Source: an uncultured virus (IMG/VR IMGVR_UViG_3300013845_000001) | Taxonomy: Duplodnaviria > Heunggongvirae > Uroviricota > Caudoviricetes | Length of the DNA: 20,000 nt | Strand: one strand, 5' to 3' | IMG/VR virus record: IMGVR_UViG_3300013845_000001 | Coordinates: 108,565-128,564 of that record | In this document: positions 1 to 20,000 of the stretch, one piece after another | How positions within the stretch are numbered: the first letter of the stretch is position 1 | Layout: every line of letters starts with the position of its first letter | Notes under the pieces: generated by a model | Seen by the model: the letters and a program-made list of their open reading frames with translations, nothing else | Told to the model about the DNA's origin: nothing | Database searches by the model: none | Made by a program: the position numbers and the translations under genes

Positions 1-31
1 TGGTATAGCGGCATTCATTAAAAACTACGGT
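1..31 (+). CDS. 3' end of upstream exon of phage tape measure protein (runs off window start)
   Basis: Frame 2 reads GIAAFIKNYG and ends in U31, followed by TAA at 32-34. Joins in frame to QLKDL at 3530 if 32-3529 is spliced out. Exon end TACGGT can pair with GCCTA (80-84), with a U31.G80 wobble and C28 bulged. Confidence 0.75.
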
Positions 32-614
32 TAACTCTGTAATAAGAGTTACGCTTAAATTTCCGAGGGATTTAAGTTGGCCTATCATGGGGAAGAATAT
101 ATCATAATGGCGATATAAACAATTCCATGGGACGAAAGTTTTAAAATAAAAAGAGGATTAATTGCTTGAAAGTGTAATGCTCACTACTCTTCTATTTTAG
201 AAGAAACCGAAAAATAAGGTAAATAAGTCAAACGGTTTACACACCGGAGTGAGATTTCTAGGGATAAAAAATAATTCCCGACAGATGTACAATCACCAAC
301 GAAGCAGCTAGCCCTATCTGTGTATCACGATGTATAATCCGATGGTAACAATTGCGCAAGCAATGTCGGGATAAGATCATTAATGATAGGGAGTGTTCAG
401 AGAGCACCACTCCTCACAGTACATGAAAGCCATATTTCATTGTGCTGTTAACGCATGTTCCAAAGTGTACACGATATCAACGCTTCACGAGGCGCTGGAT
501 ATTATAATGTTGTAAAAGATATGGGCTACAGCCTATCATTGAGCGTAATATGGAAAAGTTAATCGTTTCTATGTTATGTATCAAAATAGTTATGTAGATT
601 CTCCCATATTTTTA
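32..614 (+). ncRNA. Group I ribozyme core and peripheral helices
   Basis: P3 GAGGA 153-157/TCCTC 411-415; P4 TGCTT 163-167/AAGCA 302-306; P6a CCCTATC 312-318/GATAGGG 385-391; P7 G400,(A401 bulge),GAGCA 402-406/TGTTCC 456-461; P8 ACAGTACA 416-423/TGTGCTGT 441-448. P/Q/R/S-like motifs AATTGCTTGAAA, AAGCAGC, GTTCAGAGAGCA, ACGCATGTTCC occur in canonical order. Further helices extend to ~613 (515-525/603-613). Confidence 0.9.
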
Positions 615-721
615 AATAAAGTATTTATTCGCCTTTTTATATGATTGAATACTAATATAATGTACCATCCTATATATTGTTTGAATATAATACAATAAAT
701 CAAATGGAGATGTATAGAAAT

Positions 722-880
722 ATGACGAAAAAAATTATTAATTTGACCGAAGAAGGCGAAGCTCTAGGATATCCAAAAACTCCAGATTCTGAGATGATAG
801 AGATGGGTATATTTGATGGAAAGATAATCAATTTTATAAAAGTAATGTTTATAAAGATAGTTAAAATGATGAAAAGGTAG
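722..880 (+). CDS. Small hypothetical protein (52 aa; the track starts it at TTG 677), intron cargo
   Basis: GGAG at 706-709 upstream of ATG 722. Ends in a terminator-like hairpin. Contains YPKTPDSE. Confidence 0.5.
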   Translation: MTKKIINLTEEGEALGYPKTPDSEMIEMGIFDGKIINFIKVMFIKIVKMMKR

Positions 881-895
881 TCAATAGACTACCTT
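874..895. terminator. Probable bidirectional terminator between convergent small ORFs
   Basis: Perfect 9-bp stem AAGGTAGTC-aata-GACTACCTT overlapping both stop codons. Confidence 0.65.
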
Positions 896-1055
896 ATTCC
901 TCGTTCTTTTTATTTTTGTCGTTATCATTAACATGTTTAATTTCTGAGAACATCTCTACCACATATTCTGGTCTAGGCGTACTTGGATACTGTTCTCCTT
1001 TTTCATTGGTGTTATTAGTACTTGTCATCTTGATAACATTTTCATCGTCTGACAT
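894..1055 (-). CDS. Small hypothetical protein (53 aa, MSDDENVIKMTSTNNTNEKGEQYPSTPRPEYVVEMFSEIKHVNDNDKNKKNEE), not in ORF track
   Basis: Strong RBS GAAGGAGGAG just upstream of the ATG. Start overlaps the end of 1042-1623, suggesting translational coupling. Confidence 0.7.
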   Translation of the reverse strand: MSDDENVIKMTSTNNTNEKGEQYPSTPRPEYVVEMFSEIKHVNDNDKNKKNEE

Positions 1056-1623
1056 TTATTTCTCCTCCTTCTATATGAATATTTTGTATATTATTATTAT
1101 TTATAAATTTGGTCTCATAGTAATCAATACCGACACCGAATGTATACGATAAAATAGATACTGCGAAAGTGATGCATATGAAATAACTCAACGATTTATG
1201 TTTCATGTTCTTTGTAATGTTCACATTTCTATTATGAATGGCTTCATTAATAAAACATTCACAGAGCATATTATTTACATGTATATCTGCTTTTTTAATA
1301 TGCTTTTTATCTGTCATTTGATATGTTTGTGAGATCGCAACAGCCATATCTTTAATTGGGAAATAACTCATTTTATAGCCAGAGTATGCTTTATAAAACT
1401 TGTGCAAGCAAATTATAAATAAAATCGTTGACAAAGCGCAAAATATCAAGTAAACAATAGTACACCATGATAAAGAAAAACGAACAAATTGTGACCAAAG
1501 TAATATTTGTGCACTACCAAGTATTGTAAGAAACGTAATACAAGTATTAATTTTATTACTTAATCTATCGGAATATTCTATCTCCTTATAATATAAGTCT
1601 TTGTATTCTTCAAGCAATTCCAT
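1042..1623 (-). CDS. Hypothetical multi-pass membrane protein (193 aa), intron cargo
   Basis: About three hydrophobic segments. AAGGAG RBS. Upstream TGGTAAAAT extended -10. Confidence 0.85.
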   Translation of the reverse strand: MELLEEYKDLYYKEIEYSDRLSNKINTCITFLTILGSAQILLWSQFVRFSLSWCTIVYLIFCALSTILFIICLHKFYKAYSGYKMSYFPIKDMAVAISQTYQMTDKKHIKKADIHVNNMLCECFINEAIHNRNVNITKNMKHKSLSYFICITFAVSILSYTFGVGIDYYETKFINNNNIQNIHIEGGEINVRR

Positions 1624-1655
1624 ATGATGATGTTCTCCTTTGTATCATATGGAAT

Positions 1656-1697
1656 ATTTTACCATCGTCAATACAATAAAACAAGAAACAGATGTTT
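1656..1697 (-). promoter_or_regulatory. Sigma-A-like promoter of 193-aa gene with adjacent LexA-box-like palindrome
   Basis: TTGTTT (1684-1679), 17 bp, TG-G-TAAAAT (1664-1656). AAACAGATGTTT at 1686-1697 resembles the boxes at lexA and dinB. Confidence 0.5.
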
Positions 1698-1909
1698 GTC
1701 GATGAGGATATAAAATCGACATATTTCGACATTTATAATATTGAGTTAGTCATTAAGCTGTATATTAAAATAACATAAGCTGAACCCCTCTTTTATACTA
1801 CAATCTTGCGTCTTACTAGCTTCATTGTTTTCAAAATTTTTATACCTATCTGGAAATTTCTTCCACTCCATGATATAATAATTTTTAAAAGAGATACAGG
1901 AGGGATTGT

Positions 1910-3001
1910 ATGAAAAGGTTATTATCAATTGTATTAGTTTTTATTTTCTCTATTAGTTTACTCATGACGTCTTCTGCCGAAGAATATATGGGAGCATGGG
2001 TCACAGATGATATTGGAACTTGGTATCGATATAATGATGGAACATATCCTTCTTCCTGTTTTATAAAGAAAGATAGAAAACTTTATTATATTAATCAAGA
2101 TGGGTATGTAGCCCCTAATGTATCACTGTTTGGAGGATATCAAACAGATTCTCAAGGAACAGTTATAGGATATACTACTAAAAATAATGTCTATTCTTTA
2201 TTGCATACGTCTGATGGTTGGAGACAAGATGCAAATGGTTGGTGGTATCAATACCCAGACGGTTCTTACCCTAAAAATACTGATATTACTGTAAATGGTA
2301 AACTTTATTGGTTAGGAATTGACGGATATATGTTGCATGATTGTTATGCAAGAAATCATGGTTATTATGGAAGCGATGGCTCTTATGCTAATAAACTTGA
2401 TAAAAATGCAAAGATTACTATACAGCAACCAGCATCAGATACAAGAAGCGATGGAGCCGGGGTTGAAAATACATCGAATGAAGCTTTTCTTAATCTAGTC
2501 CATCCAGTCGATATAATAGGTGGCGGCTTTGTTGAAAATTATGTGGGTGGAATAAGTCCTAGCGTCGCTTTTAGAAACAACTCGGGTAAAGATATAAAAT
2601 ATGTAACCCTTGAAATGACACCTTATAACAGAGTTGGAGATCCTGTGAATTGTACAATCCGAAACTATTCAACAACAACATGTAGAGCCACGGGTCCATA
2701 CGCTCCTGATATGGGTGTTGGACAAGGAGCATATTCAATTACTTCTGGACTGGTACCAATATTTGATCATGATACAGATCACCCTTATTATTATACATCA
2801 CGCACTTTCGAAAAGAGGGAATTAGAAAAGGCAGCATATGCAAAGACATTTAATAACATGCCAGGTTGGGAAAATGTTTGGTATAATAGCAATATATATA
2901 AAATAAAAATCACAAAAGCTATTATTGATTATATGGATGGTACAAGTGACACAATATCCTCTTTAGATATTACAATGTTCCACGACGATTCCCTCAATTA
3001 A
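1910..3001 (+). CDS. Secreted protein with cell-wall (choline-binding-like) repeats, intron cargo
   Basis: Signal peptide. Repeats WYRYNDGTYP, GWRQDANGWWYQYPDGSYPKN, LYYINQDGY, LYWLGIDGYM. GGAGGG RBS and TGATATAAT at 1871-1879. Confidence 0.85.
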   Translation: MKRLLSIVLVFIFSISLLMTSSAEEYMGAWVTDDIGTWYRYNDGTYPSSCFIKKDRKLYYINQDGYVAPNVSLFGGYQTDSQGTVIGYTTKNNVYSLLHTSDGWRQDANGWWYQYPDGSYPKNTDITVNGKLYWLGIDGYMLHDCYARNHGYYGSDGSYANKLDKNAKITIQQPASDTRSDGAGVENTSNEAFLNLVHPVDIIGGGFVENYVGGISPSVAFRNNSGKDIKYVTLEMTPYNRVGDPVNCTIRNYSTTTCRATGPYAPDMGVGQGAYSITSGLVPIFDHDTDHPYYYTSRTFEKRELEKAAYAKTFNNMPGWENVWYNSNIYKIKITKAIIDYMDGTSDTISSLDITMFHDDSLN

Positions 3002-3032
3002 ACAAACAGTTAATTGATATAATATGAAATTC

Positions 3033-3066
3033 AAAAGACCTTTATCAACAAAGGTCTTTTTTCTTT
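3033..3066. terminator. Bidirectional intrinsic terminator
   Basis: AAAAGACCTTT-atcaac-AAAGGTCTTTT with A/T tracts on both sides, between convergent genes. Confidence 0.8.
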
Positions 3067-3472
3067 AAAATTTACTCCCACAATTATTGCATTTCCAAGT
3101 CTTACCGTTATCTCCCATGCCGAAAATTCCAAATGCAGCTATCTTTGCGACCTTTTTTGTTGCGGATATTTTAGAGAGGTTTGTGCTGCTACATGTGGGG
3201 CATTTTGGAATATTATTTTCTACCTGTTTTTGCGCCGCCCACATAGCCTCTTGCTCAGGAGTAGCTAAACCTACTGTTCTATTGCACTGAGGACAGATAT
3301 ATTCATTATTTTTTATTGAATAATTCATCTTGATCTTATTAGGCAACCCAAAATTACAATAAGGGCATTCTACTGTATTTTTTATTAGATCAAGATTAAA
3401 GCCACAATGTGGGCATGATTTTGCACTATCGCTAATATTATTATCGCATTCTGGACATTTAATTAAAGCCAT
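3065..3472 (-). CDS. Zinc-ribbon domain protein (135 aa), intron cargo
   Basis: Six CxxC motifs (CPEC, CPHC, CPYC, CPQC, CPTC, CNNC). GGGGGA RBS at 3481-3486. Confidence 0.85.
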   Translation of the reverse strand: MALIKCPECDNNISDSAKSCPHCGFNLDLIKNTVECPYCNFGLPNKIKMNYSIKNNEYICPQCNRTVGLATPEQEAMWAAQKQVENNIPKCPTCSSTNLSKISATKKVAKIAAFGIFGMGDNGKTWKCNNCGSKF

Positions 3473-3503
3473 AAATATATTCCCCCACTTATTATTTATG
3501 CAT

Positions 3504-3532
3504 ATTATACTTCTATTTATTGTTTAATGCAA
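3504..3532 (-). promoter_or_regulatory. Sigma-A promoter of zinc-ribbon gene, overlapping the intron 3' splice site
   Basis: TTGCAT (3532-3527), 17 bp, TATAAT (3509-3504). Confidence 0.7.
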
Positions 3533-6500
3533 CTTAAAGACCTCGGAAATCTTTCAAACGTTTTAAAGAATATAAATAGTAGTAACAATATAGCTGACAG
3601 TTTTAATGCTCTTGAAGTAAGTATGCAAAAGTGTGTGCTCGCCAGCGGAAAGTTAAGTGTTGCACAACTGGATGCAATAAATTCAGGTACCATATGGAAA
3701 ACCAACATTGATGGTACTATGGTTTCTGTATCAGGTCTTTCTAAGACTGAATTAGAAGCAGCAATTTCCACTACCACTCTCTCCGCTTCACAGACCACTG
3801 CAACAGCAACTACAACTGGATTCGGTACTGCCCTTAAAGGTCTTTGGGCAACCATGATGGCAAATCCTTTAATTGCAATAGGAATGGCCGTAACAGCTAT
3901 CTCAACAGCATGGAATATTTATAATCAGTCCATCGAAAAAACAAGACAAGCTTCAGCTGATGCGGCGGGCGCATTAAACGAAACCACCTCATCAATTAAT
4001 GATTATGCTGAAAAGTATAAAAAATTACACGATGAACTTGTCAAGGCAAACACTACCGAAGAACGACAGCATGAAATAAAAAGTGATCTTCTTGCGCTCC
4101 AACAAGAATTAAACGATAAGTACGGAGATGAGTACGGAAAATTAAATCTTGTTACAGATGCTTATAATGATCAGACCGATGCAATCTTGGCAAGAAATAA
4201 AGCCGCTGCACAAAATTACCTTCTTGAAAATAGAAAAGGTATAGCTGATGCGACTAAGCAAATGGAACAAGACCGTACCTATACGCTTGGCAGCACTGGT
4301 AATTTATCAAACGACTATGCAAAAGAAATATATAGTATAGCTTCAAAATACTCTAACCAGGGTATAAAACTAGAGTCTCTTAAAAATAACGGAGTAGATG
4401 CCTATACCATCAAGTTTTTTGGAAATGCCGAAAATGCAGAAAAAGTCATACGTAATCTCTCCAATGAGATTCAAGATCTTGGAAATAAATATGAAGACAA
4501 CAACTTCATCAATGGGTTCTTAGATAACTCAACAAATGCACTTAAAGAGAACCAAAAAATATTAGATAAATACGATGAAATATATAACTCCGCATTGATG
4601 TCTCAAATTGCCACTGATAACGAACTATCAGAAGGTTATAATAAGGCTACAAATGCCGTTAAAGCATATAACGATGCACTAATTTCTGGTGACGAATCTA
4701 AAATATTATCGGCAAGAGATGATCTTAGGGAAGTAAAAAATTCCATTGATTTAACAAGCGATAACTGGAAACGATATGGAAATGTAATGACTGATATTTT
4801 CGATCAGGCTAATACTGGACTATACGATTTTAGAGATGCGCTCTCTTCAAATAACGATAATATCAAAGATTATGCTAAAAATCTAAAAGGTTTATCAAAA
4901 ACAGATGTATTATCCATGGCAAATGATGGAAAAGATGATAGTTTTGATAAAATTGTTGAATCTGCCAATAAATATGGATTAAGTATTAACCAGGTCATTG
5001 ATGAATTGGTCAGATTGAAATTTGTTCAAGATGATGTAGCAAAATCTGGTGAAGTAGCATTCACTCCTCTCTCCAAGCAAGAAGTAATTTCAAACATCAA
5101 CTCTCTATCTGAAGGTTTTGAATCTTTAGATAAAATTATGAAGAGTATATCCGACAAAGATAATCCGTTTGACTATGCTCTACTAGATGACAAAAAGTTC
5201 AAAGATAATTTTAAAGACTTGGGAGAATCATATACCGATTTCGTTGAAAAAGTATCTTCTTCACCAAAAGATATTAATATCACAAAATCTGCATTCAATG
5301 ATCTCGTAACTACATGGATTGATAGTTCTGGTGTATTAAATGGACTTACAGACGAAAACGCCAATCTTGCTACTGCTATGCTTCAGAACATGGGTGTTGC
5401 TAATGCGGAAGAAGTTGTAATGTCTCGATTAGCAATTGCACAGGAGCATTTAGCTGCTGAAAAAGCTTATACGGCAGAAGTAAGTAATGACCTCGCAAAT
5501 GCTACCGCCAGTGAGATTCCAGGAATCATAGATGAGGCAACTCAAAGTGATATCGCTAAGGTTGCGCTTGCCGGGCTGGTATTAGAGAAGGAATTTTTCA
5601 ATGGAAATGCACTTGATACTAGTGGAGATATTCAAAATATCATCTCTCTTATCGGGGTCATCGGTACTGCCAATACAGCACTCAAAGCGTTAAATACCTT
5701 GAAAGCCGGTGGAAATGTAGGAGGCAATATTGGGGGAAAAGAAGGCTATGATGCTCTTGTAAGAAACGCACAACAGGAAGTAGATGAAGCAATAAAGGCT
5801 GCTTCTGAGTATAAGGGCAAGGGTTCAAGTGTCAACGCATCGTATACAGGTGGTACAAAAACAAACAAGCCCTCTTCTGGTTCTAAAAAAGATAAAAAAG
5901 ACACCGAGAAACCTATTGACTGGATTGAGCGACAGCTAAAATTGCTTAAAGATAAAAGGTCAGAACTGGTCAGTAAAATTTCTGACACCTATTCTGCATT
6001 TTCCACAGCTACGCATGATCAAATTCTGGAGCTGGACAAAACACTCATTGACGAATATGCAAACGCAGTTAATCAGTATCAGCAGGAATATGATAAAGCT
6101 GTTAGTAAAATATCGGCTCAAAACAAAGCAAAAATAGAAAATGGGTCTATGTCTGTAGACACTCTTTCTGGTACTGAATTAGAAAATGTGCAATCAGCAA
6201 TGGACGCTTATGATAAACTCGCTGGTACACAGAAGGAACAATCTGAAGCACAAAAAACGCATCTAGATGATATAAAGTCTAAATATGATGCTATTTCAAA
6301 ATCTATTGAGAATGAAAACAATAAATTAAAAGATTCTAATTCTATACTAGAAAGCCAGATGGAATATTACAAGTCATCTGGTATTGTTATCGACTCTTCA
6401 TTTTACGACAGGCTTATTCGGAATACGTCAGGATTAATTTCTAATGCCAGAGATACAATTAGTAATAAACGAGCGGAATTAAGGGATCTGCTTGCTAATG

Positions 6501-8476
6501 GAGCAGACAAGTCCTCACAAGAGTATATTGATCTGAAAAGTGAAATTGCTGATGCAGAGAATAATGTATATGCTCTAAAAAAGGCGCAGGAAGAATACAG
6601 TAACCAACTACTCCAAATGCCAATAGACCACCTCTCCACATTAGTTTCGATGTATCAGGATATTGGAACCGCTATTTCGGATTGGGGAGCCGAGGTTGAG
6701 GCCTCTGGAAAGAAATTGGACGCAGGATATTACCAGCGTTTAATATCTAATAGTGCAAAAGTCGTAGATAATTTGAAAGAACAAGCATCATTAATTGAAG
6801 ATACCATGTCTGAATATGAAGTGGGAAGTGACCGCTACCTTGAACTCTATAATCAGTTACGGTCTGTTAACTCTGAAATGTCTACCACCGTCCAGAACAT
6901 GCGTAAGCTAAATGAAGAGATGTTGAAACTTCCGCTTGAAAATATCGGTAGTTTTTCAACAGAGTTGCAGAAAGTAGCAGATGCATTAAGCAAGGTGCAA
7001 GAAGAACAGGATTTAGTTATCTCGGCAGTCACGAACGCTATTCAGAAACAGATTGATGTTATTAACGACCAGAAAAACGCATACCAGGAAGCTAACGAAT
7101 CACAGAAGAAGGGTTTAAAGGATAAACTTGACTTACTTCAAAAGCAGAATACCCAATTAAAGCGACAGACCGACTATGAACAGTCTTTATATGATCTTCA
7201 AAAAGTGAACCAGCAAGCCACCGAGGCTGTAATTCGTGATGGAGAAAAAGTTTATGAGGTAAACGCAGATAAGCAAAGAGAAGCTCTCGAAAAAGTTCAA
7301 GATGCAAAATTCGCTCTCGAAACCGGAAAGATTCAAGATGAAATTGACGCACTCGATGAAGCGCTTGAAAAACAGAATGAATTATATGATTCACAGATAA
7401 AGAATCTTGAAACTATTGCAGATCGATGGAAACAAATTGCAGAGAACATCAAAATTGCACAGGACGAAGCAAAGGCCGATGATATTCTAGGCGCCGGCTG
7501 GAAAGACAAGATACTCTCTGGTAATGACACTGCCCTATTTAATACATTCTCAGGAATGTACGCAAACACCGCTGAACAGCTCAAAAAGTATCAAGATCAA
7601 ATAGACTCCACAAATAATATTCAGTCATTGTTAGAGGATTACATTGCTTCATATAAGGAAGGAACAATCACTTACGATGAAGCCGTAAAAGGTATCAATA
7701 ATCTCCTATCTCAGCTCAATCAGAAAATGTCTGCCACAGATAATTTGAAGAATATCTTTGATTATTTAGGTACCGTAAATGACACGGCTGCTAACGCAGA
7801 TGCGATTCTGACGGGTATCCAAAGTGGATTGAAAGATACTGCCACTGAGTTACTAAAGTCCTTAGAACAGTACAATAAGAATGCTGGAATGATATCTGAA
7901 TATACGTCTAGTTGGCAGAAACTTACCGACAACGTGTCTTCAATGCTTGAAGTGCTAAAAGAAGTCAGAAACAATTTAGAAGATAGTTATGATTATGAGC
8001 GAGATCGTGACAATGATAATACTAGATATGGAGGAGGAAAAGACGGAAGTCCCGGAACTCCCGGAAAGGGCGACTACGTAAATAGTGGCCCTGGTGTATA
8101 TGCTGATGGCATCAAAAATGGACTTGTTGGGAAATCTACAGATTCTGAGCGAGAAAAGATGCTCAAACATCTTGCTACAAATAATTTGAAGCCGGGAGAA
8201 GTTCCAATACTTGCTCATGAGGGAGAGGCTATCTTTAATGATGAACAACAGAATAATCTTCTAAAGAACTTGGCGTCTGCTAATAGTTTTAAGCCTAATA
8301 TTCCTGATTATGGCAGTTTTCTAAATCAAATTACAGTAAGAGAATCGACTCCAAAGCAAGAGTTTAATTTTGGGGATATCAACATTCAGAAATGTGATGC
8401 TCCAGATCAATTAGCACAAGGAATATTAGATGGTAAACTTGCATTGGCATTAGGACAAAGACTCGGAAAAAGATAA
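3530..8476 (+). CDS. Phage tail tape measure protein, downstream exon (ORF track 3527-8476, 1649 aa)
   Basis: Long Ala/Leu-rich helical and coiled-coil protein with a hydrophobic MANPLIAIGMAVTAI segment and C-terminal GEVPILAHEGEAIF motif, upstream of tail genes. ATG 3527 has no RBS. Confidence 0.9.
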   Translation, partial: QLKDLGNLSNVLKNINSSNNIADSFNALEVSMQKCVLASGKLSVAQLDAINSGTIWKTNIDGTMVSVSGLSKTELEAAISTTTLSASQTTATATTTGFGTALKGLWATMMANPLIAIGMAVTAISTAWNIYNQSIEKTRQASADAAGALNETTSSINDYAEKYKKLHDELVKANTTEERQHEIKSDLLALQQELNDKYGDEYGKLNLVTDAYNDQTDAILARNKAAAQNYLLENRKGIADATKQMEQDRTYTLGSTGNLSNDYAKEIYSIASKYSNQGIKLESLKNNGVDAYTIKFFGNAENAEKVIRNLSNEIQDLGNKYEDNNFINGFLDNSTNALKENQKILDKYDEIYNSALMSQIATDNELSEGYNKATNAVKAYNDALISGDESKILSARDDLREVKNSIDLTSDNWKRYGNVMTDIFDQANTGLYDFRDALSSNNDNIKDYAKNLKGLSKTDVLSMANDGKDDSFDKIVESANKYGLSINQVIDELVRLKFVQDDVAKSGEVAFTPLSKQEVISNINSLSEGFESLDKIMKSISDKDNPFDYALLDDKKFKDNFKDLGESYTDFVEKVSSSPKDINITKSAFNDLVTTWIDSSGVLNGLTDENANLATAMLQNMGVANAEEVVMSRLAIAQEHLAAEKAYTAEVSNDLANATASEIPGIIDEATQSDIAKVALAGLVLEKEFFNGNALDTSGDIQNIISLIGVIGTANTALKALNTLKAGGNVGGNIGGKEGYDALVRNAQQEVDEAIKAASEYKGKGSSVNASYTGGTKTNKPSSGSKKDKKDTEKPIDWIERQLKLLKDKRSELVSKISDTYSAFSTATHDQILELDKTLIDEYANAVNQYQQEYDKAVSKISAQNKAKIENGSMSVDTLSGTELENVQSAMDAYDKLAGTQKEQSEAQKTHLDDIKSKYDAISKSIENENNKLKDSNSILESQMEYYKSSGIVIDSSFYDRLIRNTSGLISNARDTISNKRAELRDLLANGADKSSQEYIDLKSEIADAENNVYALKKAQEEYSNQLLQMPIDHLSTLVSMYQDIGTAISDWGAEVEASGKKLDAGYYQRLISNSAKVVDNLKEQASLIEDTMSEYEVGSDRYLELYNQLRSVNSEMSTTVQNMRKLNEEMLKLPLENIGSFSTELQKVADALSKVQEEQDLVISAVTNAIQKQIDVINDQKNAYQEANESQKKGLKDKLDLLQKQNTQLKRQTDYEQSLYDLQKVNQQATEAVIRDGEKVYEVNADKQREALEKVQDAKFALETGKIQDEIDALDEALEKQNELYDSQIKNLETIADRWKQIAENIKIAQDEAKADDILGAGWKDKILSGNDTALFNTFSGMYANTAEQLKKYQDQIDSTNNIQSLLEDYIASYKEGTITYDEAVKGINNLLSQLNQKMSATDNLKNIFDYLGTVNDTAANADAILTGIQSGLKDTATELLKSLEQYNKNAGMISEYTSSWQKLTDNVSSMLEVLKEVRNNLEDSYDYERDRDNDNTRYGGGKDGSPGTPGKGDYVNSGPGVYADGIKNGLVGKSTDSEREKMLKHLATNNLKPGEVPILAHEGEAIFNDEQQNNLLKNLASANSFKPNIPDYGSFLNQITVRESTPKQEFNFGDINIQKCDAPDQLAQGILDGKLALALGQRLGKR

Positions 8477-8484
8477 AATGTTAA

Positions 8485-8518
8485 GAGGAATCTGGAGATA
8501 TCTGGATTCCTCATTTTT
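8485..8518 (+). terminator. Terminator-like hairpin after the tape measure gene
   Basis: GAGGAATCTGGA-gata-TCTGGATTCCTC followed by ATTTTT. Confidence 0.6.
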
Positions 8519-8520
8519 GA

Positions 8521-9165
8521 ATGGTAGGTGATGAATTGAATTTAAATTGGCAAGAAGTATTCAATAAATTTTCTGATGATTTAGTAAATGCTTTTGATTT
8601 ATTTACAGGCAATTTGAAATTAACTAAAGTATTTAAAGCTACTATAATTGAAAAAATAAATGACACAGTATATAAGGTTTTATATAAAAATGCAGAATAT
8701 AAAGTGAAATCATACTATGACTTGATTATTGGAGATATAGTATGGGTATGTGCACCCGGAGGAGATTGGGATTCATTATTCGTGCAAAGTTATAATGGGT
8801 TTTTGGATCGAATAGTCACCACAGATAAGGTTGTAAACAATTTAACCACTAACGTAGCTGGCACTGTATTAGACGGCAGAATGGGAAAGAGTTTAAAGGA
8901 TCAGCTTGATACGGTAAATAGCAATTTGACTAATGTATTGATGCTTAGAGGTTATGCGTCAGGGAACGCAAATAATTATTCAGAAACTGGCATTTATCAG
9001 ATCATATCTTCGGAAGGGTCGACTATGCTGAATCTCGGTTTTAAAGGTCCCAGTATCTTTTTGGTATATGCAACCTCTAACTACATAGCTCAAGAACAGA
9101 TTTATGCAGATGGATCACTTAAAAGGTTCAGGAATAGCGCTGGAGAATGGTCGGCATGGAAATGA
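8521..9165 (+). CDS. Phage tail spike/fibre-like protein with switchable C-terminus (current tip pyocin-knob-like)
   Basis: Linker VVNNLTTNVAGTVLDGRMGKSLKDQLDTVNSNL typical of fibre proteins. Tip GNANNYSETGIY...RFRNSAGEWSAWK. Real start may be TTG 8536 after the AGGTGA RBS. Confidence 0.75.
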   Translation: MVGDELNLNWQEVFNKFSDDLVNAFDLFTGNLKLTKVFKATIIEKINDTVYKVLYKNAEYKVKSYYDLIIGDIVWVCAPGGDWDSLFVQSYNGFLDRIVTTDKVVNNLTTNVAGTVLDGRMGKSLKDQLDTVNSNLTNVLMLRGYASGNANNYSETGIYQIISSEGSTMLNLGFKGPSIFLVYATSNYIAQEQIYADGSLKRFRNSAGEWSAWK

Positions 9166-9392
9166 TCATTTCGTCCACACAGTAGCCCAGACACCATCAA
9201 TACTTCTAGCATACACAAGCGGACCATCGTCGTAAATTTCAAGCTGGTAAAAAGATGTGGCTGACACGGTGAACCTTATGTATGTTCTATCGCCTGCACG
9301 TCCAAATGTAACATTGGCTAATGCATCTAAGCCACCAGTAACTTTTCCGATTAAATCGCTTTTATCAGCTTTGTTATTTAAATTGCTATTTA
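8915..9392. repeat. Invertible segment bounded by 13-bp perfect inverted repeats TAAATAGCAATTT
   Basis: Repeat at 8915-8927 (+) and 9380-9392 (-). Both copies are read in the same frame (xNSNL). Confidence 0.85.
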
Positions 9393-9393
9393 A
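9166..9393 (-). other. Silent alternative C-terminal cassette (75 aa, no start codon)
   Basis: Open frame LNSNLNNKADKSDLIGKVTGGLDALANVTFGRAGDRTYIRFTVSATSFYQLEIYDDGPLVYARSIDGVWATVWTK*. Its stop abuts the stop of 8521-9165 (AAATGA|TCATTT). Confidence 0.85.
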
Positions 9394-9427
9394 CTAAGTT
9401 TTATTTTTACAATAGAAAGGAAATTTT

Positions 9428-9817
9428 ATGGATAAATTAATTTTATATGATTCAACATCAATTGAAATAGAGGAGGAAAGTTCCGAATATTCTTTTACAA
9501 AATCTTTTAATTCCATTGATGAGTTTTATACAACACTCATACTACTTACTGAAACAAATCTGAGTTCATATACTATAAAAAATAGTTCAGGACTTATTTC
9601 TGCTACATACTCAAATAAAAGATGTAAGTCAACTTCCGTGACAATAACATGGAACGATGACGAAGAAATATCTGGTTTTCTCGTAGTATTCACATTGGAA
9701 GATATAGATTTAATTGAAAAGGAGCTTAAAAATTTAAGAGCTAGCCAAAAAGCTCAAAACTCTGCAATTATTGAACTTGCAGCGCTAATTACAGAATTAA
9801 AAGGAGGTACTGAATAA
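9428..9817 (+). CDS. Hypothetical phage tail-associated protein (possible fibre assembly chaperone)
   Basis: AAAGGA RBS. C-terminal coiled coil ending AIIELA. Lies between the fibre gene and a CD1375-like gene. Confidence 0.7.
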   Translation: MDKLILYDSTSIEIEEESSEYSFTKSFNSIDEFYTTLILLTETNLSSYTIKNSSGLISATYSNKRCKSTSVTITWNDDEEISGFLVVFTLEDIDLIEKELKNLRASQKAQNSAIIELAALITELKGGTE

Positions 9818-9921
9818 TGGTAGATTTATATGTAAATATGATTATAAATGACGAATATAGTATAGATGACGTTCTTGAACCATGGAGAGCCGCAGTTGAA
9901 GAGGCGTTAATGAAGCGATAA
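9817..9921 (+). CDS. CD1375/XkdX-like small phage protein (34 aa, MVDLYVNMIINDEYSIDDVLEPWRAAVEEALMKR), not in ORF track
   Basis: AAGGAGG RBS, TAATG stop/start overlap, Y..I....IDDV...WR..VE pattern. Confidence 0.75.
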   Translation: MVDLYVNMIINDEYSIDDVLEPWRAAVEEALMKR

Positions 9922-9934
9922 GGGGGTACGACCG

Positions 9935-11605
9935 ATGTACGCAACAATACATACAATAGCTCCATTTGATTCTTCTGTCGGTACAAATATTAACTTCACT
10001 TGGTCTGGTAATCAAATCTATAAAGTGAGATGTATCATAAAAAATAATGCTACGGGAGTAACGGCATACGATAGTACAATAGATACAATGAAGCAAGTCT
10101 ATATTCTTCCACCCACTCCCACCTTAATAAATGGTACAAAATACGTAGCCTATATCACTGTATTTGATGTAAACAATAATGAATCTACAATACAGAATAT
10201 AGGTACTCCATTCTATTGTTTTACAACCCCAACCTTCAATTTATCAGTTTCAAATGGAGACATTATCAGAGCATCATCATATTCTATCGGGTTAACTTAT
10301 TCGCAGGTCGAAAGTGAATTATTAAACTGGTTTAATATTACGTTGTATAGTTATCAAAAGACACTTGTTGATTCGTCTGGACAAATATATGACACGACTA
10401 ATCTATCCTATATCGTAAGTAATTTGCAAAATGCAACCCAATATTATATCCGTGCTACAGGGGAAACCGTAAACGGAATGAGCTTGGATACAGGATATGT
10501 ACTTGTCACTGTATCATACACTACTGCCCAAGTTTTCAGTACATTAGAATTAAATAATATATCAGATACTGGTGCGATTGAAATAAAAAGCAATATAATT
10601 TCAGCCGAAGGAGAATCAGAATCGGATGTTACATACATAGATGGCGAATCGGCAGATTTGCGTGATAATAGTGTAATATTTAAGGAAGGATTTTTGTTAG
10701 ATGGAGATTTTACAAAAATATATAAGTTTAGCAAGGCAACCAGAAACAAATCAATTATTACATTCGGAACCACAGATGGTTTGACTGTAAATGTGTACTA
10801 TCGTATTGGGAGTTGGTCGGATTCTGATGGTGAAAAAGCATACTTTGAACTAGTTGCTAATTCATGTGGGATAAATTATATTTCAAATAGTGGATACGTT
10901 GCTACACATTCAGACGATTATCACCAGTATTCGTTGTTGATTAATCGAGTCAATGGTTTATTTGATTTAAAAGCAGAGGTTGTCAGTTCAGTAATTAGAT
11001 ATTCCGCAAGTGCAGATGGTAGTAATATGACAACCACGAAACAAAGTAATTCTGCTTATGTTGGAGTTTGTGATGTACCAGACGAGATAATTACGTTGTG
11101 GGAGAGTAGCGGAAGGAATCTACTAAGGTATAGCGATTTTAAAGAATTAAATTCAAGTTGGTATTCAGTAAGGGGGAGTGCTTATTCGTTATCCATCGAC
11201 GATAATATTACTAATGGGCATAAATCATTAAAGATAATAGGTAATGCTGCGGGACAGGCTGGCCAAGATATACAGTTTAAGACTGCTATAACAGCTAATG
11301 ATGGTGAACACTGTGTTTTGTCGTTCTATGCTAAATCCAATGTTGAATGTGTTCTTTCTGCGAGGTGGGGGCTTACTTCATCATATAAAATAGTACAAGT
11401 TACAAATGAGTGGATTAAGTATACTATGGAACTACCTAGAAACCTAAGCCAACCTCACGATTCTATATACATTATTTTTAACAAAATAGGAGAGTTCTAT
11501 ATTAATAGTCCAAAATTAGAGAGAGGTTCCACCGCAACTCCCTGGACACCCGCTCCTTCTGATTATATTTCAGACAATACTAATTACACTTGGACTGCAC
11601 TATAA
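9935..11605 (+). CDS. Phage tail/baseplate protein with Ig/FN3-like N-terminus and C-terminal carbohydrate-binding-like domain
   Basis: Beta-rich. LQNATQYYIRATG is FN3-like. GRNLL...PKLERGSTATPWTPAP brackets the CBM-like domain typical of tail proteins. Confidence 0.75.
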   Translation: MYATIHTIAPFDSSVGTNINFTWSGNQIYKVRCIIKNNATGVTAYDSTIDTMKQVYILPPTPTLINGTKYVAYITVFDVNNNESTIQNIGTPFYCFTTPTFNLSVSNGDIIRASSYSIGLTYSQVESELLNWFNITLYSYQKTLVDSSGQIYDTTNLSYIVSNLQNATQYYIRATGETVNGMSLDTGYVLVTVSYTTAQVFSTLELNNISDTGAIEIKSNIISAEGESESDVTYIDGESADLRDNSVIFKEGFLLDGDFTKIYKFSKATRNKSIITFGTTDGLTVNVYYRIGSWSDSDGEKAYFELVANSCGINYISNSGYVATHSDDYHQYSLLINRVNGLFDLKAEVVSSVIRYSASADGSNMTTTKQSNSAYVGVCDVPDEIITLWESSGRNLLRYSDFKELNSSWYSVRGSAYSLSIDDNITNGHKSLKIIGNAAGQAGQDIQFKTAITANDGEHCVLSFYAKSNVECVLSARWGLTSSYKIVQVTNEWIKYTMELPRNLSQPHDSIYIIFNKIGEFYINSPKLERGSTATPWTPAPSDYISDNTNYTWTAL

Positions 11606-11623
11606 TGAAAGGAGATTTAACTT

Positions 11624-12517
11624 ATGATATTAGGATACAGTTTCGCGGCATCAAAAGAATCATTTAGTACATCTCCTGCCGCTTCGACTGCGATAGATTA
11701 TATTACAATAAAATCGGCGATTTATGATGAAATGTATGCTTCGTCTGAAGTCATAGAGACAGACGATTTTGATGGCTCTATACCGTCTACATGGGATAAT
11801 GATACCAGATTACATGCATATTTCCAAGAAGATTTATATGCAGGTAACGTAAACTTTACCGAAGATATAGTTGAGTCAGTGAGAATTAAACGGAAAACAT
11901 CTAAAGATAGCAAATACAAAACGATTTACGAAAAGACAATTACAACGAAAGAAGATTTTGCAATAGATCTTATGCACTATTATGCTCCTGTTGGTTCTGT
12001 ATCATTTGCATATGTGCCAGTAATATCAGGCGGAGAAAGTGATTATATTATCAACACAGTAGAGTCAAAATTTGACTCTTATTTTATTTGTGAAAATAAT
12101 GTATCATACCCAATGGTTTTGGATACCAATTTCAATAAAAAGCGCATTCAGCGAACAGGACTGATTGAACCACTTGGCAGAGAAAAAGCCATTATTTTCA
12201 AGGGTGGAAGAACAAATTACATTACAGGAGACATTGAGTGTTGCTTTATTGATAACACAAATTGTGTGTGGCAAACAGAAACGTCATGGGATTATCGTAA
12301 TACCATTTATGACTTCTTAACGAATAGCAATGTAAAAATTCTCAAGGATTATTTTGGTAATGTATGGTTGATTGGAGTTACTAGTGATGAAATAACTGAG
12401 GAATCTGATCATCCACTCCATGTAATATCTAAGTTTAGTATTGCAGAATGTGGAGATGCATATAGCACAAATGATTTGTATTATAATGGTTTGCTTGATA
12501 CAAATATAGATGGATAG
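11624..12517 (+). CDS. Phage tail protein (distal-tail-like)
   Basis: AAAGGAG RBS. C-terminal FLTN..VKILKD..G motif. Position in tail operon. Confidence 0.65.
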   Translation: MILGYSFAASKESFSTSPAASTAIDYITIKSAIYDEMYASSEVIETDDFDGSIPSTWDNDTRLHAYFQEDLYAGNVNFTEDIVESVRIKRKTSKDSKYKTIYEKTITTKEDFAIDLMHYYAPVGSVSFAYVPVISGGESDYIINTVESKFDSYFICENNVSYPMVLDTNFNKKRIQRTGLIEPLGREKAIIFKGGRTNYITGDIECCFIDNTNCVWQTETSWDYRNTIYDFLTNSNVKILKDYFGNVWLIGVTSDEITEESDHPLHVISKFSIAECGDAYSTNDLYYNGLLDTNIDG

Positions 12518-12531
12518 ATTGGTGGTGAAAT

Positions 12532-14016
12532 ATGGGATACGTTGTTACACAGGAAGATATTAATATTTTACACCAAGGCGAACAAGAAATAAGAATCAAG
12601 GTAGAACTACTGAATCAGGATTTTAAGACATTGGATTCGCTAGAGGGGGTTATTATATCCGATAATTTCTCACAAGATTCTGAATCAATTCAGCGGAGAA
12701 CCTATTCTTGTGATATGGCAATTTTAGATTCAACCTTCATTATTGGTAGCGATAAGAAGATTTGGTTAGATAAAAGATTGAGAGTTTATTATGGTTTGCG
12801 AAGCCAAAGAAGTAAAGAAATAATATGGTATAAATTGGGGACTTTCTGTTATGTCAGCATGAAATATACCTATTCGAAGAATCAAAAGCTACTCGCTCTC
12901 ACTTGTGCCGATTTAATGACTCAATATGATGGAACTCTAAATGGTCAACTAATAGGTTATGGCTCCGCAAATGGCTCACCGAGTTATACTATTAAAAGTT
13001 TGTCCATTCCAGCTGGTGAGGACATCAGGACTTCGATTATTGGGACACTTAAATTAGCTGGAATTACCAATTACGTGGTAGAAGATATAGGCAAAGAAAT
13101 ACCTTACGATTTAACCTTTAGTACGGGTTCTACATTTGCCGATATATGGAAAAAGATAAGTGACTTATATGATTCTTGGGAATTCTTCTTTGATGAAGAT
13201 GGAGTGTTTGTATGGGGACAAATACCAACTTGCTTAGAAGAAGATGTAATCTTGAATGATGGAGTGTTAGAAGGATTGGTGACAAATGAGGAAACCTCAA
13301 GTGGTTTTTCTGGGATATATAATGTTACAGAGGTGTGGGGAAAGGTATTAGAACTTGAAAATAAAGATCGGTACTCTTCCACTTCTACATATTCAAATAA
13401 TACTTACACTGTTGCTTTTTCTGGATATTCATCTTGGGACGATGTAGATAATCTAACACAGTTAGCATTTAAAGTATCCACTACAAACTTGGATTCTCCT
13501 AAATTTTCAATAAACGGATATGCCGCTATTCCCATTGTAGACGGAGATGGAAAAACGTTGGAAGCGGGTGCACTTGAAAATAATACTATATACGTGTTTA
13601 GATATAGGCGCTCTATATCCGGGAACTCTCTTTATTTACTCGGAAATTTTCAATGCTATGGTAGATACGAAGAAAAATCAGAAGACTGTCCGTTTTCAAC
13701 AACAAAACTAGGCTATGAAATATTAAGGTCAGTTGAATATGATACATTAAGCGACGATGCAGCCTGTTATAATCAAGCAGAGTATTTAACATATCAAACC
13801 ACAGCAATGATGGATACAATTATGCTTAACCTGGTGGTAATTCCATGGTTGACCGTAAATAAAAAAATCGAATATACGCCAAAATATAACAACAAAAAAA
13901 GCCAATATATTATAAAAAACCTAAGTTGGAATTCTGGCAATGGAACAATGACAATGACTCTCTATAAGTTTATGGAGAGTTTTTCTTATGTTTACGATAG
14001 AAAATATAGAAACTAG
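12532..14016 (+). CDS. Phage tail tip/baseplate hub-like protein (DUF5048-like)
   Basis: IQRRT...KIWLDK...LG, WEFFFDEDGVF and IPWL.VN.KI motifs. Synteny. Confidence 0.7.
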   Translation: MGYVVTQEDINILHQGEQEIRIKVELLNQDFKTLDSLEGVIISDNFSQDSESIQRRTYSCDMAILDSTFIIGSDKKIWLDKRLRVYYGLRSQRSKEIIWYKLGTFCYVSMKYTYSKNQKLLALTCADLMTQYDGTLNGQLIGYGSANGSPSYTIKSLSIPAGEDIRTSIIGTLKLAGITNYVVEDIGKEIPYDLTFSTGSTFADIWKKISDLYDSWEFFFDEDGVFVWGQIPTCLEEDVILNDGVLEGLVTNEETSSGFSGIYNVTEVWGKVLELENKDRYSSTSTYSNNTYTVAFSGYSSWDDVDNLTQLAFKVSTTNLDSPKFSINGYAAIPIVDGDGKTLEAGALENNTIYVFRYRRSISGNSLYLLGNFQCYGRYEEKSEDCPFSTTKLGYEILRSVEYDTLSDDAACYNQAEYLTYQTTAMMDTIMLNLVVIPWLTVNKKIEYTPKYNNKKSQYIIKNLSWNSGNGTMTMTLYKFMESFSYVYDRKYRN

Positions 14017-14030
14017 AAAGGAGGAATTAA

Positions 14031-14651
14031 ATGGCTTACGAAGAATATCCACGTAGTCAATTTCCTGATGCAATAGATAATTTTGATAATATGCAGGATA
14101 TTACAGCAGCTTTAGTTGGTGCTATGGTGTCTTATCAAACGGCTATAACAAATAAGGATTTCACAACCGCTGCGAATGTGATAACTAATAATCCGGATTT
14201 ATTGAAGGTTTTAATAAATGCAGATAGAATAAATTCACTACAAGACGCAATTAAGGCAATTGAGAAATATTATAAAGATGACGTTGGAAACATGGTAACT
14301 CATATTGCTCAGAACACAATTGGAATTAACGATATGGCTACCGGTAATGATAAGAAGACAAATGCTTATTCAGCAGAAAAAACAGAGTATCTTTCAGGTG
14401 TGGTTATCGCGTCTAATATTAAAATTCCAATAAGTTCATGGGGAAGTAATTTGACTTATGTATATAGCAACTCTGCAATACTGGCAAATGATCGGGTAGA
14501 AATTGACTTTGTATCATCAAGCATATTAAATGCATCAAAAGCTTTAATCTATATACAAGATGACACAGGTGCTGGAAACATTACATTTAAAGCAAATAAA
14601 CTACCCAAATCAGAACTAATGATAAAAGAGATAAGGGTGGTGAGGAAATAA
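14031..14651 (+). CDS. Hypothetical phage tail/baseplate protein
   Basis: AAAGGAGG RBS. N-terminal S.FP..ID and INA..IN.LQDAI.AIE motifs. Confidence 0.65.
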   Translation: MAYEEYPRSQFPDAIDNFDNMQDITAALVGAMVSYQTAITNKDFTTAANVITNNPDLLKVLINADRINSLQDAIKAIEKYYKDDVGNMVTHIAQNTIGINDMATGNDKKTNAYSAEKTEYLSGVVIASNIKIPISSWGSNLTYVYSNSAILANDRVEIDFVSSSILNASKALIYIQDDTGAGNITFKANKLPKSELMIKEIRVVRK

Positions 14652-15526
14652 TGGCAAAAAGCGGCATTACAAATATTAGTGGCGGAGGAATTGGTTCTGA
14701 TGAACTAACTGCTACAAAGAAACAGGTGCTAAAGGGTAAAACATATGTTGGCGCAGATACAAATGATGAAATAGGTGCCGGAGAGTTGGATCTTGGCGTT
14801 ATATCTGCCGGCTCAGGCGATGTATTGGCTTCAAAGGTTATAGTTGATAAGGATGGGAATCCAATAACCGGGACATTGGCATTGACAGGAAATGCGTCAG
14901 ATGGTCAGGTATTGGCCGGGAGTACTTATTACAGCACCGATCCCAAGACCAAGCGGACGGGAACCATACCGAATAAAGGAACAGCAATTGCTAGTGTTGG
15001 AAGGGGACTTAATACTCAGGGATTATATTACCATATTCCAAAAGGATATTATGCAGAAGATCCTAATAACCCCTGGGTTTACAGTACAAGAGCAGAAGTA
15101 GCGAGTGCTATTGGATTGACAGCAGAAAAAATGGTGAAAGGACAGTCATGTTTAGATATGAACGGATCAACCGATTGGGTTTATAAACCTGCAAAAAACG
15201 AGGTTATTGTTGATATAACGAAAAGTCCATACGTTGTCTCAGGATTAACCAATTTGGAAGGAGCACAATGGGATACCGGGTTATTATGGCAAGGGTATAT
15301 TCACCCAGAGTGGCCGGTAGTATTTCTAAGATTCAATTTTGGACTCTATTGCGCTGTTGCCGAGGGTTTATCAGAACCTCTATTTGCCGTGGAGGATGGA
15401 AAAGCCTATAGGTTGGTGTATAACAGATCGAATGGATATACAAGTATATATCTTATATCAACGAGTTCAGCGTCAAATATATTCAGGGTTAGATGTAGCG
15501 GAGGATCATCAGCAAACCCTTATTAA
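14651..15526 (+). CDS. Phage tail fibre/receptor-binding-like protein
   Basis: Repeats TATKKQVLKGKTY / SAGSGDVLASKVI / NASDGQVLAGSTY. Coupled start. Last gene of the operon. Confidence 0.65.
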   Translation: MAKSGITNISGGGIGSDELTATKKQVLKGKTYVGADTNDEIGAGELDLGVISAGSGDVLASKVIVDKDGNPITGTLALTGNASDGQVLAGSTYYSTDPKTKRTGTIPNKGTAIASVGRGLNTQGLYYHIPKGYYAEDPNNPWVYSTRAEVASAIGLTAEKMVKGQSCLDMNGSTDWVYKPAKNEVIVDITKSPYVVSGLTNLEGAQWDTGLLWQGYIHPEWPVVFLRFNFGLYCAVAEGLSEPLFAVEDGKAYRLVYNRSNGYTSIYLISTSSASNIFRVRCSGGSSANPY

Positions 15527-15626
15527 GGTTTGGGCATTCAGGGTAATACACTGAATCTCTAAAAAAGAATACCTGAATGTCATCGGAAAAGAGTATAAGA
15601 AAGAATAATATGCATATATAACATTA

Positions 15627-15668
15627 AGGGAATAGTTGAGTATAATACTCTTCTATTCCCTATTTTTT
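15627..15668 (+). terminator. Intrinsic terminator ending the tail operon (possibly bidirectional)
   Basis: AGGGAATAG..GAGTA-taa-TACTC..CTATTCCCT followed by ATTTTTT. Confidence 0.7.
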
Positions 15669-15687
15669 ACTATATAAAAGCACTCTT

Positions 15688-16623
15688 TCATGCGTCATCT
15701 TCTTTAATTCTACATTCTCTTGGTAACTTGTTTTCTCTCACACTTTTAAACGTTGGTTGACGAATACCCTCTTTTTCAGAAGGCATATATTCAATAGTAC
15801 ATACCATTGGTTCCATCCATGTCGCATCAGCATACCCTTTTAAGTTTTTTATAGGACAATTAGAAATTCTCATTCCGTGTTGGTTGAGCTTAGCGATACT
15901 TACGCCAAGAGAAACGTGGTTAGTGATAATTAATTCATCGTCGTCATTGTACTTCGCCAGAATCAGCGTTGTCATACTGTTCTTATTAGGAATATATCCT
16001 ATGCAGACAAAATCTTCTTCTTTAAGCACTTTGATCTTCTTCCAATCCCTAGATCGCTTTCCAAACCAATATAGACTTGCCTTCTTTTTTCCAACGACTC
16101 CTTCCAAGCCATTTTCCTCTGCAAAATTGTATATCGCAATTCCATTCTTTTCAACGTATCGAGATTTTGACAATATGTCACTTTCAGATATTACTTCGTC
16201 TAATAACTTTTTACGCTCAATTAGTGGTAAATCAGTTACTTGTTTATCTTTATAGTAAAGTATATCATAAACTACAAAATTTGCTGGGTGTTTTTTATAC
16301 GCTAGTTCTATCTTAAAGGGATCAGTTAAAACCGTCCTTCTTTGAACTTCGTAAAAATCCGGCTTCCCATTAACCAATACGTTTAACTCCCCGTCGAGTA
16401 TGCATTTCTGTTTGCAGCCCTTAAACAATAATTCTAATTCCGGAAACCTTGACAACAAGCTCATATTTCGCTTATTTCTCAAATCGGTAGATTTATAATC
16501 ATTATAAGCAATGCATCTGATCCCATCAAATTTAAGCTCAAAGATAGAATCCACATCATCATACGGATCAACTCTTTCAGATATAAGCATGGGCTTAATA
16601 CCCTTTTCATCGAAAATATCCAT
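15688..16623 (-). CDS. ATP-dependent DNA ligase (LigD/LigC-type ligase domain only)
   Basis: Motif I ELKFDGIR, III LDGEL, IIIa VYDILY, IV EGVVGK, V WKKIK, VI IRQPTFKSVR. Confidence 0.92.
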   Translation of the reverse strand: MDIFDEKGIKPMLISERVDPYDDVDSIFELKFDGIRCIAYNDYKSTDLRNKRNMSLLSRFPELELLFKGCKQKCILDGELNVLVNGKPDFYEVQRRTVLTDPFKIELAYKKHPANFVVYDILYYKDKQVTDLPLIERKKLLDEVISESDILSKSRYVEKNGIAIYNFAEENGLEGVVGKKKASLYWFGKRSRDWKKIKVLKEEDFVCIGYIPNKNSMTTLILAKYNDDDELIITNHVSLGVSIAKLNQHGMRISNCPIKNLKGYADATWMEPMVCTIEYMPSEKEGIRQPTFKSVRENKLPRECRIKEDDA

Positions 16624-16702
16624 TATACCCTCTTGTTTCGCTTTGCCATATTATCAGTGATCTAATTATTGTACTAATAACCGAAAATCCTATACATGCA
16701 CT

Positions 16703-17014
16703 TTATATTACCATGATCCACTTACACGATTCCATATAAAAAACCAGTTTAAATTCATGACGTATGCCGCCAATGATTGCATCACAGTGAAATTCTTTTG
16801 ATGGAATTCCATTATAATTTTTATCTTCAGTGCATTTTATAATTATATCAGATATTGTTTGTATCACGCCATCATCGCCTTCAAATTTGAAACTTAGGGG
16901 GCGAGGGCTGCAATTAGCGGTAAACCAAGCCTTGCAAGCAATATTGTACTTCTTACCGTGTAGCTCTCCGCTATCAATCTCTTTTACATTTGTTCCAATC
17001 CCAAATGCACTCAT
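16703..17014 (-). CDS. Small beta-rich protein downstream of dinB (putative polymerase accessory factor)
   Basis: P.P.SF and terminal L.F......W pattern. Operonic with the Y-family polymerase. Confidence 0.7.
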   Translation of the reverse strand: MSAFGIGTNVKEIDSGELHGKKYNIACKAWFTANCSPRPLSFKFEGDDGVIQTISDIIIKCTEDKNYNGIPSKEFHCDAIIGGIRHEFKLVFYMESCKWIMVI

Positions 17015-17027
17015 GTTACCTTACCAC

Positions 17028-18290
17028 CTATAATATATTTTGAGTTTCATAATTCACGGTTCTCTTTTCACGACTGATTCCGCCGCTCATATGGTCAACT
17101 TTATCGGCCTTAATAAAACTTGCTCTTACAATGGAATCTGTGCCAAACCTTTTCCTTATATCGTCCACCGCTCTATCTAGACGCTCCTGTTTCTCATAAT
17201 CCATATCATCAAATAGGTTGAGCTGTCTTGTATCTTCAGTTACTACTTGGCTGGTATGAATACCAAGATGTCGGATTGGAACCTTATCCCACATTTCATC
17301 AAACACTTGGCAAGCTGATTCGTAGATTTCTCTTGTTATGTTGGTGGCAGTTTTCAGTTTCTTTTGGTGGCTGTAATACCCAAGGTTATAATCCCTTATT
17401 CCAACAGATATTACTTTGATTTTCACGTTGTTATCTCTTAATCTTGCACTAACTGTCTCCGCTAATGAAAGTAAAACTAATTTTGCAGTATTGACATCCG
17501 TAACATCAAATGCGATTGTGGTACTGTTACCATAGCCCTTATTTGGTGGCGGTACAGGTTCAACTGCCGAGAAATCAATTCCATTTGCAAAAGACCATAT
17601 TACTTCCCCGTGTTTACCAAGATGAGATTTAATTATTGATAGATCAGTTTGTGCTAACTCTCCTATTGTTTTAATGCCTAGATTGTTAAGTTTACGCGCA
17701 GTAGCTCTACCAACAAAAAATAGGTCAGATGCAGGAAGCACCCACATTTTATCCTTTATTTCACTTAACCACAGTGTATGCACCTTATCAGGCTTTTTAA
17801 AGTCTGATGCCATCTTAGCCAGGACTTTATTATTTGAAATTCCAATATTTACCGTAAAGCCAAGTTCTCTATAAATACGCTCTCTTATTTTATTTGCAAT
17901 ATCTTCTGGCTTTCCAAACAATGATTCTGTGCCAGTCATATCCATGTACGCCTCATCGATGGAATATTGTTCTACAACGGGGCCATATTCCTTTAAAATA
18001 TTTATGAAAGCTTTTGATGATTTTTGATATAGATTATAATTAGGAGGAACAAGAACGAGGTCAGGACACTTTCTTAATGCTTCAGGTACGGATTCTCCTG
18101 TTTTTATATTATATTTCTTTGCTGGTATACTTTTCGCAAGTATAATACCATGTCTTTTTGTAACGTCACCACCAACCGCTGACGGTATGTTTCGCAGGTC
18201 TAAATTCCCACCCAAATGGTGTATCCGATATACTGCTTCCCAACTTAGAAAGGCGGAGTTTACATCGATATGAAAAATTACTTTATTCAC
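17028..18290 (-). CDS. dinB: Y-family DNA polymerase (Pol IV/UmuC-like)
   Basis: HIDVNSAF, YSIDEA, LAKMASDFKKP, clamp motif QLNLF, LDRAVDDIRKRFG. Confidence 0.93.
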   Translation of the reverse strand: MNKVIFHIDVNSAFLSWEAVYRIHHLGGNLDLRNIPSAVGGDVTKRHGIILAKSIPAKKYNIKTGESVPEALRKCPDLVLVPPNYNLYQKSSKAFINILKEYGPVVEQYSIDEAYMDMTGTESLFGKPEDIANKIRERIYRELGFTVNIGISNNKVLAKMASDFKKPDKVHTLWLSEIKDKMWVLPASDLFFVGRATARKLNNLGIKTIGELAQTDLSIIKSHLGKHGEVIWSFANGIDFSAVEPVPPPNKGYGNSTTIAFDVTDVNTAKLVLLSLAETVSARLRDNNVKIKVISVGIRDYNLGYYSHQKKLKTATNITREIYESACQVFDEMWDKVPIRHLGIHTSQVVTEDTRQLNLFDDMDYEKQERLDRAVDDIRKRFGTDSIVRASFIKADKVDHMSGGISREKRTVNYETQNIL

Positions 18291-18308
18291 ATAATCACCT
18301 CTAGAGAT

Positions 18309-18329
18309 ATTGTACTCGAATGTATGTTC
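18309..18329 (-). promoter_or_regulatory. SOS (LexA) box and -10 element of dinB operon
   Basis: GAACATACATTC (18329-18318), one mismatch to Firmicute GAAC-N4-GTTC, next to TACAAT (18314-18309). Confidence 0.7.
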
Positions 18330-18347
18330 GTTTGATAGTGGAAATTA

Positions 18348-18370
18348 AAGGAAGCATTATTTGCTTCCTT
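18348..18370 (-). terminator. Terminator hairpin after the lexA operon
   Basis: AAGGAAGCA-ttatt-TGCTTCCTT. Confidence 0.65.
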
Positions 18371-18375
18371 ATTTT

Positions 18376-18705
18376 TTACTTATATGCCGGTTCAAATCCG
18401 CGTTGCTCATTATAAGCATATTGCAATAGGTCATATAATTCATTTGTAATAGTTCCCATACCATTATATCCATCAAGCATATCAATTATTTTTGATGCAT
18501 ATTCCGATGGCGCTGATTTTCCATCGATTCCCCTATATAGTTCTTCCTTTATTTTCTCCAAGTTTTCATGCTTCTGTGGTAGTGGAAGGCCATACATCTT
18601 CGCCAAGATTCCTATCGCACAACAACACTCATTAACAGATGTCAATGTAATCCCTTGAAATCTTGATTTTATTTCGATTGCTTGTTTATTTATAGAGAAT
18701 ACCAT
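18376..18705 (-). CDS. Hypothetical protein (109 aa) downstream of lexA
   Basis: AAAGGA RBS, followed by a terminator. No family recognised. Confidence 0.7.
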   Translation of the reverse strand: MVFSINKQAIEIKSRFQGITLTSVNECCCAIGILAKMYGLPLPQKHENLEKIKEELYRGIDGKSAPSEYASKIIDMLDGYNGMGTITNELYDLLQYAYNEQRGFEPAYK

Positions 18706-18735
18706 GTTGATTTTCCTTTGTGTTTTTATATTTTA

Positions 18736-19356
18736 TCAATGAATACCCGGTCTAAATAAACCTATAACTTTTCCTAAAATCGCTACCTGATCTACTATAA
18801 TTGGTTCCATTGAATCATTTTCTGGCTGTAAGCGGTAATGTCCGTCCTCCTTGAAGAATCGCTTTACTGTGGCTGAGTCCCCTACTAACGCAACAACTAT
18901 ATCTCCATTTTCTGCCATTGGACATTGTTCTATAATGATCTGATCTCCTTCGAGAATACCTGCGTTAATCATACTATTCCCCTTTACGTTTAACATAAAT
19001 GTCTCGGCATTTGGGAGAAGGTCAGATGGTATAGGGTAATAATTTTCAATGTTTTCCTCAGCATATAAAGGTTGACCAGCAGCCACGGTTCCAAGGAGCG
19101 GAACTTTTACAACGTCCCGTTGCTCTAAATTAAAACAATCTTCCATAATTTCGATAGCTCGTGGCTTGGTTGGGTCTCTTTTAATATATCCCTTTTCCTC
19201 AAGTGTCTCCAGGTGAGAGTGGACGGATGATGTTGATTTTAAACTGACCGCTTCGCAAATCTCTCTGACTGCTGGTGGATATCCTCTATTATTTATTGAC
19301 TCTTTTACATAATCAAATATTTGCTTTTGTATTTTACTCAATCTTATATTTCTCAT
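18736..19356 (-). CDS. lexA: LexA repressor (206 aa; start corrected to ATG 19356)
   Basis: GYPPAVREIC...STSSVHSHL winged HTH, RDPTKPRAIE, Ala-Gly site VAAGQP, catalytic GNSM and TVKRF. AGGTGGG RBS. Confidence 0.95.
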   Translation of the reverse strand: MRNIRLSKIQKQIFDYVKESINNRGYPPAVREICEAVSLKSTSSVHSHLETLEEKGYIKRDPTKPRAIEIMEDCFNLEQRDVVKVPLLGTVAAGQPLYAEENIENYYPIPSDLLPNAETFMLNVKGNSMINAGILEGDQIIIEQCPMAENGDIVVALVGDSATVKRFFKEDGHYRLQPENDSMEPIIVDQVAILGKVIGLFRPGIH

Positions 19357-19381
19357 AGGTATGCCCACCTTTCTATATGGT

Positions 19382-19420
19382 ACTATACCATATGTAATTT
19401 GAAAATGCAAACATATGTTC
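19382..19420 (-). promoter_or_regulatory. lexA promoter with overlapping SOS box
   Basis: TTGCAT (19410-19405), 17 bp, TG-G-TATAGT (19390-19382). GAACATATGTTT at 19420-19409. Confidence 0.8.
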
Positions 19421-19477
19421 TGCTCTTCACAAAAAAATATGCCGAAAACCCTCATTGCGAAGATTCTCGGCATAAAT

Positions 19478-19723
19478 TCAGCTACCCTGTTCAACTTCAG
19501 CTTTGGATATAAGTAATTCCTTTAATTCAGCTAAGGACATGTTTTGCTCTTCTAGTATTGATGAAACCTCTTTAAACTCTTCTAACTTAATTTCATCTTG
19601 TATTTGCTTCTCTTTTTCCTGAAGCGTTTTGATTGAGGCTTTATATTGCTCTATCGAATCTTGTGTGTCTTTTAGTTCATCTCTGAGTTTTACGAGTGGT
19701 GATTTGCGAACTCCACGTGGCAT
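19478..19723 (-). CDS. Small coiled-coil hypothetical protein (81 aa)
   Basis: AGGAGG RBS, TGGTATAAT at 19767-19759, downstream hairpin at ~19438-19474 with a T tract. Confidence 0.8.
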   Translation of the reverse strand: MPRGVRKSPLVKLRDELKDTQDSIEQYKASIKTLQEKEKQIQDEIKLEEFKEVSSILEEQNMSLAELKELLISKAEVEQGS

Positions 19724-19847
19724 AATATCTCCTCCTATTGATGTGGTCTAATGTGTAGATTATACCATAGTTTGAAAGATTGTATACTATAAATATACGA
19801 AAAGATTATAGCGTACACGATGCTATCCCCTTTCCTTATTTTTATTG

Positions 19848-19868
19848 TGTTGACAGAATTGTTGACAG
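19848..19868 (+). repeat. Tandem TGTTGACAG direct repeats (candidate integrase arm-type sites)
   Basis: Copies at 19848-19856 and 19860-19868, ~55 bp inside the att core. Confidence 0.55.
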
Positions 19869-19923
19869 TTTAACATAGATCTTTAAAAGTACGATAAACT
19901 CACGTTAAAATATTGGTATAAAA

Positions 19924-19944
19924 GTTCAAATCCTGTTACTCCGA
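19924..19944 (+). mobile_element. Prophage att site (attR-like): 3' fragment of a tRNA, probably tRNA-Pro
   Basis: GTTCAAATCCTGTTACTCCGA is a T-loop plus the 3' acceptor strand, with no 5' half upstream. Confidence 0.75.
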
Positions 19945-19956
19945 TTATTTGTGATG

Positions 19957-19999
19957 TGCTGGAAGCCTTAATTTACTAAGCTTCCAGCATTTTTATTTC
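19957..19999 (+). terminator. Terminator hairpin downstream of the tRNA fragment
   Basis: TGCTGGAAG...CTTCCAGCA followed by TTTTT. Confidence 0.7.
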
Positions 20000-20000
20000 T

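Follow-up and report, generated by a model that had tools for sequence, protein, structure and literature searches.

What is a 3.5-kb stretch with five open reading frames (ORFs) on both strands doing between two codons of a phage tape measure gene? The gene lies in the window analyzed here, i.e., a stretch of 20,000 nt (positions 108,565 to 128,564 of IMG/VR record IMGVR_UViG_3300013845_000001; coordinates are those of the window unless stated otherwise) from a 128.6-kb genome described as that of a large phage of gut bacteria. The phage is a temperate SPbeta-like phage of Lachnospiraceae. A first-pass annotation, drawn from the letters of the window alone, had interpreted 32-3529 as a group I intron with cargo other than an endonuclease, and our analysis supports this interpretation: the region is very probably a group I intron with passenger cargo in the tape measure gene, which would be spliced in cis. 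The interruption is delimited by the following features:

1..31, plus strand: last 31 nt of tape measure exon 1, the end of a 518-aa ORF (genome 107042-108595)
32..3529, plus strand: intervening sequence of 3498 nt, starting with an in-frame TAA and ending with G3529, read as a group I intron
3529, plus strand: terminal G (omega G) within ...AATG, a G in 5/5 related introns
3530..8476, plus strand: tape measure exon 2, 1648 codons and a stop, opening CAA CTT AAA

These coordinates and letters agree with those first proposed for the junction. The interruption falls exactly between two codons, with the exon 1 ORF ending in ...GIAAFIKNYG (codons AAC TAC GGT end at position 31). This ORF had been taken as the N-terminus of a tape measure protein, an assignment corroborated by a PF10145 minor tail/tape measure domain (E 9e-21) and a strong ribosome-binding site (start context gagaggag-N6-ATG). 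The predicted in-frame ligation also held: seven uninterrupted full-length homologues, among the 120 clusters listed, are collinear across the site without gaps, with the consensus ...AF(V/I)K(N/S)F-x-(Q/N/D)LK..., and represent intronless alleles of the gene (...KNFEQLKN... in uninterrupted relatives vs ...KNYG/QLKD... in the window phage).

The apparent start codon at 3527 was said to lack a ribosome-binding site, and indeed no Shine-Dalgarno match precedes it: its duplex dG is +1.0 vs a genome median of -7.15 (80 ORFs, each ≥150 aa), and a Shine-Dalgarno match before exon 2 is likewise absent in 5/5 related introns. Because TG is also the ending of three further introns of the clade (AATG in two, ATTG in one), each before exon sequence that is mid-domain, we regard an ATG at the junction as a habit of intron ends; ATG 3527 is intron sequence and not the start of exon 2. 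ORFs opening exactly at (M/L)QL(K/Q) were found for 30 among the 120 clusters listed. In dozens of contigs, gene callers have already annotated the second half of the gene as a protein of its own.

Directly downstream of exon 1, bases 32-503 fold in a constrained prediction as a group I core, P1 to P9 with a P3/P7 pseudoknot, in which the P4-P6 domain and the P3-P9 order are canonical. The P2 region spans 83..152 and the catalytic core region 153..461, with the following elements:

29-36/75-82, plus strand: P1, with the U31-G80 wobble at the 5' splice site
59..79, plus strand: extended P10 guide, complementary to the first 21 nt of exon 2
3530..3550, plus strand: P10 target, the first 21 nt of exon 2, from an inverted-repeat scan and duplex score
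86-92/123-129, plus strand: P2, three pairs changed on both sides
98-103/112-117, plus strand: P2a, three pairs changed on both sides
130-133/138-141, plus strand: P2.1 with a GAAA loop, from the fold
153-157/411-415, plus strand: P3, invariant within the lineage
163-167/302-306, plus strand: P4, invariant within the lineage
172-174/294-296, extension 180-286, plus strand: P5, 3/3 pairs compensatory
312-318/385-391, plus strand: P6, with P6a and P6b (GCAA loop); compensatory pairs, two in P6, two in P6a and one in P6b
400 and 402-406/456-461, plus strand: P7, A401 bulged, invariant within the lineage
416-428/435-448, plus strand: P8, five compensatory pairs
462..503, plus strand: P9 region, its 3' edge marking the end of conservation and the start of cargo

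An alignment of four homologues bears out the claim of a complete core in canonical order. Both sides had changed in 25 of the 107 proposed pairs, compared to 7.5 ± 2.4 in shuffles (0/500 as high) and only 2-4 in slid controls, and 94.8% of the cells over the 107 pairs were paired. P4, P7 with its bulged A401, and U31-G80 all lie where they had been placed. P3, P4, and P7 are constant within the lineage and therefore provide no covariation evidence of their own; in a second intron lineage found at this site, their letters differ and are still complementary. G402-C460, the bulged A401, and G400-C461 are present and invariant across the four aligned homologues, and by likeness to the textbook core G402-C460 beside A401 may be the predicted guanosine-binding site. 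Against this structure, the free fold reached -118.4 kcal/mol with local hairpins over P1, where 32-51 and 54-76 compete with it, vs -106.9 for the constrained fold, in which P7 is left unpaired. P9 is short, and together with P5b it is poorly conserved in the relative G202. The core shares 72% nucleotide identity with G202 vs ~27% protein identity for the exons, i.e., the intron is far better conserved than its host gene. An alternative P5 (172-177/237-242) was rejected, as it is broken by G202, which supports 172-174/294-296. Conservation is absent over the final 100 nt of the intron, and a 3'-terminal element such as P9.0 was sought in four aligned copies, which share nothing beyond ...(A/T)TG.

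The covariance-model match to RF00028 that would have been expected of such a core was not obtained: there was none at the gathering score, and none even at E ≤ 10 on 1-3700, on the 540 nt of 1-540, or on the whole genome. In relatives, two further introns of this gene do receive RF00028 scores, both below the cut-off (40.9 bits, E 2.5e-10; 19.6 bits, E 6.5e-4), and P7 is recomplemented with other letters in an RF00028-scored intron of this gene too. Since introns of the same gene score below the cut-off, and since a 2025 paper (PMC11878797) reports the model to be incomplete for phage introns, we did not take this silence as a refutation.

The predicted core further pairs with both exons. U31-G80 is kept in 4/4 aligned homologues, and the exon-guide pair 30-81 of P1 is G-C in three homologues and C-G in G202. 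On the exon 2 side, bases 71-79 are the exact reverse complement of 3530-3538, as first noted, with C3530 pairing with G79 next to G80; this 9-nt guide proved to be part of a 21-nt pairing (59-79/3530-3550, 90% complementary) that came first among the inverted repeats listed in an unbiased scan of 1-3700. Its duplex score of 15.8 compares with a mean best of 9.4 (sd 1.3, maximum 14.6) in 200 shuffles, and the second-best duplexes between the core and the intron 3' end scored no better than shuffles. The pairing is kept in 5/5 related introns, with 18-19 Watson-Crick pairs of 21. Guide and exon also covary, through compensatory changes at guide positions 65 and 62 (window vs G202) and 70 and 69 (L003 vs G202) in P10, and at pair 30-81 in P1.

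The remainder of the intron consists of cargo:

677..880, plus strand: 67-aa ORF, TTG start, no family, identical in L003; a tentative gene
894..1055, minus strand: 53-aa acidic ORF, no family; a tentative gene
1042..1623, minus strand: 193-aa ORF with hydrophobic segments, probably a membrane protein; promoter-like site 1671-1644
1910..3001, plus strand: 363-aa ORF with a signal-peptide-like N-terminus; phrog_7854, E 3e-16; promoter-like site 1851-1879
3033..3060, plus (sense) strand: terminator-like hairpin then a T run, between two convergent cargo genes
3065..3472, minus strand: 135-aa multi-zinc-ribbon protein, from profile matches

All five ORFs of the first-pass annotation are present, three of them antisense to the tape measure gene; for the 67-aa and 53-aa ORFs, identity in one near-identical relative is the evidence that they are genes. 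The three antisense genes and the sense-strand terminator-like hairpin, located within the proposed intron, count against the intron interpretation. The 363-aa ORF contains repeats like the wall-binding part of endolysins, and the C-terminal 50-aa module of the zinc-ribbon protein recurs in the cargo of other intron lineages. The cargo had been placed 3' of P7; it actually begins at ~503, directly 3' of P9. Variable cargo in relatives was likewise found: content differs in every relative, with intron sizes from 950 nt in the shortest homologue to 4416 nt, and in every relative, as in DNA contigs from other samples, it is replaced from one fixed point, with breakpoints at 501-505. The claimed lack of a homing endonuclease agrees with searches of Pfam, PHROGs, NCBIfam, and PADLOC, in which none of the five cargo ORFs matched such families (LAGLIDADG, GIY-YIG, HNH, His-Cys, PD-(D/E)xK, and others), and a novel endonuclease family could still be present among cargo proteins that lack annotation. 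These databases gave no recombinase or transposase domain for the cargo ORFs, and for IS200/IS605 transposase or TnpB nothing significant was recovered, the best matches being zinc-ribbon fragments below cut-offs. We also considered and rejected a conserved intron-encoded protein beside the 3' splice site: the antisense genes there do not form one family, that of L002 being lipoprotein-like.

The codon boundary is occupied by at least four intron lineages, and the cargo of other lineages there includes defence-like, antirepressor-like, and toxin-like genes. In L003, L004, L007, and L008, the same gene carries 1.5-2 kb interruptions, each with one 395-478-aa sense ORF; two of the five ORFs of these interruptions contain NUMOD1 or a treble-clef zinc finger. 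The INPHARED phage collection yielded no DNA match to window positions 1-3700, and none of the sequencing runs listed for this sequence was an RNA run.

Could the locus instead hold two genes? The tape measure gene may truly be split into two cistrons (TAA32/ATG3527) by an accessory-gene island, with cooperating proteins and the core left as an inactive relic. This would fit the TAA directly after exon 1, the ATG directly before exon 2 in 4/5 copies (TTG in one), the terminator-like hairpin inside the insert, the lack of an RF00028 match, and the second part being called as a separate protein in 30 among the 120 clusters listed. However, the ATG or TTG is without a Shine-Dalgarno match in 5/5 copies and follows the intron-end habit of the three clade introns ending in TG before mid-domain exon; moreover, a relic would not keep 72% nucleotide identity while exons drop to 27% protein identity, nor compensatory P1 and P10 changes involving exon bases. 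We consider this split very unlikely.

Splicing in trans, with exon 1 and the ribozyme on an RNA that ends within the cargo and the 21-nt guide joining it to a second RNA from ~3490, appears very unlikely as well. The unusually long P10, the sense-strand terminator-like hairpin at 3033-3060, the lack of conservation over the intron's final 100 nt, and a plus-strand promoter-like site (3452-3481, 10/12 matches) speak for it, but promoter-like sites are no commoner in the region than by chance (30 vs 22.5 ± 3.9 in shuffles), conservation of this one is not established for L002 or G202, the 950-nt homologue can do without such an arrangement, and the literature matches listed include no natural trans-splicing phage group I intron. 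The second RNA would consist of the last ~40 nt of the intron and exon 2. Removal at the DNA level, as an inverted-end transposon or site-specific excision element, would account for a 21-nt inverted repeat near both ends; yet only one arm is internal, set back 27 nt from the edge of the element, the second being part of the flanking coding sequence, the arms covary like RNA pairs (one G-U pair included), no recombinase or transposase domain was found, and the DNA contigs of four runs include none in which 31 is joined to 3530, which makes this explanation extremely unlikely.

For the cis-spliced intron that we favor, the ribozyme P1-P9 would correspond to the first 472 nt, and the ~3 kb between P9 and the 3' splice site to a passenger compartment for accessory genes on both strands, with the whole 3.5 kb removed as RNA during late transcription. 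U31-G80 in P1 would mark the 5' splice site, while the 21-nt P10, formed by the guide and the first 21 nt of exon 2, would locate the distant 3' splice site at G3529. Ligation of ...AACTACGGT to CAACTTAAA... would then restore one 2166-residue tape measure protein (...KNYG-QLKD...). We propose that, because splicing would make insertion harmless, the compartment is free to gain, lose, and swap genes, which could occur by ordinary recombination; the "neutral landing site" initially suggested would be consistent with this mosaic pattern. We further infer that splicing takes place in cis across the internal terminator-like hairpin, that the prophage expresses its cargo, and that the intron moves in some way without an endonuclease.

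A broader reading, which we advance only tentatively, is that endonuclease-less introns at this one tape measure site act as RNA-erasable integration platforms of Lachnospiraceae prophages. Under this reading as a whole, the compartment might collect and exchange lysogeny-expressed passengers, since genes between P9 and the 3' splice site would cost the essential gene nothing; the 21-nt guide might be an adaptation for finding a splice site kilobases away; and guide specificity might allow spread by reverse splicing between tape measure genes sharing 27% protein identity.

Taken together, these loci define an intron family that carries multiple unrelated and exchangeable genes, in both orientations, within a structural gene that is essential and thereby doubles as a parking place for swappable accessory genes. 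If splicing is confirmed, accessory-gene hot spots can hide within coding sequences, and the long guide offers a natural design for excising kilobase-sized inserts from mRNA. It would also raise the question of how such an intron, lacking an endonuclease, reaches host genes so unlike one another.

Tape measure genes with group I introns have been published, as have IStrons; in the literature outside subscription journals we found no description of a phage group I intron that bears multi-gene mosaic cargo or morons or that splices in trans. In most descriptions, a group I intron is either a bare ribozyme or the carrier of one homing endonuclease, and to our knowledge a different type of passenger is found only in IStrons. 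Phage morons and accessory-gene hot spots are variable genes inserted into late structural operons, and morons sit between genes. Like morons, some of the cargo genes here have their own promoter-like sites, and there is one terminator-like hairpin; unlike morons, the hot spot interrupts essential coding sequence and would be tolerated only if removed from the RNA. Endonuclease-carrying phage group I introns, as those described for Bastillevirinae (PMC11878797), follow the same host-gene logic and also occur in L003, L004, L007, and L008, but have one endonuclease-like sense-strand ORF each, which the window intron lacks.

Likenesses also exist with TMP-IVS1, IVS2, and IVS3a/b, group I introns that interrupt the tape measure genes of prophages in the Bacillus cereus group (Tourasse and Kolsto 2008, PMC2504315). 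There, too, a gene has several intron sites, lineages that differ have adapted to one site, P1/P10 fit the target, and a complete endonuclease gene is missing from some copies; the window intron differs in having no P7.1/P7.2, in its 21-nt P10, and in the ~3 kb after P9, which hold unrelated genes in both orientations. IStrons (CdISt1, BcISt1, and others; Tourasse et al. 2014, PMC4227781; review PMC3984707) share the order of ribozyme first and payload between the P9 domain and the 3' splice site. Their payload is an IS200/IS605 element with forward-strand ORFs, whereas the window cargo is a mosaic of accessory genes on both strands, and their ribozyme is of type IA2 with P7.1/P7.2 and P9.0-P9.2, whereas only 4 nt separate P7 (406) from P3' (411) in the window intron, with its short P9 (PMC4227781). 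IStrons there measure 482-2582 nt, compared to up to 4416 nt in the intron family of the window (PMC4227781).

The break in the tape measure gene was examined through the two open reading frames on either side of it. The window forms the final 20 kb of a virus record of 128,564 bp (G+C 34%) with direct terminal repeats of 77 bp, and close relatives of this phage are found in Lachnospiraceae genomes, including a Lacrimispora chromosome. Among the best named-phage matches of the upstream ORF is yomI, the tape measure gene of SPbeta-like Bacillus phages. Downstream of the tail genes, 15688-19494 on the minus strand encodes an ATP-dependent DNA ligase, a Y-family (ImpB/MucB) polymerase, a DUF3837 protein and a LexA-like S24 repressor.

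Open reading frames flanking the break
Mostly upstream of the window, plus strand: exon 1 ORF, 518 aa, with a strong ribosome-binding site and a PF10145 minor tail/tape measure domain
ATG at 3527, plus strand: downstream ORF, 1649 aa, from the ORF scan

The 518-aa ORF ends in ...GIAAFIKNYG, directly followed by TAA at 32-34. A search that used the N-terminal 400 residues of the downstream ORF as query matched 147 proteins, the best 120 of which were examined. At least seven (7/120 among the matches listed) were uninterrupted proteins of 2124-2537 aa with PF10145, and such homologues read across the site as ...GIGAFVKNFEQLKNAS..., ...AFIKNFDNLKN... or ...AFVKNFQDLKN.... The window's ...AFIKNYG joined to QLKDLGN... 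aligned to them without gaps, the M of the ATG having no counterpart, which places the interruption exactly where the first-pass annotation had put it; splicing would join the exon ends ...AACTACGGT and CAACTTAAA... in RNA. Since at least 30 ORFs (30/120 among the matches listed) start precisely at (M/L)QL(K/Q), the break occurs often, with the gene's second half annotated by gene callers as a protein in its own right. As to ATG 3527, previously described as lacking a ribosome-binding site, no Shine-Dalgarno match was found in the 18 nt upstream in any of five related copies: duplex dG was positive in all five (+0.4 to +3.6), against a median of -7.15 for the genome's 80 ORFs of ≥150 aa and -9.1 for exon 1. 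TTG replaces this ATG in one of the five copies, and three other introns of the clade also end in TG before a clearly mid-domain exon (AATG twice, before MKGELD and NEF, and ATTG once). ATG 3527 is thus probably not a start codon.

The tape measure gene is a habitual intron host: in seven related viral contigs it is broken at several other positions, with up to three interruptions per gene. Five breaks are 1.5-2 kb long and hold one sense-strand ORF each (395-478 aa; NUMOD1 or a treble-clef zinc finger in 2/5), while one of 479 nt has no ORF.

Interruptions in related viral contigs
L003 6343-8397
L004 3707-5745
L007 2695-4185 and 4369-5979
L008 4260-5781 and 6208-6686

Participation of the exons in P1 and P10 is the strongest evidence for the predicted group I core. 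The 9-nt guide that the annotation had matched to the start of exon 2 proved to be part of a 21-nt pairing between 59-79 and 3530-3550, the first inverted repeat listed across the whole 3.7 kb, with a duplex score of 15.8 vs 9.4 ± 1.3 (maximum 14.6) in 200 shuffles. It opens with C3530-G79, adjoining the wobble G80, i.e., the geometry expected of P10, and is kept in all five related introns (19, 19, 19, 18 and 18 Watson-Crick pairs out of 21), each of which also ends in a terminal G. Guide positions 65 and 62 have changed in a compensatory way between the window and G202, a more distant genome, as have positions 70 and 69 between viral contig L003 and G202. On the P1 side, U31-G80 is retained in 4/4 aligned homologues, and the pair between exon 30 and guide 81, G-C in three homologues, is flipped to C-G in G202, where the exon ends in ...TTCGCT vs ...TACGGT. 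In L004b, another lineage at the same tape measure site, 6586-6602 near the intron 5' end is complementary to 10929-10945, the 17 nt immediately preceding the terminal G (score 13.0 vs 9.6 ± 1.3 in shuffles; only partly kept in the lineage L008c); this may be an alternative means of drawing a far-off 3' splice site close to the core.

For the core itself (32-503), a match to RF00028, the Rfam group I intron model, had been proposed as a check, its absence counting as refutation, and none was obtained: no match reached the gathering score in the window, and none was seen at E ≤ 10 on 3700 nt, 540 nt or the whole genome. We set this failure aside because the model barely detects other introns of the same gene, of which two among the six breaks in relatives score 40.9 bits (E 2.5e-10) and 19.6 bits (E 6.5e-4), short of the 50-bit cut-off, and because a 2025 study (PMC11878797) describes it as incomplete and liable to miss phage variants. 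Core homologues were found in viral contigs L002 (93%) and L003 (~100%), in the complete genome of Lacrimispora sp. HJ-01 (97%) and, among 401 genomes of the family, in one further genome, G202 (72%). Partial matches to the P1-P2 part alone (70-74%) lie in two more genomes of this family, namely in G362 contig 1, as two copies within 3.6 kb (458977-459068 and 462549-462640), and in G234 (613400-613503).

With P1, P3 and P4 imposed as hard constraints and the P7 strands held unpaired, folding supplied the remaining canonical helices: P2, P2.1, P5 with its extension, P6/6a/6b, P8 and P9, P7 crossing P3. Across a four-sequence alignment, the 107 proposed pairs were 94.8% paired, and 25 had changed on both sides vs 7.5 ± 2.4 in 500 shuffles (0/500 reaching 25) and 2-4 in slid controls. 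Compensatory pairs were distributed over P5 (3/3), P2 (3), P2a (3), P5a (2), P6 (2), P6a (2), P6b (1) and P8 (5); G202 preserves P5b and P9 poorly. Being invariant among the four, P3, P4 and P7 give no covariation evidence of their own. In L005a, a different lineage occupying this site, the P3 strands are perfectly complementary over 7 nt with letters unlike the window's, P4 is TGCTG/CAGCA vs TGCTT/AAGCA, and P7 is GAGTC/GACTC vs GAGCA/TGTTC, a bulged A and outer G-C pair preceding both; the P7 position of L004a, an RF00028-aligned intron elsewhere in the gene, reads GACTA/TAGTC. The group I core as first proposed is backed by covariation and by complementary helices in another lineage, and not by the covariance model.

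Conservation between copies (L002, L003 and Lacrimispora) ends at 501-505, just 3' of P9. DNA contigs from other samples agree: in one, 1362 other letters stand in place of 505-1904, and in another, 3302 letters in place of 502-3190. The five intron copies measure 950, 3084, 3498, 3857 and 4416 nt. Sharing is mosaic: the window has its first three genes in common with L003 and its zinc-ribbon gene with Lacrimispora, which shares two others with L002. Domain and profile searches found no endonuclease, transposase or recombinase domain in the window's five cargo ORFs, in line with the earlier claim of cargo lacking a homing endonuclease.

Cargo features
Intron cargo: 363-aa protein, signal-peptide-like start, endolysin-type wall-binding repeats
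Intron cargo: 193-aa protein, hydrophobic
Intron cargo: 135-aa protein, a string of zinc ribbons
3068-3232, minus strand: zinc-ribbon C-terminal module, ~50 aa (CPxC, hydrophobic stretch, CxNC)
L003 11255-11416; L016 (Lacrimispora) 10415-10564; L015 9381-9527; L004 10736-10870; L008 10588-10725; L023 9361-9474: copies of this module
3452-3481, plus strand: promoter-like site, TGGACA, 18 nt, TATATT (10/12 matches)
L005 9187-10158; L008 7611-8534 and 9188-10003; L005 7497-8291: NsnA/GmrSD_N-like, PemK-like and Bro-N/ANT-like cargo of other lineages at the site

The last ~50 aa of the 135-aa protein recur at 36-91% identity in the intron cargo of six other loci, in various lineages and on either strand, and cargo breakpoints 3191 and 3214 fall inside its gene; the module may be a recombination handle or have an intron-linked function. 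Lineages L004b, L008c and L005a, at the same codon boundary, carry Bro-N/ANT antirepressor-like, PemK-like and NsnA/GmrSD-like genes (PADLOC E 4e-37 for the NsnA/GmrSD_N-like protein). In L015, a Lachnospiraceae genome, exon 1 (89% identical in protein) is followed by 27 unrelated codons and a stop (7011-7091); no window-type core was found at this locus, short stretches resemble window cargo 554-614 and 1560-1739, and a further intron lineage probably occupies the site here.

Several features argue against simple cis-splicing: a terminator-like hairpin on the sense strand between convergent cargo genes (3033-3060; 11-bp stem, only 3 G-C pairs), three antisense cargo genes, and an unconstrained fold that favours hairpins 32-51 and 54-76 over P1. 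A separate exon 2 transcript joined in trans to exon 1 RNA could in principle arise from the promoter-like site at 3452-3481, which is directed at the 3' splice site ~40 nt away and lies within the beginning of the antisense zinc-ribbon gene. Such sites also lie upstream of the 363-aa and 193-aa genes and are not enriched relative to shuffles, and we consider splicing in trans improbable. As for mobility, the core is 72% identical in nucleotides between G202 and the window, vs ~27% protein identity for the flanking tape measure exons, so the intron has been transferred between distant host genes, to the same local sequence, with no recognisable endonuclease. It may have had help in trans, recombined through the short conserved flanks, or reverse-spliced with the long pairing as its guide.

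Overall, the observation is confirmed, and the reading of 32-3529 as a cargo-carrying group I intron without a homing endonuclease, as originally advanced, has as much support as sequence evidence can give. In our literature search, which lay mostly outside subscription journals, no phage group I intron bearing several exchangeable genes other than endonucleases was found described. One report places group I introns at three sites in tape measure genes of Bacillus cereus group prophages (PMC2504315), i.e., in the same gene without such cargo. IStrons resemble the window intron in carrying their payload after P9, but differ in that this payload is IS200/IS605 on an IA2 ribozyme of 482-2582 nt (PMC4227781, PMC3984707).

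Follow-up and report, generated by a model that had tools for sequence, protein, structure and literature searches.

How can the full-length mRNA of a phage tape-measure protein (TMP) be made when its gene is split by an intron that carries sense-strand, terminator-like hairpins? The question is raised by a 20,000-nt stretch of DNA (the window) from the 128.6-kb record of an SPbeta-like gut phage (G000). A first-pass annotation had proposed either late-gene read-through, with splicing as a lytic checkpoint, or joining of the two exons in trans from separate RNAs. Related introns, intron-less relatives and the SPbeta late operon were used for comparison.

Intron boundaries and catalytic core

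Window positions 32-3529 (+ strand) are a group I intron with a complete covarying structure; it splits the TMP gene and is predicted to splice. Exon 1 (518 aa, start at G000 107042) has its 3' end at window positions 1-31 (+), with the 5' splice site after U31, and exon 2 (3530-8476, +, 1648 aa) follows the terminal omega-G at 3529 (+). The intron opens with an in-frame stop codon, and the joined exon frame gives a predicted TMP of 2166 aa. Intron-less TMP homologs (2124-2139 aa) are colinear through the exact exon junction, which fixes its position. The intron had previously been taken to start at 462; its true start is 32, and 462 is the first base past P7. Interruption is frequent in the TMP family: 219 of 240 homologs end at most 40 aa from the interruption point, so that many such genes probably appear as split calls in automated annotation. 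Independent translation of exon 2 as part of a split gene was considered and rejected; no Shine-Dalgarno-like site was seen upstream of the ATG at 3527, and the junction has neither ATG nor TTG in 10 of 30 distinct 3' ends. For L013, L016, L031, L040, L044, L060, L072, L230, L240, L244 and L252, the exon 2 frame was used to place the junction manually. A search of mostly open-access literature turned up no account of TMP introns with cargo in such phages.

By covariation, the core is confined to the intron's first 430 nt (all elements on the + strand). A first hairpin (32-51) sits within the P1 loop. The P1 part of the internal guide sequence (80-84) pairs with the end of exon 1 and covaries with the last exon codon; within P1, the U-G pair at the 5' splice site is invariant (20/20 aligned introns) and the adjoining pair covaries (AU/CG/GC). 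P2, P3 (153-157/411-415), P4-P6, P7 (400-406/456-461) and P8 (416-448) occupy 86-461 and are followed by a P9-like hairpin (474-510), where conservation among relatives stops. Across 20 aligned relatives, 90.7% of cells were paired and two-sided changes were present in 39 of 51 pairs (0/500 shuffles). Paired cells amounted to 100% in P3, 95% in P7 and 95% in P8, with two-sided changes. The G-binding G-C pair is present in the window and in 16 of the 20 aligned introns. The Rfam group I model gave zero matches in the window, neither at the gathering threshold nor at E<=5.

The conserved stretch 5' of omega-G comprises only about 5 nt. Two long-range pairings had been suggested to bring the intron ends together. 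The sequences of the first (463-469 with 3506-3512) exist, and its duplex of -5.2 kcal/mol ranks at 0.39 and 0.52 among cross-intron controls. Those of the second (613-624 with 3507-3519) exist but are not kept, L002 having only the 3' partner and L003 only the 5' partner. Near omega-G, no long P9.0 pairing was found in the window (the same two ranks), and 8-9 of 29 relatives fell in the top decile; a 2-bp P9.0 is undetectable by this comparison. A general helix between the post-P7 segment and the 3' end was unsupported in the window and in mild excess in relatives, most clearly in the L230/L240 lineage, whose P10 is short. When own pairing was compared with cross-intron controls, no general intron-intron pairing that closes off the cargo was found.

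The P10 guide

Positions 59-79 (+) form a 21-nt P10 guide, complementary at 19 of 21 positions to the opening 21 nt of exon 2 (3530-3550), and the pairing covaries among relatives. In a blind duplex scan of 30 introns, the guide matched best in 21 at the in-frame start of exon 2, behind a G; this count left out L013, L098 and L131 (no automatic call of the internal guide sequence) and nine introns whose available DNA did not include exon 2. In the window, the true site scored 41 and the runner-up 28 over 14,895 positions. Top duplex matches within antisense cargo ORFs of L001 and L040 were set aside as chance, with no long exon frame following. Own P10 pairing, compared with cross pairing, was in the top decile in 23 of 27 introns. 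The computed P10 duplex of the window is -27.3 kcal/mol versus -7.7 kcal/mol for a local hairpin (53-77), in which the guide is predicted to be held until exon 2 arrives; such a hairpin is predicted in 22 of 29 introns. The covariation shows the pairing to be real, and the guide would act as the tether to the distant 3' splice site. Its length could be taken as compensation for distance, but P10 strength is unrelated to intron length (rho 0.00, n=29): the P10 is -22.3 kcal/mol in a 523-nt intron without cargo and only -7.0 kcal/mol in a 7.4-kb intron.

Terminator-like hairpins

Terminators were called with an in-house scanner. Both hairpins previously placed between the core and the 3' splice site (874-895 and 3033-3066) were confirmed and exceed chance, a stricter scan of 462-3529 yielding 2 sense sites against 0.05 ± 0.22 in 20 shuffles. 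Neither is assigned to one strand. The first (core 874-895, 9 bp, -11.9 kcal/mol) lies between two convergent small ORFs and has T tracts on either strand; the + tail directly after it is poor, and only the extended form (865-905, -17.2 kcal/mol) reaches a good U tract. The second lies between the convergent 363-aa and zinc-ribbon genes; its good + strand U tract, reported earlier, holds for 3033-3060 (-11.0 kcal/mol; core 3036-3057, -8.3 kcal/mol). As predicted folds, 865-905 and 3036-3057 fit the intrinsic-terminator form, a stable hairpin with a U tract at a gene end.

The hairpins are real, yet not peculiar to the intron. The G000 late region has 11 sense terminator-like sites in 34.4 kb (shuffles 1.4), of which the intron contains 2, and the SPbeta late operon (NC_001884) has 15 in 37.9 kb (shuffles 0.8). 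A hairpin lies just upstream of the TMP start in G000, of yomI in SPbeta and of TMP in 8 of 15 intron-less relatives, and a terminator-like site 3' of TMP is present in 6 of the 15. Between TMP and the following tail gene, the hairpin at 8485-8518 (+; -16.5 kcal/mol for 8485-8512) had been read as pointing to antitermination; similar hairpins throughout the late region, before the TMP start and in intron-less relatives bear out this pointer as far as late-phase read-through is concerned. Sense terminators are present in 23 of 27 introns longer than 1.5 kb. The cargo contains 51 sense and 41 antisense terminators in 120 kb, with sense sites not depleted, and relatives have up to 5-6 sense sites per intron, with hairpins down to -19 kcal/mol.

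Cargo genes and promoter matches

The cargo starts with two small ORFs, each with a Shine-Dalgarno-like site: one of 52 aa (722-880, +) with no Pfam or PHROG match and one of 48 aa (909-1055, -). These are followed by an ORF of 193 aa (1042-1623, -) with hydrophobic segments and no family, an ORF of 363 aa (1910-3001, +) with endolysin-like (cell-wall-binding) repeats and a zinc-ribbon gene of 135 aa (3065-3472, -), which is antisense and adjoins the 3' splice site. The last cargo ORF is antisense in 31/31 cargo-bearing introns, and 56 families were counted among 122 cargo proteins. Sigma-A-like promoters were matched upstream of the 363-aa gene (1851-1879, +; 10/12, extended -10) and leftward at 3504-3532 (-), where the -35 overlaps the 3' splice site and the -10 box (3504-3509) occupies the same stretch as the 3506-3512 partner discussed above. 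Both are consensus matches only, and such matches are at chance level window-wide (90 found vs 90.4 expected).

The first-pass annotation saw no clear + promoter in 3070-3500. A 10/12 match does occur at 3452-3481, but at this chance level of matches, and its -35 falls in the Cys-Pro codons of the antisense gene. Sense matches of at least 10/12 in the last 250 nt were found in 8 of 29 introns versus 3.6 expected, a count that includes near-identical relatives. The -10 box and start codon of the antisense gene, together with its RBS and its Cys-Pro codons, account for the motifs that are enriched ahead of the 3' splice site. Comparison of the introns gave no conserved sense promoter before exon 2, and no late-region intergenic motif clearly recurred in the non-coding parts of the intron (best 16 vs shuffle maximum 15).

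A YonO-type polymerase

Sense hairpins that line the whole late region, precede the TMP start codon and recur in relatives lacking the intron support the requirement for late-phase read-through. The likely agent, overlooked in the first-pass annotation, is encoded outside the window by a gene for a YonO-type RNA polymerase. G000 71498-74242 matches SPbeta YonO with 47.6% identity over 83% of the query (E=0); the gene is intact, the DxDGD motif is present and PF05183 scores above cut-off. A YonO-like gene was detected in 45 of the 48 related records (25 of 48 by single-protein search, with the Pfam family and alignment then applied to the negatives), and matches in MAGs may stem from another prophage. 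According to the accessible part of PMC5467207, SPbeta late genes depend on YonO, YonO pauses little and RNA-seq suggests a single late operon. No test of YonO at intrinsic terminators was found in the literature covered, including that part of PMC5467207. Classical antiterminators (NusG/Q/RinA/ArpU-type) gave no match among 107 G000 proteins searched with NCBIfam and 49 searched with PHROGs. Splicing as a lytic checkpoint is unnecessary, because exon 1 itself already sits behind a terminator-like hairpin of the late region.

Proposed read-through and possible routes of splicing

The preferred reading, with a probability of roughly 0.6, is that YonO reads through and the intron splices in cis, with the terminators and the antisense last gene shielding the tail genes from the host enzyme. 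Cargo expression in the lysogen would come from host polymerase acting at the cargo's own promoters. The intron hairpins would likely stop only host polymerase transcribing passenger genes, and sense terminators together with the antisense last gene would prevent host transcription from running into exon 2 and the tail genes beyond it. Upon induction, a single YonO transcript would span the late operon, exon 1, the 3.5-kb intron and exon 2, as SPbeta suggests, and the core would reach the far 3' splice site via the 21-nt guide, splicing the long precursor in cis. Exon 2 is downstream on the same strand in 45/45 located cases of 54 (none inverted or displaced, the other nine not located); the survey covered about 10 kb on each side of a locus, so that a far-relocated exon 2 could escape. 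A loose DNA pattern scan gave mostly chance loci, and only loci confirmed by nhmmer were kept. Introns among the located cases reach about 18 kb. Against this reading, the single operon is only 'suggested' by RNA-seq and internal YonO promoters are possible; the P10 is far longer than that of natural cis introns, described as nt 2-8 in the accessible part of PMC6155759; and untranslated, partly antisense-covered introns of 10-18 kb (G001, G002, G003, G020) would face nucleases.

For joining in trans, the pairings offered earlier fail their controls, no conserved sense promoter was found and exon order is kept; the best argument is the 21-nt P10, which had gone uncited. A natural trans second step is unlikely; here the core on an exon-1 RNA would capture a separate exon-2 RNA by means of its guide, masked in a hairpin whose loop is exposed. 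If so, the inter-exon space would be free for up to 18 kb of independently transcribed, terminated passenger genes, choice among tandem alternative exon-2 copies (as in G002) would be allowed, and a natural trans-acting group I intron would exist in a phage, of which the literature search found none. It is quite improbable that a single read-through precursor is often cut within the cargo before splicing and that its 5' piece, which bears the ribozyme, captures the 3' piece via the 21-bp P10 and carries out the second step in trans. Catalytic helices that all lie 5' of the cargo, the short conserved stretch before omega-G, the lack of a general pairing closing the cargo, the P10 duplex outweighing a widespread guide hairpin and a second step between two RNAs demonstrated in vitro (PMC12336344, accessible part) would suit such capture, but P10 strength is independent of intron length.

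Obligate trans-splicing, with exon 2 transcribed from its own intron promoter (host or YonO type) and the hairpins ending the exon-1 RNA, is very unlikely. The frequent sense terminators, the match at 3452-3481, the 8/29 count and the long P10 favour it; the antisense gene start explains the motifs and the -35 of that match, near-identical relatives enter the count, no late-region motif clearly recurs, exon order and strand are unbroken in the 45 located cases, and intron-less relatives carry similar terminators around TMP. The hairpins could also terminate weakly or leakily, or stabilise 3' ends, with enough full-length precursor made by no special mechanism. TMP is required in few copies per virion, the second hairpin core is weak and the first needs its extended form; serial sites in relatives, across which leakage would multiply down, and their more stable hairpins make this highly improbable. 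Very little weight is given to late control of the lambdoid kind, in which host RNA polymerase, modified by a phage antiterminator (protein or RNA element) that escaped recognition, would read through. Such control would suit a late region rich in host-type terminators, a weak sigma-factor-like gene in G000 and the lack of a family for most G000 proteins, but no classical antiterminator was matched, G000 has an intact YonO ortholog and the late genes of SPbeta require YonO (PMC5467207, accessible part).

Under read-through by YonO with cis splicing, the same DNA would mean different things to two polymerases: the host enzyme would stop at cargo terminators and the phage enzyme would pass them. 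Whether YonO-type polymerases ignore intrinsic terminators is directly testable. The locus shows how an essential structural gene can house multi-kilobase blocks of accessory genes.

Comparison with known systems

The comparisons draw on the accessible parts of the cited papers. TMP-IVS1/2/3 of Bacillus cereus-group prophages (PMC2504315) are likewise group I introns in frame in a prophage TMP gene, open with a stop codon and have P1/P10 guide pairing. They belong to IA1/IA2 and carry at most a homing endonuclease, whereas the window intron has kilobases of unrelated cargo with its own promoters and terminators and a 21-nt P10; their P7 extension is absent from its model. SPbeta (PMC5467207, PMC8270828; NC_001884) shares the YonO ortholog and the homologous TMP gene yomI, and its late region likewise has terminator-like hairpins and counter-oriented genes; yomI is annotated as uninterrupted, and SPbeta passenger genes lie between genes rather than in an intron. 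The giant ND5-717 group I intron of hexacoral mitochondria (PMC6545197) also carries whole genes, up to 18-19 kb, and poses the same cis-versus-other question, but the window intron has its cargo between P9 and omega-G, and its exon 2 does not precede exon 1. In engineered trans-splicing ribozymes (PMC6155759) the ribozyme is likewise on the 5' exon and finds the 3' splice site mainly by a strengthened P10. Those are designed and have an elongated P9.0, and no long P9.0 was found in most members of the present family; the window has a natural long P10, and any trans action is hypothetical. The present introns offer natural ribozymes with a long covarying P10, akin to engineered 5'-replacement designs. 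IStrons of Firmicutes (PMC4227781) likewise place coding DNA between a group I ribozyme and the 3' splice site; they bear an IS element and are mobile among many sites, whereas the present introns occupy one TMP site with varied cargo.

Exon junction and group I structure

The tape-measure (TMP) gene is carried on G000, a 128,564-base virus record that is SPbeta-like by homology and whose right-hand end is the window. Its exon 1 ORF (518 aa, + strand) starts at G000 107042 and ends with a stop codon at window positions 32-34, and an exon 2 frame of 1648 codons opens at 3530 (+). Both parts matched the same homolog in 11 of 240 TMP homologs. The closest of these (2124-2139 aa) were colinear through the junction, with the NYG-equivalent position as the end of exon 1 and QLK as the start of exon 2. 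Because of this colinearity, and because 219 of the 240 homologs terminate no more than 40 aa from where exon 1 ends, 32-3529 (3498 nt) is, judged by sequence comparison, an intervening sequence common to most of the TMP family. One relative (L018, 5600-12600) has two exon-1-like ORFs in tandem, the first of which leads into an intron and then an exon 2 of 647 codons. In loci L003 and L042, exon 1 is itself interrupted after residue 455 by another insertion of 2 kb, which holds a 478-aa ORF and leaves the gene with three exons.

By its modelled structure, 32-3529 is a group I intron; an Rfam search returned no match to it. P1-P8 were modelled on the window and pairs were counted across a 20-sequence alignment. 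Paired cells made up 90.7% (72.8% in shuffles, 39-45% in slid controls), two-sided changes occurred at 39 of 51 pairs, and none of 500 shuffles matched the alignment on any measure. The structure was built from the window itself, and relatedness of the aligned sequences inflates these statistics. Compensatory changes were present in each of P1, P3, P7 and P8. The core extends to 461 and is followed by a P9-like hairpin reaching about 510, where relatives diverge. In five loci of one sublineage (L012, L013, L018, L031, L154) P7 has G opposite G instead of the G-C pair of the G-binding site; these introns still terminate in G, and another P7 register is possible. Other group I subtypes with different P7 sequences, also cargo-bearing, occupy the same TMP site in L001, L005/L006 and L051.

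Pairing between the intron ends

A guide at 59-79, directly 5' of the G pairing with U31, is complementary to 3530-3550 at 19 of 21 positions. Passages of PMC3984707 give a guide immediately 5' of the G opposite the splice-site U as the standard geometry. In a blind scan of 30 introns with exon 2 in the available sequence, the best guide match was the in-frame exon 2 start after G in 21; P10 was shorter or interrupted in the nine misses. Guide and exon covary: for 23 of 27 introns, the own pair scored in the top decile when set against cross pairs. A 21-nt P10 is unusual, since natural P10 is described in passages of PMC6155759 as weak and formed by nt 2-8 of the 3' exon. A local guide hairpin was predicted in 22 of 29 introns, and in the window exon 2 would out-compete it on computed energies (-27.3 kcal/mol for P10 vs -7.7 for the hairpin). 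P10 strength showed no correlation with intron length.

Two other end-to-end pairings, proposed in the first-pass annotation, failed: AAGTGTA 463-469 with TATACTT 3506-3512 was no better than pairs between unrelated introns, and 613-624 with 3507-3519 lacked one partner or the other in close relatives. By consensus match, a leftward promoter lies here: its -10 box overlaps 3506-3512 and its -35 straddles the splice site. Loci L230 and L240, with short P10, have a long-range helix of -13 to -15 kcal/mol between a post-P7 segment and the intron's final 30 nt, apparently an alternative means of joining the ends.

Terminator-like sites

Hairpins were found at 874-895, 3033-3060 and 8485-8512, confirming the three of the first-pass annotation. 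That at 874-895 (-11.9 kcal/mol; good U tract limited to an extended 865-905 form) lies between convergent 52-aa and 48-aa ORFs, and that at 3033-3060 between convergent 363-aa and zinc-ribbon genes; both are placed where ordinary cargo terminators belong. Sense sites (hairpin plus U tract on the TMP strand) numbered 2 in 462-3529, against 0.05 expected from shuffles. The small ORFs flanking 874-895 (722-880, +; 909-1055, -) share a similar short Tyr-Pro-x-Thr-Pro stretch and are possibly a paralogous or interacting pair.

The same scanner was run on G000, SPbeta and relatives. Between terminase and the end of the tail genes, G000 carries 11 sense sites over 34.4 kb (1.4 in shuffles), two of them within the intron; SPbeta yonK-bhlB carries 15 over 37.9 kb (0.8 in shuffles), and the SPbeta record also lists several of these as stem-loops. 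A hairpin just upstream of the TMP start, with start codons roughly assigned, was found in G000, in SPbeta, in 20 of the 54 split relatives and in 8 of the 15 that lack the intron; a hairpin just downstream of TMP was found in 6 of those 15. Sense terminators are not an intron-specific problem. In the 32 introns of the window's subtype (523-11,474 nt each, 120 kb in all), sense sites number 51 and antisense sites 41, so sense terminators are not selected against. All 31 cargo-bearing introns have an antisense last cargo ORF, although sense ORFs make up 52 of the 135 in the cargo (introns not all independent); this last gene may serve as an insulator. An IS200/IS605 TnpB gene (G000 103283-104401) lies in the late region upstream of TMP.

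Probable read-through and splicing

G000 71498-74242 encodes a 914-aa protein with 47.6% identity to SPbeta YonO and the DxDGD motif. Of 48 related records, 45 yielded a YonO-like gene (25 by protein query, 4 more by PF05183, 16 more by alignment); the other three are two fragments and one MAG, and two further loci lie outside the count. In five records (G025, G042, G039, G021, G033) the match is split, either between two frames or into two segments separated by about 1-2 kb, which suggests introns, inteins or split forms. According to passages of PMC5467207, YonO is processive, pauses little and is needed for 37 late genes, suggested to be one YonO-transcribed operon, and a passage of PMC8270828 says likewise; the passages concerned report no test of YonO at terminators. 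The YonO-type polymerase is the likely read-through agent. Host polymerase would stop at the hairpins, YonO would read through the cargo terminators, and the intron would then be spliced in cis, a reading given a probability of roughly 0.6. A protein antiterminator could instead explain read-through, but is very unlikely: no classical one was found among 107 G000 proteins, a weak negative as most have no family. It is equally unlikely that leaky hairpins suffice.

Cutting of the precursor, with splicing completed in trans, is unlikely, and obligate trans-splicing to an exon 2 RNA from a second promoter very unlikely. In favour of a trans route, the core is complete on the exon 1 side, the 3' site needs little besides G and P10, and sense promoter-like matches slightly outnumber expectation (8 of 29 vs 3.6 expected). 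The second step works between two RNAs in vitro (passages of PMC12336344), and a giant gene-carrying mitochondrial intron avoids cis splicing (passages of PMC6545197). Against this, 45 of 54 distinct split loci have exon 2 downstream and on the same strand, with no case of inversion; exon 2 was unlocated in nine (eight with <3.5 kb of sequence available, one other). Only about 5 bases before omega-G are conserved, motifs enriched there belong to the antisense gene, and a late-region motif search gave no clear recurrence in the intron. Exon 1-exon 2 gaps include about 10.2, 11.5, 15.4 and 18.4 kb. The suggestion that splicing is a lytic-phase checkpoint adds little, because exon 1 would be untranscribed in the lysogen too. 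G002 (L051 and L261) has two paralogous exon-2 starts in tandem, about 13.4 and 18.4 kb past the exon 1 end (416-codon and 1885-codon frames, similar beginnings), possibly alternative 3' splice sites or a cargo-capture remnant.

Cargo and known introns

Cargo of relatives includes Kiwa-like, GmrSD-like, PemK-like, NYN and antirepressor genes; no homing endonuclease family was found in the cargo families scanned. The antisense zinc-ribbon family (window 3065-3472 and relatives) accounts for 31 of 122 cargo proteins and almost always adjoins the 3' splice site. Structural genes can reside within the intron, as in the 11,474-nt intron of G001 (L260), whose sense-strand cargo includes three genes with tail-collar domains as well as an IS66 element. 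The rightmost part of the record (window 15688-19494, -) carries genes for an ATP-dependent ligase, a UmuC-like polymerase and LexA.

Open-access text, PMC11878797 included, yielded no account of multi-gene cargo, of introns reaching about 18 kb, of a 21-nt P10 or of the YonO connection; these features appear to be new relative to that text. TMP group I introns are already known in B. cereus-group prophages (passages of PMC2504315); like them, the window intron is group I and lies in TMP.

Follow-up and report, generated by a model that had tools for sequence, protein, structure and literature searches.

A two-state tail-tip switch in a putative Lacrimispora phage that probably depends on a recombinase supplied in trans

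The 3' end of a tail gene in an uncultured phage was examined and is probably (probability about 0.6) a Rin-like two-state tip switch that depends on a recombinase supplied in trans. The window covers the final 20 kb of a phage record of 128,564 bp that is complete, carries direct terminal repeats and has a GC content of 34%. A Lacrimispora-like host is inferred, as a named homologue of the switch-bearing tail protein came from L. indolis and the tail region was matched in 29 of 49 Lacrimispora genomes, with long matches at no more than 75% DNA identity. The proposal of an earlier note, that this is a tip-swapping recombination cassette, was supported, and the same site was found flipped in other phages.

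A perfect 13-bp inverted repeat, TAAATAGCAATTT, was present at 8915-8927 (+) and 9380-9392 (-), and both copies read N-S-N-L in frame, as the earlier note had stated. The core of the site is palindromic save for two positions. These two switch sites were the only exact copies in the 128,564-bp genome, in which four copies with one mismatch were also found. The left NSNL begins after 132 codons of the ORF at 8521-9165, at an offset of 0 mod 3. These codons (8521..8916, +) form the constant region, about 95 aa belonging to the small post-TMP protein of this phage family followed by a tail-fibre repeat (PF22337 match over residues 104-134, E 3e-4, below the cut-off). Counted from NSNL, the expressed tip A (8917..9165, +) has 82 aa, and the silent, start-less tip B (9166..9390, -) has 74 aa. 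On the minus strand, the frame 9393-9166 runs through 75 codons without a stop, with a TAG directly upstream and the first start codon not before codon 43. The two stops adjoin (TGA 9163-9165, TCA 9166-9168), and the anatomy claimed for an inversion exchanging the tips was thus confirmed. Perfect inverted repeats of at least 13 bp, spaced 100-1000 nt apart, numbered nine in the genome; 30 shuffled sequences gave 4.1 on average and 10 at most, and the 13-bp repeat by itself is within chance expectation. The case for a switch rests on the reading frame, the abutting stops and the conservation in other phages.

The description of tip A as pyocin-knob-like was borne out by its AlphaFold model (pLDDT 90), which matched the R2 pyocin fibre 6cu2 with a Z of 11.9 and an rmsd of 1.6 A over 77 aligned residues. 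Each of the eleven best structure matches was a fibre, spike or baseplate protein of a phage or pyocin, and tip A probably recognises the host. Structure prediction gave a less clear result for tip B, which was modelled as a five-stranded beta sheet (pLDDT 81). The fold search with tip B returned nothing at E 0.001 or Z 5 (best Z 4.9), and its atlas matches to fibre clusters were of low recognition and are leads only. Both tips are presumed to bind receptors.

The location of the switch directly after the tape-measure (TMP) coding region (3527..8476, +; PHROG tape-measure matches) had been called unusual. The location is real, and is accounted for by the placement of a fibre repeat and a tip on the end of a small post-TMP gene. 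Stand-alone relatives of the small protein were found, of 113 aa (48% identical) and 119 aa (41%), the former directly after the TMP gene in a related prophage; no family was found for the N-terminal domain. Ahead of the TMP frame, a 21-nt inverted repeat (90%; window 59-79 and 3530-3550) surrounds 3.5 kb of accessory genes. The 129-aa ORF after the switch (9428..9817, +), which is without a convincing family match and is kept in the relative L010, is a possible fibre assembly factor, judging by position. It is followed by a 34-aa ORF (9817..9921, +), read from the sequence, with a weak phrog_1382 match (E 0.04). The genome end (15688-19494) encodes an ATP-dependent ligase, a DinB/UmuC-type polymerase, a DUF3837 protein and a LexA-like repressor, and this gene order is preserved, the polymerase excepted, in the related prophage G379.

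Both orientations were seen in two other groups of phages, with breaks that coincide exactly with the sites, and the site is a real crossover point. Between the near-identical phages L061 and L062, the segment between the sites is reversed at 100% identity and the flanks are colinear at 100% and 96%. Relative to L048, positions 5001-5488 are reversed in L045 and L049, at 96% and 90% identity. As these five phages come from one data set, they do not represent independent studies. The two orientations that the earlier note proposed to look for were found in other phages; this phage was seen in a single orientation, in one contig that spans the cassette in run X1, possibly its source, and no flipped copy of it was found. 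No strand-changing joint was present in the contigs of four runs, and contigs lose rare variants. In run X2, four contigs depart from the window at 8927, the end of the left site, and depth falls from more than 100 to about 10 across the cassette. In the X14 contig, 8904-9378 is replaced by 586 other letters, and the contig rejoins the window at 9379, beside the right site.

The tips also differ among close relatives of the phage. Ten of 19 protein-search matches were 90-99% identical over the constant region; one of these carried tip A and the other nine carried nine other tips, with the change always at NSNL. As ten tips are beyond the reach of a two-state inversion, tips appear to be traded between genomes as well. 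A 99% copy of tip A lies at the start of the unrelated contig L004, tail-to-tail with the tip that is expressed in L011, which is related to this phage at 77-79% identity. Tip A is also C-terminal on P0013 and P0018. Tip B is intact and has a 96% copy, also silent, in the unrelated 41.5-kb phage L021, from which it differs by four synonymous and three non-synonymous codons. Tip B, the hidden cassette of the earlier note, has homologues at the ends of the full-length proteins P0022 (80%) and P0023 (69%). The N-termini of P0013 (tip A) and P0022 (tip B) are 95% identical, and their junction is the variant NSDL. A fusion of the N-terminus of this phage to tip B was absent from two protein searches (19 and 2 matches).

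Pattern and homology searches yielded at least 54 non-redundant exact AAATAGCAATTT pairs, 200-1200 nt apart and mostly in phages, with the window pair counted. This sample is biased, the viral collection having been scanned for gaps of 438-499 nt and the Lacrimispora regions having been hand-picked among the matches listed. Two frames of at least 45 aa were present in 48 pairs, and their stops lay 0-11 nt apart in 41 of the 48 and abutted exactly in 10. The 102 tips formed 65 clusters at 60% identity. Unrelated phages with sizes of 30-130 kb share this site with a host Rhs-linked locus, and near-identical tips are common to them. In the 49 Lacrimispora genomes the 12-mer occurred 293 times, against 54 for a reversed control; among 300 other genomes of the family, 10 had a match to the 14-mer, about control level. 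In an alignment of 80 sites, whose invariant core is a consequence of the search pattern, the next position was A in 95% and the outer arms were weakly T-rich and A-rich. Both window sites agree with the consensus core, and the aligned sites would be compatible with a 13+6+13 tyrosine-recombinase site. A fibre-context pattern scan gave mostly chance matches; six of 20 loci were fibre-type genes, three of the six being already in the set. Two unpaired site matches in L. sinapis JR3 were rejected, as they had no tip frame and one overlapped the start of a housekeeping gene.

The absence of an invertase from the window stands: none of its 18 ORFs had a recombinase family match, and genome-wide searches placed none there. 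The earlier note had also suggested a search for further sites beside a recombinase. No further exact site exists in this genome, and such an arrangement was found in G379, in which a 348-aa PF00589 XerA-like recombinase lies 29 bp from an exact site. The TMP of this prophage is 46% identical to that of the phage described here, and its ligase 86%. The G379 recombinase is located between the tail genes and the ligase, accompanied by a spare tip pair, and the window has a 161-bp gap (15527..15687, no strand) at the equivalent position. The tips that it adjoins are also carried by the relatives P0004 and P0009. A 57% relative of the 348-aa enzyme adjoins an NSDL-variant pair, and sister enzymes adjoin NSDL and mixed sites. 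The XerA-like enzyme is, on present sequence data, a candidate linked to the site by adjacency only.

The 348-aa enzyme had no match in the phage described here (best E 0.01) and no match at all in four of five further site-bearing phages. Within the 49 Lacrimispora genomes, the 348-aa type was present in one, plus the one 57% relative, and the 339-aa sister type, at 90% identity or more, in seven; the latter was without a close relative in the viral collection. L. sinapis JR3 contained three site pairs but neither of the two enzymes, and supply in trans may therefore be rare. By BLAST against 18 seed proteins, among 37 pairs flanked by 3 kb on each side, 28 had no tyrosine recombinase within 3 kb, seven had an integrase-type gene, and two, both in G379, had the 348-aa enzyme (at 29 and 648 bp). 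Two kinds of neighbouring recombinase were set aside. A 447-aa enzyme at the L008/L086 pair is integrase-like (25% identical to the 458-aa enzyme of this phage), is followed by a viral-Rep gene and was read as a satellite integrase. At six pairs a recombinase lies about 1.6 kb off, past the lysin; five precede repressor-type genes and one a Rep gene, and all were read as integrases. Possible satellites, small elements that encode an integrase, an ATPase and a Rep of viral type, were observed at the ends of site-bearing prophages (L086:11243-14858, L054:877-4432).

The main rival reading, which we consider unlikely, is that the pair was acquired in one piece from a phage with a working switch and is in practice never inverted in this phage, with the tip variety of the relatives arising from ordinary homologous or illegitimate recombination. 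The single orientation of this phage would fit such a frozen relic, as would the relative L010, in which the N-terminus is 99% identical and is joined to one tip with no second site. The short or broken partner tips of some pairs (L013, L064, L177) and the 28 pairs with no tyrosine recombinase nearby point the same way. Against it, the tips switch exactly at the 12-13-bp site, with no longer sequence in common, and this length is short for RecA-type exchange. The silent tip is, moreover, intact both here and in L021, a phage without a tyrosine recombinase.

It is quite improbable that a distant recombinase of the phage itself inverts the segment. Three tyrosine recombinases (458, 352 and 303 aa) with PF00589 matches are encoded at C1:53-1429, 84072-85130 and 49741-50652, and R-K-HxxR-H-Y, which we take to be the recombinase residue motif, was visible by eye in all three. 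Precedent for such an arrangement comes from the flipped phages G383, G384 and G029, which have a distant XerA-like recombinase among apparent replication genes. In a tree of 28 proteins, however, all three fell outside a 19-member group (support 88/98, not starred) that holds the 348-aa and sister enzymes, one enzyme linked to hsdS and the distant XerA-like ones that several site-bearing phages encode; long branches make the placement of the three uncertain. The 458-aa recombinase lies at an att-like end and groups with an integrase, and the 352-aa recombinase groups with a gene of G387, which has the dedicated enzyme too. Two pair-bearing phages, G006 and G026 (100% complete), were also without a PF00589 match. 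Among the related elements, the 116-kb prophage L178 (G387:C1:69683-73237) encodes a recombinase closely related to the XerS-like one of the host, with 100/100 support in the tree. In L180 (G384:C1:37616-41095), one of the flipped phages, an XerA-like recombinase is split into frames of 148 and 214 aa; in its twin L179 it is whole.

A conserved host recombinase (XerD, an XerS-like enzyme or a RecV-like master invertase) working on the sites would account for the occurrence of a single site in numerous unrelated phages as well as in the host Rhs-linked locus, and RecV of C. difficile is described in the accessible part of PMC5903667 as working on distant switches. We regard this explanation as very unlikely, as no site-like sequence (two mismatches or fewer) that would hint at a host dif was found in G033 within 16 kb of the terminus XerS-like gene or 8 kb of xerD, a small 191-aa RecV-like candidate was present in only five of the 49 genomes, and the 14-mer was near control level elsewhere in the family. 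That the inverted repeat arose by chance and the open frame is incidental is scarcely credible: at 34% GC, this genome has many 13-bp inverted repeats, but the same site, frame and tail-to-tail layout recur at dozens of loci, both tips are conserved in unrelated phages, and the flipped pairs in other phages have already refuted it.

On the preferred reading, the switch is intact and depends on a XerA-like tyrosine recombinase that likely comes from another prophage in the cell or from a host locus. This enzyme would exchange strands in the central TAGCAA core, and inversion of the 452-nt core would replace tip A by tip B on the same 132 residues, giving a 206-aa isoform. Recombination between sites on two genomes would shift tips from phage to phage, and a change of tip would likely alter host recognition. 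More tentatively, the 65 or more tip types may form an open pool with one docking site. The recombinase, borne by a minority of prophages and host loci, might then be a public good in a genus-wide, integron-like network of host-range cassettes. Its flipping and trading of receptor-binding tips would serve phages that lack the enzyme, unrelated families of phages and also a Rhs-linked gene of the host.

The Mu Gin, P1 Cin and p15B Min systems have a serine invertase adjoining the segment, a Fis-bound enhancer and 26-bp gix-type sites. The comparison with Gin and Cin made in the earlier note holds for the swapping of tips, and fails for the enzyme, since the one found next to the site in other genomes is of the XerA-like tyrosine type and not a serine invertase. 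PF00239 (serine recombinase) had no match in this phage genome, unlike in those systems, and was matched in two of 32 other records, both as frames of 470-530 aa. Only a short tip is exchanged here; in Mu, P1 and p15B, inversion exchanges the C-terminal part of the tail fibre, according to the accessible text of PMC6109161.

The same portion of PMC6109161 describes the Rin shufflon of Bifidobacterium prophages, in which the enzyme flanks a multi-cassette array with the rix site TTCCCTAACCC, and which is one of two modules in the post-TMP region. A related system in Eggerthella lenta has the site ttccgtat, as given in the part of PMC8778435 that was available. As far as Rin is described there, it shares with the window a constant N-terminus and a short asymmetric inverted site within the gene, dissimilar start-less tips of about 75-120 aa in a post-TMP tail module, and an Xer-like tyrosine recombinase distinct from the integrase (here, in the relative G379). 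Unlike Rin as there described, the window has the site TAAATAGCAATTT and not TTCCCTAACCC and carries two tips, and its site and tips are common to unrelated phages and a host locus. The complete genome lacks an enzyme of the Rin type, a flanking enzyme being seen in G379. Judged from sequence, the window switch is one that would work like Rin, and is not a Rin member, as the site is different and no enzyme flanks it.

The window switch most resembles, by analogy, the second locus of Bb423phi2/689b-1, within what could be seen of PMC6109161. There, a two-state inversion of about 500 bp at the 3' end of a gene has no flanking recombinase, and an invertase in trans was proposed; the site is the 8-bp CAGGGTTA, the genes have no identified function and two phages were compared. 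The present case differs from that description in the fibre-knob fold, the genus-wide site and a candidate enzyme by adjacency in a relative. A recombinase acting on distant switches is also a feature of RecV (C. difficile) and Mpi (B. fragilis), which, in the part of PMC5903667 available, are conserved host enzymes of host surface and flagellar switches; no conserved host equivalent was found here. In the literature as far as it was accessible, the site sequence and any account of a Lacrimispora/Enterocloster system were not found, and supplementary inversion catalogues (e.g. PMC9881135) may list such loci.

Tail-tip inversion is already known, and the enzyme-less case has been proposed once, in the accessible part of PMC6109161. 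New here are the scale, with one site in unrelated 30-130 kb phages and a host locus, and the candidate enzyme. If the enzyme works in trans, the host range of a phage would hinge on the other prophages in the same cell. One gene and a 480-bp reporter now suffice to test trans-driven phase variation in phages. The tips would also provide a natural set of interchangeable small domains for receptor mapping in Lachnospiraceae.

A conserved chromosomal locus was observed in many Lacrimispora species, in which a short fibre-like gene accompanies those for a 350-aa protein and for a Rhs-repeat protein of 1100-1800 aa. The NSNL/NSDL tip switch recurs in this locus, which sometimes also contains a 339-aa recombinase and is apparently a host use of the phage tip-switch system (L064 at G033:C1:3619900-3627200, L090, L099, L121-L125, L166-L169, L172 and L173). 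Orphan tip pairs without a fibre start were found at scattered places (L004:1-477, L059:5001-5512, L080-L082, L086:10237-10930, L095, L097, L098 and L174), up to three to four pairs per 25-40 kb. They often lie at prophage junctions or between the TMP and the distal tail genes, and no target-site duplications were evident at them by eye. In some site-bounded segments the spare tip is replaced by cargo, an acyltransferase-3 gene (PF01757) or a gene with a weak hydrolase match (L085:4450-6483, L088:4442-5557). Tandem 21-bp repeats of the site (NSNLDNV repeated) were present in the fibre gene of the host locus (L167:1093-1146, L168:5905-5958, L169:4982-5014 and L173:6574-6648), and are possibly scars of repeated recombination.
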